From: Microbotryum violaceum
Lineage: Eukaryota
Assembly (NCBI GenBank): GCA_001244265.2
Contig: CDLV01000007.1
Location: forward strand, 496,001-560,000
Length of the DNA stretch: 64,000 bases
Reading direction: 5' to 3'
The notes under the pieces are model-generated. The model saw nothing but the letters and a program-made list of their open reading frames with translations. It had not been told where the DNA came from and did no database searches. Shown piece after piece: positions 1-64,000 of the stretch. The number at the start of each line of letters is the position of its first letter. Positions within the stretch are counted from its first letter, which is position 1. A program made the position numbers and the translations under genes.

Positions 1-1191
<1,191 letters not shown>

Positions 1192-1366
1192 GATGTGTGT
1201 ATGAAGAGTAGGTAGATGTGGTGTGGTGGGGGGTGAGTGCGCGTTGGGGTGTGTGTCAACTTGGGATGCAGTAAGTGAAATGTGTGGAAGGAGGGAAGGA
1301 GAGCCGACGTGAACGACCGGGACAAAAGTGACGACCGAACACGCGCGCGCACGGACCGCTCCCCAA

Positions 1367-1454
1367 TTCCTTCGATGAGATTCCACGAAGCACTCTCGGG
1401 TTCGCTTCGGGTCGATAGCATTCCACTCGCCTCCACGCGATTCCATGCCGTTCC
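1367..1454. promoter_or_regulatory. Candidate step-type heat-shock element array upstream of HSP70
   Basis: TTC at 1371, 1381, 1401, 1421, 1441 and 1451, with GTC at 1411 and CTC at 1431, in exact 10-bp phase 180-260 bp upstream of the HSP70 ATG. Confidence 0.6.
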
Positions 1455-1974
1455 ACCGGGCAAGAAAAGACGTTCACCTCGTTTCGCTTGGGATGGGGAC
1501 GTTGGACTTAATCGATAACGGTTCGGCACACCCGACCTGAACAGGATTTTTTTTTTGACAACTTCACAATTATGTACTACTATGTACTACCACGAGTTTC
1601 GGCTGCCGAGGCTTCTGGATCAGCAAGACTTGCTCCCTCTTACATATGTTGACAATGTGTGCGGTGTTCCTGTGTCGGCAATGCAAAAGATAGCGACGAG
1701 TGGCATTGCAAAAGATAGCCACCCTTTGAAAAATCAATGTGACAGGGGCCTCGATCGAGAAGGGTCGGCGCAGCTCGTCGCGTCTCGCCACGCCTCCAAA
1801 ATTTGAATGTGAGGTGAAGTACGTGAACGAGTCCCAAGAGTCGTCAGTCCACAAGCGTTTTTCTAGACGTTGGCATCGAAGGAAAAGCATGCTCGTGCAA
1901 GGAACCTCCTCGTCAACTCGACGCCGGCCGTCGCATTTCGTCATTTCTTGGCTGGTGCCCGCGCTCCCTGCCCG

Positions 1975-2235
1975 CGAGCGCCGTCCGGACCTGGAAAAGC
2001 TCAGCCCAAAGTGTGCGAAATTTTTGCTTTTCGGGCCCATTTATGCCTTGTAATATGCTACATGACGTAGATTTTGATGGTAGAATGCGTTTTTCAACAT
2101 AACTCAATAATTTGGTCTTACATCGGAATACGTGCACCTCTTGAAAAGGCATACACGATGTACAAATCGGCCAAAAAACGGGTTTTTCGAGACGCACCTT
2201 CCGCTGAGCTTTCCCGGATTCTGGCGCGTCACGCG
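1975..2235. mobile_element. Degenerate fold-back/MITE-like element
   Basis: GGAAAAGCTCAGC near 1993 versus GCTGAGCTTTCC at 2203-2214, with patchy complementarity continuing inward; AT-rich and non-coding. Confidence 0.4.
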
Positions 2236-2622
2236 AAGCGGAGCGACGTCGTTACTTCGAGTCGCCTCGGTGCAGCTCGGTGCTCTTTGAGCCACTGACA
2301 TCATGCCAGGATCCACCTCCGAGGCCAACTTGGCTTCTTCGACAACACTTCAGGAACAAAAAACCGTCGGTCCTCTTGATCCAAGTAAGTGGGTGCGGAG
2401 CGATTCACCCTAGTTCTCTCTCCTTGATCGGCCACGTCCCAGACCACCACCACCACCGCCACGCGCTGACTGTAGGCGCTCCCGAACTTCCCCACTTACG
2501 CACTCGCTCTTCCACGTACAGCCTCAGACACTTCGTCCATCTCCGCAGCCACGAGCACGTCTACTTTTCCTTCTTTACAAGAAACAGAACCAACACGAAC
2601 ACCTCCAATTCCCATCTCCAAG

Positions 2623-3204
2623 ATGACCAGCACCTCATCGGATCTGTCTCAGCCGTTTCCCGTTCCTCCCTCGGTGACTCCGCCCTCCCCCTCTTCGGGG
2701 TTCTCGACCTCGCCGCGCCATCACTTCCGTATGTGCGACGTACTCGGCTCCCCCGAGTTGCAGTCCGGGCATTCGCATTCGAACTCACTCACCAATGCTG
2801 CCGAATTGTGGTGGAAGTCCAAAGGGGACGGCAATGGGCTCGAGCGGGTCACGGTTCCCGCAGAGTGGAACCGCTCCGGTTCAAAATCTTCGGCGACAGC
2901 GAGCATGCCCGAGCAAGGTCAGCCACGCTCTTTCGTGTCTAGGTTGGCGACTTCAAATTGTACTGAACCCCCAAATAACTGCTTTCGAAAAGCCCGCCCT
3001 GCGACACCAATGGCAGCGAGCAACGATGTTGTCGTCGTCGTCGGCCAGAACGGCACGAACTCGGCTTTGCTTCATAACACAGCTGCATCACCCAACGACG
3101 AGGAAGCCGTAGGCATGAACAACCTCAGAAGAAGGGGCGGCTCGAGTTCCGATCTTTCGTGCCAGTCCGTGAACAATGTGCCGGTCAGCGAGCCAGTTAT
3201 ATAG
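2623..3204 (+). CDS. Hypothetical Ser/Pro-rich protein (193 aa)
   Basis: Uninterrupted ORF with CAAGATG start context; probable 5'-UTR intron (GTAAGT 2385 ... CTGAC..TAG 2475). No recognisable domain. Confidence 0.4.
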   Translation: MTSTSSDLSQPFPVPPSVTPPSPSSGFSTSPRHHFRMCDVLGSPELQSGHSHSNSLTNAAELWWKSKGDGNGLERVTVPAEWNRSGSKSSATASMPEQGQPRSFVSRLATSNCTEPPNNCFRKARPATPMAASNDVVVVVGQNGTNSALLHNTAASPNDEEAVGMNNLRRRGGSSSDLSCQSVNNVPVSEPVI

Positions 3205-3517
3205 CACACGCACATAAGTCATCCTTCTCTGGGCCATTCACCGTCGCCATCACTTTCAGGGCCCCATTTGCATCCTTCTGTACCCTCACCTTCTCATCGT
3301 TACGCCTGCGCCATGCTTTCTCGGAAAATCTTTTGGGTACTTGTAACCTTGTAGACTGCGCAATATCCAACACGACCTCTCGCTCTCACCAATCTACAAT
3401 CAGCCTGCCAGAATTGGGAAGGAAGAGAGGTTTGCAAGTATGACATGGTGAAATTGTTGGTACACCAAAGGGAACGAAACGAAAATGCGAAACACGAATA
3501 CAAGAAAGAGCACTGAA

Positions 3518-6500
3518 TCATCGCGAGGCTCGGCCGGACCGCTCGTGCTCCTTTTGAGCCTTTTTGGCTTCCTTCGCGGTCAGTCTCAACACCTCGAGCT
3601 GTATTTCGAAATGGCAAGTCGTGAGTGAGATGAACGACAAAATGCTATAGCACGAGGAACTAACCTCGAGGACGACCTGCTTCATCGATGGTCGTAGAGA
3701 ATGGTCTTGATCCCACATCACCCCGACGAGATCGAGAATATCACCACCCCATTGTCTCCTCATCGAAGCCGTCGAAGGTCGGATACGCTTCTGACCGACC
3801 TGCTCGTAGATGGCGTGCTCGTTCATGCCCTCAAAAGGGTAGCGCTTAACGGGCTGGTGCCACTGCAGTACCTCCCAAAAGACGAGACCGACGGAGTAGA
3901 CATCGACTTTTTCGTTGTACTTGGGGTGAGCGACCCAGAGCTCGGGGGCTTGCCAGTTGACGGTCCCGACGAGGGAGCGGATGACCGATCGGGTCGTGTG
4001 CTTGACTCGCGCCAGCCCGAAGTCGGCCATCTTGGCGACGCCTTGAGCGGTGATAAGCACGTTCGACGACTTGATATCACGATGAATAATGGTCGGTTTG
4101 CGCGTGTGGAGATACTCGACGCCGCGCGCGATGCCGAGCATGATGTCGATCATCGACGAGAAGGGCGGGTGAGGCACGCCTCGGATGTAGTCGAACAAGT
4201 CACCATTGGCGCACAGCTCGGTGACAATCATGACGGGGACCGTCGAAGGTTCTTTGGGGATCGAGACGCCGATAAAGTGCACGATGTTGGGGTGACGCAG
4301 GTCGCGCAAGAGACCGAGCTCCTTTATGTCCATTTCGGTCAGATGTCCTCGGATGTCGCAGATTGCGATCGTCTTGCGTCGGTACAACCCCTTGTAGACG
4401 TCCTTGAACCCACCCGAGCCAACTTTTTCAAGCTTGGTTAATTTTTCAGGGGCGATCTCCTTATCTTGAAGCTGCAGGCTCTCGAGGTCGAGACCGTTGA
4501 TCTCTTCAGTGATGTCGTTGAGCGCTGCAGCAGCACGCGACCGTCCTCGACTATGGGGCTTGTCAGGACTTCGCGAATGGCCTTGGCGCATGAGAAGAGG
4601 GGTTTCGGCATTACTGGCCACAGAAACGGTCACGGCTCTGCGTAATGCCTGCGACTTGGTCTCCGCACGCGCGGTTTCAGTCGAGGTGTTAGTCGCGTCG
4701 GACTGAACGGTCGACCCGCCAGACGAGTGGTCAAAGTCTGCGTCGCGCTGTGAGCAACTTCAAGGTGTCAGCGATGGCTCTCTGTGGAGAGATAGTACAA
4801 CAGTTTGCTCACCCATTCCAAAAGGGCCTGAACAAGCTCTTTCTTGGTCCCATCCCCCTGCAGCTCGCGTTCTTCGCATAAGCGTACCAAGTCGTCCTTG
4901 CGATGCCGCAACAAACTCTTGGACGTTGCGTTGGCAAGATCGACGTCTTCATCGTGAGCCATCTCCTCGTCTTCGTCTTCGTCTTCCTCTTCGTTTTCCT
5001 CTTCTTCTTCTTCCTTCTCCTCCTCCTCCTCGTCGTCGTCATCATCATCATCATCCCCGTCCTCAGTTTCCTCTTCCTTGTCGTCTGCCCGCTTACGTGT
5101 CCGCTTCCCTCCTTTTAGGGGTACGACCTTGCCGTTGCGCAGCTGCCTCGGCGCACGAAGGTACGAAGTGACCTCGGTGGTTTCTCGTTCCTCGTCCGTT
5201 TCGGAGAACACTGCATGATCAACGGCATCGTCGCCCCCACTTTCTTCGTCGGCGTCTGACGGAGTCGCCTGACTTGGCCGAATCTTCCTCGAAAGGCGAC
5301 CCGTACCAAACACGTCCTCATGTTCATCGTCGTCCTCAAAGTCGGAGTCCGGATTTGGACCCGTCCTCTCGTCCTGCGGCCAATCATCGTGGACGACCTC
5401 GCTGCGAATCGGCCGGCGCTGGGAATGCCTCTCGCCGCGCTTGACGATCTTCTCTACCGCTTTGGCTTTCGCGGCTCTTCCGGCGACTCCGTTCGGTCGG
5501 ATCGTGTCGGGCGGGGCGAGCGAGCCTCCTCGTGTCCGATGGGCGATGGGTGAGCTCGCGTAGTGAGTTTCGTCATCCTCATCAAACGTGACAGCCTTGT
5601 TCTTGCCCTTCGAGCTCTTGCTCCCGTTCCTCGTGTGTCGCGACGAGTTGTTCGCCTTGTCCAGCCCGTCGGCCTCGATCGTATGCGAATGCCGACGTGT
5701 CATCCTCCTCCCCGGTAACGAAGACGGGGTCACGACCGGAGACGCAGACGTCGAAGCATGTATGGGAACGACGTCGTGGCTCTGCCGTCGCGTCATCGGT
5801 CTTGAAGAGGCGCCGCCACTGACCTTGTAATCAGACGAGGAACGACCCCGTGTCGTCTTCTTGGGAGCAACAGCTTTCTCTACCTTGTAGTCCTCCGAGC
5901 TGGCGACAGAGACAACCGAATGACTTGTGGGGGGCGTGATGGCTCGACGGTCCTTCCTCGTTCGACCACCCCTTTGGGATCCGCTCGATCGCGCCTTCTT
6001 CCGAGGAGAACTACCGTCGTCATCGTCCGACTCGAGGGCAGGCGACGTCTCTTGGCTCGTGAAAGGTCGGGGCGAATCACGTTCCGAGTCCTCTTTGACA
6101 TCGCCGTCGGATTCAGTCGCGGAGATGGCAGTTTGGCCGCGTGTTTCAAGTAGCAGTGTAATGAGGTCGTCCTTGTGCAGTGCCTCGGCGTCTTCTTCCT
6201 CGGCACCAGATGCGATCCGATAGAGGCGCACAAGCTCGTCGCGTCGTAGTCGCCGCAGATGGGTCAATGTTGCCTTGTGAATGTGAAAGTGATCGTCTGT
6301 GGGAACAGGTCGCACTGCGGTCAGCGCGCCGTCGCACGAGGCCAAAGCAGTTTTCCAGCACAACGTACCTTCTGGTATCTCCTCATCAACATCTTCCTCC
6401 TCGGCATCTTCCCCTTCCTCTTCTTCCATCTCTCCGCCGTTCTCCCCTGCCTCGTCTCGATCCTCTTCCTCAGCTTCTTCATCCTCCACCTCGACATCCT

Positions 6501-6792
6501 GCTCCTCCTCCTCCCTTTGCTCCTCCTCCTCATCCGTCGTCTGCTCATCATAAAACCCCTTCGTCTGAGTCTTGTTCGTCGACCCCCTGCGTGCCCTCTG
6601 CTCACTCTCCAACCTCATTTCTTCATCCTCCGTCTCCTCGGGTACCTTCTTCCTCTTCTTCGCCGTGCCCGTGGAACCCATCAAAAGCGACGACGCGTTC
6701 GTTCGTGTCCCTCGAGGAAGGCTCGGGGCTGTCGTTCGGTCGAGAGGGAGACCTGCTGAGCCTCGCCGCGTCATGCGCACTGCGGCGGCCAT
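3518..6792 (-). CDS. TKL-like Ser/Thr protein kinase with acidic N-terminal region and SAP-like motif(s). Introns about 6297-6368, 4748-4812, 3599-3664
   Basis: Kinase motifs GSGGFK, HRDIKSSN, DFGLAR, GTVNWQAPE, DVYS and RPS. SAP-like LLRHRKDDLVRLCEERELQGDGTKKELVQALL. The splice joins keep the frame. Confidence 0.9.
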
Positions 6793-8008
6793 GGTGGGCA
6801 GAAGGTAGGGTAGGTTTGGGTTCGGCCTTTGGTCAGAAGGCGAAGGGCGGAGGCAGACGAATAGAGGTTATGAGGGGACTGGAATGCGAACAAGACAAAA
6901 TAGTGTCGTTGTTGTGTTTGTGCTTGATGTGTGAGGGTTATATTCTCGTCGATCCGATTGTGATCGCCTGCAGTGATCACCTCGCGTGTGTTGAGTGACG
7001 CGCTTCGGAATCGAGTCTGGCGTGGCAAAGTGTGCCGCAGCGATTGAATTATAAAAGAGCAGAGGTTATTGTAGACGTATGCAAGCCCTGACGTCGTTCC
7101 AGCACTCGAGCGATGTCGCCAGATCGCGCGTCGGAAGGTGATCGAAGCTTCGGGGCCGAGAGATGTAACCGACTCCGCGTTGAGAGATGGACAGTCAATG
7201 TGGTACTTGACACGACGAACTGGACCGGATGATCGAAGACGGAGTTGGTGTTGGACCTTTGGAAAGTCGAATGCGGTCGCCCGATGCGTTGAATGTAGGA
7301 TTACCGAGCGGTCCCGATCGCATCGACGGGCCTCAGTAGTTACTGAGTCGCTGGGCCTTGTGAACGAGCGAGATGCTCTCAGTTGGATCGAGCCGAGAAT
7401 CGAGGTTCGAAAGACCCGAGTTGATCGAACAGAGTTGAGCTGCGATGAAAAAGACGCCTTGACTTTCGATCCAGGCTCTGCAAGGTGGTCTTCACACCAA
7501 AGTCAGCAAGGGTCAGAACCAAGTCATCATCACTCCCCCGCCTGCCCGTCCGCCCGTCGCCCATCAGGCCTTAGGCCCCCGGTCATTCGTCACGGCCTAG
7601 GAGGAAGCGGGGTCACGTCACACAGCGGTCGCACAGGTTGCCACTCTCGAGGTTAGTCGTCGGACACGCGACTCACGAGGATCACAAAAGTTTTCAGTGG
7701 CACGGAGAGGACTACTTCACGTCCAGCCGTCGGTGATTTGGGGTCGTACACAGGCGGGGGATGATCCGACCGGGGCGATGCGACGGGTCGTCGCGTCAGC
7801 AGGTGCGAGCAGGGCATTTCGCATACACTCAGCTTGTTCGCGCTCGGACCTCTTCTCGCTCTCAAAATTGATCGAAGCGCTCCTCGGCGTTCAGACGGAC
7901 TTATCACCGGCGGACTTGTTACGTCAGACCTTAAGAGTGGCGTAAAACATGGAACCTCATTTCGTTACAAGGGTCAAAGCAGAGGCTACCATCACCGTCC
8001 CAGTTCGT

Positions 8009-10057
8009 TCACGGCTTCTCGTAATCGGACGACGACTCGTGCTTCTTGGCCTCCTGCAACTTGCGCGCACCCTTCATAAAGTCATCTTGGATGCAGTAGT
8101 CGCGGTCATCACTGAATAACGGGAAATTGATGGTCAGGATTACAATTTGGGGAATAGGCAGATTGCAAGCCCAAGTTCACTCACCGAATGGCAAACATGC
8201 CCGCCTCGGTGCACACGTTTCGCAAATCGGCACCGTTGAACCCTTCCGACAACTTGACAATAGCCTCGTAGTCTATTTTGATAGTAAGATTTGCATCATC
8301 AGTTGCACATTCGACGGCATCCAGTTCAGACATGACAGACGCACCAATCTCGCCCGTCTTTCGAATCGGCCCCGCATGAATCTTGAGGATTTCCATTCGC
8401 GCGACTTCGTTAGGCAAGGGGATCTCGATCTTTCGGTCGATGCGACCAGGTCGCAGCAAGGCAGGGTCAAGAGTATCCGGCTGGAGAAAGAGTGAAATTG
8501 ACCGGGATCAACTCTCGATGTGCACGGGGGGGAATACACGAGGAAAAGGTCGGATCGGACTTACTCGGTTGGTAGCAAAGATGACCTTGGTCTTGCCGAG
8601 GTAGTCGAATCCGTCCAGTTGGTTCAAGAGCTGCAAAGACGGTACTCGGCAGTAGTTAATGCCTGAAATCGCGAGCTTCTAGGGCCCCCGTAAACTCACC
8701 TCCATCAGCGTCCTCTGAATCTCTCGATCGGCACTCGTCCCTTCACTGAACCGACGACCACCGATAGCGTCGACCTCGTCCATGAAGATGATACACGGTT
8801 CGTGTTCACGTGCATAACCGAACATTTCTCGAATTAAGCGTGCGGATTCACCAATGTACTTGTCGACGATCGCCGACGAGACGACCTTGAGGAAGTTGGT
8901 CGAGAGCGTCGCTGCAACAGCTCGAGCGAGCAGTGTCTTTCCTGTTCCCGGAGGTCCGTAGAGCAAAACACCTGTAGAGTAGATCGTAGCAGCAATGAAT
9001 TGTCAGGCCGAGCGTGAGTCCGTGCCAGTCCCGATCCAAACTCACCCTTTGGCGGCTTGATGCCGACTCGCATGAACAGCTCTGGATTCATCAACGGCAG
9101 CTCAATGACCTAGGAAAGACGTGTGCAGACAGGGATGAGTGTGTGTACATTCGTAAGAGACTGTTGAGCTCGAACGCACTTCTCGCAACTCGCGAATCTG
9201 GTCGCCTAATCCTCCGATCCCAGCAAAGGTGACCTCTCCCGGATCCTCCATGCTCATGTTGTACACCAGCGGATCGACTTCTCTCGGCAGGATCCTAAAA
9301 TGCGTGACACACGGGAGAAAAGTGAGCTGGTGCACACGCGAATGCGGCTGAAGTGCACGTTGCTGGAAGTGGAGGTGGTGACGCACCTCATGATGGTCAG
9401 AGTCGTCATGTCTAGCGAGACACGGACGCCGTTCTTGAGCTTGTGCTTGGGCACGGCTGATCGGCATCCTACCACGTATCGAGGTCCAGACGAGGCCTTG
9501 ACGATGACTGTGGATGAAGATGTCGAGGCATGAGTTTTCCCGGACGGTGTGCTGGTGGATCGCCTCCCCAGACTCGAACCCACATCGCTCTTCATCCAAC
9601 TGCTTCAACACCTCGCCGACGATTTGACCGACGGATTGGAGCGCCTTGATATCATCCTCTGACTTTTCAAAATCACGGTCGAGATCCTTGAGCGAAGCTC
9701 GAACTGCGTCAACGTCAACAGCGGTCGTCGTCGTCAGCGCTTCTGTCTCGGGCGTGGGACTCGCTGCTCGGCTATGGTGAGCTGGAGAGGACCGACTCTT
9801 CTTCAAGTTCTCAGTCAGGGTCTCGTGTTCCTTGAGTTTCTGTATGCAACGAAAGGATGGGAGATCAGTCGGGTGTCATCGAGTTGTGCCAGCTGGCTCC
9901 ACTCGCGTCGACGGACCTTGCGGTAGGCCTCGATCGCCTTGTCCTTGGGAGACGGTTCGGGCGCAGGGGCGGGGGCCTGTGCAGCAGCAGCAGCAGTAGC
10001 AGTAGGTTCTGTCGCGGTCGATGACGATGCAGCGGGTGTTTCCGAAGATGCGGACAT
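8009..10057 (-). CDS. RPT4: 26S proteasome regulatory AAA-ATPase Rpt4 (multi-exon)
   Basis: [35 protein letters not shown], Walker [60 protein letters not shown]. Confidence 0.96.
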
Positions 10058-10138
10058 GGCGATGGGATGGCGATGACCGTATGGGTGTGAGAAGGGAAGC
10101 GCCGTACAAGCAGTCAGTCGCTGACGACACGCGCAGAT

Positions 10139-10221
10139 CTGAGCCAGTCTGAGCCACTTCTGAGCCAGTAATCGGAAAGCCCAGCTGAGCTGATCCGAGC
10201 CGGGTCTGAGCAGATCTGAGC
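10139..10221. repeat. Phased CTGAGC array in the RPT4/E2 divergent promoter
   Basis: CTGAGC at 10139, 10149, 10160, 10185, 10206 and 10216, plus CCGAGC at 10195. Confidence 0.8.
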
Positions 10222-10284
10222 GCTCCCTTGCGCTCGGACCGCCTCCCGTGATCGGCGCGCCTGCCAGTCCTCGGCTCGGCAAAG

Positions 10285-10377
10285 CGGAGACGTGCTTGTC
10301 CTTCCTCTACCACCTCGTCCACCGTGCGGAGACGTGCAGCTTGTCCTTCCTCTACCACCACCTCGTTCGTACACCGT
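10285..10377 (+). repeat. Imperfect tandem duplication (two copies, about 42 bp apart)
   Basis: CGGAGACGTG(CA)GCTTGTCCTTCCTCTACCAC(CAC)CTCGT occurs twice. Confidence 0.85.
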
Positions 10378-10452
10378 CAGCTCGGCTTTTCGCTCTAACC
10401 CCCACCCCTCATCCCTCACCCCTCACCCCTCACCTCACGTCCTCCCCTCACA

Positions 10453-11859
10453 AGTGAGTTCACCATCTGACTAAGCTGTAAGGCTGCACCCTCACCCAAC
10501 TGAACACGGTCTACGTCTACGGTCGCCCGGCGCGCGTGGCAGTGTCGTCCGCGAACCGACGAATCACCAAAGAGTACGCCGAGCTGCAAGCCGACTGGCC
10601 GCCGTACGTCGTCGCACAACCCGACGAATCCAACCTTCTCCACTGGGTCAGTCATGGTCTTCTACTCAGTCTCGTATTGTGCTTCGGCGTAGGAAACACG
10701 GTCGACGAACGGTCGTGAGGGGCTCGTGTCCGTTTTCGTTTCGATGCCGCTCATTCACTGACGTAGTGCGACCCGAATCAAAAAACCCTGCCCTGCCTTC
10801 GCACAACACGCGACACATCAAACAGACGGGCATCATCACCGGACCGCCCGACTCGGCCTACAAAGGTCAGTCATCGACAGTTGGTTGTGTCGTAGCTACC
10901 GACTCATCATCACCACCTCCGTCGCTAACCCCCTCAGGCGGCAAGTTCAAGATTGACATCACGTTCCCCATCGAGTATCCGTTCAAGTCGCCCAATGTAA
11001 GCCCCAAGTTGATCACCAAATTCCCTTTCCAAGCAAGTACTGACATGTACTTTCCCCCATCAGATCAGATTCGTGAGCCTTCAGTCCGAGAAAAGCCCGA
11101 TCGGGGTGCTCGCCCGGACCCGAGTCGAGCGCTCGGGGAGCTGACAGCCCGTCGTGACTTTGAAAAGGCCACCCGAATCTATCACCCCAATGTGACCGAC
11201 GACGGAGCGCTTTGCGTGGGAGTGCTCAAGGTCAGTCCACATCGCCCCTCACCTTCGAGCTCGGCGCGATCGGGGTGCGCAAAATCTGACCAGACTTGGT
11301 CACACAGGCCGAGGCATGGAAGCCCTCCACAAAAATCGATCAAGGTGAGACCGAGAAGATCGCTCTTGGGTCTGACACCGATTGCAGTCGACTGAACGGC
11401 CCGTTCGTGTGATGGAACAGTCCTTCGAGCACTCGTTCAATTGCTACAGGAACCGAATGGTTAGCCTTGATCGGGCTCGGAGCCGAGAATACCGGAAGAC
11501 ATGTGTAGCTGATATCGTTATACTTCCCCCATTCACAGCCGATGACGCCCTCGTGGCTACCATCGCCGAGGTGAGCCGTTCGCTGCTGCTTGGGGAACGT
11601 AAGGCTCATACAACGCGCTTGCAACCTTTTTCTGCTCGCAGCAATACACCAAAGACCGGCTTGCGTTCAACAAGACGGTGAGTCATCTCTAGATGTTCTG
11701 CAAATGATCCCCCGCACCCCCGACTCATCCAAGATCTACCTCGTTTTCTTCAGGTGCAAGAATGGGTCAAGAAAGTAGGTCGAAGGTCGTCATCACATCT
11801 TCCCTTTCAGCTCGAAAAGCTGATCAGAGACTTTGCACACCCTTCCACAGTATGCATGA
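10453..11859 (+). CDS. Ubiquitin-conjugating enzyme E2 (UBE2L3/UbcH7-like), about 12 exons
   Basis: Spliced MSSANRRITKEYAEL...NLLHWTGIITGPPDSAYKGGKF...[26 protein letters not shown]...WKPSTKIDQ...WVKKYA*. HPN motif and catalytic Cys present. Confidence 0.92.
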
Positions 11860-12093
11860 TAATCTTTGACCAAATTTCTCTTGTCCACAATCCAAGTTCT
11901 CACCCATCTTGATTCATCTTTCACCTCATCCCCTCATGCTCGCTCTTCTCCCATGTCGTAATCTGTCACGCGCGCGCGCGACTCCGTCTCTTTCTCGGGT
12001 TGCAACATGATTCCAATACGATACAACTCAGCTTGGCCGAGCTCAACGAAACAAGTCGTGAATATCAATATCGAACAAAGCACAGTGTCCGCA

Positions 12094-13949
12094 TCAGAAT
12101 CCGAGCAAAGTTCGCTTGTAATAAGCCGCCGTGGCTGCGATGACCAATGTTGCCATTCCGAGCCTATGTTGAAAAAAACCGCGTCCAGAGGTCAGCTCCT
12201 ACACCATCCTCGTCCAAAGGAGGCGAAGAGAAACGTACCTCGCATCCTTGCCCAACCCACACAGCATGACGATGCACCACCAAAAGCCCACAAACCGATC
12301 CAACACCTTGCCGACCAACTTCTTTCTCCTCCACCCTTGATCGATCCGATAAGGACTCGTAAAAGGTAGCCTCAACCCCGAACTACCCTTGGGATGTCGA
12401 GGTAGAGCGAAGATCGCGGTGACCGGTTTGTGATCTGAACCGGTGAAGGACATGATCGAGGTGTAGAGTTCGACTTTGGCACCTTTGCGTTTGGCCGAAC
12501 GTTCGACGACCTCACCGGATTTCAAGATTTCGCGCTTGATGAATTCGCCCGCACCGGATTCGCCGTCGGACCAACACGAGAAGAGGATGCTGATCCGTAA
12601 AAGGGATCAGCGTGGATCAGACTCGGCCCTCGAGCAAACTTCTTCGTAGTGATTCCGACCAAACTCACCGATCGGTCCATCCCGGCACCCTCTTGGTGAA
12701 AGCCTTGTAGGTATCGACGGTGCCAACTTTGAACTTGTACGTCGGTTGGAACGTGATCTCCCCTTCCCTCAAGTGATGCAACGTACGACCCTTAGATTGT
12801 TCTTGACGCAATTGATCGTGCGTGAGCAGGGCAGGGAGGTCGTTGTGGATCTTGTGCGCGATCAATTGCTTGGAAAGGCTTTTGGGTGTCACGGTCGAGA
12901 TTCGATAGTTGAGATCCTGAGGGAAGGCAGCAACGTAGTCAATCAGAACCTAGATCGAACGTCCAAGATCGCTAGTGCTTGGTTGCGCTCACACCAAAGA
13001 AGAAGAGATAGGTCGTGTCGTAGATCTGGATCCCGTCCGTCGATTTGCTCTTGATGCGCGGGAAGACGCTGCGCTGCTGTTGGGTTCGGTAGTGCTGCGA
13101 GGGCCCATTGGGGGTGAAGATGAGGCGCTCCGCAATCGATTGGTAGTCCTCGTTACGTCGCTGCAGGCCCGAGTCGTGCGCCGCCAGATGCGAAGTCACT
13201 GTAGGATACTCCTCGCCTCAGCGCTGGATCATTGACCCTAGGGTATACTACTAAACGGGCCCTACCGAACGTAAAGACGTTGTTGCCCGTGTCCGACTCC
13301 CCGTCCTCGCTTGATTTGCTGTCCGAGCTCTCGTCACCTTCCGAGTTCAAAGTGATGCGAACGCCAACCCCGCCTTTGTTACCCATCCTCCTGAAAATAC
13401 CACATGCAGCCGTCGCAACCCGGACATCGACGACGTGGTTCGTCACGGTCGCATCCCGCGTAAACACGAGCAGAGCGATGCCGCCGAGGACTTGCTTCGC
13501 CATGAGCGTGTACGTCTCGCGCTCGCCGTTCGACGAGGTGTGTTGCTCGATCGCAGATTTAATTTGATGGTCGTGTTGATCCAACGCGGTGCGGGTCAAG
13601 CCTACCAAGGCGAGATGCTGCACACGTTACCAGGTCGCCGCGTGGGATCGAAAGGAGGATGTGGGGCAGAAGAGGAGAACGTTCAACGACACGATCAGCG
13701 CTAGCATAGGAGTGACAGGCGCAAGACACCGAATCGAACGGGATCACAGACCACAGTCCAACTCCAACTCACCAAAGGAATCATCTCTTGAAAGCCGACG
13801 GCAAAGAAGTCGGGTGCCTCGCCCTCGGCCGCGTTGCCTTCCTCCAACGTCGGCGCCAACCACGACGCCAACGAGTTGAGGTCTTTATGACCCTTGGCGA
13901 GGTGGCCGTTGTAGGTACAGCATTGGACGCGGTATTTGCTTGGAGCCAT
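12094..13949 (-). CDS. Inositol polyphosphate 5-phosphatase with C-terminal hydrophobic anchor (Inp54-like)
   Basis: AVGFQE, GNKGGVGVR, SHLAAH, FFFGDLNYR, FQPTYKF, PGWTDRIL and SDHKPV motifs; hydrophobic C-terminus. Confidence 0.92.
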
Positions 13950-14507
13950 TTTCAGTAGGGCTGCGACAGCGGCTCGCCTGTGTGTGCGGTACGAAGTAGG
14001 GGGCGTGAACTCTAAGCCCAAGCTGAGTCTGAGTCTGCAGCGCGGCTGATCACGGGGAGCTTGTGGTTGCCGGCGCCGGACTCGGCCATTCAGAGTCGCG
14101 GGTCACTTTCAGCGGCTCACCAGAAAGCTCATCGCCCGTGGTCTGCATAACGAGTCATCTTGCTAATGAGCACCCAAGGTTTTGAGGTGTACTTACGAAT
14201 TTTGTGTCGTGCGCTCATATTTAGCTTCGCAGCGATTATTTTCGGCAGGAGGGCGGGACGGCGGGTCCGTGCGCGCGAGGGGGCCGGGACTTGCCTGTTC
14301 CAGGCGTGCGCCCGCTGACGAGTGTTCGAGAACCGCTCTCGGCGATGGCTACTGAGACAACGAAATGTCCGTCTCGTCACACCTCGGAGAGCGGTGTGAC
14401 TCGGAGAGCCCACTCTCACCTGGTCATCACACTCCTCGCAAAGGCTCAGTCTACCACCATCCACTCGTCTCGTCAACCTCGCATCATTTGGACGTTCGAT
14501 GAGAGGC

Positions 14508-16579
14508 ATGTCACCACCACCCCTCCCTCCAAAGTCGATCGGCCTGCCCTCGCTCGGCAGGGCCCATCTGCGCAAACGCTCGTTGCAAGCATCCAACACA
14601 GCCGCCGAAGTCGAGAGTCTGATGGCTGGCCACGGCGCGAGCGATATCAATCTCCGCACTCCTCGGTCCGCCGATGACACTGTTGTCGAGTTCGGCGAGG
14701 ACGACCAACAAATCTACCTCCATCATGTGTCAGACAAGTACAAGCACGGTGACAAGGGTTTTGGCGACGAGGACGACTCGGCGGCCAAAAGTCCGAGGAA
14801 TCCGGGGCATCTCATGTGGCAGGACAAGCAAGTCGACAAGCGGCGTAAGAATGGAGCAAGGTGTCTGGGCATATTCTTTTTAATCATTAGCGCCTTTTTT
14901 GGATGGATCATCGGCATCGTGGCGCCGCCCCGATCACTAAAGCATGCCAATCAGCTGAGCAGCGGCCGCGGGAATGCTTTGAACGATGTCTTTGACCTCG
15001 TTTCGGGCCAAGAGCACTCTTATTCGGCGCCGTGAGTCGCTCACATGCCTCGGAGTGCCATTACGGACTCTCGCTAATTCATCATCCTTTTTTGTTGTTG
15101 TCTTCTTTCCAGCCCGAGCTGTAATCCCTACGACGAATACGGCATACTGAACGTTAGCACGAACGTCGCAGCCGAGAACGTCTGGCAGCCGATCGCACCG
15201 CGCGAATCGTGCCAACCCATCGACTACATGCTTCTGTTCAGGGAGGCCATTGAAAGTGGCGAGACCTCGGATGCTGTCTCGGATGATTTAGCTTTTGCGG
15301 TCAATCGGACCGTGGTCATCTATGGCGATTCAGTCGATCGAGAGTGAGTTCAATTGGCAACAGGCTGTAGTCTAGCGCTTTCTCGGAGTATATGAGGGGC
15401 TAAAGGCAAATCCTTCTCGCACGCGCAGTCACAACGTTCACTTTTGCTCGCTCGTCGGAGGCTACCTCGAAATGATCGGTGTCAACCACACACTGTCTCC
15501 TCCGTATCCCCCTGGTGATGAGATTCCCCCGGAAGGCTGTACGTTACCTGAGCAAGGTGTATTTGATAATCCCTACATTCTGACCGAGACACATGACATT
15601 CTACGCAGATAAAAATTATGCGACAGGTGCCCGCGAATGGCCTGAATTTGACCAGTCTCGACCGTACATCTGCCACGTCGGTCACCTTGGCCTGCGCATC
15701 CTCAGCGTTTTCCACTATGGCTTCCGCGGCCGAACCAAGATGATCGAAAGCCACCCCCATTTTTACCCGCCTGCCACAATCGAGGAGCGCTTCGACCAGA
15801 TTGTCGTTCCTCTCGTCCACAACTTGGCTGCGAAGCACAACGTTTCGGCGACGCCGGACCTCGTCTCCTTCACACCGGGGTACTGGGGCCTGTTGCGTCA
15901 GGCCGTTTCGGACGACAAGATGTTGCTCGAGGCGCTCAAGAACGGCACGGCCGCCGAAGAAGCGCAAGCAAAGTACGACGTGTGGCGAACAATGAGTCCT
16001 GACCAACGCGAGTGGAACCGAGAGCGGATGAACGCTGTCCTTCGTCACATTGGTCGAGGGTGGCTTGATACGGCCAAGAAAGCGTCGGACGGCGCTGCTC
16101 GCACGCCGAGGATTCTGTGGCGAGCCCTCCACCACATCAAGGAGCAACACAATCTACCATACAACCGTGTGCAAGCCGTCGACCAGATAGGGCGAAGCGT
16201 CGTCCAACAGCTCATCGCCGAGGGTCGCGCCGCCGTTGCGGGATCGCAAACCTGGACGAGTTGGATCGCGATGCTGAAAAACTCGATCAGCGGCACGGAG
16301 CCGGACATCATTGCTAGTGAAGAGATCAAGCTCGGATCGGAGGAGGAACAGAAGGAAGCTTTCAGGATGGGCTACGCCCATCGCCTCAAAATTGATGAGT
16401 GGGGGGCCTTGATGATTGGGCAAGAACGCTACTTCCGCGACAACGTCCACCCGCTGCCGCTGCCTGGATCGTACCTCTATGGCAACATGTTGATGCAACA
16501 GCTTAAAATGCTGGTTGAAGAAGAGGAATTGCCGGTGCCGATCCAGAAGCAAGTGGTCGCGCCGATCAGAGGGCCTTGA
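14508..16579 (+). CDS. Cap64/Cas3-like type II membrane protein, PC-esterase/SGNH-like fold (start may be 14499)
   Basis: Single N-terminal TM (CLGIFFLIISAFFGWIIGIV), NRTVVIYGDSVDR motif, C-terminal DNVHP (DxxH); three GT-AG introns. Confidence 0.7.
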
Positions 16580-17222
16580 GAAGCGTATTGGTGGAAGCAA
16601 GTGGGCTGGGGAAGGGCTCCGGGCTGAGCTCGGTCATTGTGTCACGTTTTCGATAGACTGCTTTCCTTGTTGTACTGGTTTCGAACCTTGTTCATTTTAT
16701 GAAATTGCTCACGCTGATGGAATGGAGTACGTGGGTATCACACCACCGCGTCCTGTGACCTGATCCGATCGTGGGCATTTTTGGCTGAGAAGCACGGACT
16801 CGTTTTGTGCGTCAGGAAACACTTGCGGACTCTAATAACTGGGTCTTGCTACCACATTCCGAATGCAATGAAAGCATCAACACCTCTGGTCTCAAGGGTG
16901 CGAGCTAAGTCAATAGCATGCTTTATTGGCACGCAGTGTAGGGCTGCAACATCACTCCTGGTGCCGCTCCCGGCCGCGATCCAATGCAGCCGCGACGACT
17001 CAGTGCTCGGCCGGGAGGAGTCACGTACCCAAGGCTCATGACCCCTGAGCCGATCGCGGCTGAAGCCAACTCACTCAGCCCCCAGTGGCCGGCATTCAAA
17101 CCTTTTCGAAGAGCAAGGGAGAGAGGGTCGAGAAATGAAATCATTTCCAACTGAAATTCAAGCCTCTGGTTTCCTTCATTGCCATGAGAGATCTCGCAGC
17201 GAGGTGGACCCGGCCGACTTCC

Positions 17223-18460
17223 CATTTGTTTCCTGACTTTTCCGGAACTTTTCCCAAAGATCAGATCGAAAAGCCGTCGTCCTCAAAAATTCCGGAAAGC
17301 GAATGCGGCTTCGATAAAAGGTGAAATCTCAGGAAACAATTGTTCGAGCTGAGCTTGTCGAACCCGTTTGACTCATCCACTCAAGACCTAATATTCCTGG
17401 GTTCTTGGGATAACCAAGCGACTCGTGAGGTATTGACCTAGCGTGAGACGACTTCCTACTTCACTCTCTGCTGGTTGAGCTACCGCGCCCACGGCATTGT
17501 ACCTATGTTTCATCTGACGTGCTGGCATCGGATCCGAGTTCAAGGCTTCCAACGAAGAAGCCAAGTAACTTGGAAACTACCTACCAATCTAAAGATTTAC
17601 TGAGTTGATGCATGGCCGGCGATTCCCACCGATTGGCGGCGGCATCGAAACGGGGCATGTACCGACGGTGCGCGGCCGCACGGAAGTCATTTTTAGGCGC
17701 CGAGCCCAAGCTCCAAGTGGCCTGCCGGGATCCTGGGACGCACTACTACTGTAGTCAGCAGCATCGCATTTCACGGGTCATTCCGTGTGAGTAGTGCCGG
17801 GTGACGAGCTCCCCCCCTTGCCCCTTGGGACCCGGGTGGCGACGTCGGCACTCGACATGGTCCCAGTGGCTGGTTTCCAGCGGTGAGCATGGTTATTATT
17901 CCTCTCTGCACGAAAGATCATGTCTAGATATTGCAAATGTCTCGAAACAGGTGGGCCCAAGTTGTCCGACAAGCTCAGCTCGAACATTTGTTTCCTGACT
18001 TTTCACCTTTTGTGCGTTCGACAGCTTTCCGGAGCTTTTGAGGACCACAGGGCCTTTCAATTTGGCCTTTTCAAAAGTCTGAAATTCCAAAAGTCAAACA
18101 ACGGCGGGGGCTCAGTGTAGTACACTCAGCGGGATCCACCCCGCTGCGAGACATGTCATGTCCATGAAGACGTCCAGCATGCCCGGGACGGAGTAAACTT
18201 GAGCAGATAACCCCATGACTTCTCTAAGCAATGTGCGTAAGCTGGGCGGGCCTGCGCGGCGGCCGCACGAGCGTTTTCTATGGGTCACGTGACGAAACCA
18301 CCCCTTTGCTATGTTTTCGAGAGCTTTTGAGGACACCGACGACGTTTCTGAAGTTGGAAAGCCAGGAAACCGAAGGACAAGGTTGCCAAAAAGGGTCTCT
18401 GGACCGGTCATGGCATGGGACCGTGAGTTTTGTCGTCGGCTCAACCAGGAAACACTTTGC
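17223..18460. mobile_element. Non-autonomous DNA-transposon-like remnant(s) with long inverted repeats
   Basis: Arms 17279-17360 and 17967-18045 are reverse complements (42/45 identical in the core). A 20-bp direct repeat lies at 17223-17242 and 17985-18004. Recurrent CAGGAAAC motif; no credible ORF. Confidence 0.65.
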
Positions 18461-18798
18461 GCAGGTTGCCAAATCAGATCCGAAATCCACTATACGACCA
18501 CATCTGCGTAGTAATGTATCAGAATCAGACCTGAAGATGATAAAACTATGCTGGATGGCACTCGGGATCGTTGAAATGCTTGTAGCCCTTGTGAAGAGTC
18601 CAATGAAGGCCACAAGTCACGTGACCCTGCTTGCGGCCGCTGCCGCCCTCCGTGACCGCGTGGGTCGACCCGCCTGGCCTCGCCTGGCTGCTCCGGCTCA
18701 TCTCTCCGGCCGAACTCATGCTCCCACTGTACGCTCGCCTGCACCCTGCAACCCGCTGTGCTCTCGACCTGGTCGTACCTGGGCACCCGCTGGACTAG

Positions 18799-21700
18799 AT
18801 GGACACTCCAGCTCGACCTGAAGACACGGATGGCGGAGCCTCGCCCGTTGCAGCCGATGTAGTGCCGCAGGACAAGCCAGCTTCGGCAGATGTCGAGTCG
18901 ACGACGGCAGTTGAGAATCTCCATTACGAACACGACTGTGACCGTGACCACGACCCCTTTGTGGACCCGGAGCACGAGGACGTGTCGGTGCTCGACAACT
19001 GCTGGGGCGATTCCTCCACGCCTCAGCCGACATCGTCCTACATTCCCGCGGGCTCGTTCGACGACGTCGCACCGCCGGTACCGACCTTGGACGCGTCGAC
19101 CTCGACCGCTCAGACGACAACGACAACGACCACGGACGAGCTCGACCCTCCGAGCTCCCACACGAGCCTTACCAATGGCGACGATCCAGATTCCGACCCA
19201 GTCGAAAGCTCAGATCTACCAGCATCAGCGTCACCGGCCCCATCGGCCTCACTTGCCCCCCTCATTACCCCTGAAGAAGCTGCAGCTCAAGTCGTCGCGT
19301 CGCGCGAGCAGGAACAATTCGAGGCAGCACCCGTCGCAGCTCTCGAGGTGCAGATAAGGGGTGATGGTGATGACGACGACGAAATTCAGATCGAGGACAG
19401 CGCACCGTCTTCTCTCGTGTCCCACCCCTCCATCACGACACCTCGACCGTCCCGAACGATGGTCGCTCCCTTCGGCTTCGAGCTCGAGCTCCACCACGGC
19501 ACTGTCGGCAGTTCGCCCGACCCGCTCGGCATGACCCCCGTCGCTTCGTCTGAGATCGCTTCTCGGCAACCGAGTCGACACAGGTCACAGTCCTACATTT
19601 CAAGGCTCGGCCGCGCCGACTCGGAACCTTTGGATTGGTCGTCAGCCTCGGCCCAAGCCACTCCGACCGCGGAGCTGTCCCCGGTCACGACCTGGCCGCA
19701 CAGTTTTACCCTCGAGGTCGAGAACCGACCGATGAAACGACCGACACCGCCGTGCCATCCATCGACGAGTCAGGAAGAAAGATTTTGCAGAGGTAATTCT
19801 ATTCTGGCCGAAGTGCCTTCCTCGTCCCACGGGGACGACTCCGAATCCGACGATGAGCTGGGCCTTGTCCCACCTCCGAGGCAGGCGAGCAGTCTAGCAA
19901 GTCGTAAGGGCAAGGGCGTAGCAAACCCGAAACCGAAACTCAGTGCGAAGGGAAAGGGGAAGGCTGTTGTCAAAGCTAGAGCGGGTACCGCGTCGCAATC
20001 AGCGCAAACATCCGTAAGGAGGAAATCGTCATTCAGCATCGAGGTCCCGTTCCATCCGAGCCCCTCTCTCGCGACCCCTCGGAGTCGAGACGCACCCCAT
20101 GCCGATATTTCAGTCACCGCCCCATCATCCACTCAGGGAACTGAGGTATCGCTGGAAGCTGCTTCTTTTCCTTCAGCGCCTGCTTCCCCACTACCACCGG
20201 CGAACAACCTATCAGCGGACATCGGCTCACCACCAGTCACTCCATCTTCTGATTTGACTGTTTTGCCAAGCTCAAGACTGGGCACTCCTGAACCACCAGT
20301 CTCGAGTGAGGTCGCGCCGATGGAAGTGGACGAAGTTGATCAGCTTCGAGCGCCTTCGCCATCCGCAATGGAGTCTGAAGCTGCGTTACAGTCCCAGAAC
20401 GAAGCGGCGGGCACGATCGTCTCGCCGAGCTCATCCATGCCGGCGCTCGTCTCAGCCCCAGCCCCTACCGCTCCTAAAACCACCACACCGCCACCTTCAC
20501 CGCCAAAGAAACGTGTTCCGCGCGCCTTGATCGAGCGAAAAGCCTCTATGCAGAGCTTGGCAACCGGCTCGACTTCGAAGAAGCGACTGGAGGATAGTGA
20601 CTCTTCGGACGAAGACATGCGTCCGCCACCGACGAGCTCAACCACCTTCTCCAAGACGAAACGGGTTCCCCGCCCCAAGCTCTCCCAGTCGCAAACGGGA
20701 TCCGTGAAAGGGAGAGAGTCGTCAAGGGTGGACATACCGGCCAAACGAAGAGCACCCCCCCTGGCCCAGAGGAAGCCCGTGCAGCGTGCGTCGAGCTCTG
20801 ACGGTGACGAGGAAGGGAAGGAGAACGGTCAGCATGACGATGAGTCGAGTGATCTCAGCGATCTCAGCGAGTATGCCGAAAGTCCTCGCAAGCAACCTGT
20901 GAACAAGAAGCGGCGGAGCGATGCAAAGCCGCCTGGAACAACCACAATAGCCGGGCAAAAACATGGTAGCATTACCAGTGGCCGAGCAGGAACGCAGAGC
21001 AAGATCGCTACCACGTCGGGGACGCAGCAAAAGTCCAAGAAGGAACGTAGTGCCGAGGACGAGGACGAGTCGATAAAAGGTGAGTCCAGCAGGTGCTCAA
21101 TTCCTCCTATCGAAGTATTCGGCTGATCATGATACCCTGCTTCCCTACAGACGCCGACTCCCCAGCGACCACTCAATCGCCGATGCCATCACAGAGCCAG
21201 CCTGCCTCGACTAATCCTCTCGGATACGTGCTTGCTCAAATCGCGCCGCGGGAGACCGAGGACCAGCGCCGAAGCAATTGGAACGTGCTGCGGCTTGACA
21301 ACCTTGTCTGGACCCTCGTCGAAGCCGACAATGGTGCCAGATTTTGGTGGCCTGCCGATGTAAGCCACCCGTCAGGAGGGAGTTACGTGGCCCCCAAGGC
21401 AGACTGACCGTCAAACATGTTCTTATACAGATGACGAGCCCTTCGAAGAAACCTCCACTATTGTTGACGTTGTTGCAGGACGACGAGCAGACCATTTTGC
21501 AGCTTAAACCGACCGGGACGATTACGATCGACGATCCGCAGCCTACGAACATTCTGACTTGGCGCACGGAAGGCAAAATTCGATTCGACAAGACGTCTTT
21601 CTGCGAGCCATCGACAATCGAGGATGCCAAAACGCCGTCGGTGACCGCGTTCGAATCGGTATTGATGAAAGCTTGGGAGCTCGAGCAGAGACGAGCCGAG

Positions 21701-23021
21701 GACGAAGCTGCCGACGAAGATCAAGATGAGTCAGAGGAAGCCACAGCAAAGGCGAAATCTCCCCCGGGCGCGAAAGCAAGCAAGAAAGGACGCCAGAGCG
21801 TATCTTCGTCGCCGCGCAAGGGCACGCCGAAACGGAAGAAGAATGGGAAGAAAGCAGCCAGTAAGGACTTGGACGACGAGAACGGGAGCAGTGATGACGA
21901 GTTATTGCGAGCCGAGGACGAATCTGTTGGGTGAGTGTGCTTGTTCTGGCACCTCGTGTCCGAGGGATTGGCTGATTCATTGACCCCTACTTCACCGAAC
22001 AGAATCGACTTTCCGGCCATTGCGCTGGGTTTCGCTGACCGAGCGTGGTGGGGATGTCAAGTATTGGACTACACTCCTGCGCCTTCGCAAGGCCGTCAAG
22101 GGCATCGAGCGAAGGGCAAGTTTTCGGTCGAGTTCATCGACGGCAAGTTTAAGAACTTGACGCGCAAGCAAATCATACTGCCGATTCAGGAAGAGTTCCT
22201 GACGGTCAAGGTCAGTGCATCGCTGACATCTCACTCGACACCGCAGCGCTGATCCTGATCACTTGGTCCCGCAGCTCGGCCAATCCGTGCTTAACGTGAG
22301 CAAAAACTATGAGCAGGAGCTGCGGCAGAACGTCGATGGGTTCAAGGACCAGATGCAAGCCATCATTGACGAGGAATTTCCTCAAGCTAAGCACTGGAAT
22401 GAGGAATATCATGGTGAGTCTGATGTTTTCGTTTCGTCTCGGATCCGCCGCTGATCCGCCGTGACCGGTCTTCAGCTGGCGGCAATCGACGAATCCGACT
22501 TGCAAAAGATGCATTGCTCGGTGAACTCACACCCGAGCACATTGAGGCGGTTGTCGATCAGATCAAGCGATGGGCAGCTGGCGAGGTGAGACGACACACC
22601 AGTCGGATCGCGCTCCAGTAGCTGATGGCCCCGTTGGATCAACGTTTCTCAGAATAACGTCCGGCGCAAAGGCTCCGATCGTTACGAGGCCCTCAATGAG
22701 ACAGATCGATCTCGGTACAACGCCGATGTGCTCTTACCTCTCGTGGTCCAACTACTCACAATCGACGAGCTTGATAGTCGGGACGAAGGAAAGAAGGTTT
22801 TGATGGAAGAGGATGGGGTCGCTGAGCCGACCGAGGCTCAAATCGAAGACAAGGCTTTCCAATTGGCTCGGAATCATTTGGAAAAAGGGTCCATCATGAA
22901 AACGAGTGCGTAGGGATCGAGGCGGATGTGGGGCGTGACCTGTCGCGCAATGTACTAATATAGTCTCCTTTGCCGGCGTCTTCTCGCAGTCGAGGCAATT
23001 CGAAGTATGGGCCGTCGATGA
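18799..23021 (+). CDS. Large low-complexity protein with PWWP/Tudor-like modules (multi-exon; 3' end approximate)
   Basis: About 760-aa disordered first exon, then spliced LVWTLVEADNGARFWWPAD and RAWWGCQVLDY...KFSVEFIDG; GT-AG introns link the ORF fragments. Confidence 0.7.
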
Positions 23022-23140
23022 GAAGATGCGACGTTCGTATTGTGTAGCGGTAGCATACAAAATGCGATGTCGCATTGCACAAAAGATAATTATATTGCTG
23101 CATCTGTTCTTGACTGAATGGGCCAAGAGGGGGTCCGAGA

Positions 23141-26100
23141 TCAAACCGGATTGGGAGTCTCTTCATCACTACTATCGTCACGTCCAGTGCTCTCACTATC
23201 TACAGGTTCGTCTGTAAAAAGAGCCTCAAATGATGCGGTTGAAGTCGCACCGCCAATAATACCGAAGAGACTCTGGAATGTCGCTCCGAGGAGATCGAGT
23301 TGTGCAATTACGTCCTGTATTAAAGCACCGTGGTCCGTCGTCAGTGACCGTTGTCATGAAGGAGTCAGAAGTCTGTGACAGGACTCACTTTCATCGTCAA
23401 AGCGTACCCAAGATAAAGTAAACCCTCACTACCGCCTCGCACCAATCTCCTCTTGACCACCGGTAGAGTTCTTAACCTCTTTACCAATTGTTCACGAGCC
23501 TCCTTCGCTGGAGGGAGAAAAGGCGGCATCGGCGTCTTGAGTGTTGATGCTGAGGCCAAAAGCGAGAAGTATAAAAGGACGTTGCCGACCATCTCGCGAC
23601 GTTCGGGGTTGGCGGGGATGACGAAGTCGCGACGGACGGTCGTGAACCATGCTTCACGATTCGTCACTTGTTGGATCGAGGTCAACAGGTCTAATATCGT
23701 TTGACACGAAGAGAGGATCGTTTGGTAGGGAGCGATAGGGAACGGACCCTTGAGTCGAGGTTCATGGGATGTCGCCGAGAGCAGTCCTTGAAGCTGTGAG
23801 TGCTCGCCGGCACGTCAGCTCTTTGCCCCTTTCGATCGGACTGTCGAAGGGCACCGCAACTCACCTTGATGAGCGAGAGTTGCAAGTGAACTTCCATGGC
23901 AACAAACTCATCCTCGTTCACTTCCAATTGCTCTTGAGCGTCGGTGGAGATGAGCGAGGTTCTCTCGTCGACGGTCCCATCCGATATCGGGTGTAAATGG
24001 GAGTGATTGGCCCGAGCAGTCAGAGCAGGGGGTGGTACAGAGTACGTGCGGACAATTCGCTCGTACAGATAGGCTGAGTTCAAGAAGAAACTGCGAGGCG
24101 CTCGACAGTCTCATCAGCCTCCCGGAAACAGGAGGGGAAAATCGAGACACTCACTCTGAAAGGCCTTTGCGCAGTTCGCGTCGAGCCTCGAATCTGAATC
24201 TCGTTGTTGATTTAGCCCCTTACATTCAATCGAACCAGGAACGAAAGACTCACGGCCAAATATAAGTATTGACGATCAATGCGTACACGACACCGACCGA
24301 GACCGCTACGGTCCGATGGAACGCGATGGAAGCGGGATGAGTGTCGGCTTCCCGCAGGTTGAAGGCGTAAAGACAGGTCAAGTTGAAGGTGAGTAGGACA
24401 AAGCGACTTGAGGGTCCGAATTGTGGCTGTGAATCCGAGAAGGCTTTATTGTAGTTCGATAGCTAGATTATTTAAGGGGGTACACTGACCCGAGTGACGA
24501 TGACGTAAAAGCATGGGACCGAGACCAATGCTCCGAGCAATGGCAACGCGATGGGATTCTCAGGGAAGCTGATGTAGCACAACACCGCGAGGACACCACC
24601 CGCGAGCGTACCCAGCACCCGACCGAATGCGAGAAAATTTGTTCCGCCCACCACAGGGGCCATGATGACCATGTACGAGATGAGCGCCCACTCGCCACGC
24701 CACCTGATCCATACGGGCCGAAGCTGGGGGACAAACGCTGCGGATGCCAACAAGGCGGCACCAGCCCCAGTCTTGATGGCGAATTTCACAGAAGGCTGGC
24801 GCAAACGATAGCCGATAATCCAAAGATGTTGTTTGAATGCGCCAAAACGAGTGAGTTGCGACGATGGGAACTGGTGAGACGATAATGCTCCATCCACAAT
24901 GACGGGGAACGGACCGTTGCCAGGGTCGGAGGGGAGAGTCGCGAGCCAAGAATCTGGGAGTGGCTTGACAGCTTCATTCAGTCGGACATCAACGCAAACC
25001 GAAAGCGGCGTTACCACTCACACCAACGTCTACTTCGACTCGATGTGCTCTCCGCAACTTCTGAGCGCCTCCCTCTTCTGCTTGGTCGGGACCGGGTGCT
25101 CGTCTCGACCTTGCTGAGGAACGCTGCAACACCAGCGAGGGGACCCCATCGTCTCCGCCTGTCGATGGCCTTGCGTTCAACTATTTCTTCGGTGGTGCGA
25201 ATTTCGACGAAGACCTCAATCAGTTGCGAGAGCTCTTTGGCCCACTCTTCGACGTTGAAACAGCTGCGCTCCCAAAGCAAAGGACCAATATGGATCAGCT
25301 GCTGCCCCTTTTCCTGCAAGAGCTCGTGGCAGGAAGGTTTCCTACTAATGGTACACCCTGAACAGACTCTCGTTCGGCCCTTCTTCCCCGTCGTTCTCTG
25401 GTTCTCCGAGACTTTCTCGAGTAAAAGGCGTCTCCTCATCCTGCTGCTTCTGTAGCTCCCCTGGACCATATATCGTCTGCGCCGGCAACGACCGGTATAA
25501 GATCTTGATCGCCCTTGAATGCTCGCGCTTGAACAAAACGAGTGATGAGTCAAGTTCTTGCTTAAGCGCGAGCAAGTCATCGGCGGATAGGAGGTGGGCA
25601 CCGGTCTCGGGATCATCGGATCGGATCGCCTTCCTTGTAGCGGAGCCAGCTTTCGTTTGGACGAAGGAGGTGCGAAGAAGTGAGAGGGCCGAACAGCTCA
25701 AGGACTGTGACCACGGAAGCAATGATGTGTTAGTATCATATATGGCCCTTGGTAGACTCAGCGAAACTTACCGACAACGTTTCCAAGCTCGGCCTAACGC
25801 GCTCCTTGAATTTCTCAAACACGACCAATTCCTCCATCAACCCTTTCGCTTCCTCCGTCTTGGGAATACTTGCCTCCGGCGCATCCTTCCCAAACACAAG
25901 GATTCCATCGGCTCTCGCTTTGATCAGATCGTACTGCAGGGTACACCCCGCCCGCATCCCTGTCAAGCCTTGCGCGAGTCGAGTCATGATCCTCACGACC
26001 TCGTCGTACGAGGCTGTCGTAGCTGACATGCGAGCATCGAATGTCTCAAATTTGGCTTGGGCGACCGAGGACTTCAATGTCGTGAAGGACGCTTGGTGTT

Positions 26101-28192
26101 GATCGACAGCTCGAACAAGATCGACGGGCCGGGTCGTGATGTCATCGCTGCGCGTGCGAGGTTTTCGAGATGTCAGCGGACATGAGAGGGGAATCGATGT
26201 CATGGCAGCCCAGCGATCTCATATCAGTGTATAAACTCACTCAAGTAAGAACGTCTTCGTTAACATGTCGAGCAAGGTTGAAAAGGAAGCCAGGGTCTTG
26301 TTGAGGTCGCCCTGCAATTTGGATGTGGCCGACATTGGCCACAGCAGGAAGCAAACGGCGTTGGAGATGCCTGAGCCACATGCAACGATTAACTTCACCA
26401 GATAAGAGATTGTTCATGTAAGTTAGAGTTGCGGCAAATGCATCCAGCCTCGAACACTCACGAGCACCTGAAGGATCGCTTGAGACTGGAAGCGACCAAT
26501 GTGGAAAGCGCCTTCTTTGGTAATACTTTAGGAGCGCAAGGGCTGCTCAGCCAGACTTACTTGGAAAAACAACAAAGAATAATGAACAACTCACATGACT
26601 GAGGTAATGAGCGAGACCATAGAGCATGCTGTTGTGAATGAAGGCTTCTCGTGATCAGACGCACAGGGACATTAGTGAGCCCGTTTCGTCAAGTTGAGCT
26701 GCGAATGGCCCGGACTGACCTTGTTGACCGACGTCTTGGCATAGGCCAAAATGGTGTAGCCACCACCGAGCCAGAAGATGAGGACGACCGCATGCGCGAG
26801 TTGCTCATGACCGAGCGAAGCGAGCCACACACTCATCGCCATGCTTCCGCAGCACAGGAATGTCGCGTACATTGCTCCCAGAAACATGAAGCAATCGGCC
26901 TCGAACATGGACCCGATAGTTCGAGCAGGGTAAAAGTAAACTGCTACGGTCGCAACGACATGAGCGTTGCGCACGGGTCCATCGACGTCCCAAGGGGAGC
27001 CCAACCACTCGGTGAGGATGGGGACGAAAGTGAAGAGCTCGGCGATGAAATAAGCGAGTACGCATTTGATGATGTTCTTTTGCAGGGTGGACAGGGGTAG
27101 AAGCTTGGAATAGTCTCGCTTTATGAAAGTTCCGTGGTGCTCGGAGGTGGTAGATGAGGACGATGAAGAGTGCACAGGAGACCTTGACCGACGCCATCGC
27201 CGTCGGCTCCGCCCTCGGGGCCGATCGACGCCATCGCAGTCTGTGTCTGAAGCTTCATCTCGAGACGCCGGGTGGTCGTGCCGCCGCGGCTCACGACGTG
27301 GGGATGATCGAAGAGCAGATTCATTTTTGGGAGTAGGCTCGAGGCCTTGCTCATCCCCGTGCTCATCGTGATCGGGTCTGACCTGAGCATAGCTATAGGG
27401 TTCCTCGGTGAGAACTGCGGCGTCCCTCTCGGCTGCGCTCGACAATGAAGTGTCGTGCCGACAGAACGCACTGCTGAGCCAGGGGAGATTGCTCTGGCTC
27501 GCCGTCTTGACGATATTCTGACGGCTCGATTTCGATTTTGACCTTGACTTGGACTGCGAGCGAGCCGAGGTGCGGTCTCGCTCGCCCGAGGCAGAATCGC
27601 GGGCAGCGGAGAGGGGTGGCACCCCACTTGTGCCTGCTGACGCTGGGCCGGCTCCATAACCGCTGGTGACCATGGCGGCATGCAGCACGCCCCAACTGGA
27701 CGGATCGCCCTTGTTCTGTGCCCTCTCTATGGTGTCGCGGTACTTTGCATCGTGCCACGGATGTCGCGGGCTCTCGAACGAGGACGGCGAGATGAACGAG
27801 CTCGAGATGGACGTCGAAGCGCGTGGTTCGTGCGAGGGCGAGTGGGAGTGGGAGCGCCCGCGCCCGTTCGGAGACGACTCGATGGGTCCGTCTTGAGCTC
27901 TTGCTGCGGTCGAGGGGTCGCGTGGAGGGGTCGCGTAGGTGGCGGAAGGTATGCGTCGACTCGATCTTCGTAATGATCGAGTGATCGGTATCGGTGAAGG
28001 CGATGTAGCTGCCCGGGATGGCTCGCCTAAGCCTAGATCTGGTCGACTTTGACCGTCGTTCGCCAAGACTCGGTCGTCGTCGTCGTCGGCAAGATCGTGC
28101 CGAGGTGCAGGCTGTGCTGGAGTGCTGGCTGCACTTTCTGCGATTCTAGTCGACCCCGTTGATACTTGCTGGGTGTCCTGTCCCTGACTCAT
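23141..28192 (-). CDS. FUSC/ArAE (ALMT-like) multi-pass membrane protein, Bre4/YGL140C-like (multi-exon)
   Basis: Two TM bundles: KNIIKCVLAYFIA...VYFYPARTIGSM and KFAIKTGAGAALLA...WRGEWALISY...IAFHRTVAV...IWPFEARRELRKGLS. Confidence 0.88.
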
Positions 28193-28289
28193 CGGAGCCG
28201 ATTCGCCTACAAAGCTTCGCAGCGGCGAGTATCGTGGGGCCAAAAGAGGTCAAAGCGCAACAGGCGGCTCGGCGCGCGCGACGATTGCG

Positions 28290-28354
28290 ATCAGAATCGA
28301 TCAGAATCGATCAGAATATATCAGAATCGATCAGGATAGAATCAGAATGTCAGC
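28290..28354. repeat. 10-bp period TCAGAATCGA tandem array in the FUSC/SER1 divergent promoter
   Basis: TCAG at 28291, 28301, 28311, 28321, 28331, 28342 and 28350. Confidence 0.85.
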
Positions 28355-28450
28355 GAATGACCGACGATCTACGAGCTGGTCGAGTCAAAGCGCTTCGCTT
28401 CTTCCATCTTCCGGTCAAAGCAATCTCGTCCCTCAGTCTTCCAGGAAACG

Positions 28451-30063
28451 ATGGCGGTCAACTTGCAACAGCAGATCAATGCGAGGGCCAATACCGTAAG
28501 TCGAACTAGACAACCAGCCATCGTACCCCTGTACTTGCAGCTCGACTCGGCCTGGTCCGAGCAGCTCGGGCGTACGAAGGAGCCGCCTCAGTATGACTAA
28601 CATCGCTCTTCACTCTCCGCACAGATCAACATGAATGCAGGTCCTTCCCCTCTACCTCAATCGGCGCTGCTCCAGGCCGCCCAGTCGCTGCTCTCCTACT
28701 CGGAAACACCGGGCATGGGCATCGCCGAGATCTCGCATCGCTCAAAGGCCTTCGAGAAAGTCCTCGCCTCAGCCAACGCCGACCTCAAACAACTGCTGCA
28801 GATTCCCGACAACTACAAGATACTGTGGATGCAAGGCGGCGGGTTGACCCAGTTCGCAGCCACGGTCGTCAACCTTGCGGCGTGGTACAGGATCAAGCAC
28901 CAGCTCAAATCAGAAGACCCAGTCCATGGATGGTACGCCGTCACCGGCAGCTGGTCCGCCAAAGCACTCCAAGAAGCCGAGCGCATGGGTCTCACAACGA
29001 ACAAGATCGTCGATGGCAAAAAGAACGGCGCTGGAAAGTTCAAGGGCGTGCCTGCCTCCCCCGACGAATGGACGATCCCTGCCCAGTCGGACCCCAAACC
29101 GGCTTTCGTCTACTATTGCGACAACGAGACCGTCGATGGCGTCGAATTCCCCTCTACCGGAACACCCGCGGCGTTCCCCTTTGACAAGTTCGACAAGGAT
29201 ATCCCCATCGTGTGCGACATGTCGAGCAATTTCTTGTCGAGGCCCGTCGACGTCAGCAAGTACGGCATCATCTATGCTGGTGCACAGAAGAACTTGGGGC
29301 CCTCGGGTGCGACCGTCGTCATCGTTCGAGACGATTTGATTGGTCAGTTTTGAGGGTGTGGTGGAGTTAGCGAACGATCGACTGAAACTTCCTTCATTCA
29401 CATGCAGTGGATCTCGACGAGGCGGTGAAATACGGTGGCGGTCGAGTCCCTTCGATGCTGAGCTACAAGCAGATGGCGGCCAACGATTCAATGTACAAGT
29501 GCGCCTACTCCGGCTAGTCGAGTTTGCATCTATATTTTGGCGACGCTGTTGGCGACGCTGATACGTGATTGCTGCTCCTATAGCACGCCACCGACGTTCA
29601 CCATCTACGTCTGCTCCTTGGTCCTGCGCTCGCTGCTCGAATCACCCCCTTACCCTCTCAAATCCGAAACTGCGGCACCGCTTTCGCCTCTGGCCCAGCT
29701 CGCCGATGCCAAATCGTCACTCGTCTACTCGTTGCTCGATGACGAGACCAGATTCTATCTTGGCACGGCCCACGCGGCTTCGCGGAGTCGCATGAATCCG
29801 ACTTTCAGGATCAAGGGAGGGGAGCAGGTCGAGAAGGACTTTGTCAAGTTGGCGAGTGAGAAGGGGATCATGGGTGTAGGTGGGCATAGAAGCGTTGGCG
29901 GTGAGTTTTGGACTATGATATGTGCGAAGCTATTACGAGCTACGACTGACGCTGGGTGCGGTGCTCTACAGGTATCCGAACGTCGATTTATAATGCCGTC
30001 ACTCTGGCTCAGGTCGAGACGCTGGTCGAGTTTATGAAGCAATTTCGAGCCGAACGGATGTAG
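28451..30063 (+). CDS. SER1: Phosphoserine aminotransferase
   Basis: AGPSPLP, EISHRS, YCDNETVDGVEF, DMSS, PLP-lysine motif GAQKNLGPSG, GHRSVGG and IRTSIYNA. Confidence 0.97.
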
Positions 30064-30340
30064 GGCTAGACTTGTTTGACAGGGCGTAGAATAACAGACT
30101 GCAATGTTTGTCTCCGTCTTAGTTTCGCGTCATTTATAATAAAGAAAACCAGATTGTAGAGCGAAGAGGGCGAGTCCGAATTCGGGCGCGGCGATCCCGA
30201 GTTTCAGAGGGGATCGACTGCCCGGCTCGCTCTCCCGCTCTCGTTGCTCTCCCGCTGCTCCTCCCGTGCCGAGCTGCGAAGGGGGTTGCGTGATCCATCG
30301 TTCCGACGAGGACGCCCCACCCTTCTACACTCTTCAAACG

Positions 30341-32863
30341 ATGGCGGACTCGAACGCCCCACCCCACTCTTGGTTCGCGCCGCCGGAAGGTGCATACACG
30401 CTCGTCTCGTCGTTGAGCGTCCCTTCGTCGAGCTCGCTCAATTCGGCGACTGCCCACTTTACACAACAACCCGGCGTGTCCGCCGCTTCGGTCCTCCTTC
30501 CCGCTGGATCAGACCCACCGGTTTTTATCCCTCCTCCACTTCATGGGTGCAAGCTGACGATCGTAGAGGTGCAGATGGTGTTGCCAGGGTCGAAAGGGAC
30601 CGTCAATCCGGCTGCTCAAGCTCAAGCTGCCGCCGCCGCCGCTGCTGCTTCGACGAGTCCGATGATGGTCCCCGGTGCTTCACTCCACTCCCCTGCCCTC
30701 AACAACAACAACAACGATTCGCACTTCGGTTTCGGCAATGGCGTGGCGAGCGGAAGTCTGGGTTTAGATACGAGTGCCGCAACGCTGGCAGGCGCGGGCG
30801 TGGGGACGAGTGGGGGCGCGGGAATGGTCCCGGGCTCAGCGACGAGTACCGGTCCGTCGACGGGTGTGGTCTCAGGCTTGACCTCGCCGACCTTGGCAGA
30901 GCGAGGTGGTTTTAGTCCTACTCCACGCCGTAAACCGTTGGGCTCATCCTTTTCGATCCCGACACTATCGTCCCTGGCAGGTGGAGGAGATGCGGGATCG
31001 TCAGCTGGAGGGGGCAACTCGGGTTTGGGAGGCAACGGTGGAGGGTCCAATTCGAGACCGAGTCGGCCGTTCCGGGGTACATCGAGTTCGTTCGTCCGCA
31101 GTTGGGAGGGTTTGCCGTTGCAAGGGGCGACATTGAAGGCGATCGCCGAGGCGGGGCAGGGACGGAAAACGCTGTTTGGATTTTATACCTACGGCAAGGG
31201 GGTTGTGTGGTGCGAGATTGGCCAAGGGAGGCCCAAGGTACGTCCTCTTACCTGACAAAGGCTTTTGTGATTTTGGCTGAACTTGGAGGAACACGAACGG
31301 GATTCATCGGCGTTCACAGGAGGCGATCGCTCGGGTCATGTTCAGCATCGCGCCGACCTGCGTCGACGTCAACCGGCACACCGCGTCGCATGCGCAACTC
31401 GACGTGCTCGTCGGATTCTGCAACGGCGACATCTTCTGGTTCGGTAGGTCCACCCCCCTAGATTTCTATCTTCGGGCGGTCCCAGGCTCAATCCTCATCG
31501 AACCCCCGGACATCTTTCTACCCCGCGCAGATCCCTTCTTGGCCAGATACACCCGGCTCAACAAAGGCGGTGTCATCACCAGTTCTTCCATCACCTCAAT
31601 TCAATGGCTCCCACCTTCGGCCGCTTACTCTACCTCCGAGAACCACTCGAACCTATTCCTGACCTCGCACGCCGACGGGACCCTTTTGGTCTGGGACAAG
31701 GACCGAGAAGATTGGTCCGGTTTCGTCCCGACGCCCGTCCCGACCGGCTTGAACCTCCGGTCCGTTCATGGTGTCGGTGCAGCCTCGGGAAAAGAGAACG
31801 ATTGGGACGGAACCCAGATCAAGCATGCTCCGAGCGATGCCGGCGATTTGGCCGGTTTAGGAGACATCATTGTTTCGCGGCCAGCGCCTTTTGACAAGAA
31901 GGGGCAAGCGACAAAGTTCAACCCCGTTTCGCATTGGAGGGTCTCGAGGAAGGCCATTAATTGTGAGTTCAACCGAAACAGGGTGACTCAGAGATATCTA
32001 GCAGCGCAGACAAGGCTAAGACCCTGGCGCTACCTTTCCTCTCATGGGGGGCCCGCAGCGTTTGCTTTCTCCCCTGATTTGCAACTATGCGCTACCGTCG
32101 GCAACGACGGATGCCTGCGTATCATCAACGCCGCGGAAGAGAAACTGCTGGACACGTTCGCGAGCTACTTTGGTGCACTCAACTGCGTCTCGTGGAGTGC
32201 CGATGGTCGGTTCGTCGTCACCGGCGGTCAAGATGACCTGTGTACGATCTATGCCCCGCTCGAGCAACGGCTCGTCGCGAGGTGTCAGGGGCATTCGTCT
32301 TGGGTCACTGGAGTCGCTTGGGATCCTTGGAGAAGTGATGAGCGTACGATGAGGTTTGCGAGTGTAGGTGAGGACTGCAAACTCGTCTTGTGGGATCTGT
32401 CAAGTGCGGCTCTGACGAGGCCCAAGTCTCACGTGAGTACGATCGCCGTCGTCGCCAGCCCTTACTGCTCATGATGACAGACGCTGACACGGTTGCGTCG
32501 CCGATGTCACAGGCTCAACATCCCCACGCTCGTCGATTATCGCTCTCTTCCCAACGCCTGGAATCCACAGGCCACCTCCCCATCTCCCCGAATGGTACTT
32601 CGGACCGAACCTCCCCGGTCTACCACACCTCCCCACGCCGCGATGACGTCGCCCACCTCCAACCCGTGATGGTCAAAACCCTCTCGCACGACCTCTTTTC
32701 GAACGTCTTCTTCCTCCCCCAATACCTTCTCACCGTTTCACGATCGGGTCAGATCCGACAGTACGATCGACCGCCGGAGAGGGAGGATGGGTATGGGCAT
32801 AGTATTGGGTTGAGTGGCGAGTTTGCGAGTAGTGTTGTCGCTTTGGATCGGAGAGCGAGGTGA
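30341..32863 (+). CDS. CreC/WDR20-like WD40 protein
   Basis: FAPPEGAY N-terminus, PTCVDVN, YTRLNKGG, NPVSHW, SYFGALNCVSWSADGRFVVTGGQDDL, ARCQGHSSWV. Confidence 0.9.
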
Positions 32864-33323
32864 GCTTTGGAAGGGGTGCGATGAGGGGTGGTATATACTT
32901 GGTATGGATGGGGATAAATTTCGGTATGGGTCGACCCGCTTATTTGTATGGACGAGTTGAAATCCCCGCGGTATCGGTTCACGAGCAGCAGCTGGCGAGG
33001 AATTTGTAGATCTATATGCGCTGCTGGTCCCATGTTGAAATTGCCCAGTGAGGTATTGAAGTTTGAAGGATAAATCGATTCAGAGTGTTTCACTTGAGGC
33101 TGGTCGTCGAAGTAGTTTCGTCGCTTTCTATCGGCGAGTCGATCGATTCTGTAAGATCTTGAAGCTGCTTTTGACGAGCGCGATCGAGCGTCGACGTAAT
33201 AGCGCGACCCCCTCGGCAACATTGCCCCCCCTGGTTTTAGCTCCGAACTCGACACTCCCCACTAGTCCTCCTTGCCTCGCCCCCCAGCACAACCGAGGCG
33301 ATCCCCAAGCGGGATCCGTAACC

Positions 33324-35054
33324 ATGTTCTACCTCTTGTCCCGCGTCGTCTCGTGAGTGATCCACCCTCGTATGGCTCATTTTGCTCAGAGCTTTGTAGT
33401 TTGCTGACCTGTCCTGAGCCGATTCGGTGACTCGACACCCCGTCGTTCCTGGTTGCTCCGTTGCTCTCGCCTCGCGAAGCACTACCGCTGGGTCGGTGTA
33501 CCCTTGCTATGCGGCGTACAAGGCGATCAAGGCCAACGATGGCCCGTTGATGGAGGTGTGGCTCATGTACTGGGTCGTGATGGGAACGCTGATGGCGATC
33601 GAGGGCTCGGTCGAATGGGTGTTCGCCTGGTTAGTCCTCCCGCTCCCGCACGCGAACGGTGCTGCGGTCGAGCGCTCGATTGGGCACTGAACTTGCAGTT
33701 CCCCTACCGGGCTGGGCCCCTACGCAGGTTTCCATTCTACTACGTTTTCAAGTCACTGCTCATCCTATGGCTCGTACTACCTCAGATTCAGGTCAGTGCG
33801 CGTTGAACACTCGGCGGCTCGCTCCGGCGGGCGGCCCAGTGAAGCTGTGAACTCACAGCCTCGGCGAAGACGACGCGTATGCGCCGCGCCGCCCCACACC
33901 CGTTGGCGTGAGAACTAGCCTCAGCTGACCATCTCCCCTGACCATCTCGCTCCCCTCTCCCCACACTGTCGGCGTCGATCTTTGTCTGTTTCACATACGT
34001 GTGTCGGCGCATCGACCTTCCTGCCACCGATTCTCATTCTCACAGGGCTCGACCTACGTCTACACCGCGCACCTGCACCCCTTCCTCGCCGCCCACGAAC
34101 AAGACATAGACCAAGCCGTCGCGAACGCCAAAGACAGCGCAAAAGAGGCCGGACTCGGTTGGCTCAATCGAGTCGTGCATCAGATTAGGGGTCTCGTCCT
34201 CGGCTCATTGACGGCAGTAGGTCCACGTCAAAGCATTTTTCTGTTCATCGAGTGCCTTTGGTCTGAGTTCTTTTTGGAAACTCCTTCCGGTTCAGGGTGC
34301 GGCCGAGCAAGCTGGCGTCGGTCAAGGCCAGGCAGGTTCTTCGACATCTGCTAGCGGAGGAGCTGCGGCTGGACCGCCGACGAACCGACCCGACGCACCG
34401 AATCCAACCTATGGTCTGGCGAATCTTGCTGGCAACTACTTGCGCACGTATGCACCCGCCGCGATCGCTGCTGGCACCGCCTTCTTCCACCCCATGAAAG
34501 GACGCGAGCCGACCGTACAGGCACGTAACGCTTCCGGACCTGCGACGGGATCGTCACGAGCGATGCGAGCCGAACAGATGAGGTCCCTCGGCGTTGCATC
34601 TGAACTCCCTTCGTCTGCCTCGACGTCGGCCACCTTGAACAGATCGTCAGACGCTCGCCAACGCCGTCGAGCCGAGCTCGAAGCCGAACTCGCAGGCCTG
34701 GGATCCTCCTCTCCGTCGTCGGGATCGTCTGACTCTACGCCCTCCAATGCAGCCTCGTCGTCGTATTCAGCCAACGCCCCGACGCTGAAAAGGTTCAACC
34801 CTCGTTCGGTCTCGTCAGGAGGTTCTCGCCTCACATCCGAGTCTCGTGAACCGCGTTCGGTCGCCTCGTCGTTCGAAGAGATTAGGAAGGATGAACTCGG
34901 CGACTACTCTCCCGTACCTCCTACGGGCCCGAGGTCGGGACAACGATCATCCTCAACCGGCGTCGCCGGAGGCTGGTGGAAATGGACCGCGAATCAACCT
35001 GGTGGTCCGCCGGGTGCAGGTGCTGGCTGGGACAGCCGAGACAAGGACGAATGA
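33324..35054 (+). CDS. TB2/DP1/HVA22 (REEP/Yop1-family) protein with long C-terminal tail
   Basis: YPCYAAYKAI, WLMYWVV, WFPFYYVFK, WLVLPQIQGSTYVY, PFLAAHEQDID. Confidence 0.9.
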
Positions 35055-36204
35055 GCTTCCGACCGCTTCTGGCCTGTGGCGCAAACCACCAATTCCACTA
35101 TCTGTAGATTACTTTCTCTCCCATCGCGTTTTTTCTCGTGTATCCTTTGTTTTCGATGCCGCCTTTGGCTCCTCATGCTGCCATCGACATTCCCCTCCAC
35201 GTGCGGCCAGCCGCCTTTGGCTTGCACCGAGGCGCTGCGCTTTCAGCCTGCACTATTCAAAGCTCGATGTCTTATTCGCATCTACGTCATCCTGCGTTTT
35301 TGTAACCTTGATTTGTCACACCAAGACAAAGGATCATCTGGTGAGTCAACTGACATTTTTGCTGCGTGGGACTGCGGCACTGCGGAGGGCATACACCGAG
35401 CTTGGGGCAAAAGTTCGAGCCATCTCGCATTTGGTCGGTGCTCAGCGCTCAGCGCTCAGGCCCTGGCGCTCAGGGGCTGAAATAGCCCTAGCGCAATGAC
35501 GTCAGCCCTCGGCGCGCCCGCTTGCCACGGCGCCACTCAGCGCAGTTCAAGGCTCCGAGTCGAGATCCCAGGCCACAGAGGAACAGAACGGGATAGTAGA
35601 GCCTGATGAACCTGTAATGACGTAAACGAAAATTAGCTCTCGATCATGCACAACATCGAAGGGTCAATCTTGAGCGAGAGTTGAGATTTTGACATCCGCC
35701 CAAAGGCGGACGCGCCGATCCGCTCCCACTGGAAAGATGGCGGGCGGTTTCGCCGGCCGCGCGCACCGCCATCACGCCGCTTCGACTCCGCCCCTCTCTC
35801 GCCGACCACCCCTTGCTGGACAATTGTGGCCGTCTCTTCGGATCCGACGCCGACACTATACTGCGCAACCAATCAAGACACAATGCTCGCAATTATGGCC
35901 ACCCCAACCGGACCTGACCTTCACCTCTTGTTCTCCTTCCATCCACTTAACCAACCAACCCCCCCCCCCTCCCCCGTCCCCCGTCCCCCCAAGTCAATCC
36001 CCTCCCGGCTCACCTGCCCTCTACCTCGTCCTCGCTAGCTTCGAGACGACCTACGTTCCGCGACTTGCTTTCTCTTGACGAGATCTGTCTTTGTTGCCAC
36101 TCGACTGTGTTGATCACTTTCAAACCCCCCAACTCACTCTCCACCTCCGCCACCAAAGCCAGCCCCCGGCTCAGTACCGCTTGACACCCACTACGCCCAC
36201 CAGA

Positions 36205-38459
36205 ATGAAGTCGCCATCCTCCTCCTCGAGTGGATCGCTCTCAGCAAGCAGGTTCTTGCTCCTCGCCCTTGTGCTGCCCGCCGTTCTGGCCCTTCCCGCC
36301 ATCCCTCGCTCGAGCTCAAACCCGACCCGAGCCAGCGCGACCGCCCGTGCCCACGCTTCGGCCACGCCCAAAGCGACCCGAGCCGCTTCCAAGCCCTCGG
36401 CCGCTTCCAAGCCCTCGGCCGCTTCCCCGCTCTGGGTGAAATTGAACGCCGAGTTTTACATCCCCGGTCAAGAGCGCAAGGCTTCCAACTCGACGACGAC
36501 GACCGCTCCTTCGGCGTCGATCCCTACGACTTCGCCCGTGGTCGAGCGACGTGAAGTTGCCATGGACGAATTCGACGATGAGCTGCACTACTACTCGTAC
36601 GACAAGAGGTGTGATTGTACCAAGACCGTTACCAAGGTTGTCGACCGAGTGGCCAAGACGACGGCCAAGGCAAAAACGTGAGTCTCTTCACTTTCGAGTG
36701 ACAAGGCCTCCCTATTCGGTGCATCGACGATTGACATAGGATTTCTCTCGATCCACAGCACGAAGAAGGCGACGACTACCAAGAAAAAGACAACGACTAC
36801 CAAGAAAAAGACAACGACGACCAAGAGAAAGACAACGACGACCAAGAAGAAGACGACCACCAAGGCCGCAGCAACGACCCGGCCGGCGACCACTTTGGCG
36901 AGCAACAACGGCCTCGGCGATGGCCAGACGTTCTGGAAGCAAAAGAGGACGTTTGGCTCGATGGAGTCGTTCACGACCGACGTCGTCAAGAAATGGGTCT
37001 GGGGTTACCCCTCGAACGTCAAGATCGTGCAAGGTATTCCCGCGAGCAAGTGGACCGGCGGCAAGCAGCTCGATTCGTCCAGCGCGCTCCAGGTCGCTTA
37101 CCCCAAGGGCAGTCGCAACCCGAGCAAGTATCCCATCGGCGGTGTCGGTCTCTACTCTGAGAAGCGTGAGTTAGCTTGTAACTTTGTATCCTCTCTCTGA
37201 TCGATAGAGGACTGATCATAGTCTGTGCCGACGCTTGACGCAACAGTCGATCTCTCGCAAGCGAGCAACGTTTCGTTCTCGTACTCGGTCTTTTTCGAGA
37301 AGGGCTTCAAGTTCAACAAGGGTGGCAAGCTTCCCGGTCTTTTCGGCGGCAAGTCGGCTTGTTCCGGTGGCTCATCTGCACAGGACTGCTTCTCGACCCG
37401 TTTGATGTTCCGAACTGGAGGCAAAGGAGAGGTAAGCCTTGACAGCGATGCTTGTTCATTTGGAGTATCAGCGACTGACTGGTATTTCCCTACGCTCTGG
37501 CATGCACAGCTTTACCTCTACGCCCCTCGCGAGAAGCAAGTCTCCGCTCTCTGCAACTTGAAGCCGCTGTCGTTCTGCAACTCGTACTACGGCATGTCGA
37601 TCGGTCGAGGCTCGTGGACGTTCAAGACCGGTGAATGGACCGACATCCGCCAAGACATCTGGCTCAACACCCCTGGCAAGGCCAACGGTGGCTTCAACAT
37701 CTGGGTCAACGGCAAGATCGTCTTGACTTCGTCCCAGGTCTACTACCGCAACTCGGCCGTCGGCAACGTCGCCACGAACGGCACCGCGTCCAACATAACC
37801 CTCATCGACTACGACGCCTTGCCCGCCGGAACCCAAATCCCCAATGGTGGTTTCTCAACCGGCGGCAACGGCACTTTCCAAGCCCCCACCGGTGTCGTCA
37901 AGGTCACCGCCGTCAATGGTCTGCCTCTGTTGCACACCCCTCGACCCAACCCTAACGACGCGTGGTTGCGCAAGCGTGGTGCCGACCGCCACAACGCCGA
38001 GCCTACCCGCGCACCGCAGATGATCGTCCGCCCCGGTGGCCAGCGTGCGAGGGCCTTGGCCCAGAAGCGAGATGCTGCTAAGCTCGAACGCCTCGCTTTG
38101 GAGAAGCGCGTCTACGAATTGGAGCAAGTCGCAACCGACATTGAGATTGGCGCCCCTTCGACCGAGGCCGCTCGCATAGACGCCGAGTACTTTGCCGAGC
38201 GCAACAGGAGAGAGAAGGAGAGCAATATCTCCAAGCGAGCGGCCAAGGTCACGCTGCCGACCGGTTTCATCGGCATCATGTTCAACACGTTCTTTGGCGG
38301 CAGTGATAGCGTGAGTACCCAAAACAAGTTTTCGTGCTTACGCTTTTGATGACACAATGACTGACCTTTTACTGCGCATCTTAACCTGTACAGACTTGGA
38401 ACTCTGCGAAGCTCCAGTACTCCTACTTTAACGGCCTGCGACTGGACATCAACTCATAG
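36205..38459 (+). CDS. Secreted polysaccharide lyase family 14 (alginate lyase-like)
   Basis: Signal-like hydrophobic stretch, then YPKGS, FNKGGKLPGLFGG, CFSTRLMFR, LYLYAP, SIGRGSWTF and FNTFFGGSD. Confidence 0.88.
36760..36863 (+). repeat. Coding 21-bp tandem repeat encoding (KKKTTTT)n
   Basis: About 5 copies of ACCAAGAAAAAGACAACGACT-like units within a PL14 exon. Confidence 0.9.
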
Positions 38460-39816
38460 GCGGGTGGCGATGAGGATACCACGTAGGGCCAGGCTTGCCT
38501 CAGTGGATTCACCGCACCCCCCTATCACTTCGACTTCTTCACGACATTCCTCAACTCGAGTCGTGCCCATACACCCTAGAGACCGGATGCAGCGCATCTG
38601 GTTTGGTGGGAATAGGCTCGTTTGACACGAGCCTTTTACGACGATTCCGTCCTTTAACGAACTTTTACGAAGCCTGGGTCGAGATGTGGATGCGGAAGAG
38701 CTCGTGCAGCAAGATCGGAAGGATCTTGACAATCCTTCGTTTCTTCCATCGCCGAGGATATCAGTTCCTACATTTCCCTAGCATTGGTTGTGTAGCCGTA
38801 CCTACTTATCTATGTTGGAACATTATCGGGTGCTAGGACCTTTCTCCTTTCAGACCTACTTCGCGCCTCGAGAGAATCGTCGACCATGCCCATCTCCGAG
38901 TTGTCAACACCCGAAGCCCGTGATTCGGACGGCAGTTCCGAGGGAAATGAACGCTCGCCTGACATTACGCTATTGCCCCAACTAGAGACCTACGTTTTCT
39001 GAAGCATACAGGCTACTGTTCATGATTCAAGGAAGGGAAAAGGTCGACGATAGGGACGTAGCACTGGGGTACACTTTGCCTGCCCAGGAAGTAGCTCCGG
39101 GCACCGTCGGGGCCCGCTCCCGTTCGACGTGCCGGGGTTGGTAAGCCCATAGCACGCCAAGCATTGGTTCGTGCCCGAACCGATGGTGCGCTCGGCTCGC
39201 TTTGCATGGCAGTCACGTTTAATCTGCAGTGCCACCCGAGGTCAAAACAGTGATCAGCTGGGGCCATCCAATTCGACTCGAGTGACTTGTGTTTTTCTGC
39301 TCACACCTATGTTGGCTTTCTTACCGCAACATGGATTTTCGAAGGCACACTGCACGGTGTATGCAGTGAGCGGCGGGCCTCACGGCGGGTTTACCGATCC
39401 GGACGGAGCCGAGCCGGTTTCGTGAGCGACGATTGTCAGCGGCCAGCCGGCCTCAATCAGCAAAACAATTGCAGGCGCGTAAGGCAAGGAAAAGGGCACA
39501 GAGAGAGCTGCTGCTTACAGTAACAGGAAAGAAAGCGCGCGCTGCTCTTCGGGCTCAGCACACCCGGCGCGTCTGCAGTGCTTGGCTCGCCCCGCCTTGC
39601 CGCAGGCCGCTGCCCCGAGGAAACGCCCGCGTCAGGTCAAGGCGCCGGCAGTTGGTGTCAGATGGCTTTCTGCCTTCGCTCGCGCTTCCATCCTTCGATC
39701 GACTGCGACTGGTTTACCAACTGCGCCCCTCGCCCGTCTCGTCACCTTGTTGTGGTTGGGTTCACGCACCCTTCGACTTGTCAGCGCACTCTTCTTCCCC
39801 TCCCGCCGGCGCCACG

Positions 39817-42800
39817 ATGGTCGAACCGATCCCGACGCGCGGTCCCATGAACCGGTGGTCTCGTTCTTGGGCGCGCCTCAACAACTGGTCCGTGTTGTCG
39901 GTCTTTGATCCGAAACGCCGCATGCCGCAACCGCGATCCGTGCTCGTCAATGTGCCCGTACCGTCCCATGCGACGATGATGGCACCCAAGGTCTCGGTGC
40001 CGTTCATGGCCAAGCTGAGCAAGGTCGAGCTCCCCGATGGCACGACCCAACTCACGAAGCGCAAGCGTGGCTTCGGCTCGAGGATCAGGCCTGCGCCCGG
40101 CTGGATCTTCGAATCGAACCAGGTGCTCACCTCAAAGTACAACGTCATCACCTTCCTGCCCCGCAACTTGGTCGAGCAGTTCCGTCGGATCGCCAACATC
40201 TTCTTCCTGGGTGAGTGTCGGCGGCCGTGTTCTCTGGCGCGGGATCTAGCATCCGGGATCTCGCTCTTGCTTTGGCTCCGGCTCGGCCTCGGGGGTCCAC
40301 GAGCCTGCGAGGCGGCCTGTCAGTGGGAGCGCGTCAGCACCCAACCACTCAAGGCCGAGGTCTGCGGGACGCAGATCACGACAGCTTGGGCGGTCAAAAT
40401 CGCTGCAGGGGCAATGCAAGGACGATGTGTTATGCGCTATCTACGGAGAACAGCATGCATGACCCCCAGCGCAGTGCGACTTGTGACTCGAAGCGAGCCT
40501 GGCGTCTGTCTCACTGCGCGGCGCTCAGCGTCTCAAGAGTTCACCTCCACTTGTGCTGGGCCTCGAGAGACGAAGGATCGCACCGCGGCTGCATCGAGAA
40601 CGCACAGCTGTCGGTCACCGGTTCGATGGCATGGACCCTTATTCACGAATATCTCACCCCTGAACTAACCCAAATATCTCTTGTTTCTCTCAGTCCTGGT
40701 CATTCTGCAATTTTTTCCCCGATTCACGACCGTGAATCCCGGACTATCGGCGCTCCCCTTGTTGGCCGTGCTCACCATCACCGCGCTCAAGGACGGCTAC
40801 GAGGATCTCAAGCGACACCAGAGTGATCGCTCCATCAACAACATCAAGGTACGTGCGCTTGCTCCGTTTTTACTCAACCTGTGCGAGATGACCTACTTGA
40901 GGACTGACCTCATGACCTACAGGTACTCGCGCTCCGAGGCACATTCCACAACCCCAATGCGACCCGAATCAAGTCGAGCACCTTCACCTTGCCCGCCTTT
41001 ATTCGCAACATCTTTGTCAAGCGATCCCTGATCCAGGAGGCTCGAGCTGCCGAGGAGGAGCGACAGGCCGAACGGAAAAAGGGCTTCTGGGGGAAACGCA
41101 AGATCCGCATGCCCAAGCAGAAGAAGGCCGTTAGCACGTCCGAAACCAACTCGATGCACGAGCAAGAATCGAGCGAGATTCCTCGGGACGCCCCTGGAGG
41201 AGGCAACGTGCAGAGTGCGAAGAAGAAGAGCGCCGCGCGTGAGGCACAAGCCCCGGAGCGACATGAGAGATTAGACGGCGATCACTACGCCGACGACGAG
41301 GATCTCGCCACCTCCCAGGTTCATGGCTCCGACGCGCCGCATTCGGGTTCCGAGCCTCACCACGAGGGCGCTCACCTTCCTCACCTCGGCGGCCACCACT
41401 ATTCGCACGCTGTCTGGGCCAAGGAATGCTGGGAGGATCTACGAGTCGGTGATTTTGTTCGCCTGAGGGGCGACGAGTCTGTGCCCGCTGGTGAGTGCGA
41501 TTGTTGGATCACGATTCGCTCGTTACAGCATGTTCAGAATCGAAAGCTGACCTCGTGTTCCGTAGACCTGGTCATTTGTGCCACATCGGAAGAGGAGAAT
41601 GTGTGCTACGTCGAGACCAAGAACTTGGACGGGGAGACCAACCTCAAATCGCGACACGCCGTTCCCGAGCTCACGCACCTGCGCACTTCGACTCTGATCG
41701 AAACCGAAGCCAGATTCACCATCAATGCCGAGGCGGCCGACGTCAACATGTTCAACTATAATGCCGCCGTCATTCTTGAGGATGGTCGGTTGGGCAAGGA
41801 CGGTAAGCCGCTTAGGTGCCCTGTCAACCTCAACACGGTCCTTCTGCGAGGTACAGTCGTGCGCAACACGGATTGGGTTATCGGCGTGGTTGTCATGTCG
41901 GGCCGCGACACCAAGATTGTGCTCAACTCGGGCGGAACACCTTCGAAGCGGAGCAAGGTCGAACGCTTAATGAACCCGATGGTCTTCATCAACTTGGCGC
42001 TGCTCGCGGCGATGTGCATCATGTGCGCCATTGTTGACCACTTCCTCGAAAAGGCGCAATACCCCGAGGGCGCGTACTGGCTCTACGGCGCTGACCGAGG
42101 CGACGACAACCCCAACATCAACGCCCTCATCACTTTTGCCAACGCTATGATTGCGTTCCAAAACATTGTGCCCATCTCGCTCTACATCTCGATCGAGTTC
42201 GTCCGGTTGCTCCAAGCGTTCTTCATCTACGCCGACAACGAAATCTGCTATCGCAACGGGACGACGAAGCGCAGGACGATCGCTCGCAGTTGGAACTTGT
42301 CCGACGATCTCGGTCAAATCGAATACGTTTTCAGTGATAAGACTGGCACGTTAACGCAGAATGCAATGATCTTCAAGCAATGCTCGGTCGCTGGCAAGGT
42401 CTACCGGGGCGATGGCCTGGCCCCAGCCGGCACTGTTGTACCTGACGTCAACCGAGATTCGTCGTCGTCTGGGGCACCCGCGTCCCACGTTGGCTCGGCC
42501 AGTGATGCTGAGAAGGGGGATGCTAGCTCTGGGCTGAGCAGCGAGGGTCATGACAAGAAGAACAGCAAACTTGCGGACACCGTTCTCGCGCCTTTCCACG
42601 ATGCCGAGATCGGGCCCGATCTAGCCGACCGTGACGCCGAAGCGTCCACAAACCTCTACGCCTTCTTCTCCAACCTTGCGCTCTGCCACACTGTGCTGGC
42701 TGCGGAGGAGGACGGGCTCATCTCGTACAAGGCGCAATCGCCCGACGAAGCCGCGCTGGTGCAAGCCGCGGCTGATGTCGGGTTCGTCTTCCTGGGCCGA

Positions 42801-45489
42801 GACAAGGACGTGCTTCGCATCCAAACTCCTCACGATGACGACGTCGTCGAGTACGTCCTGCTGAACGTGCTCGAGTTCACCTCGTCGCGCAAGCGTATGT
42901 CGGTCGTCGTTCGCCGCGTATCTGGGGGGCACGCCGGTCAGCTGTACCTCTTGTCCAAGGGAGCGGACAACGTCATCTTTGAGCGACTGGCGCCTGGTAG
43001 TGAGCAGCTCAAAATGGCGACCGACAAGCAACTCGAAGAGTTTGCCAACGAGGGCCTGCGCACGCTGTGCCTCGGCTACAAGGAGCTCGACGAGGACCAG
43101 TACGAGGCATGGGAGCGCGAATTCCACGAAGCGACGACGCTCATTGACGGCCGAGAGGATGCGATCGAAGCCGCATCAGAAAAAATTGAGACTAACCTCG
43201 TGCTCCTCGGCGCGACGGCGATTGAGGATCGACTGCAAGACGGTGTGCCCGAAGCCATCGCCGACCTCAAGCGAGCGGGCCTCAAGATCTGGGTCGCGAC
43301 TGGCGACAAGGTCGAGACGGCGATCGCGATCGGTAAGACGTGCAACTTGCTCTCGCGCGATATGAACGTCATCATCGTTCGAGGTGGCGAGTACAATATG
43401 CCGTCTTCGGCCTACAGTCAAATCCGCAACGCGCTCGAGAAGTTCTTTGACGTCGGCGACCTCGCCGACCGGGTCTACCCGCAGCCCCCTGATGCGGTTG
43501 AGAACCCGCCACGAGCCAGCGATCTTCCCGGCGGCCTCAAACGCATCAACACGCGCCAATCGGGGCTCACCGATATCGTGGGTGACGACAACGGGCAAAG
43601 GCCAGGAGGCTACGGTCTCGTCATCGATGGTGCCACGCTCCGACACGCCTTTGCAGAGCCTTACACGAAGCAGCTCATGCTCGAACTCGCGACCCGATGC
43701 CGCGCTGTCATTTGCTGCCGTACGTCTCCTCTGCAAAAAGCCCTGATCGTCCGCCTCGTGAAGGACGGGTTGGGAGCGATGTGCCTCGCAATTGGTGACG
43801 GTGCCAACGACGTCTCGATGATCCAGGCGGCAGACATTGGAGTCGGGGTCGCGGGTGAAGAAGGACTGCAAGCTGTCAACTCGTCCGACTATGCGATTGG
43901 CCAATTCCGCTACCTGCAGCGACTGCTCCTCGTCCACGGCCACTGGTCCTACATGCGCAACGCGAATATGATTGTCAACTTTTTCTACAAGGAAATCATC
44001 GGTATCGGAATCTTGTTTTGGTTCCAGTTCTATTGCGGCTACTCAGCAACGACCGTCTACGAATACACCTACTTGCTCTTCTGGAACGTCTTCTGGACGC
44101 TTTGTAAGTTTTTCGACTTCATCGTTCTCGCTATTCCTGCTTCTTCTGTCTGGACTCAACGCTGACCTCGCGATCTCACAGTCCCGGTGATTGCAATTGG
44201 GGTCTTCGACCGAAGTGTCAGTGACCGAGTACTCATGCAGGTGCCCGAGCTGTACGTCTATGGCCGCAAGGGTGCGTTGTTCGGCCTCAAGCGTTTCACC
44301 TTCTATATGCTCGATGGCATCTACCAGGTCAGTCTTACCTAACCACACCCCCAGCTTGTCTGCTAACCCACGCACGATTTTGCCCACAGTCCGCGGTCAT
44401 CTACTTCTTTCTGGCCTACGCGTATGACACGACAACGGCTCGCCGTGATGGGTACGACATCCAGATGTACGAGTTCTCGACCGTGATGGCGATCAGTGCC
44501 GTCATCGCCGCCAATTTGTACAACGGTCTCAACACGAAAGCCTGGACGTGGTGGGTCGCTTTTGGCGTCTTTCTCGGGCCGGTCCTCATCTTGCTCTACA
44601 CCGCCGTCTATTCGGCGTTCTCTCCGTCCTTTATTTGGAGCTACGTCTACGGCAACAACCAGTTCCTCTGGCCATCCGTCTACTACTGGCTGGGTTTGCT
44701 GTTTACCATCGTGCTCTCGCTCTTGCCCCGCTACTTGTACCGCTACTATAAGGAGAATTACTACCCGACCGACGTCGATATCCTTCAGTGGACCGATGTA
44801 CAAGAACCGAAGCAGTGAGTGCGGGGCTCATCTGAACTAGTGTGATGCATGGTCGACTGATTGCGCGGCTTGCCTCGTCCTCCTTCAGTGACTGGGTTAA
44901 TGACCCTTACATGCCGCAACGTCGCGGTGCCTCTGGGCCGGCTACAACGAGTGCCCACGACATCTACCAGCACGACAATGGCTCCGCTCACGCTGATGAC
45001 ACGCATCCCATCTTCGCTCCTGGGCGACCCAGCCTCAACGAAGAGCCTAACTCTTTCCCGCTGGGGCATCGTCTCAGCCGACAGAGCACGACGCATGACA
45101 TGTCGACGGGTCTGGTTTCGTCGGGTCAAGGCCGTGGTTTCAACTACGACGAGCAACCGCCGGCTCCGTTGTCAATTGCTCGATATACCTCGCGAACAAG
45201 CGATCATTCGTCGATACGAACGCGTCCGAGAAAGGGCAGTCTTCGTCTTGCCGGTGTCGAGCTCAACCCGTTCGCGCGGTCACCGAGTAGGACGAGGACC
45301 GGATCGGTCTTGAACCCCTCGAGGCTGTTTAGCGGAAGACGATCAGCCATTCCGGAAGGAAACGAGGTAACGACGCCGACACGGTCTTCCATCGCGCGGT
45401 CACCGCGACCGGGGCAGGGAGGAGAGTCGACCGCCGACTACCCCATGACCGGGGAAGGCACAATTGGGGGTGGATCACCGTCTACGTGA
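39817..45489 (+). CDS. P4-ATPase phospholipid flippase (Dnf1/Dnf2-like)
   Basis: [54 protein letters not shown]. Confidence 0.96.
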
Positions 45490-48259
45490 GAACGAGTTCA
45501 AAAGCTTGTCGCTCTACGCTAGTCCTTGTTTTGGTGTCGCTTGTACGACTAATATTTTATCAGCTTTCACTAGACGATATCATGCGTCCATCATTTCTGT
45601 TTGATCCTTTTCTGTTGCTCGTTTTCGCCGCTGTTTCGTTTGCTTTGTTCGGTTTCTGTTTCAGTTCCCTATAAAGACTCTAGATACCTGGATCTTCGGC
45701 TTCCTGGCTCCTGGCCTCCCACTCTGTCTCCTCACTCCGTAGCTTTGACGATTACACATGTTGCATTCGTTTCACTTGTTCGCATAACTCCTGCGAGAGA
45801 AAGGACCAGGTAATGATGGATATAAGATAGGTAGGTAGGTACCTACTAGTATGCGAGATATTCGAGGCTTGCTCGCCAGGAACGAAGACGTCGAGAAGGG
45901 ACCTCTGTCAATCGGTGTGGAACGCACCTGCAAGACAGTCAATCGGTGTTGGACGCATCTGCGAGACAGATCAGGCACAGCTCAACAAGAAGCGTGCGCC
46001 GTCACGTGCGCGACCAAGATTTGGCTGCGGATGCACACAACATCGTCGAGTCTGGAGACTCGAGAGGCGAGAGTCGAGTTCAACGTCAATCGGAAATGTT
46101 TACGATTTATTTATTTAGTAAGGGAATGCTTTACGTTCATGTATTATAGCTACGACTTGCTTTTAGCCGAGCCGTCAAGAGTGACGGATTGTGTGTTAGG
46201 CATATCAGAGGCGCATACCTTACATGGGCAAACTTGAGCTTGACTTGAACCGCCCAGCGACGTGGATCCGGAGTCTGACCTCTGATCACTATTTCCTGAG
46301 CAACAGCATCTTGCCGTGCGACCCACTCGGCACCTCGAAACTTGATTAAGTAGGGGGAGGAGTTTCAAAAGCATTGCACTTGGTTCGCCGGAGGCCGGGG
46401 ACCTTCGGAGTCCGCGGAGCAATTGCAGTGGCTTGGCTCGACTCTGACGTGGCCGCGCCACGCGCGTAGGCGTTGAATGAGAAGTCGCCACAGCATGGCA
46501 GAGTGGGCACACGGGCGTAGGACTCGACCAGCTCGACCCTCTCCGAAGGCCTAATTGATGGCTCACGTGATTATAACTCTCAGCGGAGCTCGACAACCCA
46601 CCTTAAGGTAGGTTGTAGGCGCCTACCACTTCGTGGCCTTGGAAAAATATACAATCTTATGGAAATCCGCCCGAGCTCAAGGGACCTACTTCATCCACTT
46701 ACAAAGCACTGCATCGCTTTGCCGTATCTCTGTGGCCCGCCGCGTCGAGAGAACTCCCCCAGAGACTTGCCATTCGAGTCGGCTCCGACGCTCTTCCGCT
46801 CGGATCTTGCTGTACAGCCGCCGCGGAACACCGACGGGCAAATGGGCAATTTGAATCCGTTGAACCCGATGCCGATTCTGGACCTTGTAGCAGCTCACCG
46901 ATCCGATAAAATCGTCGAGGCTCCTCCATCGCTTCACCTCTATAAAGTAAAGCACCCGACCAAGTAAAGTTGCGGGTTGTGCGAGAGGTAGGTAGAAATA
47001 ACAGCCACCTACTACCCTACGGAACTCTGCGAATGATAGCTGGGCCCAGATCGCTGTCACGAACCACTGTGGCTCGCTGTAGACGCCACTTGGTGGGTGT
47101 TGCACTCTGAGTGAACTTGGCACTGAAAATGCTCCCTGCAAACTGTTGGTGAAGCTAGCGCTCCCATTGCCTCCAAACAGAGGGCTCACGGCGGGCTGGC
47201 CGATGCCCTGTCTGTTTGGGACCCCTATTCGGCCGGTGAGACACCTAGCTCCGCTGCCCAAAACGTACGTGTATAACACAATTTGCTCAGAGTGGGTGTG
47301 TGATGACCGGGGCCGCCAGACAATAATACAGGCTGAGCACCGGTCGCGTCCAGCCGGATCTGCAGTGGCAAATATCATATTTTACTCTGTCGTATGAGGA
47401 TCGACCTACCGTTCCTCCTTGAACCTATTGCAATAAGCGAAGAAAAAAAAACGGACCTCCCGGCGGGAAGGGATGCCTGCTGCTGCGAGGTACGTGCAGG
47501 GCCCGGCCGGGTACAAGGGCTTTCTCCATGGGTATGTGTCCCATATCGAAACGCATCATTCATATCCTCGTTTTGAGTGCTCCATAAGAAAATTACGCCG
47601 TGGGCCATGGGTGCCCACTAAATCTAGGGGCTAAGCGTCACCATGTCACCACGCAGCGGCTGAAGCTGCGCAGTCCCCGAGAACTTCGCGTCGACTATCA
47701 TCACGATGTTTGCGGCTAGATTTGGTTACCGGTACAGTCAATGCAAAAACTTGATATGCTATAATGGAACCACTCAGTCTGAAGCCAGCAGTCTGTTCGA
47801 TTCTCACCTTCTGTGCAACCACCTTTATCGCTTGACCATTGCTCGGAGGCGATGGAAAGTTGCCTGGAGTTCATTGCAAGTGTAGGTGAAATATTCACGA
47901 GACAGAAACACTGTAGTATATCCTGCTCAATTCGTCGTTGGCTTCAACACCGGAAGGCATGATGTGGGGTGGGAATTATGACGCCGAGCGGTCTGCAGGT
48001 GCCAGTACTAACCGGACCGCCACACTGAGCGGGTCCTACCAGCCACGGGCGTCGTCCTCCTGCCGAGGCGGCTTGCTTACCCGGCCAGTGCGCTGATAGT
48101 AGGGTGTCCCGTCATCCACTCCCCGCTGCCTTTAACTCGAGTGACCCCAACAGGTCTGCTTGCTGCCTTCGATAGTAGAAGATGGTATCAGGCACCTTCA
48201 CCGGTCGCCAGCCATTGGTCCAACGAGTGCGAATGCAGTGACAATTCCACCTGAAGGTA

Positions 48260-51200
48260 TCAAGGGGTGCTCACCGGTCCGATGTCTAAGCTACGACCAT
48301 TTTTGATCTTGAGCGCGTGCAGTGCCGGAAGCAAGACCTGGGTCGGTAAGAACTTGAACTTCCCCTTCACCAGGTCGCCGAGCGTGTGCTGGCGGCGGAG
48401 TTGCACGCGCTCAATCGGAACGATCATCTTGTCGAGGTGTTCTTCAACGACTTGGATTGCGTCGAAGATCACCCCGCGTGCGGATGCGTAGATCGTGTCG
48501 AACGTCGCGGCATCCGGGACGATCTTGTGCGCGGCCCTGTACGAGGCACGGAGAGCGGCCTCGAGCCTGGGGTCTGCAGTGGCCGGGTGGGTCGCCCTGT
48601 CGCGTAGCAGAGGAACCAAGAGAATCGCCTCGACAATGCGCTTGAGTCTCTGGTTCCGAAAACTTGCTTCAGCCACCTTGAGCTCGTAGACTTGGTGGCG
48701 ACCCCCGGCGGTGGAGGTCACAAAGCCGGCCGAGGCGAACACGCGAAGGACCGCAGGTACCCGATTCTTCCACCCAAAGAGCCCGACGATCAGCATAACC
48801 ACACCGCCCTCTCACCAATCCTCCGAGTGAACGAGCTTCGGCAGGAAGACCCTGTGCCTCTTCGTCTCGATTGTTGCTCGTATGACGCTTGTCCAGGCCT
48901 GCGATGTGAGACAGGGGGGGAGGCGTGCGCAGTGCAGGGCACGCGTCAGGTCCACACGTCCACGTTCAACGGCAACGAGACCACGTCACGCATACTCACA
49001 TACGAAAAGCAAATGACGTCCTTACCACCCGAGACGCGACGAAAGAGGGCTTGCTCTTCTTCGTATGCGTCCGACCCGACAGACGCTTCATCGGGGAGCG
49101 TGAGAGGGTCGTCCAGCCGGGTGCGACCGTTCCCGCCCGTTCCGGCCCCTCCGTCCTCGCGCAGCAGGTAAAGCATGGACATGAACAACGCGCGCCAGCG
49201 GTTTTGGTTCAAGCCAAGCTCCTTCCACTGCGCGCGCGTCAAGAACCCGAGGCATCGACCGAGCGCATCGGCGACGACGCTCTCGATCTGACGGTGGGAG
49301 ATCGCCAGGAGGCGAAGGAATGGTTCCAGAGCCTGTAGGGCAGGCCTGGGACGTTCGGGGGTGTCAGAAGGGTGGGGAGGCATAGTGTCTGACTTTTTTT
49401 GTGTCGAGAGCACTTGTAGGCGAATGTTGATGGTCAGGAACCGACAGATGGGTGCGCGATTGGGTCCGTGTGCCCACCCCGCCCCAGCGCTGGCGCACCA
49501 TCTCCTGTCCGAAATTGATTTCGGACGCACACCTATGCGAGACGACAATCGCATCCACGCGCGAGTGGAAAAGACCTAAGATCTTGGCCCACGATCATGT
49601 CCATTCACGCAAGGTGCACTTGTGTAGTAGATCATTCCAGAGTATCGAACACTACGAGAGATCATGGCATGATCTCAATCACTACGAGGTATCATCGGAC
49701 CAGATCAACTCTTGAGCCATTTTGAGGGTCAAGCCGATCAAACTCGTGAAGGAGGTGAACCCCCGGAACCGCCGGCCGAAACGGGTCCGTTTCTCATTCT
49801 CTAGGCGCCCAGGGGTGATCTCGTAGAATACCTATCTCTGAGTGTAGTTTGCCCACCGTACGACCTGTATTCATGGAGTTTATTCATGTGAAGCTAACAA
49901 GTTCTACAATTCTGATCCAGAACGACACCTGGGAAACATCAGGAGGCTACCTTAAAGTGCGAGTGGCGACTCCTACCTACGAAAGAAGGCCGTCGATCCG
50001 AGTCGACGGCGCAAGAAAACCCCGAGAGCTGCGACGATGCATCGACCTTCTTTGTCTTTATACGGCTTTACCTATCAATCTCCATTGCTGCAATGCTGTA
50101 GCTGCGCGAATCGGATTCGTCGACAACCAAAGCCGCATCCGAGTCCACGTCCATCAGCTCGAGCGAGCTTGCTCGGTTCCGAGTTGCCGCCGGTGGTGCG
50201 CTTGCCTCAGCCTGACGTGCCGTCCTTGCCGGGGGTCTTCTAACCCGATGTGCGCCTTGCCTCAATCCTCCGGGCACCATGGGTTCTCGGACCAGATCGT
50301 CGAGCGTACCCGTCATTGTTGACATCCTGTAGATAACTCCGCCAGGAGATTTTCCGCCGCCGCCGCCGCTGCTGCCCGAGTCCGATTGCTTCGAGAACAG
50401 GGCACGTCCTTCGGCCGCCGTGGTCGCCTTGTTCCTTTCGATCGACTTTGAATTATTGGACTTGCGGGTCGAGACCATGCGGGCCGGCTGCTCGGCCTGA
50501 CGTCGTCGAGCCTTGGCGTGGTCACGTCGGAGTTCAGGATCTTGAACGGTCGAGAGACTCGAAAGAGAGGGCAGAGGTCCGGTGGAGGAGACCCCGGGTT
50601 GGTGGACGAGAGGGGGGTTGCGGCGAATCGGCGCATAGGCATATCGTGAGACTTTCGACGGGTCTTCATGTGGCGTTCCCTCGAATCGCACCCTGTACCC
50701 TTGCGAGACAGCGGTGATCGATGCCGTTGTCGCTTTTGCGAACCTCTCGTCCTTGTAGCGGTGCAGCAGATCTTGGATAGGATCGATCTCGTCGCAAAGG
50801 GACTTGACCTCCTTAATTCGTTTCTCCGTCGGCGCCGGCTCCGAGTCGACGTTCCTGATCAACGCCCGGAATCGCTGACGAGACTTCCACACCGCGGGGT
50901 GAGCGTCGCACCGCAAGGTCCACCAAGCTAATGTTTCGGTCCTTGCCCGATAGCACGGCACGACAACGGGCTTGGTCGACGCCGAGAAGCATGAAAAAGT
51001 CGCTGTCTGCGCTCACGAGGCCGACGCGGTTTGGTTCGAGCGCTACGTCGCAGATCTGGCCACACTTGGTCGACGCCGACGAGGGGATCGGCCTCGTGGG
51101 CCGCGACGACGAGCAAGCCTTGCTCGGACCAGCGAACAAAGGTGGCGACTCGGGTTGGCTCGTCACCGTGGCGAAAAGCGACCTTCCATTCTTTGCTCGA

Positions 51201-51755
51201 TTGTCCGTGAACGCACGCGGCGAGGGTGTCGTTCGTGATGAAGGGGATGGGGTGGGTGACAGGGGTCGATTTATCGGAAGGCTTTTGCAGTTTCTGGCGA
51301 TCTTGGCGATCGAGCACGGTGTCCTGCTTGAGCTTGGGCCGAAGGATGGGATGATCAAATACCACGACCACTTGGATCCGCCTTGCTGTCGCTGCAATGA
51401 TCTCCTCGAGGTGTCGAATGATCGCATTGAGGAACAGCCGGCCTCGCTTCGGCTCGTTGTGTTTTGCCCGGTCCGTCGCGGCTTTGCGCTGACGTGCGAA
51501 CGCGGTAGCGCCGTCGATGATGACGACTAAGTGTAGCACATTGATGGACAGCGTAGAGGTTCAGCTAGCGTCTGCTTGGTATATTGTCCCGGAGCAATTA
51601 CGGGCTGTGAAGGGGCTCTGAGGAAGCGACTTGCCATCAATTTTGCCGACGAGGGAAACCAGCGCGCTGCTCAGGTTGGTCTCCCGAGAGAGAACGGCGT
51701 CTGGAACGACCTCCAAAGCGTTACCGACGCAGTCGTGGCCGTGTTTGACCGTCAT
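48260..51755 (-). pseudogene. Decayed multi-exon gene with N-terminal FEN1/XPG-type PIN nuclease domain; candidate mobile-element gene
   Basis: MTVK start, intron 51527-51601, motifs VIIDG, VVVVFD, AHEAD and VSADSD. Frame changes near 51065 and 50910. A further spliced coding block lies at 48260-49332; whether it belongs to the same gene is inferred. Confidence 0.65.
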
Positions 51756-51793
51756 CGAGGTAGGTATGAACGGTGTAAGTGATGTAAGTGTGA

Positions 51794-51836
51794 GGCGCAA
51801 GGCGCAAGGTGCAGGGTGCAGGGTGCAGGGTGCAGG
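51794..51836. repeat. 7-bp tandem repeat (GGTGCAG/GGCGCAA) just upstream of the PIN gene
   Basis: Six consecutive units are visible. Confidence 0.8.
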
Positions 51837-54360
51837 AAGAATCAAGATGTTCGAAACGTCGCGCTGCCCGCTAGCTCGCTCCGAGCCGAAAAGCAAACGA
51901 GGGCAGGTCAAACAAAAGGTCGTTCGATCTCAGAGTAGTGCGAGAAGACATCATAATATCCTAGATTGTACCGTAGAATATCCTGTACCCCATATTCGTT
52001 ATTTTTGCTCTCAATCTTAGTCTGGTCAAGGCGGCGGCCTCCTTTCGGAATATCGCAGTGGGGAGCTTGAGCGTCCACGATCTCGGCAACGAGAATCCGC
52101 CAATTTTCTAATGAACAATAGCTCGACGTACATGTAAAAAAAACTAAACTTCTTTCAATATGATTTTGTATTTGCGTGCCACCCTACTTGCACGACAGCC
52201 TCGACTCGCTGCGTCGGAGCTCTCGCGTGAAGCCGACCCCGCAACTCAGCTCCGCGACGGACTCAGAGTTCGGGGTCGTCCCAACTCGGACTAAGCTACT
52301 GGAGCGACAACCGCTGTATCGATCGCGGCGATTTTCAAGTCTGGGGTGATCCTTGGAGCTCAACCTACTTGCTGATAGGAGACCGAGCTTGATCGACAAG
52401 GTATTCGGTCTTTCCGAGGAGTGGATCGTTGGCCTCGATGTCGGGTGCACGGTCCCCTTTCCGTTCAGATCTTCGGCGCTCTCGGCCGCTCTCGGCCGAG
52501 GTGGAGAAGATCGAAAGCTTAAAGTCACAGCGTGGCGTCATGTCGATGAGATGTCTCATTCTGCCAAGCGCACGCCCCGCACCCAAGTCAGCAACCACCT
52601 CGAGCTCGTCGCTTCTCTCTTTCTCCTTCCCTCTCCTCGTCGACGCGCTCTGCACTTCTCGCACCACTTAATCTTGCCGACATCGCCCCCCTTTTCAGGA
52701 GGATACGAAACGGTGGCCTTTGTGGTGTGGTAGAGTCTGTCGTTCGATCCCTCCCACCAAACATGAGTAACCTGGTTACCTAGCTGTGATCGTGTTCGTG
52801 TGGCGTAGGGTCGGACTGACTCGTCTCGTGTTTACCCGTCTCGCGTCCATCTTTCACCACCCCACCTCCATCACCTTACCCCGCACCACCTCTCCCCTCT
52901 ACCCTCTCACTGCGATCTCTCGATTCCCGTTTCTCACGGCGTCACGGCTTGCCATCAGCCTATCCACTCGTCGACGAGTGTTGAATGGCGCCTACGGCAT
53001 GTCACTAAGGTTGTGCCTGGTTTACAAGACCGCTTGCATTTGATCGTACCCTGTGAGTCTTTGCTTCGACCCTTGATCGATCGATGGATCGATCGTGCTC
53101 GCCGGCCCTTGACGACGGGCGAGGCGGGGCTGACGATTCGATCCTCGCCTACACTCTCTAGACAGCAGCCTCCACTGCGTTCCCGAATCGACCGATCTCA
53201 CCTGCTCGGATCGAAGGAGGTTCATGGTACCCCTAACATCAGTGAGTAGCATGTACCCTAATCCTATGGTACAAGGTAGCTTACTTCCGGTGTACGCGTC
53301 AACCTCCAGCTGCACACGGTCTTCAAGCCATCTCCACTTCGGTCGACAAGGTCCCCTTTTCTTTTTCTGTTGCTTTCGAATTGGTTTCGCCTCGGAACTC
53401 TATGTTGGCGGTGCTAAGTGGCAGGCGACTTGTCCTTGTTTAGCCTAGCCGATCCAACTCCTACATTGAGCCTCCCTCGTGAACCCTTTTCGTGTTTTGT
53501 AGTTTTTGAGTGCACGTATCGAGATGCGCATGCACCACGGATTTGAAATTCGATCAGTGCGTGGCGCGGCCTGTGTGTACTCAGGCCGCGTGTAGAATAT
53601 AGAGCTCGTTCTTCATATTTTTATTAAAATGCTTACAAACACCTTCCCGAGTCCAAGGCAGCATACGACATCCCAGATTTCTTTAAATCGACGTGACTAC
53701 TACGGGGCAAACTAGAAGAAAAGATTGAGACTCCAAAAAGCCGAAAGGACCCACCACGTGCAGCTCGGAGTCGCGAGCGTCAACGCGAGTTGCACGGCAG
53801 CGCACGGCCGGGCCCGACGTAACCCCCCACGCTTCAACGCTTCAGCCCGGCGCCTTTCTTGTGGGAATTCGCAGCAGGACTCGCTCTGTCCTGGTTTACC
53901 TTTGTTGTTGTCACCCACAGGCTCGAAGATTGCAGTGCATTTTATTTGGTTCCAAAGTCGCTGTAGTTATCGCTTGCATTGTTACCTTTGTCTTGTCGAG
54001 GTATCTCTTCTCATACTCAACCGCAACTCCCTTGGTGACGGATCGACGATCTACACCCGAAAACCCGATAGGTGCCTCTAGGACCTAGTGCGAGCCTCAG
54101 CAGCTCAGCCGGCTCAGCCAGAGAGCTTTCTCGTGTCCCGACTCTCGACTCGATCTGAGGTCTCCTTCCCCTTTACGGCACCTCTCGGCTTTCCTTCCAG
54201 GCCTCCTACATCCCGCACCGGCCGTTTGATTTTTCCTACTACACGCACCGTGTCGCCACCGCCTTCTCTTTCGCATGCCCTTCACTTTGCTGCCCTAGAC
54301 CGCCGCTATACACCTTGGACCGCCACCGCCGCCGCCGCCTCCCAGCTAGTCGCCGCGGCA

Positions 54361-57300
54361 ATGGCGATGGCCCTGCTCAGCTCGTCCCCGGCTGCACACG
54401 ACTTTGCCTCCCGACGAAAACCACCCCGAATACACAGTTCTTTGCTCGCCATACCTAGTTCACCGACTGCTGCCTACCATAATGGCGAACTGTCGCCCAC
54501 GCTGGACTCGTCTTTCGCAAGCTCCATGTTCGTTCACTTTCCTCCCTCGAGGCTGCAGCCCAGCCGCCGCCCGCCTCCTCTCCGGGTGACCACCTTAATC
54601 GCTCTCGCTTGGCCACGTTAGCTGACTAGATCCGCTACGTTTTTGTTCATTCTTGCCTTTGCATCCGCTGCTACACAGGTCCTTGTCGAGCGACGCGCCG
54701 CTGCCAGCTGGCGCCTCGTTCTGCTCGGCCACGACCGAGCCCGCGACCGCGACCACGACCACGACCGCGCCTCCGCCCGCGGTTGAACGATTCTCAGCCG
54801 ACGGGTCCCCTGACGGGTTACGCGCGCGCGCGCCTTCCTCATCTGGGTCAGGCCGGGCGGCGTCAAACTTGTCGGGACGTCATAATGCCTTCGCGCCGCC
54901 GATCACTTCCAAGCCCAGTCATGTGTTAGCGCCGACAGCGACTTCTTCGCTCGAGTTGGCTCCGTTCGCACAAAAGCCCATCCCAGCCAACAATGCCGAT
55001 GACGTCGATCGACGCGCCTTCGCCGCCCTCGCCCCCTCCCTCGGTCAATCAACATGTCCTGTAACTTCATCGACACTGGATCGGATCGGCCGCGAAAATT
55101 CGGGAGCCACAACAACGACATCAACAACAAAGGGACTTACTGGGAATTCGTCTCCGAGCCCAGCGGCCGCCCTTTCTTCGCCTTTCCTCGGTAACGTCTC
55201 GGCGATGGATGTTTCCCCCGCCGGCGCCGCGATCCATTCCCGAATGCGTTCGTCGGTCGCGTCCACCTTCGGCGGTCGCGCGGGTCTCGCGCTCAATCGC
55301 ACCGAATCGGGATGCTCTACAGCATCATCGGTATCGTTCGCGTCGTCGTCGTCGTCATCGAGCACTTCATCATCCTCGACCACGACCAAGACCAGCGAAG
55401 GCGCGTTCGGAAGCTCGGTCGCGGCCCACAGCGAGTTCCCTTTCCTGAAAAACTTGCTGTTTCGCCAGCCGCGACCGTCCATCTCGACCGCTTCTTCGGT
55501 GTCGTCCACAGCTTCTTGCGCCGATGATAGCAACGCTTCATATGCAGCAGAGATGATCCCATCAAACAAGCCACGGTCCAGAGAACAAGCCCTCGAAGCC
55601 TCGCCCGCGCTCACCTCGACGGCCCCCCTCTCGATTCGGCCCCGGATGACTTCCGGACAAAGTCCGCCCCGCCCTCTGATCAAGCACTATGCCACTGTAC
55701 CACCTTCCAATGCCGATCGCTTATTGCCGCCTTTCCAGCAATTTCACATCAACGAGTCCTCCGCTCCTGACGGGCAGACCTATGGCGGCAGCACCGACAC
55801 CGACGAGGACGAAACGGAGGAACAGGGACCCATGGCCCCGCCGCCGATGTTGACCGGGAACCGACGTCGCCACGGATTGCCTTCGGAATGGAGTTCGGGG
55901 AGCCTTCGACGTGCTTCAACGGATGGTAGCCTCAAGCCGCCGCCCCATCCTTCGCCTGTCAAGCGAGCTTCGCATCCGAACCTGGGATCGCGACGTATCT
56001 ATGATGTCAACTCGTCCCCTTCCCACATGGATGTCGACGGCAGCTCACCTGCGACATCACCGGTAGCAATGCTACGACATCGCAATCATCCACGCTCAGT
56101 GTCCGACTCGGCCGGCCGTAGGCCCCCCTTGCCGGAATGCGACGGCCAATCACCGCTGCGACCCGACATTGAGGTCATCTCTTCGGACTCGGGCGCGTCG
56201 TCGCGACTAGGTGACATCTTCGCCGATGACCTGTCGCCCATTCCACCCTCACGCAAACGATTCCTCAGTGACGAGCGCGATTTTTTGGGGGACCCGGCCT
56301 CTCCTTCGCCCGCATTGTGCGCGCCGACCAGCTTGTTCGGGCTCGCGCCGGCGAGGCGACCGATCTTTGAGAAGGCCGTGTCGACGTCAACGCTGCCTGC
56401 GAACATCGTGCGACGCCAGCGTTCCTCCGCGACTCTTGGACTAAGGAAGCGTCCTTCTCTCTCGTCGTTTGCTACCATGGGCCCTTCGGTCCCTGCAGGC
56501 CCGGCGTCGGCGTCGCTGGAAGCTCTCAGTCCATTCGCCACCGCGGCCGCTGGGTTTAAACGCCATGCCGTCACCTCAATCACGGGGAAACCAAAGCCGA
56601 TGCGAAGAGCATTCTCGGTTGCGGACGCGGCGGTTCAGCTTGTCAGGCGGGAACACAACGCCCTCGACACCTCCAATCGCGCCAGCATCGCGACCGAGAC
56701 CCGCGCCTTCTCAGACATTGGTCGGCACGCAGATCCCACCGGTGCAGATCTCTGCAGTGCGATAGCCTCTTCGACCAAGCCTTTGAAAACATTGCAAGAT
56801 ACGGGCTCGCCTGTAACTGGCTTCCGCAGTCAAGAAGCGAAAGGCAAGGTCCTGCCGTGCTTCGGCGTCAAGCAGGACGGGCTGATGCGCATTACCGCGA
56901 GCACGCTCAATGACCTGCAATCGGGTCTCTTTGCGTCTCGCATCAAGCGCTACCACATTATCGACTGCCGCTTCGACTACGAGTTCGATGGTGGCCACAT
57001 CCGCGACGCTGTCAACATTCCCGAGCTCGCTGAAGTCGAGGAGAGCCTACTGCACAACTCGCCGCCCAAACCGAGTACGAGCGAGCAAGCTCCGGGGGAT
57101 GGCAAGACCGTCCTCATTTTTCATTGCGAGTTCAGTGCGAAGCGAGCGCCTACGACGTGAGTTGTTTAGCTTGGCTTAGCCCTCCGGACTGGTTCTGACC
57201 GCTGCACCGTTTCTGCCTCCCATAGTGCTCAACATCTGCGCAAGCAGGATCGACTGAAGAACCACCACGACTACCCCAACATCCACTACCCGGAGGTGTA

Positions 57301-57970
57301 CGTTCTTCAAGGCGGCTATGCCGAGTTCTACCGGTCTTTCCCCGAGCGTTGCATCGGAGGCTACCTCGCGATGGACGATCCCGAGCACATGGCCAAACGC
57401 TCGACGCAGCTCAACAACTTCCGCCAGCGCAAACGCCAGTTCCAGCGCGCCAACACCTTCACCTTCGGTCAAGGCCAGCAGGCATCGATGATGATGCAGA
57501 CCGCGACCATGGCGACGCGACCGCCTCTGCACCCAAGCCAGTCGCATAACATCCGCGGCTCGCTCGACGAAACTTTCTCGTTCCCCGCCAAAGCGTCGAC
57601 TAACAAGCCCATGTCGATGTCGATGGCCATGGCGATGGATGAGTCTCCCTCTGCTAGTGCTGGGACTGAGAACAAGAACAAGAGCAAGGCTAAGCCTGGC
57701 ATGCTGGCTTGCCACGAGGATGAAAACGAGGGTGCCGACTCATCATTTGGTACCAACGGGTCCTCGCCTTCTGGGGCCGGTGACTCGCCCTGTCCGGGAG
57801 GCAAGCTCTCGAGGCATTCGGTGCCGTTCGGTCGAAAGACGGTGCCCAACTTTGCGCCGGCATTCCGACCTCCGTCGGCGAAGCAACCTTTCGCTATTGG
57901 TGGAGGTGGCACGGCTAGACGAACCTTCGAACGAGCTCACACCTCGGCCGCCTTAATGTTCAAGCAATGA
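54361..57970 (+). CDS. CDC25: M-phase inducer phosphatase (Cdc25/Mih1)
   Basis: Long Ser/Pro-rich N-terminus, IIDCRFDYEFDGGHI, active site HCEFSAKRAP, YPEVYVLQGGYAEF; two introns. Confidence 0.94.
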
Positions 57971-58674
57971 GCCCCGCTCCACTTTGTCACCCCTTTTGAC
58001 GTCGTCAGCATGCTACGAGCCTTTTCGATCATACACCGCACGACAACTGACGAAATTCTCTATCTCGAAAATCATGGACACGAACGCAACGAATACCGGG
58101 CTCGGCAGTTTTCGTTCCTCCGCATGTACCGCTTTGACGACCTATTTTCCTATCTACCCCACGACTGCCCTTATCATGCTACCACCAACGACCATCCTGT
58201 GTGGGATACCGTCTGTATATACCTGTATTCCCCACTCGCACGATCCCTTCTCGGTCGTCGAGTGTGTTATCTTTTTCTGTTTTTACGGCGCATTCACTTT
58301 TACGTTCTCCCTCTCAAAAAAGTCCAGTTGGAAAAATGGACGGACAGCTTTTTTTCCCTTGTTTATTGACTCAATTTCTTTGTGCATACACTTATCCCCC
58401 TCTTTTGTTCTCTTGGTTCTTCTCTCTTATTTGTGACTAGTACTCCCTTCACGATGAATCTTGCTCCTTCTTCTTTTTCACGACACTCTGCTTTGCATTT
58501 CACAATCCAACGTACGACTCCTCATACCATTCGGTCCACGAGAGTGGGACTGTCAAAACTCAATGTCGAGTCTCAAGAAAAGTTCGTTTCAGTCCGAAAC
58601 TGAGCTCTCGATTCGCCCTCGATCTAGCACCTGCGCCGACTTGAGCGAATTCTCATCACTCCATCCTTCCCACC

Positions 58675-60335
58675 CTAGGCATGCCCCAACACGCCCCTCG
58701 GGACATAATGTTCCTCAATTCTCTTCCTCTCCTCCTCCGTCAAAACGATATGCGTCGCTTTGGCCAATTCCTCCAAACTCTCCAACTTAGTCGACCCCAC
58801 AATCGGCGCTGTCACATTTTCATTCCCTGCGACATAAGCAAGGGCGATTTGAGCCATCGAATGACCTCTTTCCTGTGCGATGGCTTGGATCGTTTCATTG
58901 ATGGCGCGGAGAGCGGCTTGTTCGCGCTCGTTGTTGAGGCCGACGAATTTACCGAAGTTGGCGTCGGTTTCGGTACGGGTGGTGGTTTGGTCTTTCCAAG
59001 GGCGAGTGAGGTAGCCACGCGCCAAGGGGGACCAAGGGATGACGCCGACGCCGAACTGAGTACAGGGTATATGAAATGAACATCAGCGACCTTCTGGTAA
59101 TTCTGGCTTCGACGCTAGTTATCAAAACTGACGAGTTTGCAGGTCGGGAACATCTCCGTCTCTTCATGGCGGTAGATGGCGTTGTAGAAATCCTGCATCG
59201 ACACGAACTGGGTCTGGTTCTTGGAACTGGCGTAGGCCTGCATCTGGTGGAACTGATACGCGTAGCACGAACTCATGCCGATGTAGCGCACTTTGCCTGA
59301 TTTGACAATCTGCGTGGGAAATCGGGAGCAACTATATCGTTAGCTGTCGGGGCCACTGGCAGAGACCCAACCGGAATAGTGACTCACGTCATGAAGAGCA
59401 TCCATCGTCTCCTCGATAGGAGTCTCGTAATCGAATCGATGGCATTGCAAAAGATCGATATAGTCGACACCCATCCTCTCGAGCGAGGCATCGACCGAGT
59501 TGAAGATGTGAACGCGCGAGAGACCGTGTTGGTTGGCGTAGCCCTGGCTGTCCGGGTCGGTCAGCTTGGAAGGGTGTGCTTTGGGGTCTTTGGCGACCGT
59601 CATGAAGACCTGGTATGAGCGGCGTAGGGTCGATTCAGCTTTGACTCATGCTCTGATAGCCCGGCGAGGCGATCTATTCAGTGAATTTTTGGAGGACCGA
59701 CCTTGGTCATGAGAACAACGTCTTGGCGAGGGATGTTGTGCACCTTGAGCGCCTTGCCGACGATCCTCTCCGACTCACCATTCGAATACTGTTATATTCG
59801 TAACATGGTGCATTTGAGAAAGATAGGGTCAGTCGGATCAAGCTTTTCCAAAGGCCCATTCAGCCGAACGGGAATAAGTTGCACTTACGACATTGGCCGT
59901 GCTGAGTAAAAGGAAGGATGGAAAAGGTCAACATCAATCTCTATTGCCAGAGAGCTCATTCGTGGGTGTGCAGCGCCAACTCACTCCCACGTGTTGATGC
60001 CGAGATCGAAAGCGGCCTTGAAGTGGGGCAGCGACTCTTGCTCGTCCAAGACCCATCCGGCCCAGTCCTTGTTGCCGTCTGTTAGTGATGGAACGCTTGA
60101 GTAATCTCAGAGCTTGGTGATCTTTCACATCGTACTTGCTCTTACTTACACGACATGCAGCCGAGGATGATCTACGAAGGCCAAGTCCACAGAGCGCCGG
60201 AATCAGGTGCATGATGTCAGCTGCTAAGTGACACACCTCCACATCGCGTAGGAAGTTGATGCTCACCTTGGACACCTTGAGGCCCGAATTGCCGAGTCGC
60301 ACGTAGCCGACCTTGGAGGGGAGTTCTTCTGTCAT
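58675..60335 (-). CDS. Aldo-keto reductase (aryl-alcohol dehydrogenase-like), with a 13-nt micro-exon at 59889-59901
   Basis: [59 protein letters not shown]. Confidence 0.95.
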
Positions 60336-60810
60336 GGCTCGGATTGTCGAAGGATAGTAGGTGTGGTGGAGGAGTTGGAGCAAAGGTAAGAGCTGCAGTG
60401 AGCACGATCATCGACAGCGGCCAGGCTGATCTGATCGCGCGGCAACGCACCGGCCAGCAACGGCCTCGGCATTGGCGCGTCCCTTTCAGCTCCACCTCCA
60501 CTTAAATTGAGTCTTGAGAGCCGACCGGTGAATAGCGCTTATACTATGACATCGCCTCGAGTAGCAGTTCATCACCCAATAGCAGTTTGTACCGTCCAAC
60601 CTGAGGCAGAGTCTTCATCTTAACTTGAAGTTAGCTTGCCACTGCAGCCACTGCCGAGTGCCGACGCCTGCCGACGCACCACCGACGGGAAATGCCGAGC
60701 GGCCGCGGCTCCACCCGTTCGGCTTCTTTTTAGCCCTTCCTTGGCCTTGCTCGACACCTTCCAGGATAACTCACCAGCCCGTACTCTATACGCCAACAGT
60801 CACCTCCGGT

Positions 60811-62187
60811 ATGAGCCTCCCCCAACTGCCCAATGTGACCAAGGTATGTCCGGTCCCGCTCCAGTTGTGCCCCCGGCGGTTACCGCATCGTTCGCAGACT
60901 GGTGAAGCCCCACATTCGTCTTGGCTCCGGCTAACGCCTTTCGATGTCGAATCGTGCAATCTACTCGTGGTCCGGTGGCGACCTAGCTATCACGCTACGT
61001 AACTAGGATCTTGGGACAGAACCCTGGGCGGTATTCCCTTCAGGGCACGAATACGTACCTCATTCATGTCAGTCGAGGCACCGCCGTTCCCCGCTCTTCC
61101 CCAAGTCGTATGCTCACGGAGTCGACCCTATGATGCCAACCCTTAGGACCCCGACCACCCCACCTCCCTGATCCTCCTCGACACAGCCCAGGGCATACCC
61201 TCCTACCTACCCCTCGTAACCCCCTTCCTCAGCTCTCCCTCCCTCCAATCGATCCAAATCGTGCTCTCGCACTGGCACCAAGATCACGTCGGAGGTCTGA
61301 AAGACGTTTTGGAGGTGTTGAAAGGCAAAAAATGGACGATATGGAAACATGCTACTTCCGGTGGAGAGGGGGAAAAGGACCAGGATCGGGAATTGGAGGA
61401 GGTCGTTCGGCGGATTGTGCAAGGGGGAGACAAGGGGGACGAGTCGGCTCATTCTGCTGCCCAGACGCTGGTGAAAGGCGGTCGTATCAGGGCATTGAAA
61501 CAAGGGCAAAAACTCAAAGTCGGTAACGTCGAACTCGACATTCTCCATACACCGGGTCATACGACCGATTCCATCTCCTTACTCCTTTCCGTACCCGAGT
61601 CGGACCCGAAGTTATTCACGTTCGATACCGTTCTAGGACATGGCACCGCCGTCTTTGGAGATCTAGGAGCGTATATGGCTTCGTTGAAGTATTTGCTCGA
61701 GAGGATGGGCAAGGAAGGGGAGGGGGAGATGGAGGTGTATCCTGGCCATGGGGAGACGATCAAGGAGGGGAGGGCGAAGGTCGGGGAGTACCTTAGACAT
61801 CGGCAGGAGAGGGAGGATCAGGTCGTCGAGGCGCTCAAGGTGGGAAGTGGCAGTGGCGGGAAGGTACTGAAAGCGAGCGAGTGAGTTGCAGTTGCATTCA
61901 TGTTGATCAGGATCTTGCAGGCTAACTTGCCTCCCGACTGGGTTTGCTCCACCCCGAAAAGTCTGACGGAATCTATCTACGCCTCGACGATCCCGGACGA
62001 ACTCAAACTTGCCGCAACGAGGGGGTTGCTGTTGCATCTCAACAAGCTGGAAAAGGATGGTCAAGTGCAGAGAAAAGAAGCTTCGGGATCTGATAAGGAT
62101 GTGGCACCTTTGCCGGGGTGGAATGATGGATGGAAGTGGGTCGGATCGGGGAGTGGACGGGCCAGTCCGAGTGGGGCCAAGATTTGA
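60811..62187 (+). CDS. LACTB2-like metallo-beta-lactamase fold protein
   Basis: RILGQNPG..LQGTNTY, SHWHQDH (HxHxDH), TPGHT, YPGHG, YLRHRQEREDQV. Confidence 0.92.
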
Positions 62188-62267
62188 TTCACAGACGCAT
62201 GATATTACAACATGGGTTGTACTGCTGTGCGAGAGATGAACGATGCGGAGATGTACAGTGGAGGAAG

Positions 62268-63130
62268 TTATGAAATGTCGAGGGAGGGGTTGCGACTCTT
62301 TTCGATCCGGGTGACTTCTTGCTCGGCTTCGGAGACAATATCGTTCCATTGAACAAACACTTCGGAGAGGGTCGAGATCTGCGCGGTGCTCGTAGACCAG
62401 TGCTCAGCTTGAAGGCGCGACTGCAACTTGTGAGCGGATGGACGCACATAATCGTAGTACCGGCTCAAGAGGTTGTGGGTCTTGTGTTCGAGGTCTTGAT
62501 ACGATGCCGCGACGGGTTTGACGTCTTGCTTTGTCCGAGCGAGCTCTGTGCTCAGATCTTGGTGTTCTGTGATGCAGCAAAGGTAGGGGATGAAGATCCG
62601 ATTGTGCTGATTTCGAGGGATGTAGTGGCGCCACTGGATGATCACTCACGAGCCAGTTCGCCCGCGCCGACGACGCCTTGATCGTCCAGCAGTGCGATCT
62701 GCCTCAGTTCCCATTCGAGTTGGCGGATCTCGTACTCGGCTTCGAGGATGAGGCTGACTTTGGAGTGTGGTGTGAGGTCATCGTGGTTTGAGGAGGAGGA
62801 GGGATGATGGAATGGCACAGGGGGTACGGTCAGGAGAGGCTCGTTCAGGTCGTCTGCGGGGGTCGCGAAGTAACAAGTCAATGCTCTGCTCGAAGAATGC
62901 AACTTGACGCATTGGCCATACCCACAGTTGGCTACGAATTTGCGGAGGGCATCCGTTCCCGGCCCTGCTTCGAGCACGAGGTCGAGCGACGAAGCGAGCT
63001 GCGACACGCGACGGGACAACGAAGCCGTGTTCGAGGCTGAGGTGGGAGCGGTGGTCGAAGTGGATGACCGCGTGAGCAAGGTCTCGAGATAGCGTATCCG
63101 TAGATCGAGGGCTAGGTCGGGCGTGGACAT
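62268..63130 (-). CDS. Probable dynactin p22/p24 subunit (DCTN3/Ro10-like)
   Basis: Short helical protein: LDLRIRYLETLL ... LLSRYYDYISTLSEVFVQWNDIVSEAE; three introns. Family recognised by pattern only. Confidence 0.7.
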
Positions 63131-63522
63131 GGTTGCGGCGGGGACCAGGTAGAGGCTGAAGCAGCGGGAACGGGGTTGGGCGCGACGCGTGATGACGTTG
63201 CACGCTGTTGCACGCTGTTGCACGCTCAATCCTGCTCAATCGATTACTAATCAATTTCAGCCTGGATCGGGTCTTGGACTAGTCTTGGACTTTGCCGCGC
63301 CAAGCGTCTCCTGAGTCTCCTCGTCTTGTTGCATCTTGCACTGGTCCTCGTACGCGCTCATCTCACGCGGCAGCACTTCTCTGTCTTTCCTCCTGTCGCC
63401 CTAGCTTCTGACCTCACAGCCCCGTCTTTCATCTCCGTCGCCGTCTCGCGCCTATCCCCGTCCCGTGTCGGAAGGAGGCGCTTGATCCCGACCTAATATT
63501 CGATCCGACGCGCTGCCCCACG

Positions 63523-64000
63523 ATGGCACTGCAGATCTCTTCCCCCAACTCCAACTGGGACCTCTGGCTATCCCCCACCGTCTCCCTCTCGCTCATCATC
63601 GAGTCCGAAACCGCGGCCCCTTCCCTGACCCGCTCCCTGTCCCAATTCGTCCTCCTCGTCTTTCGCCGCTCGCTCCTGCAGGAACAGTTGAGCTACGAGC
63701 TCTCTCAGCGACCGCTAGGGCAAGGGGAACAGGTTGGAGCCGTGTCGAGCACGACGTTGAGGGTCGTCGATTATGCTTATCACAAGACTGTCGTTGGCGC
63801 TAATGTCGGTGCACGAGACTCTCCGAGCGAGGTGGAGGTCGGCTTCACTGACCGCGCGAGGATGTCGCCTACAGAGCGAAAGCAGAGGCACACCCATCTA
63901 CCCGGAAGAATTCGCAGCGACCATATCCACCGACCATGGGATAGACCAAACCACATCCGTCAGTACCCGACCTCAGTAGAACCGGCGAAGATTTTTTATC
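63523..64000 (+). CDS. Hypothetical protein, 5' part (runs off the window)
   Basis: ATG at 63523 opens a stop-free frame of about 159 codons to the window end, divergent from the dynactin-like gene and after a pyrimidine-rich leader. Confidence 0.5.
   Translation, partial: MALQISSPNSNWDLWLSPTVSLSLIIESETAAPSLTRSLSQFVLLVFRRSLLQEQLSYELSQRPLGQGEQVGAVSSTTLRVVDYAYHKTVVGANVGARDSPSEVEVGFTDRARMSPTERKQRHTHLPGRIRSDHIHRPWDRPNHIRQYPTSVEPAKIFY

Follow-up and report, generated by a model that had tools for sequence, protein, structure and literature searches.

A fungal and aphelid family of TKL-type kinases with a SAP-like domain and a proposed active-site lysine in beta2 instead of beta3

The DNA analyzed here, called the window below, is a stretch of 64,000 nucleotides from Microbotryum violaceum (contig CDLV01000007.1, positions 496,001 to 560,000). 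A spliced gene on its minus strand (6792-3518), single-copy in the M. violaceum genome, encodes a kinase of 1023 aa (Table 1). Its spliced CDS is identical, letter for letter, to the named record P0001, and the splicing is based on contigs that skip all three introns, the listed holders of the sequence including no RNA run. Contigs of runs X6 and X10 spanning the kinase exon have 0 differing letters; this match and the identity with P0001 rule out a sequencing or annotation artefact. For run X2, from a related strain or species, 37 of the 42 exon differences are listed; the 27 of these that fall within the kinase domain are all synonymous.

Table 1. Features of the kinase gene, in positions of the window; counts refer to family domains
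Feature	Position	Strand	Basis or conservation
Exon 1 with start codon (6792-6790); low-complexity N-terminus, first basic and further on acidic	6369..6792	-	Spliced translation = P0001
Intron, GT..AG	6297-6368	-	Skipped by contigs of runs X2 and X10
Exon 2; long region rich in Ser/Thr, Lys/Arg, and Asp/Glu, with the SAP-like domain at its end	4813..6296	-	
SAP-like helix-extension-helix domain, ~residues 595-638	4813..4938	-	Pfam and family profile
Exon 3; linker and nearly entire kinase domain	3665..4747	-	
Pfam Pkinase match, residues 740-995	begins ~4438	-	Pfam
Lys751 (AAG), beta2/Gly-loop, directly after Gly-loop Phe, WNK position	4403..4405	-	224/224
Cys766 (TGC), canonical beta3 'VAIK' Lys position	4358..4360	-	
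Glu779, alphaC glutamate	4319..4321	-	224/224
Catalytic loop HRDxKxxN (Asp860, Lys862, Asn865)	4061..4084	-	Asp 220, Lys 220, Asn 221 of 224
DFG motif (Asp878, Phe879); Phe879 = WNK1 Leu369 position	4016..4024 (motif region 4024-4007)	-	224/224
Ser894, candidate activation-loop phospho-acceptor, 3 residues ahead of GT motif	3974..3976	-	Ser 175 + Thr 49 = 224/224
APE motif	3967-3941	-	
Intron, GT..AG	3599-3664	-	Skipped by contigs of runs X2 and X10
Exon 4; end of last kinase helix, short basic tail, stop codon	3518..3598	-	

The region just upstream of the kinase linker resembles a SAP domain. The Pfam SAP model (PF02037) scores 16.1 bits in P0001, under its cut-off of 23.9; of 14 relatives searched with it, 6 exceed that threshold. 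A SAP-like profile of the family scores 41.6 bits in P0001 and matches upstream of the kinase in 195 of 224 family proteins versus 0 of 200 control kinases, and the region is helical in the model of one relative (pLDDT, ~80). The domain is a putative DNA or chromatin tether. A second SAP-like copy spotted by eye (~residues 150-193) was not scored by the family profile in any protein. Fold searches of the Foldseek type returned lists filled by kinase matches.

The kinase domain has the catalytic loop of a Ser/Thr kinase of the RD type. The first-pass annotation had read a Lys in the Gly-loop and a Cys at the beta3 position (4352-4423, minus strand), and both codons are as it described. The beta3 register is secure, as DLK and EGFR alignments pair their Lys with Cys766 and as strand E36-43 of the structural model fixes the same register; this model is ligand-free and gave no side-chain geometry. 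Lys751 is the proposed catalytic ATP-binding lysine, and Ser894 would be phosphorylated.

Homologs of the protein form a family found in aphelids, Zoopago- and Mucoromycota, and Basidiomycota. Conservation of the Lys/Cys pair across basidiomycete orthologs had been proposed as a check: the Gly-loop Lys is kept in all 224 family domains, and the family, reaching aphelids, is far older than basidiomycetes, but the pair as such is not conserved. Residues at the beta3 site are Ala (94), Gly (52), Ser (50), and Cys (27), with one gap and no Lys, and the deep branches mostly have Gly; Cys is therefore incidental at a site that varies among small residues. By comparison, among 181 other TKL/TK domains examined, 109 have a loop that can be read and none of these has a beta2 Lys, indicating that its presence throughout the family is not due to chance, and none of 8 TKL/TK rows that have lost the beta3 Lys carries one. 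The few exceptions to the catalytic loop among the family domains are mostly gaps. About 15 residues in the kinase domain are specific to the family, including an NWQ segment ahead of APE. Early-diverging fungi encode short versions of 350 to 400 residues consisting of the SAP-like domain plus kinase, and the Ser/Thr-, Lys/Arg-, and Asp/Glu-rich stretch of exon 2 is typical of basidiomycete members. No ascomycete or chytrid member was named among the matches listed and 30 look-ups, which is not proof of absence. Family records carry labels such as TKL, TKL-ccin, or kinase-like. The suspicion that pipelines would mislabel such proteins as pseudokinases thus finds no example among the named records listed, although a VAIK-based rule would indeed flag the domain. 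The automatic label TKL/TKL-ccin, borne by members P0093, P0026, and P0031, presumably refers to a Coprinopsis-based class, whereas the family spans fungi and aphelids and has a single copy in M. violaceum. Five papers listed for the term contain it one time each.

The body of the kinase is TKL-type. Its best match among PDB sequences is DLK (124 bits), and the family profile hits CTR1 with 221 bits, the best 60 PDB sequences all being TKL/TK chains without a WNK. The top fold matches are likewise TK/TKL, in a fold search that does not sharply separate TKL from WNK, and ESM Atlas matches are generic TKL clusters only. Pfam PF07714 and PF00069 score nearly equally on the domain. The query has the expected residue in 13 of 17 TKL-diagnostic columns, a proportion inflated by a comparison set picked by similarity to the query. 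With the two lysine columns removed, the family falls within TKL/TK while WNK stays outside, both in FastTree (support, 0.909) and in IQ-TREE, as a quick C20 search (family placement, SH-aLRT of 99) and under LG, bearing out the first-pass view that the rest of the domain is TKL-like. No TKL subfamily emerged as a supported sister in the FastTree or IQ-TREE C20 trees, which held no curated subfamily references. The closest known kinases on the TKL side are those of the MLK/DLK/ZAK, RAF/CTR1, and TNNI3K type, from which the family differs by replacement of the beta3 Lys, a Gly-to-Lys change in beta2, its specific residues, and the SAP-like domain.

As in WNK1, WNK3, and plant WNKs, the Lys stands right after the Gly-loop aromatic residue, the beta3 Lys is absent, the alphaC Glu is kept, and the enzyme is an RD kinase with an activation-loop Ser. 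The beta2 Lys occupies the same alignment column in 28 of 28 family rows and 22 of 22 WNK rows. The Lys/Cys arrangement had been held to define WNK, a premise that fails: WNK rows from outside the animals have Asn at beta3 (21 of 22) and human WNK3 has Cys, so that, given its minority status in the family as well, Cys defines neither group. The query shares only 2 of 28 WNK-diagnostic columns, one of them the beta2 Lys itself, and the mean number of diagnostic residues per row, out of 26, is 1.9 in the family, compared to 1.4 in TKL/TK and 24.1 in WNK. These residues include a Trp preceding the beta3 site, a Cys-Asp pair within the catalytic loop, and Glu-Phe ahead of APE. Unlike WNK, the family has DFG instead of DLG, an HRD-to-DFG spacing shorter by one residue (20 for 22 of the 23 family rows that could be read versus 21 for 18 of 19 such WNK rows), and a C-terminal kinase domain with the SAP-like domain ahead of it. 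The OSR1_C domain (PF12202) was found neither in P0001 nor in 33 other family proteins scanned, a weak criterion, being present in only part of the plant WNKs retrieved. WNK1 is the 13th-best PDB sequence match of the query (103 bits), WNK3 ranks 9th among Foldseek matches of the kinase model, and a plant WNK used as a query against the genome has the kinase gene as its second-best match (37% over part). A divergent member of WNK proper is ruled out by the 26 of 28 WNK-diagnostic residues that are absent. The family is not a WNK, and all free trees place it within TKL/TK.

Some physiological information comes from Cryptococcus neoformans, where Ykl1 (CNAG_06671) is a probable ortholog, identified from published descriptions. 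According to PMC5052723, it is the sole "TKL protein kinase" among three Kinomer-TKL genes, lies at a 3.9-kb locus, has an InterPro list without the ATP-binding-site signature, and has strong BLAST matches in basidiomycetes and Phycomyces only; that published matrix missed Rhizopus, though family members occur there. The C. depauperatus "TKL protein kinase" P0150 belongs to the family. A term search of the main text of PMC5052723 gave no match for WNK or pseudokinase. Literature searches returned no description of the relocated lysine; the tree-of-life pseudokinase survey of Kwon et al. (2019) may cover it.

How the lysine came to be in beta2 can be explained in two ways. An independent origin, put forward in the first-pass annotation as convergence with WNK, is favored but not proven: free trees place the family within TKL/TK, apart from WNK, but a clade of family plus WNK was rejected in only one of four AU tests (p = 0.096, 0.025, 0.26, and 0.21), the value of 0.025 coming from the single run in which the free tree guided the site frequencies and the outcomes varying with model and guide tree. 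Under a single origin, the family would be the sister of WNK, derived from a TKL-like ancestor whose lysine had already moved, WNK would have diverged fast, and the family would be a conservative relic confined to fungi and aphelids. The shared Lys column and the three AU tests without rejection agree with this, as does the long WNK stem (0.94 changes per column), and the constrained tree nests the joint clade within TKL. However, no unconstrained tree places the family inside or beside WNK, with separation better by 14 to 42 log-likelihood units in short searches without finished bootstrap and with a WNK sample of plant and metagenome sequences that includes no named animal or fungal WNK. WNK-diagnostic residues are no more frequent in the family than in ordinary TKLs, and since WNK is found across eukaryotes, a single origin needs loss of the family everywhere but in one lineage. 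True WNKs are reported to exist separately in microsporidia (PMC4280135). Taken together, we consider a single origin quite unlikely.

A different question is what the protein does. A conserved nucleotide-binding pseudokinase, comparable to domains of the MLKL, ILK, and KSR type, in which ATP bound by the beta2 Lys would serve as a structural or allosteric switch, with little or no phosphotransfer, would account for the loss of the canonical beta3 Lys in all members and for the near-silent knockout of YKL1 (only weak capsule, urease, and peroxide changes among 30 conditions; PMC5052723), a phenotype that does not speak for an important catalytic role. The first Foldseek match is also the MLKL pseudokinase, although many active kinases share its rank. 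Against it, the residues of HRD, DFG, and the catalytic loop, the alphaC Glu, the full Gly-loop, and an activation-loop Ser/Thr are all retained (220 to 224 of 224) between aphelids and mushrooms, whereas pseudokinases usually erode some of them, and we rate this reading as unlikely. Precedents in WNK1 and POMK indicate that a beta2 Lys supports catalysis (PMC10211241; PMC4718504). In the literature, POMK (SGK196) is the second example of a catalytic Lys that has moved to beta2 (PMC10211241); it is a sugar kinase that has lost HRD, DFG, and the alphaC Glu, whereas the family keeps all three. The kinase is thus probably an active enzyme, to judge from its motifs. One might also suppose a WNK-like physiology, with a chloride- or osmolarity-sensing kinase substituting for a WNK missing in the genome. 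An exon-wise search of the genome (G000) found no true WNK (best identity, 32 to 37%), and Leu follows DFG at the WNK1 Leu371 position in 220 of 224 family domains. According to a review, relocation of the Lys might open up space for chloride (PMC7606576). However, the position of WNK1 Leu369, which is Leu in 18 of 22 WNK rows, is Phe in all 224 family domains. Since the L369F change is reported to reduce inhibition of WNK1 by chloride, and the invariant DFG matches this desensitizing change, chloride sensing, implied by the first-pass annotation, is unlikely. P0001 has no OSR1_C match, and the six tests with NaCl, KCl, or sorbitol each gave the YKL1 knockout a score of 0 (PMC5052723). A WNK-like physiology is accordingly improbable, very much so in our estimation.

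The lysine arrangement, its conservation, the splicing, the domain architecture, and the TKL-type body are established, and their probable explanation is an ancient fungal and aphelid family of active SAP-domain, TKL-type Ser/Thr kinases that independently moved the ATP-coordinating lysine from beta3 to beta2. In such an enzyme, Lys751 would reach over the alpha and beta phosphates, as Lys233 of WNK1 does, and the beta3 site would be kept small (Gly, Ala, Ser, or Cys) so that Lys751 has room. Asp860, Asn865, and Asp878 would carry out normal Mg-dependent phosphotransfer, and phosphorylation of Ser894 would switch the kinase on. With DFG in place of DLG, it would probably not be inhibited by chloride. 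The SAP-like domain might tether the kinase to DNA or chromatin and so direct it to nuclear substrates, a step about which we are evenly divided, as we are about a non-essential role of the kinase in vegetative growth.

The beta2 lysine has so far been treated as a peculiarity of WNK tied to chloride sensing. A second protein kinase family that has made the move, with DFG and another scaffold, allows a test of whether relocation provides a general alternative to the usual active site or is an anion-pocket adaptation, and the short SAP-plus-kinase versions would be convenient for biochemistry and structure determination. The VAIK rule for pseudokinases would fail across a whole fungal clade within TKL, the group reported to be richest in pseudokinases. 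It is conceivable, though we lean slightly against the full set of claims, that this is the third independent origin of a beta2 lysine (after WNK and POMK) and the first on an otherwise textbook TKL domain, in an unrecognized pre-fungal family of active, chromatin-tethered nuclear kinases that persists between aphelids and mushrooms but seems to have disappeared from ascomycetes. Relocation of the lysine would then be separate from chloride sensing, and the vacated beta3 site would have been selected for another reason.

The segment at 4352-4423 on the minus strand encodes a kinase from its Gly-loop to beta3, and both residues claimed in the first-pass annotation, a Gly-loop Lys and a beta3 Cys, are present as codons, with the beta3 position set by alignment to DLK and EGFR; the further kinase motifs that it listed were also found. 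Joining the exons gives exactly the protein P0001, recorded from Microbotryum lychnidis-dioicae as a "TKL protein kinase" of 1023 aa, in which a long charged low-complexity region is followed by a SAP-like domain (residues ~595-638) and then the kinase domain. The gene is single copy in this genome, where the second-best match is only 31% identical. X2 and X10 are two sequencing runs from two separate studies. In X2, a related strain or species, 27 of 27 listed kinase-domain differences from the window are synonymous and one linker codon is altered (37 of the 42 differences of that exon were listed). No connection was seen between the kinase and its neighbours, namely Hsp70, a 242-codon frame, an AAA ATPase that we take to be proteasome-subunit-like, and a ubiquitin-conjugating enzyme.

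Positions of the kinase gene, its active-site residues and the neighbouring genes in the window
Feature	Position	Strand	Basis
Lys, immediately after Gly-loop Phe	4403-4405	-	codon read
Cys, where DLK and EGFR carry the VAIK Lys	4358-4360	-	codon read and alignment to DLK/EGFR
Remaining kinase motifs	4084-4061, 4024-4007, 3967-3941	-	sequence read
CDS, four exons	6792-3518	-	spliced product = P0001
Three GT..AG introns	6297-6368, 4748-4812, 3599-3664	-	absent from contigs of X2 and X10
Kinase domain, C-terminal	P0001 residues 740-997		domain scan
Hsp70	1-1500		window survey
242-codon stop-to-stop frame, opposite kinase 3' end, no Pfam match	2476-3204		
AAA ATPase	8100-10000		
Ubiquitin-conjugating enzyme	10475-11400		

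The beta2 Lys is a real, strongly conserved trait of a family of fungal and aphelid SAP-domain TKL-type kinases. Protein searches yielded at least 224 kinase domains scoring ≥200 bits on the family's own profile and covering most of it, fragments being left out; these are related sequences, mostly cluster representatives, rather than independent samples. A sharp gap separates them from non-family kinase domains (≤187 bits). Named members come from Basidiomycota (Pucciniomycotina, Agaricomycotina including Tremellomycetes, Ustilaginomycotina including Malassezia, and Wallemia), Mucoromycota (Mucorales, Mortierella, Glomeromycotina, and Calcarisporiella), Zoopagomycota (Basidiobolus, Coemansia, and Massospora), and aphelids (Amoeboaphelidium and Paraphelidium), and the early-diverging ones are mostly 350 to 400 aa, consisting of a SAP-like domain and a kinase. 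No ascomycete or chytrid member was named among the matches listed, and the ascomycete E values for the probable Cryptococcus orthologue reach only 1e-16 to 1e-20 in the BLAST matrix, as far as available, of PMC5052723, so the family was likely lost in Ascomycota.

All 224 domains carry the beta2 Lys, the alphaC Glu, D-F-G, and a Ser/Thr at the third residue ahead of the GT motif, while the HRD Asp is kept in 220, the catalytic-loop Lys in 220, and the Asn in 221, with gaps accounting for most of the remainder. The beta3 residue is never Lys, being Ala in 94, Gly in 52, Ser in 50, Cys in 27, and a gap in 1. Among other TKL/TK domains, a Lys following the loop aromatic occurs in 0 of the 109 with a readable loop (181 examined), and the 8 of 128 aligned rows that lack the beta3 Lys all lack the beta2 Lys as well. 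These counts and controls define the conserved trait as a Lys in beta2 combined with a small residue at the beta3 site. The K/C pair initially proposed as the conserved unit therefore does not hold: Lys is invariant but Cys occurs in 27 of 224 domains and is a late state within the family. Nor does Cys define WNKs, since Asn stands there in 21 of 22 non-animal WNK rows, though human WNK3 has Cys. Puccinia coronata has two members, the long P0047, with Ala/Ser-type relatives, and the shorter, divergent P0140, with a beta3 Cys, indicating that the family was duplicated in some rusts. A search of literature open without subscription returned no description of the lysine shift, prior notice being possible, and the available portions of three fungal/oomycete kinome papers (PMC3937382, PMC2838846, PMC3019232) do not mention it.

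Are these kinases simply WNKs? The WNK set comprised a plant seed, P0371 (271 bits against human WNK3), 120 further matches (plant where named), and 80 metagenome loci, reduced to 22 rows. Only 2 of 28 columns diagnostic for WNK versus TKL/TK are common to the family, the Lys among them; with the two lysine columns omitted, the mean number of WNK-diagnostic residues out of 26 is 1.9 in the family, 1.4 in TKL/TK, and 24.1 in WNK. Of the 17 columns diagnostic for TKL, 13 are common to the family, a value inflated because the TKLs were gathered by similarity to the query. WNKs have a longer HRD-to-DFG spacing, an extension that the family lacks, and no OSR1_C domain was found in P0001 or the scanned relatives. 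The best 60 PDB sequences for the family profile are CTR1, TNNI3K, BRAF, DLK, ZAK, and tyrosine kinases, and the top fold matches of the AlphaFold model (pLDDT 87.7) are TK/TKL, with WNK3 at Foldseek rank 9. These kinases do not belong to WNK. Within true WNKs, DFG replaces DLG in 2 of 22 aligned rows and in the locus L050 (cases P0371, L050, and L076); these are natural counterparts, in sequence, of the chloride-desensitising change.

A separate question is whether the lysine shift arose once or twice. The two lysine columns were removed before tree building, and other kinases of the Microbotryum genome served as references (20 in the 198-row tree, 12 in the 59-row tree). FastTree (198 rows) placed the family (1.0) within TKL/TK (0.909) and WNK (1.0) outside, and a quick IQ-TREE LG+C20 run (59 rows) gave SH-aLRT values of 99, 99, and 100 for the family, TKL/TK, and WNK groups. 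The proposed convergence with WNK is favoured by the free trees, but the AU test rejects joining the two groups in only one of four tests: P values for family plus WNK were 0.096 (LG), 0.025 (PMSF, free-tree guide), 0.26 (PMSF, constrained-tree guide), and 0.21 (198 rows). Given these values, the family and WNK may be deep sister lineages, although the constraint lowered the likelihood each time, by 35, 42, 14, and 30 units, and the free-tree-guided PMSF test stands against it. True WNKs grouping with animal WNKs are reported from microsporidia (available text of PMC4280135), and one best match in Allomyces is annotated as WNK8 (part of the PMC5052723 supplement), so the fungal lineage possessed WNK separately from the family; an exon-wise search of the Microbotryum genome found no true WNK. 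Overall, the beta2 Lys of the family probably arose independently of WNK.

The Microbotryum genome also holds two near-identical copies of a TKL-type kinase with a canonical beta3 Lys, presumably LIMK/TESK-like, on contigs C1 (2559805-2563125) and C2 (3235102-3238425), the latter with DFD where DFG is expected. Several kinases are doubled between C1:3.22-3.32 Mb and C2:3.78-3.91 Mb, including loci L003 and L113 with the same translation and two 438-aa frames, as expected if both mating-type chromosomes were assembled.

SAP domains are DNA/chromatin-binding motifs. Against the Pfam SAP model, P0001 reaches 16.1 bits, under the 23.9 cut-off, which 6 of 14 scanned relatives exceed. When a profile was made from 18 early-diverging members, it detected a single copy in each of 195 of the 224 family proteins (41.6 bits in P0001) but none in 200 control kinases; many proteins without a match are from Ustilaginomycotina or Wallemia, or short. 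A model of one relative has a confident small helical domain at this position. The cellular role is the least certain part of the reading, and the chances are about even that these are nuclear kinases tethered through the SAP-like domain. By eye, a helical-looking stretch resembling the start of the domain lies at 6142-6273 (minus strand; P0001 ~150-193) and also in the relatives P0093, P0152, and P0163; the SAP-like profile gave no score there. A basic motif ending LR[NS]GK at ~5122-5142 (minus strand; P0001 525-531), within unalignable low-complexity sequence, is found again in 115 of the 151 family members that have long N termini and is possibly a localisation or docking motif.

Cryptococcus neoformans CNAG_06671 (YKL1) is the probable orthologue, a placement made from its annotation and BLAST pattern. 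In the available parts of PMC5052723 and its supplement, it is the sole one of three Kinomer-TKL genes termed "TKL protein kinase," no ATP-binding-site signature stands among its InterPro entries, and the distribution of its BLAST matches fits the family. According to the same parts, the deletion mutant survives; capsule, urease, and peroxide resistance are weakly altered, and six salt and sorbitol tests show no change.

How would such kinases work? According to the available text of PMC10211241 and PMC4718504, the active kinases WNK1 and POMK carry their Lys in beta2, and mutating it abolishes activity. By analogy, Lys751 of P0001 would contact the ATP phosphates, the small beta3 residue (Cys766) would free space for it, and all else required for phosphotransfer is intact; the RD motif and the invariant activation-loop Ser/Thr suggest that phosphorylation of Ser894 activates the kinase. 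The available text of PMC7606576 places the chloride bound by WNK1 at Gly370/Leu371 together with Leu369 and reports increased autophosphorylation of the L369F mutant. The Leu369 position is Phe in 224 of 224 family domains, and chloride sensing by the family is therefore unlikely. The family kinases are probably catalytically active and would resemble WNK in their use of the active-site lysine.

Follow-up and report, generated by a model that had tools for sequence, protein, structure and literature searches.

The 64,000-nucleotide stretch of DNA analyzed here (the window; G000:C5:496001-560000 of a 33-Mb, 20-contig genome) very probably holds, judging from its sequence and those of its relatives, a decayed, right-truncated copy of a mobile element encoding a FEN1/EXO1-type 5' flap nuclease together with a large Fanzor1-type RuvC nuclease. 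The copy lies on the minus strand between window positions 53553 and 48230 and corresponds to the leftmost 5.3 kb of an element that is dispersed in the genome (Table 1). The closest named relatives are Microbotryum spp. proteins, at 57-90% identity, which points to an anther-smut fungus. The copy makes neither enzyme and is dead. The explanation that we favor couples this identity to a mechanism in which the two nucleases would bring about the spread or retention of the element, and as a whole we give it a probability of roughly 0.55.

Table 1. Features of the element copy and of the adjoining repeat, in window coordinates
Feature	Position	Strand	Basis
Left end, fixed as TCGA; may be a target-adjacent motif (TAM) or the element's own first bases	53550..53553	-	28 independent copies
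Palindrome resembling a hairpin, sub-terminal (18 nt from the end)	53510..53535	.	sequence; predicted fold weak (80 nt, -6.1 kcal/mol)
Left arm, 1.8 kb, most repeated part of the family	51756..53553	-	no protein match found
ORF1, pseudogene of a FEN1/EXO1-type PIN nuclease with basic tail (intact length 610 aa)	51755-50068	-	homology and fold match
Deletion junction in ORF1, 43 codons lost relative to P0002	50856..50869 (near 50865)	-	in-frame
Spacer from ORF1 stop to ORF2 ATG, 684 nt	49384..50067	-	conservation of ~70% across diverged copies
ORF2, residues 1-323 of a Fanzor-type protein of ~1,000 aa, N-terminal helical part	48275..49383	-	homology to P0063
Beginning of the following ORF2 intron (GTGAG at 48274), with the break point	48230..48274	-	junction spanned by X1 and X10 contigs
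Separate low-copy repeat abutting the break	46751..48230	.	not shown to belong to the element

An earlier note on this DNA had described a spliced, frameshifted gene at 48260-51755, in a ~6.5-kb gap between housekeeping genes. Such a gene is indeed present, on the minus strand, and we located its intron and two 2-nt frameshifts. The flanking genes, a P4-ATPase (PF16212, E 5e-35) and a rhodanese/CDC25-type ORF (PF00581, E 4e-7), are however ~9 kb apart, and the element reaches 53553, 1.8 kb past the end that had been flagged. At the other side, 48260 marks no gene end; it is an intronic stop immediately ahead of the break. Contigs from other public runs span the lesions or junctions with 0-7 differences (X1, 50381-51107 and 48199-48476; X10, 49587-50994), so the lesions are not assembly errors. 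Such contigs come from three runs with three organism labels (one run may be that from which the window itself derives), so the damage is genuine and these runs have the insertion in common. The repeat abutting the break matches G000:C14:310811-312311 at 92% and a piece on C15 at 86%, and these two share other flanking sequence.

The blocks of ORF1 are 79, 91, and 69% identical to P0002, a protein of 610 aa, and the gene contains a 75-nt GT..AG intron (51601-51527). The acidic motifs reported earlier can be read in order as IIDG, VVFD, AHEAD, and SADSD. The two frameshifts lie near 51078 and 50908, and there are two deletions, one of 29 codons near 50465 and one of 43 codons that takes out GCDY..GIKGIGP, the H3TH segment. 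The absence of an H3TH GxDY motif had thus been noted correctly for this copy, but it is specific to it, and sister copies on C3 and C12 retain the segment. Seven acidic residues of P0002 (D56, D109, E196, D198, D226, D228, and D281), all kept in the two subfamilies A and B of the element, are presumably equivalent to the FEN1 metal ligands. A structure model of P0002 had a mean pLDDT of 47, with values mostly of 60-90 over the first 110 residues and residues 150-260. With this model, the top 14 Foldseek rows listed were EXO1 (E 2.5e-5 to 5e-4), followed by Rad2, FEN1, XPG, GEN1, and XRN, in agreement with the PIN fold that had been suggested. A wide structural search placed EXO1, XRN1, FEN1, and XPG at Z 5.5-6.5, below one unrelated match at 7.3, and ESM Atlas features gave Pox_G5/XPG at 0.94, with just three of the ten best matches in the best family. 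The H3TH of ORF1 aligned weakly to Rad2 (E 0.27), and Pfam XPG models gave no match to the window, the locus pieces, or ORF1 at E up to 1. Based on fold model and motifs, ORF1 is a FEN1-type nuclease, with predicted 5' flap nuclease activity. It has the PIN core fold, the seven acidic positions, and the H3TH of the FEN1/EXO1/XPG/GEN1 nucleases, including poxvirus G5 (PMC5499597; this and the other sources with PMC numbers, and their supplements, were accessible in part). It differs from these nucleases in its low identity to solved structures (12-17%), in the missing Pfam XPG match, and in being multicopy within a mobile element. The accessible part of that PIN classification names no transposon-borne FEN family. 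A profile search with the PIN alignment against 1.84 billion representatives returned 27 matches, the longest of 576 aa; those looked up were all from Microbotryum, and the Mortierellaceae fusions described below were not reached.

The helical-looking stretch that the earlier note had left unassigned is real and constitutes a separate gene, ORF2. Its two blocks are 81% identical to residues 1-323 of P0063 (E 5e-152), a 1,027-aa protein of M. saponariae, and the gene has a 101-nt intron (48999-48899) and a premature TGA (48814-48812). Since it breaks off after residue 323, the window's ORF2 is without WED and RuvC, consistent with the earlier observation that no RuvC motif is visible in this copy. 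The idea that intact copies would carry a Fanzor-like RuvC domain gained support: full-length ORF2 relatives have RuvC I-II-III and a zinc finger. P0063 itself carries all of these, with GIDPG, a VDE six residues ahead of CxxxxC, then CxxxC, and HRD..AAKN. A RuvC-II glutamate six residues before the zinc finger is taken as diagnostic of Fanzor/TnpB proteins (PMC13565253), and it is present in the ORF2 relatives (VDEDLTSSLC, VDEYNTSSVC). The motif of Bao and Jurka, D-X(125,275)-[TS][TS]XX-C4 finger-X(5,50)-RD (PMC3627910), is complete in 5 of 18 ORF2 proteins (P0063-66 and P0055, spacing 237-241), that is, in four of the seven in the window's subfamily cluster plus P0064. Some ORF2 annotations are partial: two subfamily-A proteins are without RuvC-I and one without II and III, and most subfamily-B proteins are split before the last exon.

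Domain searches point the same way. PF07282 scored above its curated cut-off in P0055 (27.2 versus 26.3 bits), below it in six of seven subfamily-A proteins (16-22 bits), and not at all in the seventh, and ESM Atlas gave Cas12f1-like TNB/DUF8286 at 0.97. The WED motif is SDG in subfamily B and TNG or PNG in subfamily A; Fanzor1 has TDG. NCBIfam guided_TnpB matched just at E 0.14-0.45, Pfam TnpB gave nothing on the window or locus pieces at E up to 1, and PDB sequence searches with P0055, A5, and A3 returned nothing significant. The AlphaFold model of ORF2 had a pLDDT of 29, and the Foldseek rows from it are noise. Within the window's genome, broken subfamily-B copies at C8:1306.7-1310.4k and C5:1422-1425k keep RuvC-I, RuvC-II, and the finger, and RuvC-III is complete in the former and partly deleted in the latter; no subfamily-A copy with RuvC-I was found there. 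Together, these motifs indicate that ORF2 is Fanzor-type and that its intact relatives encode a predicted RNA-guided RuvC nuclease. A GGDRGK in the C3 copy was considered as RuvC-I and rejected, as that copy breaks before RuvC-I. Pattern searches for ORF2 relatives yielded 29 stretches in viral contigs and 94 in metagenome contigs, none of which was confirmed.

Fanzor1-bearing transposons (PMC3627910, PMC10432273, PMC10711439) share with this family the D/E/D order of RuvC residues, the glutamate six residues before the finger, the C4 finger, the RD motif, DPG/DLG, the SDG of subfamily B, and carriage on a dispersed DNA element. The family differs from these known elements in the length of the protein (~1,000 aa), its several introns, the FEN1-type partner, the GC-containing terminal motif, and the fact that no known transposase was seen.

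We next considered whether ORF1 and ORF2 are two genes or one. In M. saponariae, with adjacency taken from locus-tag numbers, each of the five proteins in the P0063 cluster has an ORF1 gene as its neighbor under the adjoining tag; the five pairs are Chr10-2g03008/9, Chr1-3g02320/1, Chr3-1g05485/6, Chr4-3g07262/3, and Chr5-2g07994/5. The M. silenes-dioicae member also has such a neighbor, an ORF1 fragment of 136 aa, and six other ORF1 proteins have no listed partner. Because both subfamilies, A and B, retain a coding tail and stop in ORF1 and an ATG in ORF2, the window's subfamily likely has two genes and not a fusion. The pairing is less clear in subfamily B, since the single full-length PIN protein that could be placed lies three tags after the last piece of the Fanzor, and since the C8 copy has its left arm joined almost directly to the Fanzor, without a PIN gene. 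The PIN fusion claimed in the earlier note is therefore probably wrong for the window's subfamily, which is annotated as two adjacent genes and has a stop and 684 nt between the blocks; it is right for distant relatives and perhaps also for diverged subfamilies in the window's genome.

For the latter, two copies give hints of fused forms at the sequence level: C12:694k has ORF2-like helices (z 3.9, 0/500 shuffles; next exon E 1e-3) with a long linker in frame ahead, and the C15 copy has PIN motifs upstream of a junction related to that of C12:694k. That the two ORFs of the window's own subfamily are spliced into one PIN-Fanzor protein, the two-gene annotation being an error, we consider distinctly unlikely. 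Fused PIN-Fanzor1 proteins do exist in other fungi, AG sites and a CTGAC lie just ahead of the ORF2 ATG, and the frame runs from the linker into ORF2-like helices in C12:694k and C15:427k. Against this, ORF1 ends in a coding tail and stop in M. intermedium as in subfamilies A and B, an ATG occupies the corresponding position in both subfamilies, the C3 copy does not retain the AG context, and a search among proteins of 474-2000 aa gave just PIN proteins of 512-640 aa. The question concerns gene structure only, and a spliced fusion would be compatible with the explanation that we favor. In run X16, guessed to be RNA, no splice joint was seen. Two further assignments were rejected: the C15 junction segment did not score as ORF2 or ORF1 sequence against the pieces (z up to 1.4), and neither did the C12:694k linker motif as ORF1 (z up to 0.7; hhalign probability 0.2%).

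The proposal that the window carries a dead copy of a multicopy mobile family was borne out. Searches with the PIN piece gave 24 protein matches on 8 contigs (26 candidates scored), and those with element DNA gave 64 matches (40 of 139 candidates scored), with one common end. At 53350-53683, the summed contig depth in three DNA runs is ~10 times that of the flank. Subfamily B, whose proteins are 32% identical to those of subfamily A, has the same start, and the palindrome core GATACGTGCAC is common to it and to the family of the window copy. Across 28 independent ends (16 from A and 12 from B), the first four bases were T in 27, C in 28, G in 28, and A in 26. A pattern search demanding TCGA-like bases supplied seven of the 28, so this consensus is partly circular. 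We left out of this count one duplicate flank (C4:570k), degenerate ends (L052, L061, L062, L064, L083, L085, and L090), and pattern hits without arm homology (L178, L181, L182, L185, L186, and L188). The flanks are unrelated, and the preceding base was A in 7, C in 9, T in 8, and G in 4. From the fixed end, copies extend ~90 to 5,300 nt and stop raggedly, frequently with internal deletions or an inverted piece. The element copies examined yielded no right end, target-site duplication (TSD), guide RNA, or conventional transposase; Mariner, MuDR, Sola, IS4, Helitron, and Crypton transposases were not seen with the element. An inverted and direct repeat search within 45400-54400 gave no terminal inverted repeat (TIR) or TSD, and the loci compared included no usable empty site. 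Folding of the region 3' of the subfamily-B Fanzor stop was not unusual (z between -1.0 and +0.9).

In the mechanism that we propose, the Fanzor would bind a guide RNA from the element's right end and cut DNA beside a short motif, predicted to be TCGA, and the element would be copied into the break from its left end. Copying would often abort or switch template, leaving one fixed end, internal deletions, and inverted pieces, and the flap nuclease would trim displaced 5' flaps, allowing the junction to be sealed. The two enzymes may serve spread or retention of the element on their own or with a Helitron-type or other transposase acting in trans. In favor of this explanation are the two nucleases with conserved active sites, the fixed TCG(A) end, the ragged copies, and the lack of a transposase in the copies examined. 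There is precedent for a TAM that matches the element start (PMC10530073); the reported Fanzor1 TAMs are AT-rich (PMC13565253), which counts against the TCGA prediction. More tentatively, and with less confidence than the explanation as a whole, we suggest a widespread fungal class of mobile elements without conventional transposase, in which an RNA-guided Fanzor1 opens the target and a dedicated FEN1-type nuclease completes insertion by one-ended copying. Its FEN1-type nuclease would be fused in Mortierellaceae, aphelids, and Tilletiopsis and split in Microbotryum. Fanzors are usually viewed as helpers of elements whose transposase is known; here the constant companion is a flap nuclease, and a transposase was not found. 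Should the two nucleases move or maintain the element, this would amount to a new form of RNA-guided DNA insertion among eukaryotes. Several M. saponariae gene pairs are 91-97% identical and lie on different chromosomes, which, with the concrete TAM prediction of TCGA, makes the question testable.

The chief rival, which we regard as possible though unlikely, is a non-autonomous Helitron-type element moved in trans by RepHel, with the Fanzor acting in restorative homing and the PIN protein as an accessory or passenger. The element begins with TC, the genome has 154 RepHel matches, and a fixed end with sub-terminal hairpin and a ragged other end recalls the Fanzor-bearing Helitron2 elements CRe-1,2,3 of Chlamydomonas (PMC3627910), which likewise have one conserved end, truncation from the other, and internal deletions. 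In CRe-1,2,3, however, the conserved end is the 3' one and insertion follows TTTT with variable TSDs, whereas here the conserved end is upstream of the genes and the flanks are unbiased, without a T-run target. Helitron1 elements have a 5' TC after A and a 3' hairpin with CTRR, and at the 5' ends here A precedes in just 7 of 28. Moreover, the Helitron ends seen (few of the 154 were examined) differ from the TCGA end, one Helitron within the left arm is a separate insertion, no RepHel was found joined in sense to a left arm in 22 copies examined, and that PIN and Fanzor are linked in distant fungi speaks against the PIN gene being a chance passenger.

Quite improbable is a cut-and-paste element with long, diverged inverted arms, in which TCGA would be a duplicated palindromic target and the DDE transposase would not be encoded by the copies. 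About 500 nt past the subfamily-B Fanzor stop, a sequence is ~70% like a segment of older arm-like repeats and inverted to the left arm, so long diverged arms are conceivable; TCGA is palindromic, and Fanzor1 is known in Mariner, MuDR, and Sola elements (PMC3627910). Cut-and-paste movement normally keeps both ends, though, and the copies here mostly have one; a TCGA right end, a TSD, and a transposase were not found in those examined. Finally, a normal host repair gene, single-copy and corrupted by assembly errors, would fit the FEN1-family fold but is next to impossible given the many dispersed copies with a common end, the recurrence of the lesions in independent contigs, and the absence of a Pfam XPG match.

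Returning to the two-nuclease element, we asked how far it had been described. Four Microbotryum proteins (SCZ90857, SCZ88586, SCZ87578, and SGY32675) are among the ~2,500 Fanzor HMM hits in Table S2 of Yoon 2023 (PMC10711439), as far as that table was accessible. The first three of these are M. saponariae ORF2 proteins. No pairing of Fanzor with a flap nuclease or XPG, and no Fanzor in Microbotryum or Basidiomycota, was discussed in the literature searched, which lay outside Repbase and subscription journals. Within their accessible parts, Bao and Jurka 2013 (PMC3627910) mentions no flap nuclease, and its species table includes no basidiomycete; XPG, flap, and any relevant PIN are absent from Jiang 2023, Yoon 2023, Saito 2023, and a 2026 review; and Matelska 2017, Perlin 2015, and Duhamel 2023 have no such element. 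The earlier label of 'undescribed' thus fails for ORF2, whose Fanzor identity is catalogued, and stands for the PIN partner and the element anatomy within the literature searched, with the proviso that Repbase entries may exist.

A search with one PIN motif in the accessible part of supplementary file 3 of Saito 2023 (PMC10432273) returned 15 rows: 12 FZ1, one FZ2, and two unrelated bacterial proteins. The same approach found no Microbotryum in the searchable supplementary files of Saito or Jiang. All 12 FZ1 rows, from ten Mortierellaceae, one Amoeboaphelidium, and one Tilletiopsis, are annotated as hypothetical protein or putative transposase, and each has EAD and DSD motifs within its first 400 residues. 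Because a PIN domain is fused to FZ1 in these 12 rows, the PIN-Fanzor pairing appears to be old and widespread, and the finding would account for the 300 N-terminal residues left without annotation in many of the large fungal Fanzor1 proteins of published tables, by a likeness of motifs judged by eye. Like the element described here, the fused proteins have N-terminal EAD, DSD, and xDY motifs and a basic linker, followed by an FZ1-branch protein, but they are single chains of 783-1,401 aa and not two genes, and their likeness to ORF1 was judged by eye from motifs. One fused row has a GTL..V(K/R) linker motif that resembles the end of ORF1.

Relatives of the window element's two proteins occur elsewhere in its genome. 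In a diverged PIN subfamily, the basic linker runs into a helical stretch in one continuous frame at L085, and this copy is possibly a fused form. A long linker, basic and acidic, leads in frame into the distant ORF2 homologue at L190 and L191. A third PIN subfamily is about 28% like the 610-aa ORF1 reference protein P0002; its two copies are 97% identical to each other, and no Fanzor match was found beside either.

The isolated Fanzor-type remnant carries RN in place of the RuvC-III RD. The stretch 3' of the subfamily-B Fanzor gene resembles, at about 70% and inverted with respect to the left arm, one segment found in older arm-like repeats. One end of the Helitron nested within a left arm carries telomere-like TTAGGGTA units; its other end has a hairpin and CTGG.

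Features in the window and in its genome, G000 (L, loci; C, contigs)
Feature	Location	Basis
Low-copy repeat	window 46751-48230	92% to G000:C14:310811-312311
80-nt fragment of high-copy repeat	window 46144-46227	at least 37 matches among those listed
Tandem duplication, short, 31 nt	window 45907-45968	
Tandem duplication, short, 30 nt	window 49629-49688	
Isolated Fanzor-type C-terminus remnant	L158 3733-3930 (G000:C12:650.7k)	
Sequence 3' of subfamily-B Fanzor gene	L113 6690-6990; L161, L160, L083, L172	
Diverged PIN subfamily, left arm B-like	L085 2285-5114 (G000:C15:425-428k)	
Distant ORF2 homologue	L190 461-2229 (G000:C12:693-695k); L191	
Third PIN subfamily, GNDY	L057 3884-5510; L058 4909-6657	
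2.6-kb Helitron in left arm	L048 6900-9460 (G000:C12)	
~240-nt MITE-like element, inverted ends ~45 nt	window 1987-2225	

Part of the low-copy repeat also adjoins the break of the diverged PIN copy on C15. The MITE-like element recurs at C5:1426.3k, C5:2383.7k and C12:651.1k, the last just after a Fanzor-type C-terminus.
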